Assembly: GCA_951406725.2 (NCBI GenBank)
Contig: OX597824.1
Coordinates: 75,268,001 to 75,332,000 of the forward strand
Length of the DNA: 64,000 nucleotides
Origin: Octopus vulgaris
Taxonomy: Eukaryota
Direction of reading: 5' to 3'
Of this stretch, positions 1 through 64,000 are shown piece by piece. The position numbers were made by a program, and so were the translations under genes. The notes beneath the pieces were generated by a model, which had not been told where the DNA came from, searched no databases, and saw only the letters and a list, made by a program, of their open reading frames with translations. The number at the start of each line of letters is the position of its first letter. Within the stretch, counting starts at the first letter, position 1.

Positions 1-214
1 TCATGGTCTAAGTTAACTTTGTTTTTCATCCTCATCTTTGAGCTCAACAAACATTTCTTTAGAAAAAGCTGATGAAAATACTCAACAGATTTTGCTTCTA
101 AGTTCAAAGATTTTGCAGGTCCCACGTTACTAATGAAAGCCTTCATGCAATGATCAACAATATGATCGCTCTACGCCTGCTCAGCACCCATAAATGACTT
201 TGTTTCCTGATTTG

Positions 215-545
215 CATAGCTCAGTAGTTAGAGCATCGGACTCACACTCATGAGGTAGCAAGTTTGATTCCTGGATCAGGCGGTGTGCGTAGTGTTCTCG
301 AGCAAGACACTTTATTTCATGTTACTCCAGTTCATTCAGCTGTAGAAATGAGTTGCAACATCACTGGTGCCAAGCTGTATCAGCCTTGGCCTTTCCCTTG
401 GATAACATTGGTGACATAGAGAGGGAAGGCTGGTATGCATGGGTGACTGCTGGTCTTCCACAAACAACTTTGCTCGGATTTGTGCCTCAGAGGGAAACTT
501 TCTAGGTACAATCTCATGATCATTTATGACTGAAGGGGTTCTTTT
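215..545 (+). mobile_element. tRNA-derived SINE (diverged)
   Basis: tRNA-like head TAGCTCAGTAGTTAGAGC...GTTTGATTCC. The 3' body recurs at ~40245-40350. Confidence 0.6.
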
Positions 546-621
546 ACAGATGACAATGAAATATCACCAATCATTCACTCAAAGTTCAAGACATATTTAT
601 CTAATTTAATCGCGATTACAT

Positions 622-1680
622 TCATCATCATCATCATCATCGTTTAACGTCCACTTTCCATGCTAGCATGGGTTGGATGATTTGACTGAGGACTGGTGAA
701 CCAGATGGCTGCACCAGACTCCAATCTGATATGGCAGAGTTTCCACAGCTGGATGCCATTCCTAATGCCAACCACTCAGAGAGTATAGTGGGTGCTTTTA
801 CATTCCACCGGCATGAGGGCCAGTCAGGTGGTACTGGCAATGGCCACACACAAATGGTGCTTTTTATGTGCCACATGCACAGGGGCCAGTCCAGATGCAC
901 TGGCAACGACCTCGCTCGAATGCTTTTTTCACGTGCCAGTAAGGCGACACAGGTATTGTTAATAAATGCATTTTGTCTGATGTGCCCACAATTCTTTTAC
1001 CTTGCTGTCTTATTTGCAAGTCCAGCAAATTTAGGAGGAGTGGGTAAATCAATTGCATCAACTCCAGTGTTCAAATGGTATGCAGAAGAAATGTTGTTGA
1101 GCATCTTGTCCAACAAGCTGATGATTCAGCCAGATCAGCATGTTCAACTGTAAGATTGTTAATAATTATTAATATCAAAATCGAATCAAATTTCATGACT
1201 GGCACCCATGCCAACCTCCCTTCATTGGACACTAAACTCTGCTTGCGAAGACCTGTTGGGGCTAGTGAAATCCAACTTGAACCAAACTCGATGACTGACA
1301 CCCGTGCCAGTGGAGTGCTAACAGCTCCATCCGAGCGGGATCACTGCCAGGCTTCCGTGCCAGTGACATGTAAAAAGCACCATTTGAGCATGATCATTAC
1401 CAGCGTTGCCTTACTAGCACTTATGCCGGTGGTATGTGAACAATACATTCGAGTGAGGTCATTGCCAGTGCCGCTGGCCTGACTTCTGTGCCGGTGGCAC
1501 ATGAAAGCACCCACTACATTCTCGGAGTGGTTAGCGTTAGGAAGGGCATCCAGCTGTAGAAACTCTGCCAGATCAGATTGGAGCCTGGCGCAGCCATCTG
1601 GTTCGCCAGTCCTCAGTCAAATTATCCAACCAATGCTAGCATGGAAAGCGGACGTTAAATGATGATGATGATGATGAGTG
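622..1680. mobile_element. Two oppositely oriented copies of the (GAT)n-tailed SINE/RTE-tail repeat family
   Basis: CATCATCGTTTAACGTCC...CTGGATGCC(C)TTCCTAA motif and its reverse complement. Further copies at ~6120-6500, 8143-8305, 14610-15090, 15845-16120, 19905-20145 and 20305-20565. Confidence 0.75.
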
Positions 1681-2029
1681 CAGAAGTGGTTCTGTTGTAA
1701 GTAGCTTGCTTACCAACCACATGGTTCTGGGTTCTGTCCCACTGCATGGCACCTCGGGCAAGTGTCTTCTACTGTAGCCTCAGGCCAACCAAAGCCTTGT
1801 GAGTGGATATGGTAGATGGAAACTGAAAGAAGCCTGTTGTATGGCATTAATCCATCATTCTTGTGTTTGGCCCCAAGGCTATATTTATTTATTGTCATCC
1901 ATCATTTCAAATTAGTGTCATTTACTTTTGTACGTCCACCCTGTATTATTTTGTTTGCCCAAGCCCTAATTCTCTGCAAATTTTGTGGTTGCGGCTGATA
2001 TATGAAGTTCCTAATCTTATCACTAAAGG

Positions 2030-2340
2030 CATGAAACTAAGTGGAGAAGGCTAGCCACTGGATTTGGTTAAAAAGAGACGATGAGCGATGGCTAGAAGTA
2101 TATTGAGTTCATCATAACCAGCTGATCTAGCAAGCGGGGCCTCATATCAGTGAGGGGGGCCGGTGCGCATTGATGCCGTCGAGAGGTAGGCCCCGAAACG
2201 GCGCGCATTCTCCCCTGATGACCCCATACACTTGCTAGCTTCCGATATACGGAGCTTTTAACTGGTAGCACTTGCATGTGCAAGTTGTTTGCAAGATATC
2301 AGTTGATAATTGGAGTATCAGGGTTCTGGTGTCTGTCCAA
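2030..2340 (+). mobile_element. 3' end of an RLE-type (HERO/NeSL-like) non-LTR retrotransposon: ORF C-terminus plus structured 3'UTR
   Basis: 2041-2106 translates VEKASHWIWLKRDDERWLEVY*, matching the AE.AS.W.W.KR terminus of HERO-type LINE ORFs (recalled, not searched). A GC-rich UTR follows. Confidence 0.6.
2175..2225 (+). ncRNA. Permuted hammerhead-like motif in LINE 3'UTR (stem II unclear)
   Basis: GCCGTC|GAGAGG..CCCC GAA ACGGC..TCTCCC CTGATGA. Stem III GCCGT/ACGGC, GUC triplet, stem I 5/6 pairs. Confidence 0.45.
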
Positions 2341-2540
2341 CGTGTACGTTTTGTAGTATTTAATGCATTTTTTCATTATCAGCAAAAGAGACCGATAGAA
2401 TAAGGACTAGGCTTACAAAGAATAAGTCCTGGGGTCGATTTGCTCGACTAAAGACGGTACTCCAGCATAGCCACAGTCAAATGACTGAAACAAGTGAAAC
2501 AAGTAAAAGAGTATATATATATATATATATATATACACAG

Positions 2541-2704
2541 CCGCAGGAGTGGCTGTGTAGTAAGTAGCTTGCTAACCAACCACATGGTTCCAGGTTCAGT
2601 CCCACTGCGTGGCATCTTGGGCAAATGTCTTCTGCTATAGCCCCGGGCCGACCAATGCCTTGTGAGTGGATTTGGTAGACGGAAACTGAAAGAAGCCTGT
2701 CATA

Positions 2705-2755
<51 letters not shown>

Positions 2756-2960
2756 CTGTGTTTGTCCCCCTAGCATTGCTTGACAACCGATGCTGGTGTG
2801 TTTATGTCCCCATTACTTAGCGGTTCGGCAAAAGAGACCGATAGAAGAAGTACTGGGCTTACAAAAAGAATAACTCCCGGGGTCGAGTTGCTCGACTAAA
2901 GGCGGTGCTCCAGCATGGCCGCAGTCAAATGCCTGAAACAAGTAAAAGAGTAAAAAGAGA
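2541..2960 (+). mobile_element. Full-length tRNA-derived SINE with internal (TA)n and GTAAAAGA tail (octopus OK/OR-class-like)
   Basis: Head GGAGTGGCTGTGT..GGTTCAGTCCC, 3' GACTGAAACAAGTAAAAGAG. The most abundant family here, with partial copies at 1680, 2380, 3770, 4220 and 5705. Confidence 0.85.
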
Positions 2961-2961
2961 G

Positions 2962-2992
<31 letters not shown>

Positions 2993-3365
2993 TGTTGTGT
3001 CTGCGGAGAGTCATTTTCTTTTTGTGCTTTATAATATAACACACTTACCAGTAAAATTTCCACTTTTTTCTTATTTATATCATCATCATCATCATCATCG
3101 TTTAACGTCCGTTTTCCGCGCTAGCACGGGTTGGATGACATATACATATATATATATATATATATTTATTGAAGTAGATAAATGAATTATCTTATTACGG
3201 ATAATTCAAATGATAACCGATACCTGGGTAGCAAAAATCACAACAGAAAAAGCACGGTTGAAGTTACGACCATGGGGCAGAAAAACCGTGCCTTAGTGCG
3301 GAAATTTGAAGTTTTATATATTAAGTGTAGGAAAAAATGGAGCTGAACGAAGATTTAACAAAATT

Positions 3366-3449
3366 CCTTCTACATATGTTTTGAAGGCTGCAAAGTCCCT
3401 AATTCGAATTGAATAAGGAGTCCATTTTGCAGCTTTCACTTCAGGAAAA
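3366..3449 (-). ncRNA. Decayed type I hammerhead (Penelope-like element relic, ~3170-3670)
   Basis: TTTTC CTGAAGT [GAAAGCTGCAAA/TTTGCAGCCTTC] AAAAC ATAT GTA GAAGG. Stems retained, two core substitutions. Confidence 0.55.
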
Positions 3450-3679
3450 TCCAGGAACTTAATTCTCCAACAAAATGCACAACAAGCTTTTCGACAAACG
3501 CTCACGAGGAGCCCATGAATTAAATGACACAAACTGTCTATCTATATGCGTTGACGCCAGACTGGGTGAAAGCAGAAGAGATTGTCCGTTGAAATAGTTC
3601 AAGGTCAGAATCTGGTTGGCAGAAGGGGGGTACAGGAAAATCAAAGAGTGTGAATGTATTCTGTATGACTGGTGTTTAT

Positions 3680-3720
<41 letters not shown>

Positions 3721-4043
3721 CTGTGTGTGTGTATGTGTGTGTGTGTGTGTGTGTGTGCGTAAGTGTCGGTGTTTGTTCCAGCTGATGCTGGTGTGTTTAT
3801 ATCCCTGTAACTTAGCAGTTCGGCAAAAGATACCGACAGGATAAGTACTAGGCTTACAAAGAATAAATCCCGGGATTGATTAGTACGACTAAAGGCGGTG
3901 CTCCAGCATGGCCACAGTCAAATGACTGAAACAAATAAAAGAATAAAAGAACATATTATTATAAAGTAGTGTTCCCAAACTCACAAGTTGAGGTATATCT
4001 GTCCTGATGCTTGGAAATTGAAACAAGAGAAATAAATCTAAAG

Positions 4044-4219
4044 AACTTCACTGAATAAACAAAAAATACCAAAGCAGGATGTGTTTCGATGAGAAGTTCT
4101 TTCTAAACTAAGGCAAAAATTTATTTCTCCCAACTTCACTGAATAAACAAAAAATACCAAAGCAGGATGTGTTTCGATGGGAAGTTCTTTCTAAAATAAG
4201 GCAAAAATTTATTTCTCCC
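4044..4219. repeat. 88-bp tandem duplication (2 copies)
   Basis: 4044-4131 and 4132-4219 are near identical. Confidence 0.9.
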
Positions 4220-4541
4220 ACAGATAGAATAAGTACTGGGCTTACAAAAGAATAAGTCCCTGGTCGAGTTGCTCGATTAAAGGCGGTGCTCCAGCATGGC
4301 CGCAGTCAAATGACTGAAACAAGTAAAAGAGTAAAAGAGTAAAAGAGTATGAGTGCATATTTCCTGCTTATGGGCCTCAAACAACAACGGCTTTTGATTC
4401 GCAATTACATATGGTTCAGGACCTGGCTCGAGTTTCAGTTACTTGTGGTACTGTACTTCAAGAGTTGAATGGAGGAGCAATGTATGGAATGGAATCAAAG
4501 ACATTTAAATATAGTGTATCCAAAAATATTACTGTTATTCT

Positions 4542-4927
4542 GACTGGAAGCACTCCGTCGGTTACGACGATGAGGGTTCCGGTTGATCCGATCAACGGAA
4601 CAGCCTGCTCGTGAAATTAACGTGCAAGTGGTTGAGCACTCCACAGACACGTGTACCCTTAATGTAGTTCTCGGGGATATTCAGCGTGACACAGATAGTG
4701 ACAAGGCCGGCCCTTTTGAAATATAGGTACAACAGAAACAAGAAGTAAGAGTGAGAGAAAGTTGTGGTGAAAGAGTACAGCAGGGATCACCACCATCCCT
4801 GCCAGAGCCTCGTGGAACTTAGGTGTTTTCGCTCAATAAACACTCACAACGCCTGGTCTGGGAATCGAAACCGCGATCCTATGACCGCGAGTCCGCTGCC
4901 CTAACCACTGGGCCATTGCGCCTCCAC
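4542..4927 (-). mobile_element. tRNA-derived SINE (GGAGGCGCAATGGCCCAGTGG family) with TSD
   Basis: TSD TACTGTTATTCT at 4530-4541 and 4928-4939. tRNA-like A/B boxes. Confidence 0.9.
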
Positions 4928-5899
4928 TACTGTTATTCTACGGTTTAGGATTATAAATATGGTTTTAGTAATCATCATCATCATCATCAACATCCAATGT
5001 CCCTTTTTCCATACTGGCATAGGTTGGATGGTTTGACAGCAACTGATGAAGTAGAGGACTGTGCTAAGCTCCAGTGTGTGGATGCCCTTCCTAACACTGA
5101 CCACTTCACAGAGTGCACTGGGTGCTCTTTCCATGGCACCAGCATTAGTCAGGTCACCAAGCATTCCAAAGACAAGACCCTATCAACTGAGATGTATTTT
5201 AAAATAAATTAGATAAAATTTAAATATCTTGGCTCAGAGAGTTTTTATAGTGTTGAATCACAAGTGTTAAAGACTTAGAAATGTTTTGAGCTTGAATTGG
5301 GACAAACTATTTTATAGGATCAAAGACATTGCAGAAGATGGAAGATATTATACTGTATGAAAGCAGTTGTACAGTATTGCATAATTTCCAAAGATATTTA
5401 ATGATATTAAATATATATATATTGTATATTGTATCATGTGTGTAATATCAGAGATATTGTACTGAATGAGAACAAATATATTCTAGTGCATGGCATCAAA
5501 GATATTGTACTGATATGAGCAAAAGTATTGTATTCTATGAGAGGAAATCTATTCTGCTGTGCGGTATCAGAGACATTGTATAACATCAAAGACAGTCTTT
5601 TGTATGAGATGATACATACTGCATTGTGTGATATTAGAGATATCACATGAGATCAAAGATATTGAATTGTATGAGATGGAATATATTCTATGGGTACAGA
5701 TATGGGTGTGCAGCGAAGAAATTGTGAAGAAAGGTGTTCTAGGTTCAGTCCCAATGTGAACCACCTTTGGCAAGTGTCTTCTACTATAGCCCCAGGCTGA
5801 CCAAAGCCTTGTGATTCAATTTGGTAGACATAATTAAAAAATCCCATTGCACATTATGTGTGGGTGTGTATGCATATATATACATATATATATATATAT

Positions 5900-6104
5900 A
5901 GTTAATCCAAACAAGAGGGCACAAAAAAACACAACACAAGGACGTGGAACAAATATAGTATTATTGGACGCTCACAAAAGAAGGAAAGAAGGAGGGTTTA
6001 ATGTTACGAGCGGAGCTCTTCGTCGGAAACATAGGAGAAGGAAAGATCCAGAGAAGGGAAGACAGAGGGAAAAAAAATCGCCAACGGTACACAGGCGGTG
6101 ACAC
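5900..6104 (-). mobile_element. Short (TA)n-flanked Penelope-like non-autonomous element with decayed hammerhead (5962-6031)
   Basis: Homologous to 33315-33520 and 63755-63930. Core reads CCGACGA..GTAAC. Confidence 0.65.
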
Positions 6105-6498
6105 TTTATATATATATATGTCACGGATGCAAAGTGGCTGTGTTCCTTTCGAGCATTGGGCCTCATGGAGGAAAGTGGTTGAGTTCCTTTTGAGGGTTGG
6201 GCCTCATGGAGGCAATGACTGAGAGTTTTGGAATTATGTTGTGCTTGAGAAGAAGACCCATCAAGCCAAGCAAAATTGCAGTCATGGCAGATACTATTGT
6301 TATGCAAATTGGCACCTATGCCAGTGGCACATAAAAAGCACCCATTACACTCTTGGAGTGGTTGGCATTAGGAAGGGCATCCAGCCATAGAAAATCATGC
6401 CAAATCAGACTGGAGTCTGGTGCAACCTTCCAACTTACCAGCCCCAGTCAAACCATGCAACTCATGCCAACATGGACAACAGACATTAAATGATCATG

Positions 6499-6581
<83 letters not shown>

Positions 6582-6974
6582 CACCATCATCATCATTTAG
6601 CATCCATCTGTGGCATGGGTTGGACTGTTTGACAGGAGCTGGCCAGGTTGTAGACTATACCAGGCTACTGTGTCTGTTTTAGCATGTTTTTTTATGGCTG
6701 GATGCCCTTCCTAACACCAATCACCCTGCAGAGTTGACCGAATGTAGAGATCAGTTTTGGCATGGGTTTTACAGCTGGCAGGATCATCAAACAACTTGCA
6801 AGACGAAGAATTTTTGAGAGGGAAAGAGGCATTGGGGATGGTGATCTTGTGTCAGATGATGTAAATTTAGAGTATGGCAGAGAGACAGAGAGGCAGAAAG
6901 AGGTGTCTTGCTATAGAAGAGATACATGGTTGCCTAGCCACAGAAAGAGAGAGAAGGTTCAATGCCTATCTTAT

Positions 6975-7205
6975 TTTTTTATTGCCCACAAGGAGCTAAA
7001 CATAGCGGGGACAAACAAGGACAGACAAATGGATTTAGTCAATTACATCGACCCCCAGTGCGTAACTGGTACTTAATTTATCGACCCCGAAAGGATGAAA
7101 GGCAAAGTCAACCTCGGCGGAATTTGAACTCAGAATATAACGGCAGACGAAATACCGCTAAGTATTTCGCCCGGCGTGCTAATGTTTCTACCAGCTTGCC
7201 GCCTT
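6975..7205 (-). mobile_element. tRNA-derived SINE (GGCGGCGAGCTGGCAGAA family)
   Basis: Shares GCCTTTCATCCTTTCGGGGTCGAT core with copies at ~13958, 17026, 38164, 44428, 50860 and 58525. Confidence 0.8.
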
Positions 7206-8822
7206 CTTCTAACGTTTCTACCAGCTCGCCACCTTCCTATTGCTGCCAATGCTTATCTATCAATAGCAAAGGTCTTCAGAAATTCCAGATTGGTGTCCGG
7301 CATGCTAGAAGACCACAAGAAGTGAGGCATCACTTAGATTTTGTTAAAGCAAGTCTCTAGGAAAAGTTCATTCTGATATAAAACCAGATATGCAGGAAAT
7401 GGTATTGAACATTTTGAAGATCTTTTGCATGTACTTGAGATCATGATGCTCTCATATTCCCAAACCTGTGATCCGTATTGGCACTGGATATCTCACTCTA
7501 GTTTGTCTCTGGATCATGTCAATAGGGTGGGGAGGGTCCATGAGGTGCTGTGCAAGCTCAATTGGACCTAAAATTTTAGGCTGTGCAGTAGCTAGCAAGG
7601 CGAGTATCTGATGCCTGGTTGAGTAGGAGGCACCTTGGTAAGCATGGAAGCAATGAACACAGACCCAGGAGAAGCCAACTGCCGGTGCGATAACCTCATG
7701 CATGGGCATTGCTGACATTTGGCATGAGCAATGGTCAGTGATGGTCTTCCTTGGTCACGACTGGGCAGCCATCATCATATACATACATATGTGTGTGTGT
7801 ATGTATGTACATATATATGTGTGTGTATATGATGTTGGTGATGATGACAATGATGGTAATGATTGCTACAAGAAATTATTATATGACATTAAAGATATTC
7901 TATTTTGTGATATCAGAGATATTCTGTTATTGCATATGATATCAAAGATATCGAGATTAAAGATATTGTGTTGTGTGACATGAGAGATAATTCATTGTTT
8001 AAGATCCAAATGTTTCTATTGTATAACCATAGTAGCCCTGCCTACAAATCCTTTTGTATAGGATTGAAGTAATAATAACATATATGGAGCTGAATGTAAT
8101 AAGACATAATATCAAATACATTATAATATATTGGATCAAATATCATCATCATCATCATTGTTTAACGTCTGCTTTCCATGCTGGCATGGGTTGAACGGTT
8201 TGACTGGGGACTGGTGAACCAGATGGCTGCACAAGGCTCCAATCTGATATGGCAGAGTTTCTACAGCTGGATGCCCTTCCTACTGCCAACCACTCTGAGT
8301 GTGTAGTATATTATGTGATATTCTGATGTGTGAAATAAAATATTATATGTGGGATCAATTATATTATATGGGATTAAAGGTAGGATCAAATATTTAATAA
8401 TACGAGATCAAATATTGATAAGAAATGGGATCAGATGCAGTATATTATATAGGATCAAGATATGGGATCAGGTACATATAATATATATACTCAAAGATAT
8501 TACACTTGGGATTAATCATACCATAAATACCAGATGTCTCTGAATACCTGATGAGACAGATGTGTCCAATGTTTACCCTTTAACATTCAGATCACTCTGT
8601 CCAATGTAATGCTTATTTATTCCCATCTTTATTCCCATGTCTATAAACAGCATGTGAAGTGAAGATTTGGTGCAAATGTTTGATAACAGCTGAGAGATTC
8701 TTGCACACAGCAAGATGTTCCCCACTGAACACCAGATTCTTGCATACAGCACGATGTTCCCCACTGCCCACCAGACTACTAGTGGTCAGTGGGGAACATT
8801 TTGCTATGTGCAACACTAAATA

Positions 8823-9356
8823 TTAGGTTGTCCGGAAACTTCATGCCGATTTTTAGGGGAAAGAAAAAGGTCAATAAATACTTGCCATTACATTTTTAAT
8901 CAACCAAATATGAACCATTTTGTGGCACAATGCGTCTACATCTTTCCTTTAACTTGAAAATACCCTCTTCTCAGAATTGAGGTGGTTTCATGGCAAAGAA
9001 TTCATCGAGGTATCTTTTTACATCATCCAAGGAATTGAACTGAATAAGTGGAAATCCCAAGGAGCAATATCTGGTGAATATGGATGGTGGGGTAACACAT
9101 CCCAGTCGAGCTGCAGCAATTTTTGTCTGGTTCCCAAAGCATCAAGGGCCGAAAACGAACTTTCTTATCTTCCAATTGAAAGGGTTTCACAATTAACACA
9201 GTTATAGGAACATAAACCTTCTTCCACGAAAAGATAGCTTAAACTGTGCTCTAAATGGAGGTGTAGTAAAATCCTATTTTATGGACTCAACCATGTTCTA
9301 AAATAAGTCGAAAGGTAAGCTACTATAAATCGGCATGAACTTTCTGGGCAACCTAA
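8823..9356 (-). mobile_element. Internally deleted mariner transposon
   Basis: TIRs TTAGGTTG(T/C)CC..TTCATGCCGATTT flanked by TA. Minus strand encodes HPYSPDIAPWDFHLF (YSPDLAP motif). Confidence 0.9.
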
Positions 9357-9418
9357 TAGTTTGGTGATCAGGTGTTAAGTGTTACCCCTGTAAATGCAAC
9401 TAAGGTCTATTCATTGAT

Positions 9419-9807
9419 GTGGAGGCGCAATGGCCCAGTGGTTAGGGCAGCGGACTCGCGGTCATAGGATCGCGGTTTCGATTCCCAGACCGGGCGTTGT
9501 GAGTGTTTATTGAGCGAAAACACCTAAAAGCTCCACAAGGCTCCGGCAGGGGATGGTGGTGATCCCTGCTGTACTCTTTCACCACAACTTTCTCTCACTC
9601 TTACTTCCTGTTTCTGTTGTACCTGTATTTCAAGGGGCCGGCCTTGTCACTCTCTGTGTCACGCTGAATATCCCCGAGAACTACGTTAAGGGTGCACGTG
9701 CCTGTGGAGTGCTCAGCCACTTACACGTTAATTTCGCGAGCAGGCTGTGCCGTTGATTCGGATCAATCGGAACCCTTATAGTTGTAACCGACGGAGTGCT
9801 TCCTCCC
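9419..9807 (+). mobile_element. tRNA-derived SINE (GGAGGCGCAATGG family) with TSD
   Basis: TSD CTATTCATTGAT at 9407-9418 and 9808-9819. Confidence 0.9.
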
Positions 9808-9902
9808 CTATTCATTGATATACTGTCCTTAATGCATTTTTCCTTTTGCAGCTGGACATCTTTCTGTTACAAATCACTTTATCCTTTACTTTTTATCTTT
9901 TA

Positions 9903-10293
9903 CTAGCAGTATCGCCCGGCGTTGCTCGGGTTTGTTTTGACCCTTTAGAATTGGAATTTTTGAAAAGTAAAAATTTTGCATTATGTAGCTTGTTATTCTC
10001 TTTAAGTGAACATTTTTCTGGTTGAACACACCGAAAAGTGGTGACACAGCAATCAAAAAATCGTACAAAATAGGGATTTTCATAGAAAAAAAGCACCTTT
10101 TTGATGTAAATAATTTTTGGTTTTAACATGGTCCGATTTGAATTTTATCTTCTACGGAAGGAAGAGCAACCCTTCTTCTATCATACTCTCAATTTTGGTC
10201 AACTTGCGCCGCAGGGTCTTGGAGGAGATAGTGTTAGTTGAAAGCTACCAAACCTGCCATACACAGACAACTTCATCTTTATATATATAGAGA
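9903..10293 (-). mobile_element. Non-autonomous Helitron
   Basis: 5' TC start, 3' hairpin CCCGAGCAACGCCGGG then CTAG. Inserted between A and T, inside a SINE tail. Confidence 0.8.
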
Positions 10294-10552
10294 TTTGTTT
10301 CAGTTATCAGACTGTGGCCATGCTGGGGTACTGCCTTGAAAAATCTTTAGTCAAATGAATTAACCCCAGTGACATTTTTTTATATTTAAAGCTAGATACT
10401 TATTATTGGTCTCCTTAGTCAAACTGCAAAGTGGTGGGGATGTAAACAAACCAACGCCGGTTATCAAGCGTAGTGGTGGACAAACACAGACACCAAAACA
10501 CACACACACATAAATATATATATATACATAGATCTACATACATACATATATA

Positions 10553-10757
10553 TTGGGTCATCCCATAAATAAAGCGGTTTTTTTCAAGTGCATGAACTAA
10601 AAGTTGGTGGGGTATGGAATAATCTACCTGCATTAACTTGCTATAAGAGCAGGTAGTAATTTTACCTTGTTTTTATTCTTAGAGCAAGTTTTAACGAGTG
10701 CAGTTCGATTTTAACAGTTATTTTTTCAAAGGTATAATGGAAGTGGCAAAGGAGCCT
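10553..10757 (+). mobile_element. Truncated mariner left end
   Basis: TA-TTGGGTCATCCCATAAATAA..CGG TIR-like start. No matching right end seen. Confidence 0.45.
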
Positions 10758-10764
10758 ATATATA

Positions 10765-11099
10765 TACTCTTTTACTTGTTTCAGTCATTTGACTGCGGCC
10801 ATGCTGGAGCACTGCCTTTAGTACTTATTCTATCGGTATCTTTTTGCCGAACCGCTAGGTGACGGGGACATAAACAAACCAGCATCGGTTGTCAAGCAAT
10901 GCTAGGGGGACAAACACAGACACATAAACATATACACATACACACATATATATATACATATATACGACAGGCTTCTTTCAGTTTCCGTCTACCAAATCCA
11001 CTCACAAGGCATTGGTCGGCCTGGGGCTATAGCAGAAGACACTTGCCCAAGATGCCACGCAGTGGGACTGAATCCGGAACCATGTGGTTGGTTAGCAAG

Positions 11100-11153
<54 letters not shown>

Positions 11154-11371
11154 TCTTTCACTCTTTTACTTGTCTCAGTCATTTGGCTACAGCCATGCTG
11201 GAGCACTGCCTTTAGTCGAGCAAATCAGCTCCAGGACTTATTCTTTGTAAGCCTAGTACTTATTCTATCAGTCTCTTTTGCCGAACTGCTACGGGGCCGC
11301 AAACACACCAGCATCAGTTGTCAAGCGATGTTGGGGGGGGGGGGACAAACACACAAACATATACACACACC

Positions 11372-11442
<71 letters not shown>

Positions 11443-11603
11443 GACGGGCTTCTTTCAGTTTCTGTCTACCAAATCCACTCACAAGGCTTTGGTCGACCCA
11501 AGGCTATAGTTGAAGACACTTGCCCAAGGTGTCATGCAGTGGGACTGAACCCAGAACCATGTGGTTGGTGAGCAAGCTACTTACCACACAGCCACTCCTT
11601 GCA

Positions 11604-11685
<82 letters not shown>

Positions 11686-11830
11686 GTTTCTTTCAGTTTC
11701 CGTCTACCAAGACCTTGGTTGGCCCAAGGCTATAGTAGAAGACACTTGGCCCAAGATGCCATGTGGTAGGACTGAACCTGGAACCATGTGGTTGAGAAGT
11801 AAGCATGTTACCACACAGATATACCTGTGC
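10765..11830 (-). mobile_element. Cluster of three GTAAAAGA-tailed SINE copies separated by microsatellites
   Basis: Reverse complements of 2541-2960. Confidence 0.85.
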
Positions 11831-12340
11831 CTGCATTTTTACTACATTTTAATATGATATTATGGCATATAAACTTCCGACAGAAGAAAATGGGTATTAG
11901 CACACGTGGAAATCAAACTGCTATGAAATCATAGTTCATAAATTTAACAGAAAAAAGTGGATGTTTATGTTGATGTAAACGATTAGCACACTTATTTTGA
12001 AAGTAAGAGGTATGGGTTCAATCCCCACTAGCACTAATGTCCTTTTTTTTTAATTTTATATCAGGGCCTTACTTACCCAAATATTTTGCTATTTTCTATA
12101 GTCAATATGCAGTGAAAGCTTATAATTATATTTACAAAATTTTCACTTGTTGCCATTTCTTAACTTACAAGAATACACATGTCCATAGATACATACAAAC
12201 AAATATATGCATATAAGTGTGTGTGTTTATATATATATATATAAATATATATAAATATACGTAATATATATATATACATTGATTCATACATATATATATA
12301 TATAATAAAATATTAGGGAATAAATCCAAACTTACAGGGA

Positions 12341-12388
<48 letters not shown>

Positions 12389-12961
12389 CCACTACACTAT
12401 ATATATACATATATATACGTATATATGTATATATATATATATGGATATATACATGGATATATATATCTATGTATATAAGTATATATGTATACATATGTGC
12501 AAAGACGCATGGCCTAGTGGCTAGGGTGTTGTACTTATGATCATGCGATCGTGATTTCAATTCCAAGACTGGGTGGTGTGTTGTGCTCTTGAGCAAAACA
12601 TTTCATTTGATGTTGCTCTGCAAACAATTTGACACCTGACATGTGGTACACTGTGCACCTGTTCAGACAGACAATGTAAAGCTTGATGGAGTAAGTGAGC
12701 TAATGTATGGCAAGAACATTTCACTATAAACAAATTATTTGTGCAGGTGCAGGTCATTCAGGTGCAGAGTCCCAGAGTCCATCATATATATATGTGTGAG
12801 TATGTATATGTGTGTCTCATTACCCATCAAGTACTAGAGTCACTTTAACCAATAATACCCTCCCAAGCCCAAAATTTGTGATTCTGGGCCTGTTAGAAAT
12901 CATTATTGTTGCTGCTGCTGCTGTTGCTGTTGTTGTTGTTGTTGTTGTTATTATTATTATA

Positions 12962-13024
<63 letters not shown>

Positions 13025-13485
13025 GAGTGAGAGAGCAGTGCATGCCATCAAAGTGACACTGGGGTAAAATATACGAAGCCCAATATACCCATCATGACTA
13101 CCCGTCTGATAAAGGTACACCAGGCACATGCATCACAACCATATGTGCGCGACATGGTGATCTCATATCAAGATAAACAGCACATGACCTTGCAGGTGGG
13201 GCCCAGTTAGAATTTTCTTCAGGTTGAGTAGCCCATCCCGCTCAAACGGTCCCTGAATAAGGGTTGTTTAAGGATGTTGAAAGAACCACCCATGTTTCCA
13301 GAGGTGAACTATTCAAACCCCAAAGAATCCCTCTCAACACATGGCTATGATGCTCCCCCACTACTTCTGCTCGTGATCAGAGATGCACATATCGTCAGCC
13401 ACTAAGGGACATGCTCAACTGGTTAAGGTCAAACAACTGACAAGCAAATCTGTGGTATTGAGCAGAATATTTGCTGTAGCCCATC

Positions 13486-13490
<5 letters not shown>
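13025..13490 (-). mobile_element. Non-coding element embedded in (ATT)n arrays (partial)
   Basis: Near-identical to 41600-41877 and reverse complement of 39293-39850. Confidence 0.8.
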
Positions 13491-13518
<28 letters not shown>

Positions 13519-13519
<1 letters not shown>

Positions 13520-13905
13520 GTGGAGGCGCAATGGCCCAGTGGTTAGGGCAGCGGACTCGCGGTCGTAGGATCGCGGTTTCGATTCCCAGACTGGGCGTTG
13601 TGAGTGTTTATTGAGCGAAAACACCCAAAAGCTCCACGAGGCTCCGGCAGGGGATGGTGGTGATCCCTGCTGTACTCTTTCACCACAACTTTCTCTCACT
13701 CTTTCTTCCGGTTTCTGCTGTAGCTGTATTTCAAAGGGCCGACCTTGTCACTTTCTGTGTCACGCTGAATATCCCCGAGAACTACGTTAAGGGTGCACGT
13801 GTCTGTGGAGTGCTCAGCCACTTACACGTTAATTTCACGAGCAGGCTGTTCCATTGATCGGATCAACCGGAACCTTTGTCGTCGTAACCGACGGAGTGCT
13901 TCCAT
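13519..13905 (+). mobile_element. tRNA-derived SINE (GGAGGCGCAATGG family)
   Basis: Highly similar to 9419-9807. Confidence 0.9.
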
Positions 13906-14339
13906 CCATTATTATTATTATTATTATTATAATAATAATAATAATAACAATAAAAAAGGCAGCGAGAAGGCAGAATCGTTAGCATGCCGGATGAAATGCT
14001 GAGTGGCATTTTATCTGTGTCTACGTTTTGAGTTCAAATTCCACCGAGGTCGATTTAGATTTTTATCCTTTTGGGGGGTCAATAAATTAAGTACCAGTGA
14101 AACACTGAAGTCAATGTAATCAACCAGTCCCCTCCTCCCTAAATTTCAGGCCTTGTGCCTAGCTAGAAGGGAAATCAGAGAGTGGTCCACCCTGGGCAGC
14201 ACTACTTTTGGGTCTGCTGTAGGCAATATGTATCTATTGTGGGGGCCAAGGGGCAGCAAATTGAATGGCCACCCTGGGCAGCACACACTCTAGCTATGCT
14301 AGTCTAGACACATACATCACAGCCTCTGTCACTACCCTC

Positions 14340-15830
14340 ATTTCACCATGTAAATGTACATTGGATCTTCAGCAGCACCATATATCATTAACCAAACCAG
14401 TCCTTCATTATCTCCTCCACGAAGAGGCAACATCTCCAAATCAGTCTTCACCACTTCAACGAAAGTTCTCCTCAGACTCTCACTTCCATAGATCCTACAA
14501 ACTTGAAGTGCTTGGCAATTCCTTATGCAGCAATCGTCCACCATCACATCATTGGCTCATTTCTGTACAGCATTCTCTCTTGCACATCATGTCTGATTAA
14601 TCTTACAATCATCATCATCATCATCATTGTTTAACGTCTGCTTTCTATGCTAGCATGGGTTGGACGATTTGACTGAGGGCTGGTGAACCAGATGGCTGCA
14701 CCAGGCTTCAATCTTGATCTGGGAGAGTTTCTACAGTGGATGCCCTTCCTAACGCCAACCACTCCAAGAGTGTAGTGGGTGCTTTTACGTGCCACCGGCA
14801 CGGGGCCAGTCAGGTGGTACTGGCAACGACCTCGCTCAAATTTTTTTACACATGCAACTAGTACAGGTGCCAGTAAGGCAATGCTGGTAACAAACATGCT
14901 CGAATGGTCCCTTTTACGTGCCACAAGCACAGAGGCCAGTTAGCCGCTCTGACAACGATCATGCTCAGATGGTGCTCTTCGCACCCTACTAGCACGGCGC
15001 TCAAGTGCCAGTAAGGCGACGCTGGTAACAATCATGCTTGAATGGTGCCTTTTACATGCCACTGGCACGGAGGCTAATTAGCTGCTAGTTTTTCTTTTAG
15101 CTCCTTTGTATTCTGATATTCATGTGCACAATAAGATTACATATCCAAAGTTAACATATTTGCTTCATTTCTTTCTAGCCTTTGCAAATTTCCTAGGCTA
15201 TGTCTTGCTACTGTGTAGCTATGTACAAAGTATCAAAATAACAAAATCATCTTACAATTTGTTCTTTACACAGAGGTGGAAGACCTTTGCTGCCAGCCAG
15301 CAGAGATAAAAGCATCCTGAACTTTCTCCAACCCATTCTTGCCCTGGAAACTTCACTTTCAGAACCGTCACTCCTGCTAATTATGTCATCAAGGAAACAG
15401 AATAAAGCTTTTGGGGCATTTAATAGAATCTTATTGTCAGTGTGCATTTAGTACTGATTGCCCTTGAGCACCAGCTGCATACAAAGCATACCTTCTCTGT
15501 TAGACTACTTGTGATTCCACTGCACCTCTTGCGCAGTCATAGCTTACACGCTGGGGACATGTGCAGTTCCCATATGCTACTTTTTTGCAGACTGAGAAAG
15601 GCAATATCTCTGTCAATGTCACAACCATATGAAACTCAAAGCCTTCTGATTTTCGCTTCTAAGTCTGGATCTTCTCTGATGCGATTATAAATTCAGCAAT
15701 AAGAATTAGATTATAAATATAGAGGAATTCTCATAAATTTCTGTGCAATGTACTGTTGAGCAACAATAAATAGCAGAGGGATATCAACTGAGCCTTGATA
15801 TCTACCTTAATGCTAAATTTATAGTTACCT
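14340..15830 (-). pseudogene. Degraded RTE-clade LINE fragments interrupted by a SINE
   Basis: Relic peptides FCFLDDIISRSDGSESEVSRARMGWRKFRMLLSLL and RRTFVEVVKTDL. A plus-strand 3' fragment RPRKIWVEVLKNDF lies at ~16740. Confidence 0.6.
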
Positions 15831-16164
15831 ATTACATATATATATATAGCCACCTTGTCTGGCTTCCGTGCCGGTGGCACGTTAAAAGCTCCAACCGATC
15901 GTGGCCGATGCCAGACCCCCCTGGCACCTGTGCAGGTGGCACGTAAAAAGCACCCACTACACTCGCGGAGTGGTTGGTGTTAGGAAGGGCATCCAGCTGT
16001 AGAAACTCTGCCAGATCAGACTGGAGCCTGGTGCAGCCCCTGGCTTCCCAGACCCCGGTCGAACTGTCCAACCCATGCTAGCGCGGAAAACGGACGTTAA
16101 ACGATGATGATGATGATGATGATATATGTATCAAATGAAATCAAAAACAGAACACAAAGGATGT

Positions 16165-16257
16165 CGTGGTACACGTGTTTCAAGCTTTATAAACGGCCTA
16201 GTCTTACATCAGTGTATAATAGACATAAAGGATGGTTTAAAGCTCTCTTCAGCCACA
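16165..16257 (-). ncRNA. Type I hammerhead ribozyme, intact core
   Basis: TGTGG CTGAAGA [GAGCTTTA/TAAAGCTT] GAAAC ACGT GTA|CCACG. Palindromic stem III, 5-bp stem I. Confidence 0.8.
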
Positions 16258-16338
16258 TGCAATTGTTATTCCAAAGAGTTACATCACACTATGAAAAGTC
16301 CGAAAGGTACATTTAGTGTTATTGGAATAACAATTGCA

Positions 16339-16431
16339 TACGGCTGAAGAGAGCTTTAAACCATCCTTTATGTCTATTATACACTGACGTAAGAATAGGT
16401 TGTTTATAAAGCTTGAAACACACGTACCACG
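16339..16431 (+). ncRNA. Type I hammerhead, intact core, weakened stem I
   Basis: CGG CTGAAGA GAGCTTTA..TAAAGCTT GAAAC ACAC GTA|CCAC. Confidence 0.65.
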
Positions 16432-16540
16432 ACATCCTTTGTGTTCTGTTTTTGATTTCATTTGATACATATACACTCTCACCTCTGCTACTAGCTGGCA
16501 TATACAGGTGCTTACAGTTATCAAGTATTCACCCTAAATT

Positions 16541-16586
<46 letters not shown>

Positions 16587-16640
16587 CATCATCATCATCA
16601 TCATCATCGTTTAGCGTCCGTTTAAACGATGATGATGATG

Positions 16641-16690
<50 letters not shown>

Positions 16691-17679
16691 GTGTGTCTCA
16701 GTATACACACATACACACACACATAAACATACATATATGAGACCCAGGAAGATATGGGTAGAAGTACTGAAGAATGACTTCAGGATACTGAACGTTTCAG
16801 GCAAGGTGACAAAGGACCGAGATGCTTATTAGTGCCTTCTCGTACTTAAGAAGATCCATACTACATAACTGAAGTCTTAAGACTGACCCTTCAAATGGTC
16901 TGAAGCACTTGTGGTGGTGCCACGTAAAAGTGCCTGTGTGGTGTCACATAAAATCACCTGCATAGTGCCACAAAAAAGCACCCAGGTCCCTCTGTAAGTG
17001 GTTGGCATAAGGAAGGGCACCCTAAAGGCAGCGAGCTGGCAGAAACATTAGCACGCCGGGTGAGATGCTAAACATTATTTGGTCTGCCATTACGTTCTGA
17101 GTTCAAACTCTGCCGGGGTCAACTTTGCCTTTCATCCTTTCGGTGTCGATAAATTAAGTACCAGTTAGGCACTGGAGTCGATGTAATCAACTTAATCTCT
17201 TTGTCTGTCCTTGTTTGTCCCCTCTATGTTTAGCCCCTTGTGGGCAATAAAGAAATATTAGGAAGAGCATCGAGCTGTAGAAACCATGCCAAATCAAACT
17301 GGAGTCTGGTGCAGCTCCCCAGCTCTGGTCAGACTGTCCAACCAATTGCAGCATGGACAACAAATATTAACAGATGATGATGATATATATATACTTATAT
17401 ATATCACACACATACATATGTACATTATACACTATTATATATATATAATTATAATTAAATAAGACTCAGGTAAAAAAACCTTGCAGTATGTTATGCAAAG
17501 TTACTGCAAAGTTATTCGCTCTTGGTACTATGAATGTAAAAACGTTGAAACAATTGTAGTGATGTAAAATAAGAAATGTTGTTCGTTCCATTTACTGTCA
17601 CTTATTTATCCCGATATACAAACATATGTATACATATATACATATACATACATATATATATTTATGTATATACATATAT

Positions 17680-17886
17680 ATACTCTTTTACTTGTTTCAG
17701 TCATTTGACTGCAGCCATACTGGGGCACCGCCTTTAGTCGAGCAACTCGACCCCGGGTCTTATTCTGTTTGTAAGCCCAGTACTTATTCTATCAGTCTCT
17801 TTTTGCCGAACCGCTAAGTGACGGGGACGTAAACACACCAGCATCGGTTGTCAAGCAATGCTAGGGGAACAAACACAGACACACAA

Positions 17887-17959
<73 letters not shown>

Positions 17960-18125
17960 TACGACAGGCTTCTTTCAGTTTCCATCTACTAAATCCACTC
18001 ACAAGGCTTTGGTTGGCCCGGGGCTATAGCAGAAGACACTTGCCGAAGATGCCACGCAGTGGGACTGAACCCATAACCATGTGGTTGGTTAGCAAGCTAC
18101 TTACCACACAGCCACTCCTGCGCCT
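17680..18125 (-). mobile_element. Full-length GTAAAAGA-tailed SINE
   Basis: Reverse complement of 2541-2960. Similar copies at 21000-21395, 46650-47058, 48345-48712, 50417-50860 and 56020-56428 (-), and 34273-34655 and 41922-42262 (+). Confidence 0.85.
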
Positions 18126-18164
18126 ATGTATATGTATATACCAACATCGTAGCAGCAATAAATG

Positions 18165-19839
18165 AGGTCAAACATTACTCTGCTGTAGGCCCTGATAGAT
18201 TTCTCGCTAGTCTCCTGAAGGAATGTAGATATCAACTTGCAGTCCCTCTGACCAACCTCTGGAGAAACTTGTTAGACGCAGGTTATATACCGAAACAGTT
18301 TCTATCCCAGTCGGTCATCCCTGTTTTCAAACAGGGAAACAGATCCCTCGCAGTCAACTATCGCCCAATCTCACTCACCTTCCACATCATTAAAGTGTTT
18401 GAAAGAGTGTTAAGATCAAGGATAGCTGACTTCCTGGAGACCCACAAACTCCTAAATTCAAATCAGCATGGCTTTCGCTGTGGCAGGGACTGTCTAACAC
18501 AGCTCTTACACCACATTGAAGATGTACTCAAAGCCTTGGGAACAGGTTCGAACTCTGACGTCATATATCTTGACTTCAGTAAAGCGTTCGACAGGGTAGA
18601 CCAATAACATCCTACTCTCAAAATTGGCAAATGTTGGAATCCGTGGAAAAGTTCTACACTGGATACAGTATTTCCTGGCGAATAGAACACAACATGTTGT
18701 AGTTGATGGAGTCCACTCAAACCCAGCAAAAGTCACCAGCGGTGTTCCCCAGGGAACTGTTTTGGGTCCGCTACTCTTCATAATTTACGTAAACGACCTT
18801 TCCAGTGTCGTACATCACTGCAAAGTGAAAATATTCGCTGATGACACTAAGCTCCAGCAAATCGTCAATGAAGAAGCAGACCGAACTCAACTCCAGTCTG
18901 ATCTATATGCTGTCAGTCAATGGGCAGACAGAAACAAAATGCAACTGAATGAGGGAAAATTTGAGCTGATGCATTTTGGAAGAAATTCTTCACTAAAACA
19001 ACCATACTCTCTTCCTTCAGGGGAACCGCTCACAGCCTCTAACAATATCAGAGACCTGGGTGTAATTGTTGATGACGATCTCAGTTGGAGTGCACACATC
19101 AACAAGAAGGTCGATATAGCTCATAGGATGAGTTCCTGGATCTTAAGAACTTTCCGGTCCAGAGAACAAGGTGTCATCATACCACTTTTTTCCTCCTTTG
19201 TACAGCCACACCTTGAATACTGCTGCCCACTGTGGTCTCCTCACACAAGACAAAACATCTCCAGAATTGAGTCACCCCAGAGGGCTCTCACTAAACAAAT
19301 TGAAGGCATGGCTGCTCTCGATTATTGGGATCGCCTTAAAGCCTTGAAACTTTACTCCCTCCAGCGTCGCCGTGAGCGGTACATCATTTGTACGATGTGG
19401 AAAATATACCGCCAACTTTGCCCAAACGACCTAAACATTAGGTTCATCCAAGACTTGGACCACGGGCTATACATCCCCTGCCAAATTCAAGATCACGACA
19501 TACATGTACACTGCAACATAATTTCTTTTCCTCAACAGGCCCTGCCCTATTTAACATTGTCCCGAGGGAGATCAAAGAGGAAAAGGATCCCATCAACTTT
19601 AAACAGAGTCTGGATAGATTCCTTCAAAGAATACCAGATAAGCCACCCATAATTGGATACAACTCACCCAACAAGAACTCACTACTTGAACAAAACTGGA
19701 TACAACTCACCCAACAAGAACTCACTACTTGAACAAAACTTGACTTAAACAGGATTCGAATAATCCTATCAGGTGGTGCTATTAAGTTAGACATGGCCTG
19801 GACCAATCTCTGGTCAAAACATATCTAAGTTTATCTAAG

Positions 19840-19840
<1 letters not shown>
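18165..19840 (+). pseudogene. 5'-truncated CR1-group LINE, reverse transcriptase (frameshifted)
   Basis: NYRPISLT, QHGFR, YLDFSKAFDRVD, GVPQGTVLGPLLF, IFADD, LYSLQRRRER. +1 frameshift near 18605, 43-bp tandem duplication at 19654-19739, TATCTAAGT tail repeats. Confidence 0.92.
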
Positions 19841-19875
<35 letters not shown>

Positions 19876-20163
19876 TATATAAACATATTAAAAAATATAA
19901 ATATATCATCATCATTGTTTAACATCTGTTTTCCATGCTAGCATGGGTTGGATGGTTTGACCAGGGTCTGGGAAGCCAGGAGGCTGCACCAGGCTCCAGT
20001 TTGACCTGGCAGTGTTTCTACAGCTGGATGCCCTTCCTAATGCCAACCACTCCAGGAGTGTAGTGGGCACTTTTTACATGCCACCGGCACAGAAGCCAGT
20101 CAAGACAGCATTGGCATCGGCCACGTTCTGATCGTGCTTTTATAAACATATGAATATTAACAC

Positions 20164-20198
<35 letters not shown>

Positions 20199-20265
20199 TT
20201 ATATATAGACATATATATTGTGTGCATGGGTGTCTCGTGTGTGTGTATATATATATATATGCATG

Positions 20266-20308
<43 letters not shown>

Positions 20309-20563
20309 TCATCATTTAGCGTCCGCTTTCCATGCTAGCATGGGTTGGACGGTTCAACTGGGGTCTGTGAAGCCAGAAGGTTGCATCAGGCCCAGTCTGC
20401 TCTGGCAGTGTTTCTACGGCTGGATGCCCTTCCTAACGCCAACCACTCCGTGAGTGTAGTGAGTGCTTTTTACGTGCCACCCGCACAGGTGCCAGACGGA
20501 GCTGGCAAACGGCCACAGACGGATGGTGCTTTTTACTTGCCACTGGCACAGGGGCCAGGTGAG

Positions 20564-20616
<53 letters not shown>

Positions 20617-20617
20617 T

Positions 20618-20662
<45 letters not shown>

Positions 20663-20663
20663 T

Positions 20664-20694
<31 letters not shown>

Positions 20695-21399
20695 GTAGAC
20701 ATATATACTGTGTGCATGAGTGCCGTGTGTGTAGTGTGTATGTATATATATATGCATGTGTGCATATATATATATGAATGCATATATACATACATACTGG
20801 CATGTGTAAAGGATTCATACATCACAAATATATTTATTTGCACCTGCACATTCACATAAGTATGAATATGTGTAAACATATATATATATATGAATATGTG
20901 TAAACATATATATATATATATGTGTATGTGTATGTACATATATGCATATATACATATATGTATACATGTATATATTCATATATGTATATACATGCATATA
21001 CTCTTTACTCTTTTACATGTTTCAGTCAGTTTGACTGTTGCCATGCTGGAGCACCGCCTTTAGTCGGGCAAATCGACCCCAGGACTTATTCTTTGGAAGC
21101 CTAGTACTTATTCTATCAATCTGTTTTGCTGAACCGCTAAGTTACGGAGACGTAAACACCAGCATCGGTTGTCAAGTGATGTTTGGGGGGGACAAACACA
21201 GATACACAAACACACACACAAATATATACATATACATATATATGATGGGCTTCTTTCAGTTTCCGTCTACCAAATCCACTCACAAGGCTTTGGTCGGCCC
21301 GAGGCTATAGTAGAAGACACTTGCCCAAGGTGCCACGCAGTGGGACTGAACCCGGAACCATGTGGTTGGTAAGCAAGCTACTTACCACACAGCCATACA

Positions 21400-21983
21400 T
21401 TTTTATATAGATATATACATACATACATACAAACATATAGACATTTATATACATATGCATGCATATGTAGATATATGTATGCATCTCTATATATGTGTAT
21501 GTATGTTTCCATGAGTACTTGATTAACCAGGAAAAAAATGGTGTAGTTTAAGCAGTTGTGTCCCTTTATATGTATCCACTTAGCAGTTCAATAAACAGTG
21601 ATTAATAATAACATAATAACCAGATTGAAATAAATATCAGAGTTCATATTATGAATGTTCGTGCTCCAGTATGGATTTAGTGAAGTGGCTCAGCTCAGTA
21701 AAATATATATATATATATATAAATAACATATATACACATCTATCTATCTATTTACCTATCTATCTATTTATCTATCTATCTATCTGTCTATCTAGAGAGA
21801 GAGAGAGAAAGAGGTATATATATATACATACATATATACAAATATATATATATATATATATATACATACATATATATATGCACATACACACATATACAAA
21901 TATATATATAAATATACACATACACATACACACACATATATATATATATATACATACATATATATATATGTATGTATTTATAA

Positions 21984-22023
<40 letters not shown>

Positions 22024-22187
22024 ATATTTATATATATATATGCATATATTTACACATATACATATATGGATATCTATCTATCAATATATATACACACACA
22101 CATATATATATAAATATATATATATGCATATACATATATATATATATTTATATACACATACATACATGCATATTTGTACATACATAT

Positions 22188-22263
<76 letters not shown>

Positions 22264-22307
22264 TATATATATATAAATAGATATAGTTAGGTTGATAGAT
22301 AGATATT

Positions 22308-22344
<37 letters not shown>

Positions 22345-22595
22345 AATATATATATTATATAGATAGATATACATACATGCACATATGCATTTCTACCTTC
22401 ATATATTTCATTCCTCTCTAATTGCCTCACTCAGTTGACTGCAAGCATGCTGGGGTGTTGCCTCTGATGCATCAAATATCAACCCTTTGATTCTAGACTC
22501 ACCAGCCTGTACAGAACTTTTGAAGTTAACAAGAAAGGGTCAAAACATGTACACACATATATAATAATAATAGTGACGATGATGTTAATAACAAT

Positions 22596-22668
<73 letters not shown>

Positions 22669-23760
22669 CATATATTTTGTTACCAGTGAACCAAATTCAA
22701 CTGTCAAGGCACTGGTTAACCCAAAGCTTTTGCAAAAGACAGTAGTTAATAACAATGATGAAAACAAGCACAAATCCATCTATCTATCTATCTATATATA
22801 GATATCTATATATAAATATATATATATATATAAATCCCATCATCATCACATGGCCACACATTTATACACATATATAAATATATATACATAGGTATAAAAC
22901 ATGTCATGTATATATCCATATATATATTTATATATATATAAAGAGAGAGATATATATATATATACACATACATATATTAATATATATATATATACAAATT
23001 GAGATAGGGGTTGTATACATACATACATACATACATATATTTATATATATATGTACATATATATACATACATATAATATATAAATATATATATACATATA
23101 ACATATATATATATATTGTTGTATTTGGAATGGTCATTTGGCCAGTTTAGCCAATAATATGTATATATATATATATATACAATATATATATGTATTTTAC
23201 ATTCGTGCGTATGTACAAAATATACCTGATGACATGCATATATCTATACTTACATGCATATACATACATGTATCTATATATATACATATATATGCATACA
23301 TATATATGTATACATATATTTATATATACATACATATATAAATACATACACTCATATATATGTATTGGTATTTATTGGTGCATTCTTGTATCACTATTCT
23401 ATGTGTATATATATAAACATACATATATTTATACATATATCTATCTATCGCCCTTATTATATCTATAATATATATTTGTACACCATACATAGATATATAT
23501 ATAAATACATACACCATACATACATATATATATAAATACATACACTCATATATATGTATTGGTATTTATTGGTGCATTCTTGTATCATATATAAACATAC
23601 ATATATCTATCTATCGCTCTTACTATATCTATATAATATATATATATATATAATATATATATATATATTTGTATATCATATATATATATTTGTACATCAT
23701 ACATATATATATATATATATATATGCCTGTCTATCTCATATAATATATAATATATAAAAT
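21400..23760. repeat. Compound microsatellite field ((TA)n,(TACA)n,(TATC)n) including a ~195-bp local duplication at 23335/23530
   Basis: Direct inspection. Confidence 0.9.
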
Positions 23761-24112
23761 GATAGAATAGAATATTAATATTGGGTATAAAACACACGCA
23801 TAGTTGTTTGCCATTGAATGTCAACAGTTGGTTTGTTTACATATCAACATGTCAATATTATTTTCCCAAAAAACATACAAATAAACAAAGCACTGTAAAA
23901 GTACAGGAAGTAAGGAAGGGAAAAAGAAGGTCAACGAAAAAAAAACTGGCATAGAATGAAAATAAATACGAGAGAGGGCGGGGTGGAGGTAATTCGATTT
24001 TTCTTCTTTTTTTTTATATGTTTGTCAACACCCGCACCCACCTCGAAAACGAAAGTGGCATTTTTTTTTTCTGTAATTTTTTTTTTTTTTTTTCGGCTAT
24101 ATATATACTCAC

Positions 24113-25507
24113 TTGGAGGTCAGATGTCATGGTTTGTTGTTGGTCCATCTCGATCTGCAACGGCGGGGGACTCCCATCACTACACACGGAATTGGGTGAA
24201 GCCGAGGGTAGACCGGCAGCGGCGTGCACGGACGACACGCCGCTGCCGTAGCCGGCGGCGTGCGGAAGGCCCGCATAGGTTTCGTAATCCCTGTCTCGTG
24301 TCGTCGAGACGGTGCTAAGGTGCGCCGGGGGTGCTTGCGAATGGGCATGTTGTTGCAACTGTTGCAATTGTTGCTGCTGCTGCTGTTGTTGTTGTTGTTG
24401 TCTGAGTTGGGGAGTAAGCAGTGCAGCAGCGCGTGCAGACACCGTCTGGTGATGCTGTTGAACGTGTCTGGAGGAGAGATGAGAATTTAAAGAGTTCAGC
24501 ACCGACGGGGGAGAACCGCTGTTGTTGTTGTTGTTGTTGTTGCCGTTCGTGGAGTTGTTGTTGTTTGTATTGTTTGTGGTGTTGTTGTTTGTGTTGTTGT
24601 TGTTGCTGCTTGTGCTGTTGTTGTTGACGCTGTGATTGTTGTTGTTGCCGTTGCTGTTGTGATTGGCGCCGCTTCCCGCCACATGTGCTGCTGCAGCCGC
24701 CGCCGCTGCCGCCGCCGCCACGGCACATGTGGTGAGCGACGACACGGAAGCTGACGACACAGCAACAGACGACGAGGGAGAATACTGTTGTTGTTGTTGT
24801 TGCTGTTGCTGTTGTTGTTGTTGTTGTTGTTGCAAATGGTGTTGTTGCTGATGGAGGGAGACAATGGACGATGAAGTAGTAGAAGAAGAGGAAGACGATG
24901 CTGTTGCTGTTACTGCTGCTGCATTCACCACGATTCCCCCGGCAGCGGCTGCGACAACACCCCCGCCACCGCCGCCGCTGCCGCTGCCGCTCACGCCGGT
25001 TCCAGACACACCACCGCCGCCACCGCCACCGCCGCCGCCGCCACCACCTCCACCACATCCCGTACGGTTGCTGGCACCACCAGGCTGGGATGCTGTTGTT
25101 TGTAGCTGCTGTGAAGGTTCCTCCTGGAGCAGGTGATGTTGTTGTTGTTGATGAGGATGATGATGATGATTGTAGTGCTGATGCTGTTGTTGTTGTTGAG
25201 CTTTCTGTTGTTGCTGATGATGATGTTGCTGATGGTGATGTTGGTGATGAGGAGGAGGAGGATGAGTAGCTGAAGAAGAAGACGGCGGCGATGCTGATGA
25301 CGACAGCGACGACAACGACGACGATGACGACGACCCGACTGCACCTGCAACTTGCTGGGGCCCGGGTAGAAATACCCTCAGCGGCTGGCCCGGTTGGCCC
25401 GGTTGGACGACCTGTAACTGCGAAAGGGCTTCCTTCACCCCAGCAGACACTGCCTTTTGTATGGCCTGTAATAACCACTCCACATCGTCTGTTGGAAGAG
25501 CGGCCAT
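24113..25507 (-). CDS. First coding exon (465 codons) of an unidentified low-complexity protein (poly-S/H/Q/G/A/N tracts), probably a nuclear regulator
   Basis: ATG at 25507 in AAAAAAATGG context (MAALPTDDVEWLLQAIQKAVSAGVKEALSQLQ...). Open frame to ...TMTSDLQ, then phase-0 donor GTGAGT at 24112-24107. GC/CpG-rich island in AT-rich surroundings, with mixed-codon homopolymers. Downstream exons not identified. Confidence 0.8.
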
Positions 25508-26220
25508 TTTTTTTCTCCACTCTGTTATAAGAGAGAGAGACGGTGAATGAGTGTGAGAGAGAGGAGAGAAGAAAGAGAATGTGTGAGAGGGAGACGGGAA
25601 GAGAGATAAAGAGAGAGAGACACGCACAGCAAAAAAAAAAAGAGGAGATAAATAAGTTAATGGAACCGGAGCGGATAGAGAAAGAGAAAGAGAGAGAAAG
25701 CGGGAGAGTGAGAGATAGCTATGAAAGATTGAGAGAGAGAGGCAGAAAAAAAAAAGGCAGGAAGTTACAGTGGAGGATGAGGGATTGCGAGCGAGAGAAA
25801 GAGAGAGAGAGGGAGAACGAAGAAGTAAAAATAGTGAGTGAGGGTGGCTAAAGTAAGAAGAAAAAGAATATAAGCGAAGAGAGAGAAGCGAGCGAACGTG
25901 CTATAAAAAGGGGGAGGAAGAAACGAAAGAGTGAGAAGAGATGGACAGAGAGCGTAAGAGTGAAAGACGGCGGCAGCGGCTACTACATTGCTTTGCCAAG
26001 GCGGGGGGAAGAACGTGAGAGAGAGAGAGAGAGAGAGAATTCGAAGTAGAAGAAGAAGGTGAAGACGTGATGGAAGAATGGATAAAAGGAGACACGCGCG
26101 CAGCAGCTTCCTTTGTATTTTTTTTTCTGTTTTTGTTTTGTTTTTGTTCTTTTTTTCTTTGCTCTCTTTCCGTCTCTCTATCCTTCGCATCATCTCTCTA
26201 TCCTATCTACTTCTACACAA
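25508..26220 (-). promoter_or_regulatory. Probable 5'UTR/proximal promoter of the minus-strand gene
   Basis: TE-free, CT-rich (minus strand), CpG-containing unique sequence directly upstream of the ATG. TSS not determinable. Confidence 0.4.
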
Positions 26221-26233
26221 CAAAATCCAACTA

Positions 26234-31460
<5,227 letters not shown>

Positions 31461-31637
31461 TATTTTATAATTATAAGCATAATTATAATTAGGTTTCAGC
31501 TAATTGCTTCATCACATACCGAATTTAGAAATAGGAGTTAAAATTCCTTTTCTGTTAGTATACGAATCTCCATGACGGTTAACATACTTTTTTACGAAGG
31601 CAAACGGAAAAACAATGAATCAACACGACCAGGATTA

Positions 31638-31698
31638 ACTATATACGCGTTTCGAGATTAAAGTGATTTAAACTTTTTACTTCTCTCTTCAGTATAGT
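31638..31698 (-). ncRNA. Minimal type I hammerhead ribozyme, intact core (Penelope-type)
   Basis: ACTATA CTGAAGA [GAGA/TCTC] GAAAC GC GTA|TATAGT. Perfect 6-bp stem I, palindromic ACGCGT stem III. Confidence 0.82.
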
Positions 31699-33112
31699 AT
31701 TTCCAGTTATAGAATTTGAAAGTGCTAGGGTAAAATATGCACAGGATCGAGCGACATCATGCAACAGATATCCAACTAACACTTCCAAAATTTACAGAGC
31801 CGAATGTGAATATCCTATTCATACACATACATATTTGTTTTTATGTACAAACTCACACACACACTCACTCACTCAGATAGGCGTATGTGCTTGTCCATAA
31901 TAACAGTGTAAATCACAAAATGAGAACTGAATTCAGTTCTTTGGAAACAATATCTTTTCATTTATAAACAAGCAACGTAAGTTTTAGGTAGAAGTTTACT
32001 GATTCTAAATACTGGCGATGGAGGATGAAGCGCGTGTGTGTGTGTATCTGTGTCTGTGTGTGTGTGTGCGCGTGAGTCTCTGCTTTCGTCGTTTGCGGAT
32101 CAATACGTAAGCGTATCCAGTGTTGTTGGTGCAGCTAGGGACAATTAGTCTTATCGTAAGCACCGAAACTGCGACAGTTCTCTAGATTGGTCAGCTGATG
32201 ATTGAAAAGTACTGTGTTTCTTTTATCCCCTTTACTTTTTTGCTTTCCCATATTAGACATGCATAAATACATATGCGTGAGTATGTCTGTATGCATGTAT
32301 ATATGTATGCATGCATGTATGTATGTATGTATGTATGTATGTATGTATGTATGTATGTATGTATATATATATGTGTAGATAGATAGATAGATAGATATAG
32401 ATAGATAGATGTATATACATACATAGCTACAAAGACAGACAAAAGTAAAGAATAGAGTATCCGGTATCACATTTATTCCATGGTTTACACTTGTTTCAGC
32501 AACGTGTGGTTGACAAATCAAACACAATGTAAATATGAATACTAATATAGTTATTTCCATTATGTAACGTATATTACCAAATAACCTCCAAATCCATGTA
32601 ATCATAACCGAATGAAAAGGTATAATACAAAAGCCGTTGTTCTCTTCCGTGTATACATACATAATATTTTCTTTGTCGCCTACACACATCGTTGAAACAA
32701 TTGTAAAGCATGGAGTGAATGTAATACCGGTTATTTTTCTTTTTTCTCACTTATAATTTATACTCCGTGGCGGAAGTAAACGCTTTCTATTTGTTTAAAA
32801 ACCTGTGTTTCCACAGGAAAAAATTTTCCCTTCAAATATATTTCAAGTCTTCAGAAAAAAACAATTATGCTTGAGCATCTTGTAAAACGCGTTATAATTT
32901 TGCTTATACACAGGCATTATTAACAATACAATACGTGGAATAGATTTCCGTGTTTTATTTATTAATTTTCTTTGAAATACTTATGAAACATAGCGTGCTT
33001 TTTTAAAAAGCTTTCTGTTCGAAGCGCACCAATAACTTTGTACTTCAGTCACGAAAGTAGAAAGTTTTTGGAACGACATAATGTGTGTATATACACACAT
33101 AATGTGTCTATA

Positions 33113-33274
33113 TACGCAGGAGTGGCTGTGTGGTAACTAACTTGCTTAACAGCCACACGGTTCCGGGTTCAGTCCTACTGCGTGGCACCTTGGGCAAGTG
33201 TCTTCTACTATAGCCTCGGGCCGACCAAAGCCTTGTGAGTGGATTTGGTAGACGGAAACTGAAAGAAGCCCGTC

Positions 33275-33319
<45 letters not shown>

Positions 33320-33530
33320 TAATCCGAAAATGAAAACACAAAGAGAAAACACAACAACGCGAAGACGAAGAACAAGTATAGTATTATTGGACGCTCAGGA
33401 AAGGAAAGAAAGAAGGAGAATTTAACGTTTCGAGCGGAGCTTTCGTCAGAAACATAGGAAAAGGAAAGATCCAAGGAAGGGAAGACGGAGGAAAAAATCG
33501 CCAACGATACACACGCGCTGTGTGTGTTTG

Positions 33531-33565
<35 letters not shown>

Positions 33566-33810
33566 GTATGTGTGTGTGTGTGTGTATGTGTGTATGTGTG
33601 TATGTTTGTGTGTCTGTGTTTGTCCCCCAACATCGCTTGACAACCAATGCTGGTGTGTTTACGTCCCCGTCACTTAGCAGTTCGGCATGATAGACCGATA
33701 GAATTAAGTACTAGGCCTACAAAGAATAAGTCCTGGGGGTCGATTTGCTCCACTAAAGGCTGTGCTCCAGCATGGCCGCAGTCAAATGACTGAATCGAAT
33801 AAAAGAATAC
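33113..33810 (+). mobile_element. GTAAAAGA-tailed SINE split by an insertion in its internal microsatellite
   Basis: 5' half 33113-33280, 3' half ~33600-33810, insert 33315-33520. Confidence 0.8.
33385..33454 (-). ncRNA. Type I hammerhead in short Penelope-like element
   Basis: TGTTT CTGACGA AAGC-TCC-GCTC GAAACGTT..GAGCGTC|CAATA. Stem III ACGTT/AGCGT. Confidence 0.65.
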
Positions 33811-35298
33811 ACGCAGAAGCGCCCGTGCGTATTTGTGTAGCGCCCATAAAGATAGCGGGGTAATTTTAGGGTACGTGCGTAATTCTTTAATCATATCCTC
33901 CATTTTAATCTCGACGTCTTCATCTACAAGTAACGATCACTCGAATTTCTGACCAAGAACCATAAATATATGACTGTGTGTGTATGTGTATTCTGGTGTA
34001 CATGCATGCATGCATACATACATATATATACATACATACATACATACATACATACATACATACATACATACATACATACATACATACATACATACATACA
34101 CATATGCATACATACGTGCATACATACACCCACATCTAACTATTTCTCTCTCTCTCTCTCTCTCTCTGTATACACACACACACTCACATAAGACAAAGAA
34201 AGTGGAGAAGGTAATCAATCAACAAGCATCAGCCTAGAGACATTTATTTAGATCTATCTATTAATTAATTACGAGTGGCTGTGTGGTAAGTAACTTGTTT
34301 ACCAACCACATGGTTCCTGGTTCAGTCCCGGACAAGTGTCTTCTACTATAGCCTCGGGCCGATCAAAGCCTTGTGAGTGGATTTGGTAGACGGAAACTGA
34401 AAGAAGCCCGTCGTATATATGTATATGTATATATATGCATGTGTGTGTGTGTTTGTGTTTGTCCCCCTAGCATTGCTTGACAACCGATGCTGGTGTGTTT
34501 ATGTCCCCGTTACTTAGCGGTTCGGCAAAAGAGACCGATAGAATAAGTACTGGACTTACAAAGAATAAGTCCCGGGGTCGATTTGCTCGACTAAAGGCGG
34601 TGCTCCAGCATGGCCGCAGTCAAATGACTGAAACAAGTAAAAGAGTAAAAGAGTATATGTTTAAGTCAGTAAATAAAGCAACAAGTAAATAAAAAAAATA
34701 AATGAATGAATAAGAATGTATGAATAATAATAATATACTCTTACAGCTGTTTCTGCTTTTGGTGGGGGTCCAACTTGCCAAGGTTTACACATCATACCAA
34801 TATTATACAGAGATTGTGCAAAGGTTGAGCAAAAATTGGACAAGGGTTAGACAAGGAAAGAACCCCAAAGCTTCTTCAGAGAGTCCATAATGATAAGAAT
34901 CAACATGTGAGGAATTTTTTTATTTACTTGTTTATTTATCTACTTAATTATACACACACAGTCATGTTGAAGATAGTTTCCAGAAGGAGGAAACTATCTT
35001 CAACATGTCCTTGAGAATGTATATTTATGTTGTAATCTTTTGTGCCCAATATTTTAAGGAACTTGTTAAACTTTTTTTATGTCCTTAACATGTCCTTGTT
35101 ACCAAAGACTGTATATATGCAATGTAGCATTTTGTAACAACCAATAATTAACGCAACCAAACTTCTACATGTTACTTTTGACAATATTTTTTCCAAAGAG
35201 TGAAACCGGTAAAGTAAATAAACATCTTCTAAAATTGCATTTTCAAACCTTCTTTCGTATATAATTCCACACGTGCGGTACCTTACAACTCCCCTTTG

Positions 35299-35363
<65 letters not shown>

Positions 35364-35373
35364 AATAAATATA

Positions 35374-35421
<48 letters not shown>

Positions 35422-35546
35422 GCATATATATGTCTATATAAATACATATACATATGTATGTATGTATATATATATATATTTACATATATGTATACAAACA
35501 TATATATATATATATATATATATATTCTTTCTGTTCAACCCTTGAT

Positions 35547-35579
<33 letters not shown>

Positions 35580-36371
35580 CATGTATAGCCTAATTTCAAA
35601 ACGCAGTATGGTTCAGTAAACCGATATATTAACGCATTATTATATTAACGTTATACAAACATGTAAAAGTAATTGTCACAGCAGCTTCAAGGTTACATAG
35701 CAGCGGAAATGTCCTTGGTCTCTCTCTCTCTCTCCCTCTCTCTCTCTTGTTTTTCTTGTTCTTGTTCTGTTACAAACAACTCTTGTTCATTATTTGATTA
35801 TGAAACAATTTACGTAAGCATAAATTTTTTTAGTCTAAAAATATTTCTCAATTACAATATTCTTTGTAAATTCTTTGTTGTCCCATGAGTTTTGCTTGAC
35901 CTTCGTAATCTTCGGTCTGTAATTTCAAGCCAAGTGTTATGGCGGTTAGCTTTACTGATCTCTGCTGCAAATGACACCTCTTCTACATGGCTTAGCCGCC
36001 ATTTACATCCACTTAGTTGTTTTCAAGTATTATCTCCTCTCTCTTTCTCTCTCTACCTTTCCCTCTCTCTGGTGTTTGTTTGCATGCCATCCCCACACAG
36101 CATGTCGAAACACTTGTGTCCCGGATTCCGTTCGTCGAACGAATCCAGTGTAAAATTGGAGCCGTGATCCGGTGAGGTCTTACCCTCCATCTTGCACTAA
36201 TTTTTGTTCTTACACTACTACTCATTCACCAATCTCAAGGGAGAGAACCAGCAAAGAGAAAAGGCCAAAGCAAACTGAAACCTGACTTCGCTTTATGCAT
36301 ACGCACATATGCACGCATGCGCACATACAGAAAGACAGATAGATAGACAGCCAGTTACACAGACATACATG

Positions 36372-36414
<43 letters not shown>

Positions 36415-36459
36415 GTAGGTAGGTAGGTAGGTAGGTAGGTAGGTAGGTAGGTAGGTAAG

Positions 36460-36604
<145 letters not shown>

Positions 36605-36809
36605 GTTTTATGACCTGCATATTTATTTGTTATATTTTCCAGCATTTTCGAATGTATGTATGTACGTATGTATGTATACGTGCAGCTGCGTATGTTTTGT
36701 TATATATATGTCTTCTCATGCATATACTTGCATATATAGAATGTTCATATATACTTAAAGGATAAACTTTTGGAAAGTTTTACAGATTCTACCTGTATGT
36801 ATGTATGTA

Positions 36810-38050
36810 TGTTTTGCGCATGGCACGTTGCAGCTCAATTGAACAACATGTTATCTTGGCTCAAATGAGATGGAGTGGACGTGTTATTAGAATAAAAGAT
36901 GAGCGTTTGCCAAAGCGTCTTTTTCATGGTGAGCTCAACTCTGTTAAGCGACCACAACATGAGCCGAGGAGAAGGTATAAAGACTCTGTGAAGGAAAACC
37001 TGAAGAAAGTAGATATGAACAAAAGTGATTGGGAAAATGATGTTCTAGATCGGAACAAGTGGCGTGGTGCTGTTAGGACTGGTTGCAATGCCTGGGTGGA
37101 AAAGATGATTCAGCTATCTGAACTTAAAAGGGCCTGTCGCAAAGGAAGAATTGGAAATGGAATCAACAGTGAACATTGGATATGTACCGTAAATCCTCGA
37201 GTATAGTCCGCCCTTGAGTATGACACGCAGGGGATTTTTAGGGGGCTGTACTTCTGAAAAACCTAAACTTGGTGTATAATACGCACCTCTTCTCCAGCTT
37301 GGGTCAAGGAGGTCTATATAACGTCCTTGATTTGTAAAACTGTATATGGTAACGTCCTTTATTATTATTGTATATATATAACATAATGCAAACGTGTAGC
37401 TTTTTTGTGCATTTTGTTTGCAGAAAATAAAGAAATAACAGTAATAACGTTTAATAAATGTTGCTTGCTGCAAGTTATAGATTATTCTTTTATGACTTCA
37501 TTGCTTTCAGGCTTAGCTTAAGGTATTTTCGCGCCCGACATCACAAAATGCATCTGAATAAACATTGCCGGACAGCAAATAGAGACTCGGACATTGCTTA
37601 GAAAATAATTTTCATTTTTAACCCCGTATATAGTACGCACTAGGGATTTTGACCTATAAATTTTGGGGAAAACATGCGGATTATACTCGAGGATTTACGG
37701 TATTATATGTGACTGTTCTGTTGTCAAAAGCAGGATGCGTGAATCATATGAAGTCACATGGAAATCGAAATACCCAGATAAGTAATGATCTTGGACACTA
37801 ACAGCATCTTACGACTTGTGTCATATGTCTCAAAGCTTGCAAGACTATCTGGACTTAAAAGACATATGCTAGTTCACAAGAACATTCCTACAGAATCAGA
37901 TTCCAAAGGGCGAAGGTATTGATGAAACTGTCACTTTTGTTTTAAAACCTGCCAGTCAGCAGCTGGTCTTAAAAGTCATCTAAGGTCTCATCAACGGAGT
38001 GGTTGTACTGTGTGATGGGATGTGGTGTGCTATCATCAGTCAAGATGAAG
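36810..38050 (+). pseudogene. 3' part of RTE (BovB-like) LINE with three C-terminal C2H2 zinc fingers, interrupted by a MITE
   Basis: QMRWSGRVIRIKDERLPKRLFHGEL..RYKDSVKENLK, then WICIICD..HMKSH, CVIC..HMLVH and CHFCFKTCQSAAGLKSHLRSH. A (TATG)n tail follows. Confidence 0.8.
37187..37700. mobile_element. pogo/Tc1-type MITE
   Basis: 25-bp TIRs CCGTAAATCCTCGAGTATA(G/A)TCCGC with TA TSD. Confidence 0.92.
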
Positions 38051-38163
38051 CAATGTATGTATGTATGTATGTATGTATGTATGTATGTATGTATGTATGT
38101 ATGTATGTATGGTCTCTTCCGTTTTTGATTATTTAAATTCTTCTTTTGAAGGGACCGGTTTCT

Positions 38164-38584
38164 TATTTCTTTACTGCCCACAAGGGGCTAAACACAGAGA
38201 GGACAAACAAGGACAGACAAATGGATTAAGTCGATTACATCGACCCCAATGCGTAAGTGGTACTTATTTAATCGACCCCCGAAAGGATGAAAGGCAAAGT
38301 CAACCTCGGCGGAATTTGAACTCAGAACGTAGCGGCAGACGAAATACCTATTTCTTTACTACCCACAAGGGGCTAAACACAGAGAGGACAAGCAAGGACG
38401 GGCAAACGGATTAAGTCGATTATATTGACCCCAGTGCGTAACTGGTACTTATTTAATCGACCCCCCGAAAGGATGAAAGGCAAAGTCGACATCGGCGGAA
38501 TTTGAACTGAGAATGTAACTGCAGACGAAATACCGCTAAGCATTTCATCCGGCGTGCTAACGTTTCTGACAGCTCGCTGCCTTC
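38164..38584 (-). mobile_element. Internally duplicated (dimeric) SINE with TSD
   Basis: TSD AGGGACCGGTTTCT at 38150-38163 and 38585-38598. Confidence 0.88.
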
Positions 38585-38849
38585 AGGGACCGGTTTCTAA
38601 CAAGGATACAAATCTCCATGGTTGGAACATAGATAACAAAAACGATGTCACATTTTAAAGCTGAGAAAAGTCTTACAGACTGTATTTATGCGAGTTAGTT
38701 GGTTGATTTCTTTTTCTGAGAATCCGAGCTTATCCCAGGCAGACATATGTATATTGCAAATCTGATTTTTCACAAAACACGTAACTATGAAAGTCAGAGC
38801 AGTAATATAAAGTAATCTTGAAATACAATATAAAGCAATCAATCTATCA

Positions 38850-39292
<443 letters not shown>

Positions 39293-39850
39293 AATGCCCT
39301 GATGCAGTACCAGGCAGTGGCTCTCATGGCTTCTGATCTTAACTGATTGGAAGTGTTATCATGTACATTGTTTTGTCTCGGTATAAAAGATGGGCTACAG
39401 CAAATATTCTGCTCAATACAACAGATTTGCTTGTAAGTTGTTTGACCTTAACCAGTGAGGCATGTCCCTTAGTGGCTGATGATATGTGCATCTCTGATCA
39501 CGAGCAGAAGTAGTGGGGGAGCATCATAGCCATGTGTCGAGGGGGATTATTTGGGGTTTGAATAATTCACCTCTCGAAACATGGGTGCTTCGTTCTACAA
39601 CCTTAAACAACCCTTATTCAGGGACCTTTTGAGCGGGATGGGTCACTCGACCAGAAAAAAAGTCTAACTGGGCCCCCACCTACAAGGTCATGTGCTGTTT
39701 ATCTTGATATGAGATCACCATGTCACGCACATATGGTTTTGATGCATGTGCCTGGTGAACCCTTATCAGACGGGTAGTCATGATGGGTATACTGGGCTTC
39801 GTATATTTTACCCCAGTGTCACTTTGATGGCATGTACTGCTCTCTCACTC
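39293..39850 (+). mobile_element. ~560-bp non-coding element inserted in (AAT)n (longest copy)
   Basis: Flanked both sides by (AAT)n. Homologous to the 13025 and 41600 copies. Confidence 0.8.
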
Positions 39851-39904
<54 letters not shown>

Positions 39905-40419
39905 CATAATAATAATGATGATGATGATGATCATGATGATGATCATGATGATTTCTTTATTAACTACAAGGGTTTACATTAAGAAAAACTTTACGGACAA
40001 ACAAAAGAATATGCGTGCGTATGTGTGTGAGTGTGTTGTGAGAGTTTTGCGTGTAAACAAGACTAACAAAATTATCAAAAAAAATCAACGATGTGTAATC
40101 CTCAATAGGGAGGAGACGTTCAAGGGCTGCTTATGGAAAAACCCCATAAAAACCATGGGTAACCTGACATTGCGGGTAGGTGCCTTTTTTTCCTTTCCTT
40201 TTTTCTAGCTACAGGCGTATGCTCAGAGCAGGTATGCATAGGCTACTGCTGGTCTTCCACGAACGACCTTGTCCAGACTTGTGCTTCGGAGGGTAATATT
40301 CTAGGTGCAATCCCATGGCAATTCATGACCAAAAGGTGTCTTTACCCTTTAGACTTTATCTGTCAAGAATATTGCAGAATATACCTTTAATATTTCGATA
40401 ATGTGCTTGGAAACATAAA

Positions 40420-41388
40420 AAAAAGCTATGTTGTACGTGATGAAGAAAAAATATTATCGGCAGCTTGAAGTATCCAAAAAGTTACTGAAACAATAGGAGA
40501 ATTGAAGAAGAGAAGGAAAAGAAATAGAACTAGTAGTTGTAAAGAGATATGATTATGTGACCAACGCATGCATCTAACCGGGGATTTTGGAAGTATAGAA
40601 CGTTGATTGTGGCTGACGGAGGGAAGCCTGAAGTGAGAAACAGAATTATAGTTGTCCAGAAACAAGTCATTAGGACGAATTTGATAAAGTCAATGATTGA
40701 TAAATCTCAGCCAGAGAGCAAACGCAGAATATGTGGGAAAGGAGACGGAAGTATTAACTATGTCTTAAATGAACAAGGTAAGTTGGCACAAAAAGTGAGT
40801 AAACGAAGACTTGACTGTCGGAAAAAGAGCGTATTGGGATGTAAGACAAGTTTGTGGTTTCAAAGTAGGAGAAATGTTGTATGAACACGAGTCAGAAGCT
40901 GTGATAAAGAATAACCGTTGCAGCATCTTATGGTATTTCCTCACAAGGGCTGGCCTTACTATAGAAGCAAGAAGATCATATATGATTGTGGAGGAGCTCT
41001 ACCCACCCTCGATTGGAAAAGCAATCTCAGTGTAAGATAATAGATTTTGCAATACCAGTGAATACCAAAGAAGTTGAGAAAATTGAGAAATATCAGGACC
41101 TACTCACAGAAAGAGAGAGAGAGAGAGAGAGGAAAAGACAGAAAGAAAGAGAGAGATATGAAGAGATTGTGGAAGACTAACATGCCAATTATTCCTGAAG
41201 TAATTGGTGCACTTGGCAAAACACCCAAACTCCTACCTTAGAGGCTGAAGGCTTTTGGAATTAAGACTCGCATTATCGATCTGCAGAAAGGTGCCATCCT
41301 GTATTCTGCAAGAATGCTAAGACAGTTTCTTGAAATCTAAAGAGATTTGTTGTCACCAATCTTCAAGGGCATGCAATAGCCTTATCAA
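40420..41388 (+). pseudogene. R4/Dong-clade LINE 3' fragment (zinc knuckle + RLE endonuclease), degraded
   Basis: SKRRICGKGDGSINYVL..KLAQK, ILWYF..IEARRS, CKIIDFAIP..KIEKYQDL, VIGALG, LQKGAILYSARMLRQFL*. (AAT)n tail. Confidence 0.82.
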
Positions 41389-41411
41389 TAATAATAATAA
41401 TAATAATGATG

Positions 41412-41469
<58 letters not shown>

Positions 41470-41599
41470 CAACAACAACAACAACAACAGCAATAATAAT
41501 AATAATAACAACAGCAACAATAATAATAATTATTATTATTTATTATTATTAATATTGTTGTTGTTGTTGCTGTTATCATTATTATTATTATTATTATTA

Positions 41600-41877
41600 T
41601 TGAGTGAGAGAGCAGTGCATGCCATCAAAGTGACACTGGGGTAAAATATACGAAGCCCAATATACCCATCATGACTACCCGTCTGATAAGGGTACACCAG
41701 GCACATGCATCACAACCATATGTGCGCGACATGGTGATCTCATATCAAGATAAACAGCACATGACATTGCAGGTGGGGCCCAGTTAGAATTTTCTTCAGG
41801 TTGAGTAGCCCATCCCGCTCAAAAGGTCCCTGAATAAGGGTTGTTTAAGGATGTTGAAAGAACCACCCATGTTTCCT
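41600..41877 (-). mobile_element. Truncated copy of the (AAT)n-embedded element
   Basis: Near-identical to 13025-13300. Confidence 0.8.
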
Positions 41878-42264
41878 ATTATTATTATTATTATTATTAT
41901 TGTTATCATCATTATTATTATGGTGCAGCTTTGGCAGTGTAGTAAGAAGCTTGCTTCCCAACCGCATGATTCCGGATTCAGTCCCACTGCGTGGTACCTC
42001 GGGCATGTGTCCCCTACTATAGCCTCGGGCCGACCAAAGCCTTGTGAGTGGATTTGGTATACGGTGACTGAAAAAAGACGTTATATATATATATCGGCTT
42101 GACAACCGATATTGGTGCGTTTACGTCCCCGTAACCTAGCGGTTCGACAAAACAGACCGATAGAATAAATACTAGGCTTACAAAGAAAAAGTCCCGGCGT
42201 CGATTCCTTCGACTAAAGGCGGTGCTCCAGCACGGCCGCAAATGACTGAAACAAGTAAAATAAC

Positions 42265-42389
<125 letters not shown>

Positions 42390-42442
42390 TACTGATAATA
42401 ATAATGATAATAATAATAATAATACTGATAATAATAATAATG

Positions 42443-42503
<61 letters not shown>

Positions 42504-43041
42504 ATGCTATGCTAACCGACGAGAACGGTACACTAAGTCGTGATATTTCGGTTCTTTCTAATCATTTAGTATTGATGAATGTTCCACACAGCAATAACAA
42601 CATCAATAACAACAACAACAACAACAACAACAACGCCATCACACGTCGACAGTCTGCAGTTTCCAGCTGGTAAGTCATTGATGTAGCTTTTTGCACTGCT
42701 ACAGTCATTAGTATTACAGCTGTTGTTGTTGTTGTTGCTGCTGCTGTTCACGGTGATGCTGCAGGATATAGTGGTGATGATGATGATGATGATGACGACG
42801 ACGATGGCGTTGCTGTTAATGATGGATAGCAGTTAGTCATCTGTCTTGTTTTCGAGCTCTTTGATTTATTTCTAGTTTGTTTGGTCTATACACGTCTGTT
42901 CTTAGCCATGCGATTCATTGTCAATGAAGGAGAGCCCGTTTATTTGCATAATTTTTTTTATTTTACTTCATGCTGTTGAAGCTTCTTGAAGGTGTGTATG
43001 TGTGTCAGTTTGTCCTCTATCTATCTAACTACCTCTCTCTC

Positions 43042-43101
<60 letters not shown>

Positions 43102-43235
43102 TTATATCTATCTTTGTAGGTCTCTGAGCAGGTATTATATCTATCTAGCTAACTACCTCTCTCTCTATGTATATATATATATGTATATATATATATGTAT
43201 ATATATGTATACATATATATATCTATATATGTATA

Positions 43236-43282
<47 letters not shown>

Positions 43283-43321
43283 ATATATATATATATATGT
43301 ATATGTATATATGTATGTATG

Positions 43322-43377
<56 letters not shown>

Positions 43378-43530
43378 GCCGAAATTGCGAGGATGATTCG
43401 GTTCTTAACTGAGGATAGAAAGCTTCGAATGACCCGTCCTTGTTTTTATGTATCGTCTATTTATGTTTTGTTGTCCTTTTTTGTATCACCTAGTTGTCCG
43501 GATGTTTTGCGTTCTTGTCCCTTTTTGTAT

Positions 43531-43588
<58 letters not shown>

Positions 43589-43637
43589 TTGACATTTAGA
43601 AATTCAATATTTCTAATATATATATGTAAACACACAC

Positions 43638-45272
43638 ACATGGTGACCCCCAAAATGGAACTTTTGAAAAATCCAACAAAAAAAAGTTGATTGACAAATA
43701 TTAAACAAATAAGTCGGCAACTTTTGAAGTTTGCCGTGCAGCCATGTAGTACTACCCATTTGGCAGCACTGTGGTACAGTGAGCTTCATGCAGAAACAAC
43801 CTTGCAATTTAGTAATCATAGATCATTGGAACGGTCAACACCGTGCTTTCGCTATAAAAAATGCTTTACAAAAACTATAATTGTTTGGAGGATGCGCAGC
43901 GTGAGTTTCAATGTCATCTCAATTTAGGACGCCGTTGTCAAATTTCCTCGAAGCACGCGGTGAAAATGTGGATTAAAACCTTTGAAGAGACTGGATCGGT
44001 TCTGAAAAAGAAACCGACAGGACGACCAAGAACTCTTTGTACTCAAAAAAATATCGAGGCTCTACACGTTTTCGTCTTACAGAGTCCACGTTGTTCAGTT
44101 CGTAAGCAGGCAACTGCAGTAAGGTTGTCCTGCGTGAGTATTTGCCGAATTCTCCATTTTGAAATAAAATTTCATCCGTACGAGCTGCAGATCGTGCAAG
44201 AACTGAAGGATACTGATCACCAATTTAAATTAAAATTCTGTCCAAAAATTATGGAAAACATAAACGAAAACTACAAAAATCTAGAGAAGCTGTAGATGTC
44301 AGATGAAGCTCATTTTCATCTCACAGGTTATGTGAACAAACAGAACTATCGTTACTGGGCAGATAGCAGCCCTCAAGAATTTTATGAACGCCCTTTACAC
44401 AGCAGCAAGGTGACGGTATGGTGTGCATAAGGCAGCGAGCTGGCAGAATCGTTAGCACACCGGGCGAAATGCTTAGCCGTATTTCGTCTGCCGCTACGTT
44501 CTGAGTTCAAATTCCGCCGCGGTCGACTTTGCCTTTCATCCTTTCGGGGTCGATTAAATAAGTACCAGTTACGCACTGGGGTCGATATAATCGACTTAAT
44601 CCGTTTGTCTGTCCTTGTTTGTCCCTTCTGTGTTTAGCCCCTTGTGGGTAGTAAAGAATCAGGTATTTCGTCTGCCGCTACGTTCCGAGTTCAAATTCCA
44701 CCGAGGTCGACTTTGCCTTTCATCCTTTCGAGGATCGATTAAATAAGTACCAGTTACGCACTGGGGTCGATTTAATCGACTTAATCCGTTTGTCTGTCCT
44801 TGTTTGTCCTCTCTGTGTTTAGCCCCTTGTGGGTAGTAAAGAAATAGGTATGGCGTGCAGCTTCGTCACACGGAGTCATCAGACCTTATTTTTTCGAAAA
44901 TGGAGATCACAGTGACTGTCACTTTTGATCGATATGTTGAGATGCTGCAATCTTTTGTTTCAACTGCATTGAATTATTTTCCGCAACTTCACGATGATGC
45001 GACATCGCACACTACAAAGTAATCAATGGCAGTTGTGCAAGAGTTGTTCGGTAACAGTGTCATCTCAAGATTCGGTAACATTCACTGGTCCCCCAAGATC
45101 ACCGGATTTGTACGTTTGTGACTTTTTCTTGTGCAGTTACCTTAAAAGTCGGATCTACACGGCTTGGTCAAAGACACTGGGTGAACTGAAAGAGAGAATT
45201 CAAGATGAAATTCGTGGTATACCAACTGAGATGGCAGATTGACAGAATGCATATGTAGAAGAGGACGCCATC
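43638..45272 (+). pseudogene. IS630/Tc1/mariner-superfamily transposon (DUF4817-type HTH + DDD), inactivated
   Basis: AQREF..FEETGSV..TGRPRT..FHPYELQIVQEL, *MSDEAHFHLTGYVNKQNYRYW..SKVTVWCA, PRSPDL..CDFFL. Carries stops, frameshifts and a SINE insertion. Confidence 0.88.
44428..44846 (+). mobile_element. Dimeric SINE inserted into the transposase
   Basis: TSD GGTATGG(T/C)GTGCA at 44415-44427 and 44847-44859. ~184-bp internal tandem duplication. Confidence 0.9.
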
Positions 45273-45420
45273 TACAGCAGTGGTTCTCAACGTTGGGCCT
45301 GGGAAAATTTTGAGTGGGCCTGAGAAAGTTTTGAGAGTGCATGAGAAAATTTTGAGAGGGCCATGGAAATTTTCTAGATTCGAAACAAGATGTTATTAGT
45401 ATTCAATATGTAGTCTTGAC

Positions 45421-45602
45421 CAGCGTTACCGAAAGATTTTTCCAAAACCTGACAAATGTTTATCTCGAAACGTTACAAACGTAACAAAAACGTAACAAAT
45501 CTACGTAACAAATTCCAAAACGTAACAAAAGACGTAACAACGCATACATTTTGTCAAAAACGTAACAAATTTGTTACGAATGTAATAACTTTGACAACGC
45601 TG
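45421..45602. mobile_element. hAT-type MITE
   Basis: TIR CAGCGTT/AACGCTG, 8-bp TSD GTCTTGAC (45413-20, 45603-10), internal CGTAACAAA repeats. Nested just after a CAGTGGTTCTCAAC hAT-like end at ~45278. Confidence 0.85.
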
Positions 45603-46010
45603 GTCTTGACTGAATATTTTTCTCAGATCTCGACACTACAGTAAGCATATGATTTGCAGTCTGACCTATTCATTTGTGGAATGGGGCTTCTCGCGTGAAT
45701 GCAAGCATCTTCGTGATTGCGTACCTCTAATAGGAATTTCTTAGCTGCAGCCATAATAAGTTTGAGCCTGCCTGCCACAATCTCCAATACAGCGCGTTTT
45801 TGTGATATAAATGTGTATCTACTGAAATTAAAAACAGAGTCAATATTTTAAACTTTTATCTAACGGATCAGTCGTACAAATATTTGTTTGGTGAGTATTC
45901 TGCCTTAATCTAGTATATATAAATCACAATATGTGTGTGTATAATGACTAACGCATACATATATATAAAATTTAGAAACCTAGGTCTGACCGGAATAAAA
46001 TAACAAGTTA

Positions 46011-46307
46011 AAATAAATTACTCCATTATTACTGAGTTCATAATACATCTTTGGACAGATAAGTATACATTTTTATTTAAGAAATAATAATATAATCTAT
46101 ATAAGTATTGATTGATAAATATGAATTTCTAATTTTTTAATTTGTTAATGATAATTTAGATACGTATATTTATTTAATTATTATTATTTTATAATTATTA
46201 TATCTGAACTTAAATTGTAAAATATTAGTTTGTCACTTTGTGATTTAGATTGTAAAAAATATTTAGTATAAGTAAAGCTTTTTATTATATATTTAGTACT
46301 ATTAGAT

Positions 46308-46380
<73 letters not shown>

Positions 46381-46507
46381 TCGCAAATAATTTTATAAAC
46401 GATAAGTAATACGCTTTTAGTTTTGGAATTTTCAATTTTTTATTTCATAAATATTTTCGGAATGATATCTATTATATTTATTTAAGTAATAATGGAGTAA
46501 TTTATTT
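46011..46507. repeat. AT-rich segment bounded by perfect 23-bp inverted repeats (possible MITE)
   Basis: AAATAAATTACTCCATTATTACT (46011-33) / AGTAATAATGGAGTAATTTATTT (46485-507). Confidence 0.55.
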
Positions 46508-47396
46508 ATTTATTTATTTATTTATATATATTTATTTTTATGTTTATTGATTGAAAACTATGCATTTCTAATTGCTATATTTCCTGATTATAATTTAGAT
46601 ACATACTTTTATATAATTTTATAATTTTATTATTTTTTAATGATTATATACTCTCTTTACTCTTTTACTCTTTTACTTGTTTCAGTCATTTGACTGCGGC
46701 CATGCTGGAGCACTGCCTTTAGTCGAGTAACTCGACCCTGGGACTTATTCTTTTGTAAGCCTAGTACTTATTCTATCGGTCTCTTTTGCCGAACCGCTAG
46801 GTAACGGGGACATAACACACCAGCATCGGTTGTCAAGCAATACTAGGGGTACAAACACAGACACACAAACACACACACACATATATATACATATACATAT
46901 ATACGACGGGCTTCTTTCAGTTTCCGTCTACCAAATCCACTCACAAGGCTTTGGTCGGCTCGAGGCTATAGTAGAAGACACTTGCCCAAGGTGCCACGCA
47001 GTGGGACTGAACCCGGGATCATGTGGTTGGTAAACAAGCTACTTACCACACAGCCACAATCTAAAAATATTAAGTGTGATTATTTTGTAAAATAGTTTGT
47101 AAATTAAAATATTAGAGTATAGCTAGTGTAAAGATATTCTATAGTTTATTAATGTTTTTTCTTAAAGCTAAATTATATCTTCACGGAAAAATACATTTTT
47201 CTATCTATTTACTCGATTTTTTTTTGCCTTAAATATTAACCTGATAAATGTATTATAGGTATCTGCTCCTAATGCTTTAAATTTCAAATTTAGTTAATGG
47301 AGTTTCTTCTATAAGAACGAGCGTGATTTTATTTCTTTAAGAAATATTGTTTAATTCTATTTGATTATTTATCTAACTATTATTGTTATTATTGTT

Positions 47397-47498
47397 GACC
47401 TGAGGAGTGACTATACTTTAAAATAGAATTGTTTTTCGATTAAATTTAAATTTAATTGTAATTTGAATTTACATTATAGCCATGAAACGTACGTAGTC
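47397..47498 (+). ncRNA. Type I hammerhead, intact core
   Basis: GAC CTGAGGA [GTGACTATA/TATAGCCAT] GAAAC GTAC GTA|GTC. Palindromic ACGTACGT stem III. Confidence 0.7.
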
Positions 47499-47726
47499 TT
47501 TTTACTTAATGTATATTGTTTATTCATTTTTGTTCTTTTTGTGATCTAGTTATATGTTTTAAAATATATTTTATTTTTTATGTATAATTTGGTTTATGTC
47601 TATCATTGTTTGAATTGCATAATAGTGGCTTTTCTCTAATTTATATAAATATTACATATTTATATTGTGATATTTGATTTAATACTAAATTGAATTTTTC
47701 CCTGTAAGTTTGGAGTTATACTCCCA

Positions 47727-47806
<80 letters not shown>

Positions 47807-47841
47807 TATTATTATTATTATTATTATTATTATCATTATTA

Positions 47842-47904
<63 letters not shown>

Positions 47905-48017
47905 ATGGAGAAATTGTACACAATGTATAAATGGATGATGATTAAAGCAATGGCAAAATTTCGATTACCTGTTGTTATTCGTAGGTTTACTGCAGAAACT
48001 TCGTAGTGGCGGTTGAT

Positions 48018-48059
48018 GTACATGAAGAGACCCAGAACAGGTCGAAACATGTGTTGTAC
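48018..48059 (+). ncRNA. Decayed minimal type I hammerhead followed by AATAAA
   Basis: GTAC ATGAAGA [GACC/GGTC] GAAAC ATGT GTT|GTAC. C3 changed to A. Confidence 0.6.
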
Positions 48060-48103
48060 CCAATAAATTCTATTACACATTCCATCTCCTACTTTATCAA
48101 TGC

Positions 48104-48169
<66 letters not shown>

Positions 48170-48869
48170 CGACGGGCTTCATTCAATTTTCGTCTACCAA
48201 ATCTACTCACAAGGCCTTCGTCAGCCCAAGGTTATAATAGAAGACATTTATCCAAGGTGTCACGCAGTGGGACTGAACTGGAAACGTGTGGTTGGGAAGC
48301 AAGCTTCCTACTACACAGCCACTCCTGCGCCAATATAGACGAATTTTACTTGATTCAGTCATTTAACTGCGGCCATGCTGGAGCACCGCATTTAGTCGAG
48401 CAAATCGATCCCAGGACTTATTCTTTGTTAGCCTGGTACTTATTCTATCGGTCTCTTTTTGCCGAACCGCTAATTTACGGGAACGTAAACACACCAACAT
48501 CGGTTGTCAAGCGATGTTGGGGAGACATACACACACACACACACATATATATATACAACGGGCTTCTTTCAGTTTCCGTCTGCCAATCCACTCACAAGGC
48601 TTTTGTCGGCCCAAGACTATAGTAGAAGACACTTGCTCAAGGTGCCAGGCAGTGGGACTGAACCCGGAACCATGTGGCTAGTAAGCAAGCTACTTACCAC
48701 ACAGCCACTCCTGTTTTAGAAGAGGCAACTTATAACTGTCCTGGATTGTTTTAAGTTTCGTAAATCATTGCTCTACATCTAAAAAGTTGACCTGACAACT
48801 TTTGTCATTCCATATTGAAGGAGACAGTTGAAAAAGCATTCTGAACACACCCCACTAAACACTGCTTGT

Positions 48870-49767
48870 CACAGTCTGATCAATAAGTGACCGGACTGTT
48901 GCCATAATAATTAAGCTAAAGCACGGAGAATGAAGCCGCTTGGTACAAATTGACCTTGGACTCTGTTGTGCATGCGCACTAAATTTTAACTTTGTAGCTC
49001 ACTTCCGCTGTTTACAGCAGTGCTTGGAAGGAACATGTGTAGTGTGTGATCGTCGCATTAATCAAAATAGAGAGAAAGTTAAGCAGAGAATCTGCATCAA
49101 ATTTTGCCAAAAACTTGGTGATACCTGCGCAGAGACCTACAAAGTTTTCAAAAAATTTTCATTGTTTTCCACACAATCAAGGAGATCTTGTGCAACTGAA
49201 ACCCGAGTGTCTTTTTGGTCAGCTGAAAGTAGTTTTGACACAAACTTGGCAGACACGCGTCTCGTACCCAAATCCTCAATGATAATGGACTGAACTGAAC
49301 CGTAACTAATCTGTACATCCTCTGATAACTCTCGGATGGTTATTCGATGATTTCTCTCACAGCTGCGTGCACATCTGCGTTATTTTGCACAGTTCTGCTG
49401 GTTGCGGGTCTCCCAGAACGTTCGTCAATACCAATATTTTTCGACCATCTTGGAAATGTCTGAACCACTCGTACACTTGTGTGCGGTTCATACAATCCCC
49501 TCCATACACTTTCTGCAACTTTGCGAAGGCCTCTGAGCAGGTGTCGCCATGACAACTTCCAACGTCATGGTCAATGCGACAATCACGCGTTACACACCTT
49601 CCTTTCAAGCATTGCTGTAAACAGCGGAAGTGGGCTACAAAGTTAAAACTTTGTGCGCATGCATAACAGAATTGAAGGCCTATCTTTACCAAGCGGGTTT
49701 ACTCTGCTTGCTTTAGCTTCGTTACTATGGCAGCAGCCCGGATACTTATTGATAAGACCTCCTGTGT
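48870..49767. mobile_element. Mariner-derived palindromic element: two left ends facing each other
   Basis: ~190-bp inverted arms (48870-49060 / 49570-49765). Transposase N-terminal relics on both strands (QRICIKFCQKLGDTCAETY +; GDTCSEAFAKLQKVYG..VYEWFRHF -). Confidence 0.85.
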
Positions 49768-50625
49768 ATGTATGTAGTAATATAAATGTCATAAGTGTAT
49801 ATACATACACACATATATATTCATATATACATATATATGTATGCATGTATGTATGTATGTATGTATGTATGAATGTCATGGAAATATCAAAATGAAGGCG
49901 TGCATAGACACACGCATACACAGACTCACACACACAAGCACGCACATACGCACGCACGCAAGCACGCACACACTCACTCACTACTCTCTCTTATTCACAC
50001 ACACACTCACTCACTACTCTCTCTTATTCACACACACACACACGCACACTTATGTGGCGACTTAATTATTTTATGCTGAACAGGTCATCGAAATGTACTT
50101 TTAATTAGTATTCAGACAGTCTCGGCTTCTGGCTTGAATCAAGATCACGTGATGCGAACACGTCACTGGACACAAAGATTCGAACCAACAGATGTTGATA
50201 CTATCTGTACTTTATTCATTAGTAGATGTTGTTGTTGTTGGTGGTGGTGGTGGCGGCGGTGGGGTGGGTTGGGGGTGGGTTGGGGTGGTTACTGTTGTTG
50301 TTCTTGCTTTTGTTCGCCGCTATCTTTACTGCTGTAGTTTTTCTTTCTTCTTGTTGTTGTTGATGTTGTTGCTTCTGTCAGAGATACCGTGGTTAAGGCG
50401 GCCATCTTACAGAATCGTTTACTTGTTTCAGTCATTTGACTGCGGCCATGCTGGAGCACCGCACCGCCTTTTTTTTTTAGTCGAGCAAATCGACCCCCAG
50501 GACTTATCATTTGTAAGCCTAGTACTTATTCTATCGATCTCTTTTTGCCGAACCGCTAAGTTACGGGGACGTAAACACACCAGCATCGGTTGTCCAGCGA
50601 TGTTGGGGAGACAAACACAGGCACA

Positions 50626-50689
<64 letters not shown>

Positions 50690-51040
50690 CATATATACGA
50701 CGGGCTTCTTTCAGTTTCCGTCCACCAAATCCACTCACAAAGCTTTGGTCGGCCCGAGGCTATAGTAGAAGACACTTGCCCAAGGTGCCATGCAGTGGGA
50801 CTGAACCCGGAACCATGTGGTTGTTAATCAAGCTACTTATCACACACCCACTCCTTCGCAGTATTTCGTCCATCTTTATGTTCTGAGTTCGAATTCCGCC
50901 GACATTGTCTTTGCTCTTCATCCTTTCGCGGTCGAGAAGATAAATTGCAATTGAGTACTGGGGTCAATATAATAAACTTGCCCTCTGCCTCGAATTTACT
51001 GACATTGTGCCAAAATTGTTGTTGTTGTTGTTATTATTAA

Positions 51041-51109
<69 letters not shown>

Positions 51110-51110
<1 letters not shown>

Positions 51111-51321
51111 TATGTTTGACTTTTGCTTTATATTTGTACAAGTTGGCTCCAAGTCTCACCCAGAGACCTCAAGAGACAACAAGTTGGAAGTTCATGTTGT
51201 TGTTATGCCTAGTGTGTCATATATTGGGGGGGGGGGTGTTGTACTAATGAATGTCTAAAAAAAATTTTTTTTTTTTTTTTTAACCGAAAATTGTTTGTTT
51301 TAAACCTTGAGATTACATAGA

Positions 51322-51397
<76 letters not shown>

Positions 51398-51845
51398 TTA
51401 TGTTTAACTTTTGCTTTGCTCCAAGTCTCATCCAGTGACCTCAAGAGACAACGAGTTAGAAGTTCATGTTGGTGTTATGTCTAGGGTGCCATATATTTGG
51501 TTTTGTACGTAGTGTTGTTCTGGAGAATGTTTAAGAAACCATAAGAAAATTATGTGTTTGTTTTAAAATTTGAGATTACATAGACAGTATTTTACGTAGG
51601 ATATGGGCAGTTTCCACGAGCACTATCTTTTGAATTTCTGCCATTTTGGGGGTTTCCTGGTATCTGAGCTAGGTAGCAATCAGCCTCTTCCTAGGGCACC
51701 TATGACAACAGGTATTGTTTTAGTCCTCAGGTTCCATATTTTGCTAATTTCTATTTCAAGATCTTTATACTTGCTCAGTTTTTGGTAGGTCTTGACAGAT
51801 ACGTTTAAATCGATTGGGACAGTCATATCAATGAGGAGGCAATGT
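51110..51845 (-). pseudogene. Two tandem R4/Dong LINE 3' ends, each followed by (AAT)n
   Basis: CLLIDMTVP..KLSKYKDLEIEISKIWNLRTKTIPVVIGALG..EIQKIVLVETAHILRKILSM* (stop 51576-78). A second, UTR-only copy lies at 51110-51325. Confidence 0.85.
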
Positions 51846-52346
51846 TAACCATTTTAGAAACAGCAGAGCGAGCGATGTCATAAGGAGCTTTTTCAGTTTT
51901 GAAGGAAAGAAAAAAACAAACAAACAAACAAAAACATGTTATTTGTTATTGGACAAATACTAAAGTTCTCTACGAATATGTTAACCATTTTGGTTTCTAT
52001 AGAAACATCATGTTGTTGCTTTTGTTGCTATGATCAACGACATTCCAAACTGTGACCATTTCGACTGCATTTTTTTTTTCTTTTTACAGTATAGTCCATT
52101 CTGTTTAATTCCGTATCTTATAGACGCATCAGGCCGCCGCTTTCCCGGTTTCGGTGGAGTGTAAATTCCCACTCTCACTCCTTAGATGGGATGCCAGTCC
52201 GTTGCAAGAATACACACTTTTGTCAGTTGAATAGACTGGAACAACGTGAATTAAATATTTTTCTGAACACAGGAATCGAAACCACAATCTTACGATCATG
52301 AATCCAACACCCTAACCACTAAACCGCACGCCTCCCCAACATAGCG

Positions 52347-52423
52347 TATCAAGGACTTCATTGTCCAATATGACCTTGCTCGAGTCTGGTCTCATTTGAC
52401 GGAACTTTGGCTGCTATTTCTAG
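52347..52423. repeat. 77-bp exact direct repeat, copy 1 (copy 2 at 54245-54321)
   Basis: Identical by inspection. Confidence 0.9.
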
Positions 52424-52683
52424 CAGTACTTTAATAGTATCGGATAAATAAAATTCTTTTATAAAGCAAGTTGCAAGAATATTTGAAAGAATAAAAAAAA
52501 AAAATCCTTTCTTTGTCTTTGATCAGACGTAGAACTCTTGCCAACTCTATCGTGGATTCCAAAAATATTGACTAATATTGTCTCTTCTTATTCTTTCTCC
52601 TTCTTCGTTTTCTTTTTTCTTTCCTTTCTCCCGTGTATCTTCTGAATGGAATTAGAAGACATCAGTAAATAAATAAGTTATCG

Positions 52684-52726
<43 letters not shown>

Positions 52727-52740
52727 TATTATTATTATTA

Positions 52741-52815
<75 letters not shown>

Positions 52816-52819
52816 GTAC

Positions 52820-54080
52820 ACACAATAGATTAGACTGTTGGAAAAGAAAAAAAAATCCTAACATCTGGCTACAACAAGTAACCTTAGATGCCAAGAACTC
52901 TTCTAAGTGTTCTAGCTGTCCCTAATAACACTGTTTTCTGCAGCTGTACTAAATTGGGGTTTATAACTATTTCCTCTATCCATCTGTTCAGATCTTTAGG
53001 GATAGTTCCCAGTGCACCCACAACTACTGGGATACATTTTACCTGCACTTTCCATAGTCTCTGTACTTCAAAGGCTAGGTCCTGGTACTTTGCTTATTTT
53101 TTCTGTACCTCTCATATTGATTCTTTCATCATCTGAGACTGTAAAGTCATTTATCTGGTACTTTCTGTTCTCTACTACTACTAAATCAGGCATTCTAGCA
53201 TCTATTACTCTGTCAGTCCCACATCTTGTATTTCTTACTTTCTAGCACTTTACTCGGTTCATGTTCATACCATTTATTAATATGTCCAAATCCAAGTATT
53301 CTACAAAGCTCCCAGTGGATTACTCTCCCTAGATTTTCATGTCTTTTATTGTATTATTTCTGTGCCAGCGTGCTACATTCACTTACTATACGAGTAACGC
53401 TTTCCTCTTTTGATTTGCATAATCTACATTGGGAATCTACTTGGTGATTCTCTATCTTGGCTTTTATCTAATTAGTCCTAAATGCTTTATCTTGTGCAGC
53501 TACTAACAAACTCTCTGTCTCCCTTTTCAGCTTTCCTCTCAGCAACTATAGTCATGTCTCACAACTACTATTTGCAGTAAATATCTTTGGGAATCTACCA
53601 TGTCAGTTAGATAGCTTCTGTTCTTTTTTCTGTTTTATTTTAACTTCGTTTGGGTTTTTGGTTTCTCTACGTTTTGCTGTAACACTAGCAGTTTTTAATA
53701 AACTTTCTTCACTATTACCTAGAAAGGAGTCTATATCAACTCTAGCTAACTCCAGTCTTCTACTGATATTAACCCTCTTTCGCCTTCCTTTCTAGGTATG
53801 TATAATCTTGCTACTCCTGCCTTTGGGCGGAGTCCTCCATTTATATTGAATTCCTTCTTAGTTCTTCAGTCAAGCTTTGCTAATTCAGTTTTTGTTCAAT
53901 CTATAAAAGCTGCTGAGTATCTAAGTAATGATACTGCCAAAATATTTACATCCTTCACTAGATTCGGACCATTTAATGTTGACTTCATTAGCTTTCTCAC
54001 GCTTCTGATGTACTCCTCAATTTTCGTTTTCATTTTTGTAGTGACTAGTGTGTCTATTTCTTTCAACTATCACATCTCTG
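52820..54080 (-). pseudogene. R4/Dong-clade LINE 3' fragment, degraded
   Basis: C-terminus VQLQKTVLLGTARTLRRVLGI* (stop 52884-86), IPVVVGALGTIPK upstream. (AAT)n tail. Confidence 0.82.
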
Positions 54081-54736
54081 ATGTGTCAGTTAGAGTGAGA
54101 GAAAGGGCTACGTAGTACTCGTGTAGCAGTACTCGTCTGCTGAGTTGGCTTGAGCAACGTGAAATGAGATTCCTTCACCATCTCGTCCAAGGTTCCACGC
54201 AATGGGACTGAACCCAGAACCATGTGGTTGGTAAGCAAGCTACTTATCAAGGACTTCATTGTCCAATATGACCTTGCTCGAGTCTGGTCTCATTTGACGG
54301 AACTTTGGCTGCTATTTCTAGGATCATAAGCTCAGCAACCTCTCTATTAAACCACATACCTTCACAATAGTAATACCTAACAACAATGACTAGTGCAGGT
54401 ATTTCAAATACCACACAACATAAATTCATGATTTATTACAATCGTTTCCAACTTTGGAGGGTGTGTCATAATTATTAAAAGGCGATTAAAACCAGCTCCA
54501 TACGAAAAGGGGATATAATCTCAAGAATCAAAGTTGACAAACCATTAAAGAAAAGAACATGCTTAAAAGGATGTCCAAAATGGCGGTGAACAGATAACTT
54601 ACATGTAACGCCAGATCTCTCTGACATACCAATGAGGTATATCTTAACACAACAGGAAGTTTATCAGAGTTATCTGTTATTGTAATATTGAATAATAAAC
54701 TTGCACAAAGTTTGTCAGGATATTCTTTTCCGCATT

Positions 54737-54803
54737 CCTTTCTGTAGAAGTGCGTCAGCTCGAAACATCAAAGACTCTTCTATTTTTTCCTGAGCGTCAT
54801 AAA
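54737..54803 (+). ncRNA. Decayed type I hammerhead (same family as 33385/63793)
   Basis: CTGTAGAAGTGC..GCTCGAAAC..CCTGAGCGTC. Confidence 0.5.
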
Positions 54804-54979
54804 TAATACACTTTATTTTTTTCCCATCTGCCTGTGTTTTCTGCTTTGTTTTTTCTTTTTTTTTTGTTTTTCTTTTTTTGGTACAATTTTGAACAATATA
54901 GCTGTTGTAGTAAATTAACCTACCTCAGGTCCTCGGTGAATTGAGAATATTAAAAAAATTATATATATATATATATATA

Positions 54980-55035
54980 TATCCTTACCTTCGGAACGCG
55001 GAGTAGATAAAACAGGGGATAACTGATGAAGGAAA
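54980..55035 (+). ncRNA. Non-circularly permuted hammerhead, 5'-truncated at predicted cleavage site
   Basis: (TA)n-TATCCT..CCTTC GGAACGCG..GGGATAA CTGATGA AGG. Homologous to 63276-63338. Confidence 0.55.
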
Positions 55036-55174
55036 CGTTCTTTATGCTGCATGTCTCGTTTCTGTTTGTTTTTTTCGTTGTTCGAAAAAAAAGATCGTTT
55101 TCTTTTTGTTTTTTATGTTCTCAATTCTCATTCTGTCTACGTTCTTTTTATGTCCTGTAGCCATATATGCATGT

Positions 55175-55221
<47 letters not shown>

Positions 55222-55291
55222 TATGTACATCTATGTATGTATATATGCATATATTTATATTATTATATGATCGAATGCCACGCATCCTTTT

Positions 55292-55381
<90 letters not shown>

Positions 55382-56762
55382 AATAAATAAATAAAGAAAG
55401 AAAGATAGATAGCGGGAAAGATAGGTATATATACACAGGAAGCAATTCAATGGAAAAGTGGTAATTATTGCTTTTTTTGTGAGTCATGGATCTAAGCCAA
55501 ATATGTTTGTACAGAAAAATCGGGACGAATACAGGCATATAATTAATTCTGTAGTGCAAATCAGATCCTACTATGTAATTCCTGTCATCATGCTACATTA
55601 TACTGTGGGTGAAAAACATTGTAATCAATTAATACTTGTCGAACATAGGGGAAAAAATCACCTTAGTTCAATGGCTAATACTATTTTAATCTTACCTGTA
55701 CGGCAAACAGGGGAGATAACTCTGCACTCGTTTCGAAGACATTGAAACTCTTCAGCTACGTCTAGTTTTCTGCGTGTTTTGCGAGATTAGGTATCCTACT
55801 TGGGCAACAGACGTAAACGAATTGTCCAATTTTACACCACGGCCTGTTCCACGAATGCTTATAGTGCAATCCTCTTTCTTGCGGGCATTCATGCATGATC
55901 TCTGGTTCGTTGATAGCTTCCAACGTTCTCCTTTCTTTCACTCCCGCTATTCTCGGGGACGCTGAAAAGAACCATCGGTTTTGTACTTCTCCCCGATTAA
56001 TAAAAGACTCGCTAGACAGACTCTTTACTCTCTCTTTACTCTCTTTTACTTGTTTCATTCATTTGACTGCGACCATGCTGGAGCACCGCCTTTAGTCAAG
56101 CAAATCGACCCCAGAGCTTATTCTTTCTAAGCCTAGTACTTATTCTATCGGTCTCTTTTTGCCGAACCGCTAATTTACGGGGACGTAAACAAACCAGCAC
56201 CGGTTGTCAAGCGATGTTGGGGGGACAAACACAGACACACAAACATATACACACACATACATATATACGACGGACTTCTTTCAGTTTCCGTCTACCAAAT
56301 CCACTCACACGGCTTTGGTCGGCCCGAGGCTATAGTAGAAGACACTTGCTCAAGGTGCCATGAAGTGGGACTGAATCCGGAACCATGTGGTCCGTAAGCA
56401 AGCTACTTACCACTCAGCCACTCCTACGTGAACTATGCTTTCTTCAATCTAAAGTACAATTCTTAGCAAACAGTATTTTGGCGGTTTTCTTACTTTCCTG
56501 GTTTGATTTGTTTTGTTTTGTTCGTTGGTTTTTTTCCCCCTTTTGTTTTTTATTTATTTTGCTTGTCAAAACAATAAAGACACTTCATAATTTCTTGTTC
56601 ATTGCTTGTACAAATGTTTGATATATATACTCCCGGCCCACGTATGTCTGAGTGTATAATACATAAGTGTGTCTGTGTGTGCTTATGTGTACTTGCGTGT
56701 ACTTGTATATCTATTTACATACATATATATTTATACAATAAACATGTATATATATATATATT

Positions 56763-56865
<103 letters not shown>

Positions 56866-56956
56866 ATGTATATATATATATGCATATATATATATGTATA
56901 TATATATATTTATATATATATATACATATATATATATACATATATATATATATACG

Positions 56957-56989
<33 letters not shown>

Positions 56990-57002
56990 ATATATATATG
57001 TA

Positions 57003-57033
<31 letters not shown>

Positions 57034-57088
57034 ATATGTATATATGTACATACACGCACGTACATACACGCACACACACTCACACGTA

Positions 57089-57203
<115 letters not shown>

Positions 57204-58149
57204 CATTTATTCATATCGGTGGTATTAATTTTCATCGAAAGTAGCAGTCTTGACAATTCCACACTGCCAAGGGGCATGATAAATTATAGGTGGAGAGTAA
57301 CACATTCACTTACAAGACATTTGTGTCTTTTTCAAATTGCGCTATTAAGCAAACTCACAATATTGCACCGTCGGTAAATGAATATCTGGTAAGTCGTAGA
57401 TGTTTGGTTCGAGTCTTGCCATTAAAAATCAGAATTTGGTTTTTTTTTTCTTTTTCGACTGAAATTACTGTTTATATAAACAGCACGTTGCTTAACTTTG
57501 TATCAAAAGTTTTTTTGTCGTAAATATTTATAATTTATTTAAATTCATGAATTTCATTTTTCATCAGAAATATCGAATTTTACAATGATATTCTGATATA
57601 CATAATTTATGGCTACATGTTAATTTTCGCACGTAAAGCTGACAAATTATATATATTATGCAGCAACAGAGATTTTTATATAAATAATAAAGACACTAGT
57701 TCTTTGTAGACACTAGCACTAAGTAGAAAAGTGACAAACGCTTATACAACACGAGTACCACCCACTGAATCTCCGTGATCTGATCCTGGTTACAGGAAGA
57801 AGCGAGATGACCAAGTTATCACGCAAAACCATAGGTTTTACATCAGAGTATTTCTCTCCTAAAAGGATACTGTGACAACACGGCTAGGAAACCTTCACTC
57901 CTGGTGGTTTTATCGTGCGACCTGACAGCAACCAAGACTATTTCTGCATCTCTACGCTCGAATGGAATTGTCAACGTACATGCTAGTTAACCCATAGCTG
58001 GAATACTGACAAATGTGACTACTCCGGGTCAGAGCTGACCTAGGAACAATAGTGGCTAAGAGATAATTCTATAATCCTCAAAACCCCGGAATTCTCGAAT
58101 CAGGGCCCCCACTACCGAATGGAGCTTAAAGTCATTCTTAGGACATGCA

Positions 58150-58461
58150 TATTTTTTTTATATATTTGTTGCTTCTCGAGCCCTGCCTGGATTATAAGGG
58201 CCGGTTTTCTGGTTTCCTTGGCGTATAGATTCCCCACCTGGACGGGACGCCAGTCCGTCGCAGGTGAGCTGCAAGATGCAGGAGGAAAGAGTGAAAGTTG
58301 TGGCGAAAGAGTCGAGCAGAAGTTCGCCATTACCTTCTGCCGGAGCCGCGTGGAGCTTAGGTGTTACGCTCATAAACACACACATCGCCTGGTCTGAGAT
58401 TCGAACCTGCGATCCCTGGACCGCGAGTCCGCTGCTCTAACCACTAGGCCATGTACCTCCA
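58150..58461 (-). mobile_element. tRNA-derived SINE (variant of GGAGGCGC family)
   Basis: Head GGAGGTACATGGCCTAGTGGTTAGAGCAGCGGACTCGCGG on the minus strand. Related copy at 52130-52336. Confidence 0.8.
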
Positions 58462-59813
58462 CAGGACATGCATACACGTATATTGACATGTTTTCGTGTA
58501 AATATACAGAGAACACTAAGGCCAGCAGCTTCGTGGGAGGGTCACTGTCAATTGCATCGACCCCAGTGCTCAACTAGTACTTATTTTATCGACACTGAAA
58601 GGACGAAAGGCAACACCAATACGGGTGGAATTTGAACTCAGGACGTAAAGGCAGATGAAATACCGATAAAATTTTTTGCTCGGTGTGCTAACGATTCCGC
58701 CAGCTTGCCGTCATGCAAGGAAGAATAATTATATTAATACAGAATAAAGCTTTTCTGAGATCTGTAACTATTGCAACACAGCACATCTTGAATGTAACAT
58801 AATGTCTCATTTCATAAGCAAACAAAACAAAATAAAAAAAATATGAATTCTATGCTTTTTTTGCCCTTATCTTTTGCAATCCTTGAGCAAGAAATATGTG
58901 CAAAATTATTTAACAAAAAAAAAAAAAAATCCCAAAACACAGAAAATCCCTTAAACTCTCAGGATGCAACATTTCTGTGAAAGATATTACGCGTGATCAG
59001 CGTCTTCCCAAATGTACTATCTTCAAATGTGGCATGATATTGTTGTTGTTGTTAAGCAATATACAATGCTATCAGCAGGAAAGATTGCTATTGGACAAAT
59101 GAAGAAAAGTGTCCTTGCGATTAAATACGCACATACATATCAACACAATGAATTTTGGCGAATTATTCCCATAAATTCTTCCACCAAGTGCAAGTATGAA
59201 AAGCCGGAGATTCTGTTTGAGACAGCAGAAATGAAAAATTAATAGCCATAGAAGACAGCTGGCTTGCCAGAGGTAAACATTCCTTTTAAAAATCATTGGA
59301 AAGGAATGTATTTGTGGACGGCCTCTTATGTACCTGCAGCTTCTCTGCTTTGAATACCATTCCGTTCTAACCAAAGGAGGGTACATGGGATAATATAGTC
59401 ACCGACGTGCAAAGAGACGGAATGATCACAACAGGAAAGTCTTTGATTACATATCAGCTTTATCAAGGCTGACCTGGAGGTGAGCAACAACAACAACAAC
59501 AACTGACTTCTCTACGAGAAAGAAATGGAAGAAAACATGGAGTTGTTATGAGAGAGGAGGATAGTCAATAGGTAGTTCACTCTAGTAATGAAGTATGTTT
59601 GAAGAATATATATAAATATATATATATATATTTCAATATAGAAAATTACCCTTTAACAGATAATTTTTACATGCTAGAAATAGCAGCCAACACGGCCAAA
59701 AACCACAATTTAATAGCAAATTTCGAAGTAGATGAAAAATAAAAACCTTTATATATATATATATATGTATGTATGTATGTATATACCACAAAGACGCATA
59801 CATTTACACATAT

Positions 59814-59852
<39 letters not shown>

Positions 59853-61121
59853 CATACACACACATATACATGCATACATACATACATGCATACATACACA
59901 CATACATACATACATACATACATACATACATACATACATACATACATACATACATACATACATACATACATACATACATACATACATACGTGTATGTGCT
60001 ACATCCCCAAGAACGTATCGAAAACTGGCTTGTGAAGTAAACTATAGATAAAATTGAAATTATTGGATACTATAAGACATTTTGACAAGGTAGAATGTCC
60101 TGCAAACAGTTGCATTCCTGTATATAAACACGAAGCCTTCCCTCTCTTTTCTCTCGATGCCTAAACTACTAACGCTCTACGCAGACGAAGAGAAAATACC
60201 ACACACACACGCTACACAAATTTTCTCCAGACTAATTATTTTAATCTTTAATGAAATGTTTCATTTCGTATTGAATATATAAAACAAAACAAAAATATGA
60301 ATTCTATCCTTATTTTTTGCCTTAACTTATAAGTCTCCAATTTCAAATTTACGTTTTCTGATCCCACCAAATATTATGAAGAAATGATTATCTCCCTTGT
60401 AATAGCTGCAATTACTAAGGGAAGCATTTGTGCTTGAAAAAAACTATCTGTGATTTCGTTAAAATCCATTTAAACTGCTGAGGATAGTCAAGACGTATTT
60501 ATGAATAGATATCTGTTCCAATATGCATATACGGAGGTTTACTACTAAGAAATAACAGCTAGAAACGAATGTCTACACTTCAAGGATCATATAGAAAAAC
60601 GGTTTGTGAAGTTGTTTGTGGCTGAAATTGAAATTATTGGCTATATTCACAAGAATTTCAAAAATTGAAATTATTGACTAAGAAATCATTATCCTATGTT
60701 TAAACACTAAATGTTTTCTCTCTTTTCTCTCGACTCCTAAGCTACAAACATTCTACAGAGACAAAGAAAAAATACTACATACTCGCACATTCTACGAATA
60801 ACTGAGAACATAAATAAAAGTTTGGTGATCACCTCAACAGCGCTTCATGCAGGAAACCGGCTAGCAACGTGTTCAAATAACAGTGTAAAGGTCATCCCCT
60901 TTAATTAACCAAAGGATAATTATTTTATACTTTGGTCAGTTATAAGCAAAGCATCTCACCAGTCCAAGACATGTATATCAATTAATATCAAATAAATAAA
61001 ATCTACTCATCACATAGTGAATATCAATTATTTTAGTTAAGGAAAAGTTGAGTCAAATCAATGTTACGCACGTTTTATACATATATGTATATATAAATGT
61101 ATATGTATATGTATGTATATA

Positions 61122-61177
61122 TACCGGTTAGGCCCGAAATTGCGATTGATCCTCTGACAGATAACTGACGAGGGGTT
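61122..61177 (+). ncRNA. Non-circularly permuted hammerhead, 5'-truncated
   Basis: TACCGGTT AGGCCC GAAATTGCG..GACAGATAA CTGACGA GGG. Stem II CCC/GGG. Confidence 0.5.
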
Positions 61178-61483
61178 GGCGACCATCTGTGTCTGTTTCA
61201 CGTTTGTCTGTGCATTTATTATGTTTTCAACTCATTATTTAACGCAACGTATTGTAAAAAAACCCATCTTATTTATAAGTACTAAATACACACACACACA
61301 CATACACACACGCACACACATACATTAATGTTTGTTTTTATGTTCAGTAACAATAAAAACAATTTTTACATTAGTTTGATAGGTTATTCTATACTTTTAT
61401 CGAGTACAACTTCATTATTCTTATACATAATGTTGTTGACAGTTTCGGAAGTCACTGTCAACAACATACTTGAATAATAATAA

Positions 61484-61576
<93 letters not shown>

Positions 61577-61583
61577 CTATCTA

Positions 61584-61661
<78 letters not shown>

Positions 61662-61745
61662 GGAAACAGAAAATGGAGAAATATTGATGAACAACAATTG
61701 AATTACATAAATTATTATTTATTAATTCAATACAAATAGACCGCA

Positions 61746-61856
61746 TTCCATCTAACAGCTGTTTCTGCTTCCTGTGTATTACCATTGATATGCTAAAAAT
61801 ATTTATCATATTTGGCAGTAAAACCGATCTGAAACATGGAGCTTCATCAGAGTGAA
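61746..61856 (-). ncRNA. Decayed type I hammerhead
   Basis: TTCACT CTGATGA AGCTCC..GGAAGCA GAAAC AGCT GTT|AGATGG. Palindromic ACAGCTGT stem III. Confidence 0.55.
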
Positions 61857-63275
61857 GACTAATAAAAAAAAAAGACGACCCTAGAGAAGAAAAAGGGAAG
61901 TTGAATATGATTATAATCATACAATTCTGCTCTTTGGGATATCAAGTAGATGGCTAAATTTAAAATAGTATTTGGTGGGTTAATCCTTCGTACGGGAGGG
62001 GGCGTCGGATGGATAATAATAAAAAAATAAAAAATAATAGCGGGATACGCCAATAGGTTTTAGTCGAAGAAGGAGTGAAGATACAATAAGGTGTTAAATT
62101 AAACATAATAATTTTTAATAATTATGTTTATAGTACTAATTAATAGTATTTATCATAATAAAGAGCTAATCGATTAAATGTATTTTTTTTATTACTAGTA
62201 GGTGATTAAGCCCATCAGCCTGTTGTCCAAAGTGAGATAGGTCAAGGTCCAGTGTTCGATATAATTGGTCAGTTAAAATTTAAAACAAAAGACCAGCTTT
62301 TGAGATCTTTAAACGGGGTAAGATAAGTAAACGAATGAATGGGAAAATGATATATGTTGTAGGGAGCCCGAAAACGCTTAGGGCAGTATAAAACTCGATT
62401 AAAAAATAAATATTATGGAATAAACGAGGCTAATAATAACATTAGAGTCAAGAGAGATACCTATTTGGACGTTTAGGAAATAAGACGGTTGTGGGGTTAG
62501 GTGATCCAAAAGTTTTTAAAATAGGACTGTGAAATTGTCTTTACCTATAATTTATGAGCATAACATGCTTGCATATGTATGCCTAGTATAATGGATAGTT
62601 TTATCCCTTAGACGGTTATTTTAACCTATTACTCAGCTAACCTTATATATATATATATAAATGTGCATGAATGTATGTGTGTATGTATATATTTAACCAT
62701 ACATGTATACATATATTACATTGCTATTTAGTATACGATTTAATTATTGGAGGTTTACTATTAACACCGATACAAATGTACATAGATTTATGTGTTTCTT
62801 GTTGCAGTTTAATTTTAAAGGTAGTGCTTAATCCTGCTTATATATAGATTGCATACTGTTCTACATGAGGTAAATGTGCTTGAAATTTTTTCTTTTTTGT
62901 TTTTGTTTTGGTATGTTTGTTCCCAAACAACACTTCTTTTATTGCTGTTTCAGGTGTCGAAACCATAATGATATCCGTGGGACAGCTGATGATTGGGTTT
63001 GTTGGATTGTTGGTATGGCTGTTTTTGTATATATGGGATAGTGTTATAACACAACCTTTTGATATATATATATATATATATATATGTTAATAAAATATAT
63101 GCATATATATAAACATATATGTACATACCTACCTCTACATGTACATATACACGCATATATGTGTACAGGACACCAAAAAGACGTCGAACACATAGAGAGA
63201 CGAAAAACATAGACACAAACCAAGGAACAAGACAGGCAAAAAAAAGGAGATACAGGACAATAAGCACAACGAAAA

Positions 63276-63338
63276 ATCCCCTTCTTCAGTCGCTAAAGTT
63301 TCATCTACTAAACGTTTCGAAGGATAAAAGCGAGACGT
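63276..63338 (-). ncRNA. Non-circularly permuted (pseudoknotted) hammerhead ribozyme candidate, complete
   Basis: ACGTC|TCGCT ttt ATCCTTC GAA ACGT (17 nt) AGCGA CTGAAGA AGGGGAT. Stem III ACGT/ACGT, stem I TCGCT/AGCGA, stem II GGGGAT/ATCCTT. Confidence 0.7.
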
Positions 63339-63662
63339 ATACTTCGAAGAAAAATTCCTTCCTGAGAAAAGCAAATCAATTAAAATTCTGAGATCTTTTC
63401 GCAGAGGGGTAAAAAAAGCAAGACGGTAACGACAGTACAAACATATAAACAGTAAAAAATATATATATAAACAGTGGAAAAATAAATATATAACAGTGAG
63501 AGACAGGACAAGGAGAACAAGATAAGAAGGGCTGTTAACGCCAGACGAAAAAAGTATAGCAAACGCTGGATTATAGTGGACATATATATATATATATCTT
63601 TACATACTCACACTCACACACACACATATATATATAGTATGTGTGTGTATATATATATATAT

Positions 63663-63743
<81 letters not shown>

Positions 63744-63792
63744 TGTATGTATGTATTTCTTTCTCCGTCTTTCCTGCTTTGGACTTTTTCTA

Positions 63793-63864
63793 TATTTCTG
63801 ATGAAGAGCTCTGCTCGAAACATGAAATCCTCTTTCTTTTCTTTCATTTCCTGAGCGTCCAATA
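63793..63864 (+). ncRNA. Type I hammerhead in short Penelope-like element
   Basis: TATTT CTGATGA A[GAGC/GCTC] GAAAC..GCGTC|CAATA. Confidence 0.65.
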
Positions 63865-64000
63865 ACACTGCACTTATTCCACGTCGTCGCGTTGTTGTTT
63901 TTACTTGCTTGTTCATGTTTGGATTGATTGTATATGTACACACATATACACACATACACACAAACACACACATACAAACACACACACTCACGCACACACG

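Follow-up and report, generated by a model that had tools for sequence, protein, structure and literature searches.

The fragment at positions 54980-55270 (+) of a 64,000-nt stretch of Octopus vulgaris DNA (contig OX597824.1; this whole stretch is referred to as the window) starts beside a run of TA repeats at the point where a hammerhead ribozyme is predicted to cut, which raises the questions of whether self-cleaved RNA was the template of this copy and what kind of hammerhead would have made the cut. The window overall is animal DNA, AT-rich and dense in microsatellites. The (TA)n run, the limits of which were measured, occupies 54960-54982 (+) and is the probable insertion target; its last three bases, TAT, are also the start of the 3' strand of stem I (54980-54986), the first bases past the predicted cut, and may represent microhomology. 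Position 1.1 lies at 54980 or 54979, according to which of two stem I pairing registers is taken, the register also being set by sibling contigs. There follow, all on the forward strand, a short linker with the 3' strand of stem II (54987-54992), ending in C11.1 at 54992; the GAAA box (54993-54996); the 5' strands of stem III and of the tertiary helix between stems I and II (54997-55014, placed by homology to the copy at 63289); the 5' strand of stem I and the CUGAUGA box (55015-55029, with the intact box at 55023-55029); and a T-rich 3' tail (55030-55270, the 3' end being approximate), which is common to the 63289 copy and includes an internal (TA)n at 55184-55219.

Stem I is the one helix for which the fragment holds both strands, 54980-54986 pairing with 55015-55021 through five Watson-Crick and two G-U pairs; the strands of stem II, stem III and the tertiary helix have lost their partners. 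The NUH strand is missing, as the sequence-only reading had it, and the loss is larger than that reading stated, as the entire 5' half of the ribozyme is gone. A NUH site and stems I, II and III in register are thus absent, and regarding the boxes, CUGAUGA is kept and GAAA has indeed become GGAA (A13G). The copy is a dead remnant, as had been supposed, but the supposed cause is only secondary: it is dead mainly because just the 3' half of the ribozyme remains. It is of interest for pointing to a known ribozyme that is wired in a new way, within an element clade already known.

The proposed kinship with a copy at 63276 (63289 in the numbering used here) holds, the shared words being present and the alignment of 54983-55181 with the 63289 copy on the reverse strand scoring 112, against 49.5 +/- 7.2 in shuffles (0/500 reaching 112). 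Positions 54980-55183 are a sister of that copy without everything 5' of the predicted cut; like the stem I pairing, this family link is observed directly. The sister is intact, about 500 bp long between TA runs (63086-63581, -), and an ORF is absent from it as well as from the fragment. No third copy of this subfamily was found in the window with a two-copy profile (next match E 0.12), and no likeness was detectable between the fragment and the copies at 43409, 61165 and 32195 (194/500, 33/500 and 397/500 shuffles score as well). The compensatory change claimed for stem I was borne out as far as pairing is concerned, but not as independent evidence, because three of the five Watson-Crick pairs use the TAT that is in phase with the (TA) repeat.

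Regarding coding capacity elsewhere in the window, a broken reading frame at 31900-32050 (+), upstream of the 32195 copy, has a motif that we take to resemble the end of a Penelope-like ORF; a Pfam search of 12 frames near the other copies, this region included, gave nothing relevant. Two overlapping ORFs of 176 and 350 aa at 18077-19652 (+) presumably resemble a LINE reverse transcriptase, and fragments at 43858-44295 (+) and 48934-49698 presumably a Tc1/mariner transposase. A 628-aa open frame at 24014-25900 (-) with poly-Q, poly-N and poly-G, the only stretch of the window above 50% G+C, is possibly a real host exon.

The family to which the fragment was assigned, one of permuted hammerheads, is real. 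The motif CGAAA occurs 20-35 nt ahead of CTGANGA six times in the window, where local shuffles have a mean of 0.38 and 0/150 reach six; the fragment, with CGGAA, is a seventh copy with GAAA before CUGANGA. The circular block order of types I-III is not that of these copies, in which GAAA precedes CUGANGA and the cut is upstream of both. A type II reading, with the cut between GAAA and CUGANGA, was rejected by inspection, as stem I fails to form. None of the Rfam hammerhead families was detected at E up to 10 in the three regions tested, nor was a hammerhead present among the 150 of 284 matches listed from an Rfam scan of the whole window.

Three copies are intact enough for their wiring to be read, and both the CUGANGA and GAAA boxes are present in each (63289, 32195 and 2215). 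The 63289 copy (-) has stem II at 63361-63356/63324-63319, the tertiary helix at 63352-63346/63305-63299, stem III at 63338-63335/63315-63312, a predicted GUC cut between 63334 and 63333, stem I at 63333-63329/63294-63290 and CUGAAGA at 63289-63283. The 2215 copy (2136-2225, +) has a candidate entry/exit helix, an inserted hairpin, stem II of 6 bp, a tertiary helix of 6 bp, stem III of 5 bp, GUC and stem I of 5/6; it is GC-rich, nearly intact and the best assay candidate in the window. In the 32195 copy (32116-32206, +), stem II has 5 bp, the tertiary helix 7 bp and stem III 4 bp, GUC is present, and stem I is decayed (3/5). Counted as Watson-Crick pairs, stems I, II and III amount to 5, 6 and 4 in 63289 and to 5 of 6, 6 and 5 in 2215, with a NUH site and A15.1-U16.1. 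In all three intact copies the order is S, G, C, with S-to-G linkers of 3-4 nt.

These copies stand apart in that the partner of stem II is found upstream of the cut, with 6 Watson-Crick pairs in 63289, 5 in 32195 and 6 in 2215; the strand that pairs next to stem I follows this upstream strand (6/7, 7 and 6 bp in the same order). The wiring would accordingly be read, from 5' to 3', as stem II 5' strand, tertiary strand, stem III strand with NUH and stem I strand, a short linker, stem II strand with GAAA and stem III strand, tertiary strand, and stem I strand with CUGANGA. The chain would enter and leave between A9 and G10.1, giving a pseudoknotted hammerhead with a split core. The predicted wiring of the intact copies, in which the 5' strand of stem II precedes the cut and CUGANGA stands at the end, falls outside the six described hammerhead permutations. 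The split-core order would result from circularly permuting the SGC/CSG circle of Eckert et al. and opening it within a block that these authors regarded as indivisible; SGC, CSG and split-core may all be one circle opened at different points, and tandem terminal repeats could convert one form into another.

A plain type SGC ribozyme with a downstream tertiary helix was the first reading, and it was dropped because A-rich strands pair easily with a T-rich tail and because the upstream partners are stronger. According to this improbable alternative, the family would be type SGC in a new host and the upstream strands accidental or a partial duplication. It draws on the 63289 copy, which matches a strict SGC descriptor (1/150 shuffles), has a 4-bp downstream stem II (two G-U pairs) and a 7-bp downstream tertiary candidate, and has upstream and downstream strands that are alike. 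However, stem II downstream of CUGANGA has 0 bp in the 2215, 32195, 43409 and 62986 copies, and apart from 63289 it amounts to 3 bp in the fragment (55023) and 5 bp in 61165, three of them Watson-Crick, whereas the upstream partners form 5-6 Watson-Crick pairs and recur in nine published consensus sequences (see below). Duplex energies for upstream versus downstream stem II are -7.3 versus -5.5, -8.4 versus +0.3 and -13.9 versus -1.4 kcal/mol, the upstream duplex being the stronger in 3/3 copies.

The split-core reading is further supported by shuffling and control loci. A split-core descriptor, composed after the copies had been inspected and skipping matches with less than 80 nt upstream, gives three matches in the window, against a shuffle mean of 0.01 and a maximum of 1 in 300 shuffles. 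Applied to control loci, which were pattern-scan matches in viral contigs (10) and metagenome contigs (at least 120), it passes 1/130, and that one without stem I; none of the 10 viral and at least 120 metagenome matches listed has a stem I of 5 and a stem III of 4. With the cores fixed, upstream stem II and the cut block were equalled by 1, 18 and 0 of 2000 shuffles in the three copies. The helix sequences vary between the three intact copies with pairing kept.

Folding in the nested sense carries no such signal (z -0.88 to 1.17 for 7/7 segments, in a model without pseudoknots), and the entry/exit helix at A9/G10.1 is not significant in the window copies (84, 835 and 85 of 1000 shuffles). In sibling contigs the base at 63365 differs in nearly all of the depth; judged by eye, the variant disrupts the short register of the entry/exit helix and makes up a full 4-bp hairpin immediately ahead of G10.1. 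A hairpin ahead of G10.1 is also present in the 2215 copy and in consensus sequences of Naiads, a clade of Penelope-like elements.

We take the element behind the fragment to be Penelope-like, probably of the Naiad clade. Naiads favour (TA)n targets and were reported to be without canonical hammerheads (PMC8557442), and in the same paper Craig, Yushenova, Rodriguez and Arkhipova (2021) flag 'HHR_core' on 10 and 'HHR_half_core' on 8 Naiad consensi. TA runs adjoin the fragment and the 63289, 43409 and 61165 copies, and the copy at 62986 (62910-63065, +) resembles, by eye, the 3' ends of the Naiad_Obim and Naiad_Ovul consensi (File S5 of PMC8557442). That copy has an internal deletion of about 27 nt, with the joint after 62949, extending from G10.1 to near the end of stem I, so that the 5' strands and the cut site are lost. 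Six words from the fragment's and the other families matched no Naiad consensus in the available parts of File S5, so that, in the absence also of a recognised ORF, the fragment's family is Naiad-like by layout and (TA)n target only.

In the accessible passages of the same file, split-core order was found by eye in 9/54 Naiad consensi (CTGANGA matches and several 3' ends, a survey that matches at line ends may escape): 3_Chem, three from Acropora, 2_Movir, Plae, EuTe (by file position), Obim and Ovul, from cnidarian, acanthocephalan, crustacean and octopus hosts. The three Acropora consensi hardly differ from one another, nor do the two from octopus, so the nine represent six independent sequences. 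Stems I, II and III, as well as the tertiary helix, differ in sequence among them, A or C occupies position 17, the cut precedes C11.1 by 12-16 nt, and an entry/exit helix of 3-8 bp was seen by eye in five. Six further passages (parts 13-16), from the region of the file that holds the nematode consensi, have type CSG with all four helices, and in one (part 16) the order is SGC and stem II is replaced by a hairpin; a split-core or CSG fold is thus present in about 15/54 consensi, as far as these passages go. Two consensi in the CSG passages stop directly after the stem III strand of the ribozyme. The 5' regions of Naiad_Obim, Naiad_Ovul, Naiad_Omin and several arthropod consensi, in the same partial view of the file, contain another motif, in which CUGANGA sits in a long hairpin's loop. 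In two bivalve Naiad 3' ends from the file, a hammerhead core was not found by eye.

These comparisons suggest that Naiads, reported without the usual hammerhead, carry rearranged ones with predicted self-cutting; rearranged wiring would explain the report of 'no canonical hammerheads'. The fold might instead be a hammerhead-derived structure for protein binding or priming that has lost cutting, the junction then being a structural boundary, which we hold to be slightly less probable still than plain SGC. Eckert et al. were aware of no natural hammerhead in which more than 1-2 nt separate CUGANGA from its stems (PMC10085705), and the hammerhead of the Poseidon element PAc cuts only with protein and is dispensable in vitro, according to PMC11167929. 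Against loss of cutting, CUGANGA, GAAA, A15.1-U16.1 and a non-G at position 17 are kept amid differing stems in 9/9 of the consensi and in 3/3 intact window copies.

Turning to the junction, the boundary between the fragment and (TA)n may fall anywhere from 54979|54980 to 54982|54983. The statement that the repeat comes within 1 nt of the cut is therefore right if TAT belongs to the element (0-1 nt) and wrong if it belongs to the target (3-4 nt). The repeat could also be an internal expansion, or stand for an internal deletion in a longer copy, the case that had been named as fatal to a junction at the cut. The 62986 copy did lose its cut block through an internal deletion, and 50 nt of the flank (54910-54959) are assigned to no element. 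The flank, however, is unrelated to the part of the 63289 sister that precedes the cut (125/500 and 306/500 shuffles score as well), and it aligns to another Penelope-like family, with 0/500 shuffles scoring as well against each of three window relatives. Since the flank is unrelated to the sister and matches another family, the (TA)n at 54960-54982 is not an internal expansion, and we consider this alternative very improbable; the unrelated flank, like the missing 5' half, is a direct observation.

At 54720-54880 (+) the flank consists of the decayed end of another Penelope-like element, with remains of a hammerhead in canonical order, and lies outside the fragment's element. Canonical-order remnants (CUGANGA then GAAA) were seen at 63798 (+), 33449 (-), about 6030 (-), 54742 (+), 55755 (-) and 31692 (-); the first four belong to one Penelope-like family, and several end in (TA)n.

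Was cleaved RNA the template? In the window copies the cut lies 13-14 nt before C11.1 (13 in two sibling loose ends), and the 3' cleavage product of a split-core ribozyme is exactly what the fragment contains. Among 416 ends of TA runs examined, three are followed by a GAAA block and an exact CUGANGA; in these copies the first non-repeat base is 6, 9 and 11 nt before C11.1. They are the fragment and the copies at 43409 (43374-43535, +; beginning after (TA)n, 6 nt before C11.1) and 61165 (61124-61200, +, the 3' limit being provisional; beginning after a TA run, 11 nt before C11.1), the latter two being related to each other in sequence alignment. Three of the seven copies with GAAA before CUGANGA thus begin just 3' of the cut, within 13 nt after it, and 0/7 begin inside the 5' half of about 45 nt, in a search to which copies truncated 3' of GAAA are invisible. 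On a rough post hoc binomial, the chance of such clustering is 0.004, with a range of 0.05-0.0006 by assumption, for n = 7 with two of the truncated copies related.

Contigs of four sequencing runs were aligned to 63160-63575 (1419, 512, 1334 and 160), three of the runs covering the ribozyme and that of organism E giving no cover there, and the 63289 family is multi-copy in two organisms (A and B) by aligned contigs. Relative to the peak within the ribozyme, summed contig depth upstream of the cut, which is not copy number, climbs back to 0.70, 0.65 and 0.68 in 3/3 covering runs. Among the 24 of 272 loose ends listed, none is a (TA)n end at the cut, in a set from which junction contigs that are short, and TA sequence that looks human, may be missing. 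The contigs largely run on past the cut in the upstream direction, so copies truncated at the cut make up no more than a minority of the 63289 subfamily.

The principal alternative, which we regard as unlikely though deserving serious weight, accepts the rewired hammerhead and makes the fragment an ordinary 5' truncation, by drop-off or TAT microhomology, that starts near the cut by chance. It is consistent with the sibling contigs, with a start near the cut in just three of seven copies and offsets of up to 7 nt, with the invisibility of copies truncated 3' of GAAA, with TA-like stem I strands, which would favour joining (TA)n there, and with the dominance of uncut RNA in PAc (PMC11167929). 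It is opposed by the lack of starts in the 5' half, all three falling within 13 nt after the cut. Stalling of reverse transcriptase would be expected at the 3' edge of the fold and not past all of the copied 3' strands.

The template claim of the sequence-only reading hence stands in part, with copies that begin just 3' of the cut in its favour and sibling contigs that continue upstream against it. The junctions hint at cleavage in vivo, though thinly, and cleaved RNA is a plausible template for the 54980 copy. Taken as a whole, we lean towards a dead, 5'-truncated terminal-repeat fragment, probably of a Naiad, in (TA)n, the relatives of which would have a split-core hammerhead that may have cut the template.

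For such a copy to arise, the RNA of the element would cut itself, and reverse transcription would begin internally, downstream of the cut, as in the Poseidon element (PMC11167929), running off the 5' end created by the cut; the product would then join the (TA)n target via 0-3 nt of microhomology, leaving a short insert from cut to tail. Longer copies would derive from uncut RNA, which in the Poseidon element PAc was the dominant template in vitro, the same paper reporting no RNA-seq reads that end at the cut. In R2 elements, a cut at the 5' end leads to variable junctions of the microhomology type (PMC3774820).

On a broader scale, many Naiads in at least four animal phyla may carry active pseudoknotted hammerheads, mostly of a seventh wiring opened at A9/G10.1 and in nematodes of the very rare type CSG, with the 3' product of cutting in vivo giving rise to short (TA)n-flanked inserts, a generalisation on which we judge the balance to be even. 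If true, it would resolve the stated puzzle of Naiads thriving without canonical hammerheads, shift non-circularly permuted ribozymes from anonymous metatranscriptomes to animal retroelements of high copy number, and overturn the premise that stem II must adjoin CUGANGA, from which the figure of six possible wirings follows. In the literature consulted, what hammerheads do in Penelope-like elements is termed unclear; an accumulation of junctions at the cut would speak directly for cleaved RNA as template, and the short (TA)n-flanked inserts, if so derived, would document in the genome that hammerheads cleave during Penelope-like transposition. In the literature covered, outside which subscription journals mostly lie, we found neither a paper that connects Naiads with permuted hammerheads nor one that describes a split block C.

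Among known systems, the R2 HDV-like ribozyme (Eickbush, Burke and Eickbush, 2013; PMC3774820) is of another ribozyme class and element type, and its 5' junctions were shown by experiment, whereas those in the window are deduced from three junctions. Non-LTR retrozymes consist of tandem units, each with a type I hammerhead, unlike the window copies, which are dispersed monomers; a 2026 retrozyme preprint confined its hammerhead search to type I. The minimal type I hammerheads that canonical Penelope-like elements carry in their pseudo-LTRs (Cervera and de la Pena, 2014; PMC4209133) share the terminal-repeat position, a wide variety of sequence within a genome and the tolerance of an extra base between 9 and 10.1, and this conserved extra base makes a plausible opening point for the split-core order. 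They differ in the canonical order of CUGANGA then GAAA and a palindromic stem III, whereas the split-core hammerhead would be pseudoknotted and complete as a monomer.

The Naiad clade (PMC8557442), the ORF of which has an N-terminal GIY-YIG endonuclease and a C-terminal reverse transcriptase, is alike in its (TA)n targets, T-rich 3' end, the Naiad_Obim/Ovul end in the window and the layout of nine consensi; it is unlike in that the paper reports no canonical hammerhead and in that the fragment's family has no consensus match by the words tried. Types SGC and CSG of the non-circularly permuted hammerheads (Eckert, Friedrich, Weinberg and Weinberg, 2023; PMC10085705), the latter known from two published sequences, have the cut block, a linker of 1-8 nt, the GAAA block and CUGANGA in the same cyclic order, all core bases, and a fourth helix linking stems I and II, which is present with an upstream strand in the three intact window copies. 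The unbroken block C of type SGC, with the 5' strand of stem II 1-2 nt after CUGANGA, is absent from the window copies, which split block C, with the 5' strand of stem II first and CUGANGA last, and the split-core order often has a hairpin and a candidate entry/exit helix at A9/G10.1.

Follow-up and report, generated by a model that had tools for sequence, protein, structure and literature searches.

The motif and its host element

The window (the whole 64,000-nucleotide stretch of Octopus vulgaris DNA that was analyzed) holds, on the minus strand at 63062..63581, a 5'-truncated copy of a repeat designated family A, subfamily A1. This copy has (TA)n on both sides and is 98% identical to the tandem locus L025. 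A hammerhead motif is located within it. Read along the minus strand, the cleavage-site letters ACGTC (63338-63334) and TCGCT (63333-63329) are followed by TCCTTC (63324-63319) and GAAACGT (63318-63312); the 3' part consists of AGCGA (63294-63290), CTGAAGA (63289-63283), and AGGGGAT (63282-63276). The hammerhead core residues CUGAAGA, GAAA, and GUC (an NUH triplet) are all found in the window copy, and the cut is predicted after GUC, between 63334 and 63333. An initial annotation, made from the letters alone, had described these sequences and had noted that the strands follow a non-circular order, i.e. cleavage site–GAAA–CUGANGA (S-G-C); both statements are correct.

Two S-G-C arrangements occur in the window, whereas 100 Markov-resampled windows had 0.01 on average. 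Over the whole genome, the core-order pattern had 2809 matches, compared to 50 for the reversed control pattern, and a looser complementary pattern had 11363 matches, compared to 3502 for its control. Stem I, for which the matches were not selected, was paired at ≥4 of its 5 positions in 28 of the first 30 loci of the genome itself, compared to 9 of the 121 chance matches from viral contigs. Rfam searches gave no match at the gathering score in the whole window, and at E values up to 10 in 62800-64000 they returned no hammerhead, only microsatellite noise. The type SGC descriptor of Eckert et al. calls for CUGAUGA(U)G together with a linker no longer than 15 nt (PMC10085705, in the part available); the window copy fails on these requirements, and the descriptor would miss it. 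The earlier statement that the motif is borne by a retroelement and escapes standard descriptors was upheld. Minimum-free-energy folding of 63270-63345 yielded none of the proposed helices (z = +1.25), using a method that is blind to pseudoknots.

The host repeat is present in thousands of copies in the genome (1778 first-look candidates). Its unit is ~835 nt long, is non-coding (the longest ATG frame is 62 aa), and occurs singly or in tandem, with tandem periods of 832-839 nt and one ribozyme per unit. The 5' ends of the element are variable. At 27 of the 30 loci L001-L030, two pairs of which overlap, the copy stops ~250 nt past the predicted cut and gives way to (AT)n; in the window, this fixed 3' terminus lies at 63084..63102 on the minus strand. 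The copies of subfamily A1 are 98-100% identical to one another. The unit is also covered by contigs of four sequencing runs, guessed to be of RNA, and these contigs show no ends, strand, or circles. The anatomy of the host is that of a non-autonomous Penelope-type element (PLE) or an animal retrozyme.

Two further observations concern copies of this repeat. A degenerate family-A3 copy on the plus strand of the window (54982-55165) begins, in fusion with (TA)n, a few bases 3' of the predicted cut. At L163-L167, tandem pairs were found in which both units have the same deletion of the cleavage-site block; therefore, a non-cleavable unit was copied in tandem.

Covariation of helices I, III, and IIIb

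Covariation was assessed in 47 family A/D copies; 11 of 58 were omitted, their motif being broken or abutted by a truncation or an inversion. Double-sided changes were observed in 4 of the 5 pairs of stem I, in 3 of 5 in stem III, and in 3 of 5 in an outer helix, IIIb. These three helices had 126 double-sided cells vs. 43 in shuffles, a value reached by 0 of 500 shuffles, and 95% of their cells were paired, compared to 36-49% when the partners were slid; related copies are not independent, and the shuffle counts and binomial p-values overstate certainty. The cut site and stems I and III had been placed correctly in the initial annotation.

All strands of the motif lie on the minus strand. Stem I is formed by UCGCU, just 3' of the cut (63329..63333), and AGCGA, which together with the CUGAAGA core occupies 63283..63294 and was assigned from the sequence and the 47-copy alignment. 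The 5' strand of stem III and the GUC triplet (63334..63341), placed by covariation and by the step in 5' ends described below, pair with the segment GAAACGU (63312..63318). This segment contains G12-A13-A14 and the 3' strand of stem III, and it is invariant in alignment A1, the rows of which were selected on the motif. Helix IIIb is composed of a 5' strand at 63346..63354 (91% paired) and a 3' strand, GAUGAAA, at 63299..63305 (from the 47-copy alignment); it is weak in the window copy (-3.3 kcal/mol). Between stem III and helix IIIb is a purine-rich internal loop in which GAAG (63342..63345) is opposite GUA (63308-63306), according to alignment A1. The loop of the window copy may be loop-E- or kink-turn-like; by sequence rules, the corresponding loop would be a kink-turn in the Naiad, C, and H copies and loop-E-like in family A.

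The segment between stems III and I had been regarded as a 17-nt linker. It is instead half of helix IIIb, the covarying equivalent of the "I" helix of Eckert et al.; like that helix, IIIb joins stems I and II, and the polarity matches.

The partner strand of stem II

The strand before GAAA, UCCUUC (63319..63324, with C11.1 = 63319), was assigned to stem II from the sequence, the 47-copy alignment, and cross-family pairing. It is linked to stem I by 3-4 nt. The initial annotation had paired it with the strand after A9 (AGGGGAU...UUUCGUU, 63268..63282), which was appraised by comparing registers and energies. The competing partner is an upstream strand, X (GAAGGA, 63356..63361, with G10.1 = 63361), which is located 27 nt upstream and was proposed as the 5' strand of stem II on the basis of pairing and of partner changes across families.

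Among 86 unique copies, at least 4.5 of 5 pairs with the strand before GAAA could be made by X in 61 and by the strand after A9 in none; any of five equal-width control windows reached this level in 4 of the 86. An unbroken block C, in which stem II directly follows CUGANGA, was not found across these copies. X was in place in 3752 genome matches vs. 13 for the control, and its position across families is 20-28 nt upstream of the cut. The duplex with X has five Watson-Crick pairs, with 97% of cells paired in the 47 copies and a G-C pair at 10.1-11.1 in 45 of them. In helix-only sums, which have no pseudoknot terms, 46 of the 47 copies favored the open form (X as the partner) over the closed form (strand after A9), the median difference being 6.3 kcal/mol. 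A proposed helix closing both ends of the ribozyme was unsupported (shuffle-test p below 0.05 in 1 of 16 representatives).

Stem II is invariant inside families A and D, with no double-sided change of its own, and the case for X thus rests on other families with the same geometry. The layout is present in families unrelated in sequence: A and its relative D, B, C/E, F, H, J, and the tails of Naiads. The strands that pair differ by family (GAAGG/CCUUC, GGGGCC/GGCCCC, GCCCAA/UUGGGC, GCGC/GCGC, and GACAC/GUGUC), and in all 16 hand-picked family representatives the duplex with X was the more stable one. In families B, C/E, F, and J and in the Naiad tails, the strand after CUGANGA is unable to pair with the strand before GAAA. 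With matches selected for neither feature, stem I and X were found together at 22 of the first 30 loci of the genome itself and in 0 of 121 viral chance matches. The last comparison bears on the notion that a chance arrangement in a repeat was merely multiplied by copy number. Copies of one repeat are indeed not independent, but the layout, with its compensatory changes, is common to many sequence-unrelated families, and chance is a very improbable explanation. The hammerhead motif in the window is real.

The true stem II is probably formed by X and UCCUUC, and the stem II first proposed is probably wrong: it can form in the window copy, but it is outcompeted by the upstream partner across families, and its register shows no double-sided change, in contrast to stems I and III. 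Because X prevails across families, the feature probably begins ~25 nt further 5' than originally marked.

In subfamily A1, the strand after A9 is a near-copy of X plus the 5' strand of helix IIIb and could replace both. In this subfamily, and in no other, the closed form is nearly as stable: the helix-only sums for the window copy are -9.9 (closed) vs. -10.6 kcal/mol (open), a gap that narrows to 0.7 kcal/mol owing to the resemblance of the strand after G8 to X and the IIIb strand. The active fold of A1 might then be a plain closed type SGC ribozyme with the same cut site, in which UUUCGUU forms the "I" helix and the core has either re-closed or switches between two folds. Besides the small energy difference, this proposal draws on the pairing of its stem II in 95% of A/D cells (partly through G-U), on the ≥90% conservation of AGGG after A9 in alignment A1, and on the fact that the closed form is the sole one with published cleavage data, as far as the accessible part of PMC10085705 extends. 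However, it requires an A.C mismatch or a bulge, plus two G-U pairs, beside the core; it fares worse in nearly all of the 47 copies, and it is impossible in the families in which the strand after CUGANGA is unable to pair. Further, an extra base acquired in a sister branch of A1 makes the upstream IIIb stronger, and in its best register the pairing of GAAGG would use up G8 and A9, leaving the core inactive. On balance, a closed active fold is judged unlikely. With the open form as the preferred reading, the A1 copy may nonetheless exist as two conformers sharing a cut site, or may be able to displace the 5' product by itself.

The families differ in their carriers, and family B has a member in the window. 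A complete family-B hammerhead with an open core lies at 2110-2295 (plus strand), with the cut predicted after 2180, at the 3' end of an element that we take to be of the RLE/HERO-like clade. In this family, the motif is in the 3' UTR of the RT-encoding element. At L072:4538-8515, a non-LTR element with an 886-aa RT frame (PF00078) has a C-terminus that is RLE-like by eye. On either side of it is a 242-bp direct repeat with the ribozyme inside; such a partial tandem, which is pLTR-like, is unexpected for the group. A possibly decayed copy of a further family, GAAAC...CUGAUGA, with GAAA before CUGAUGA, was noted at 32165-32201 of the window (plus strand).

5' ends of truncated copies

Junctions between microsatellite and element were counted by hand in the first 100 rows of each listing. 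Of those ≤30 nt from GAAA, 87 of 94 loci (first 100 of 486 rows) had the junction at or 3' of the cut. The figure for a second listing was 84 of 96 (first 100 of 208 rows), with four ambiguous cases scored as upstream. The windows compared were 16 nt from the cut in the 3' direction and 15 nt upstream of it. Further upstream, true junctions were found in 38 of 100 (first 100 of 160 rows) over 30 nt. The density of junctions was ~2 per nt upstream vs. ~26 just after the cut, i.e. they were about ten times denser there. Their peak is 6-14 nt after the predicted cut, and inside the ribozyme, at +17 to +33, junctions were present at 32 of 99 loci (vs. 67), or ~40% of the peak-region density. Positions +1 to +6 had 16 junctions, compared to 7 in the 15 nt beyond the cut, a fall of about six-fold (p = 5e-5 if the loci are independent) that occurs despite AT-rich microhomology upstream. 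Of 27 A1-type copies with a base other than C at position 17, 16 have no substitution there; instead, sequence of the (TA)n type adjoins the base that directly follows the predicted cut.

The fall in 5' ends coincides with the cut, as would be expected if reverse transcriptase (RT) runs off a cleaved template. This step suggests that cleavage occurs in vivo at the predicted site. RT stalling at structure may contribute to the pile-up, because the peak, at 6-14 nt, lies where RT could also be held up by helix II, and because ends are raised further 3' as well. Taken to its extreme, this would mean that the fold is real and cleaves poorly, serving as a structured element that binds or stalls RT, with 5' ends piling up as RT pauses at helix II. 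Such an account would accommodate the position of the peak and the raised counts at +17 to +33. It would also sit well with the intact site of most copies, many of which run through the site in tandem, and with the family B motif, where a cut in the 3' UTR of the RT gene seems costly. It is nevertheless improbable. The catalytic residues and the NUH triplet recur in many unrelated families, although this recurrence is partly imposed by the patterns; junctions are still dense at +1 to +6 and fall just beyond the cut; and the family B motif lies in terminal direct repeats of the kind expected from cut and circularized templates. Self-cleavage at the predicted site is the preferred reading of the step.

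Candidate partner enzymes

No ORF-bearing relative of family A was found among the loci read, and no ORF was seen upstream of the A3 or D copies. Naiads target (TA)n and are without canonical hammerheads, although "half cores" have been flagged in them (Craig et al. 2021, PMC8557442, in the part available). Along the Naiad_Ovul tail and the preceding record (Naiad_Obim by file order) in the accessible portion of the Craig 2021 supplement, the order of elements is X, IIIb, III, cleavage site, I, and then both cores. Family A lacks an ORF and does not match the octopus Naiad tail in sequence, and five family-A/D motifs had no match in that portion of the supplement, a file in which line breaks can hide matches. 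Naiads are the best candidates for the partner enzyme. An active partner of another kind is possible, because cephalopod Naiads are old remnants (PMC8557442, in part) while the A1 copies are nearly identical to one another.

A 3' tail of an octopus Naiad is itself present in the window at 62723-63062 (plus strand), tail-to-tail with the family-A copy at a single (AT)n run. It matches published octopus Naiad consensus sequences and has 1490 first-look candidates in the genome. It has kept GAAA (62959) and CUGAUGA (62986); X and the cleavage site are deleted.

At L071:1582-3558 (minus strand), there is a 659-aa Neptune-like PLE frame with an RT and, by eye, a GIY-YIG-like C-terminal region; 18466 first-look candidates exist. 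In about 22 loci, the ~300-nt 3' UTR of this PLE had no CUGANGA or such a ribozyme. It was considered as the partner and rejected: next to a family-C copy its ORF had inserted separately, and it showed no shared tail or match to unit A.

Comparison with known ribozymes and retroelements

In the scheme of Eckert et al. 2023, the order site–GAAA–CUGANGA defines type SGC; ribozymes of this type were validated by cleavage and were found in metatranscriptome contigs, with no genome of a known organism (PMC10085705, in the part available). Like type SGC (HRIMA-1 and variants), the octopus motif has the S-G-C order, three crossing helices, and a short linker between stems I and II, and helix IIIb resembles the "I" helix in its polarity, in its AA linker, and in joining the 10.x strand to the strand before stem I (PMC10085705). 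It differs from type SGC in that its 10.x strand is upstream of the cut and its chain is open after A9, which the block scheme assumes to be impossible (PMC10085705); in effect, the 3' end of type SGC is joined to the 5' end through the internal loop. Hammerheads of types I, II, and III have a circular C-G-S order and an Rfam model, in contrast to the S-G-C order of the octopus motif and its lack of an Rfam match. From sequence, the octopus motif is likely to be a functional variant of the known hammerhead ribozyme.

Animal non-LTR retrozymes share with the octopus element a non-coding tandem unit, one hammerhead per unit, and a dispersal from monomers to multimers; they depend on PLEs, and the octopus unit is within their reported length range of 51-972 bp (PMC7229834; bioRxiv 10.64898/2026.07.22.740005; both in part). 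Ligation of cut monomers to circles has been shown for other animal retrozymes (PMC7229834). As described in the accessible parts of these sources, however, non-LTR retrozymes are defined with type I hammerheads, whereas the octopus wiring is non-circular, is missed by type I descriptors, and is known here from genome copies. Naiad PLEs have (TA)n targets, 5' truncation, and partial tandems in common with the octopus element (PMC8557442), and Naiad_Ovul has the same open-core layout at its end; Craig et al. 2021 flagged Naiad_Ovul as "HHR_half_core" (PMC8557442). The minimal type I hammerheads of PLEs share the PLE context, the G10.1-C11.1 pair, and a tolerance at 9/10.1 (Cervera and de la Pena 2014, PMC4209133); unlike the octopus motif, which is larger and pseudoknotted, they have the circular C-G-S order and are dimer-dependent (PMC4209133). 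A candidate of this minimal kind, belonging to a different element, was seen at 63791-63830 of the window (plus strand): it reads CUGAUGA-A-GAGC/GCUC-GAAA with a palindromic CAUG, and position 16.1 is apparently mutated.

A metagenome scan gave at least 118 matches; among the matches listed, none had both stems and X. The open-core wiring, or a hammerhead open at A9/G10.1, had no description in the open-access main texts and the limited supplement pages searched. The available parts of PMC13725137 and PMC10162972 contained nothing on such wiring.

Proposed mechanism

The motif is probably a self-cleaving hammerhead with the wiring of type SGC, circularly permuted so that the chain is open between A9 and G10.1; it would cut transcripts of the 835-nt retrozyme-like repeat after GUC (63334/63333). 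Its strand order would be X (stem II), IIIb, loop, III, GUC/cut, I, II, GAAA, III, loop, IIIb, I, and CUGAAGA, so arranged that helices I, II, and III all cross to form a pseudoknot. Relative to type SGC, the 3' end would be joined to the 5' end via the purine-rich loop, and the chain would be opened between A9 and G10.1. Cleavage chemistry after the triplet is established for hammerheads, and by analogy the core would fold as in other hammerheads and cleave. The A9/G10.1 step should tolerate the change because PLE hammerheads commonly carry an extra base between 9 and 10.1 (PMC4209133, in part).

Tandem transcripts would be cut to 835-nt monomers, some of which would be ligated to circles, as in other animal retrozymes (PMC7229834, in part). 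A Penelope-type RT/endonuclease, probably of a Naiad or Neptune, would nick (TA)n and prime synthesis ~250 nt past the cut. Linear templates that had been cut would let RT run off within ~15 nt of the cut site, giving short copies; circular or uncut ones would let it carry on, giving tandem arrays.

A broader reading, which we favor by a small degree over its negation, is that animal genomes hold an abundant and unrecognized class of hammerheads, split at A9/G10.1 and outside the six-permutation scheme. This class would be the missing ribozyme of Naiads and would have reached retrozymes as well as an RLE-type non-LTR retrotransposon; in A1, the downstream mimic of the upstream strands would provide a switch between open and closed cores or a means of ejecting the 5' product. 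If so, non-circular permutations of the hammerhead would extend from metatranscriptome contigs to thousands of copies in an animal genome, the assumption of an uninterrupted CUGANGA-stem II block in the published scheme would be broken, and the apparent lack of hammerheads in Naiads would be explained. The open-core wiring would also supply a descriptor for missed retrozymes, and the 5'-truncation step would be a genome-only readout of ribozyme cleavage, reusable for other candidates.

Elsewhere in the window, GC-rich trinucleotide repeats at 24348-25250 may represent a low-complexity coding exon on the minus strand.
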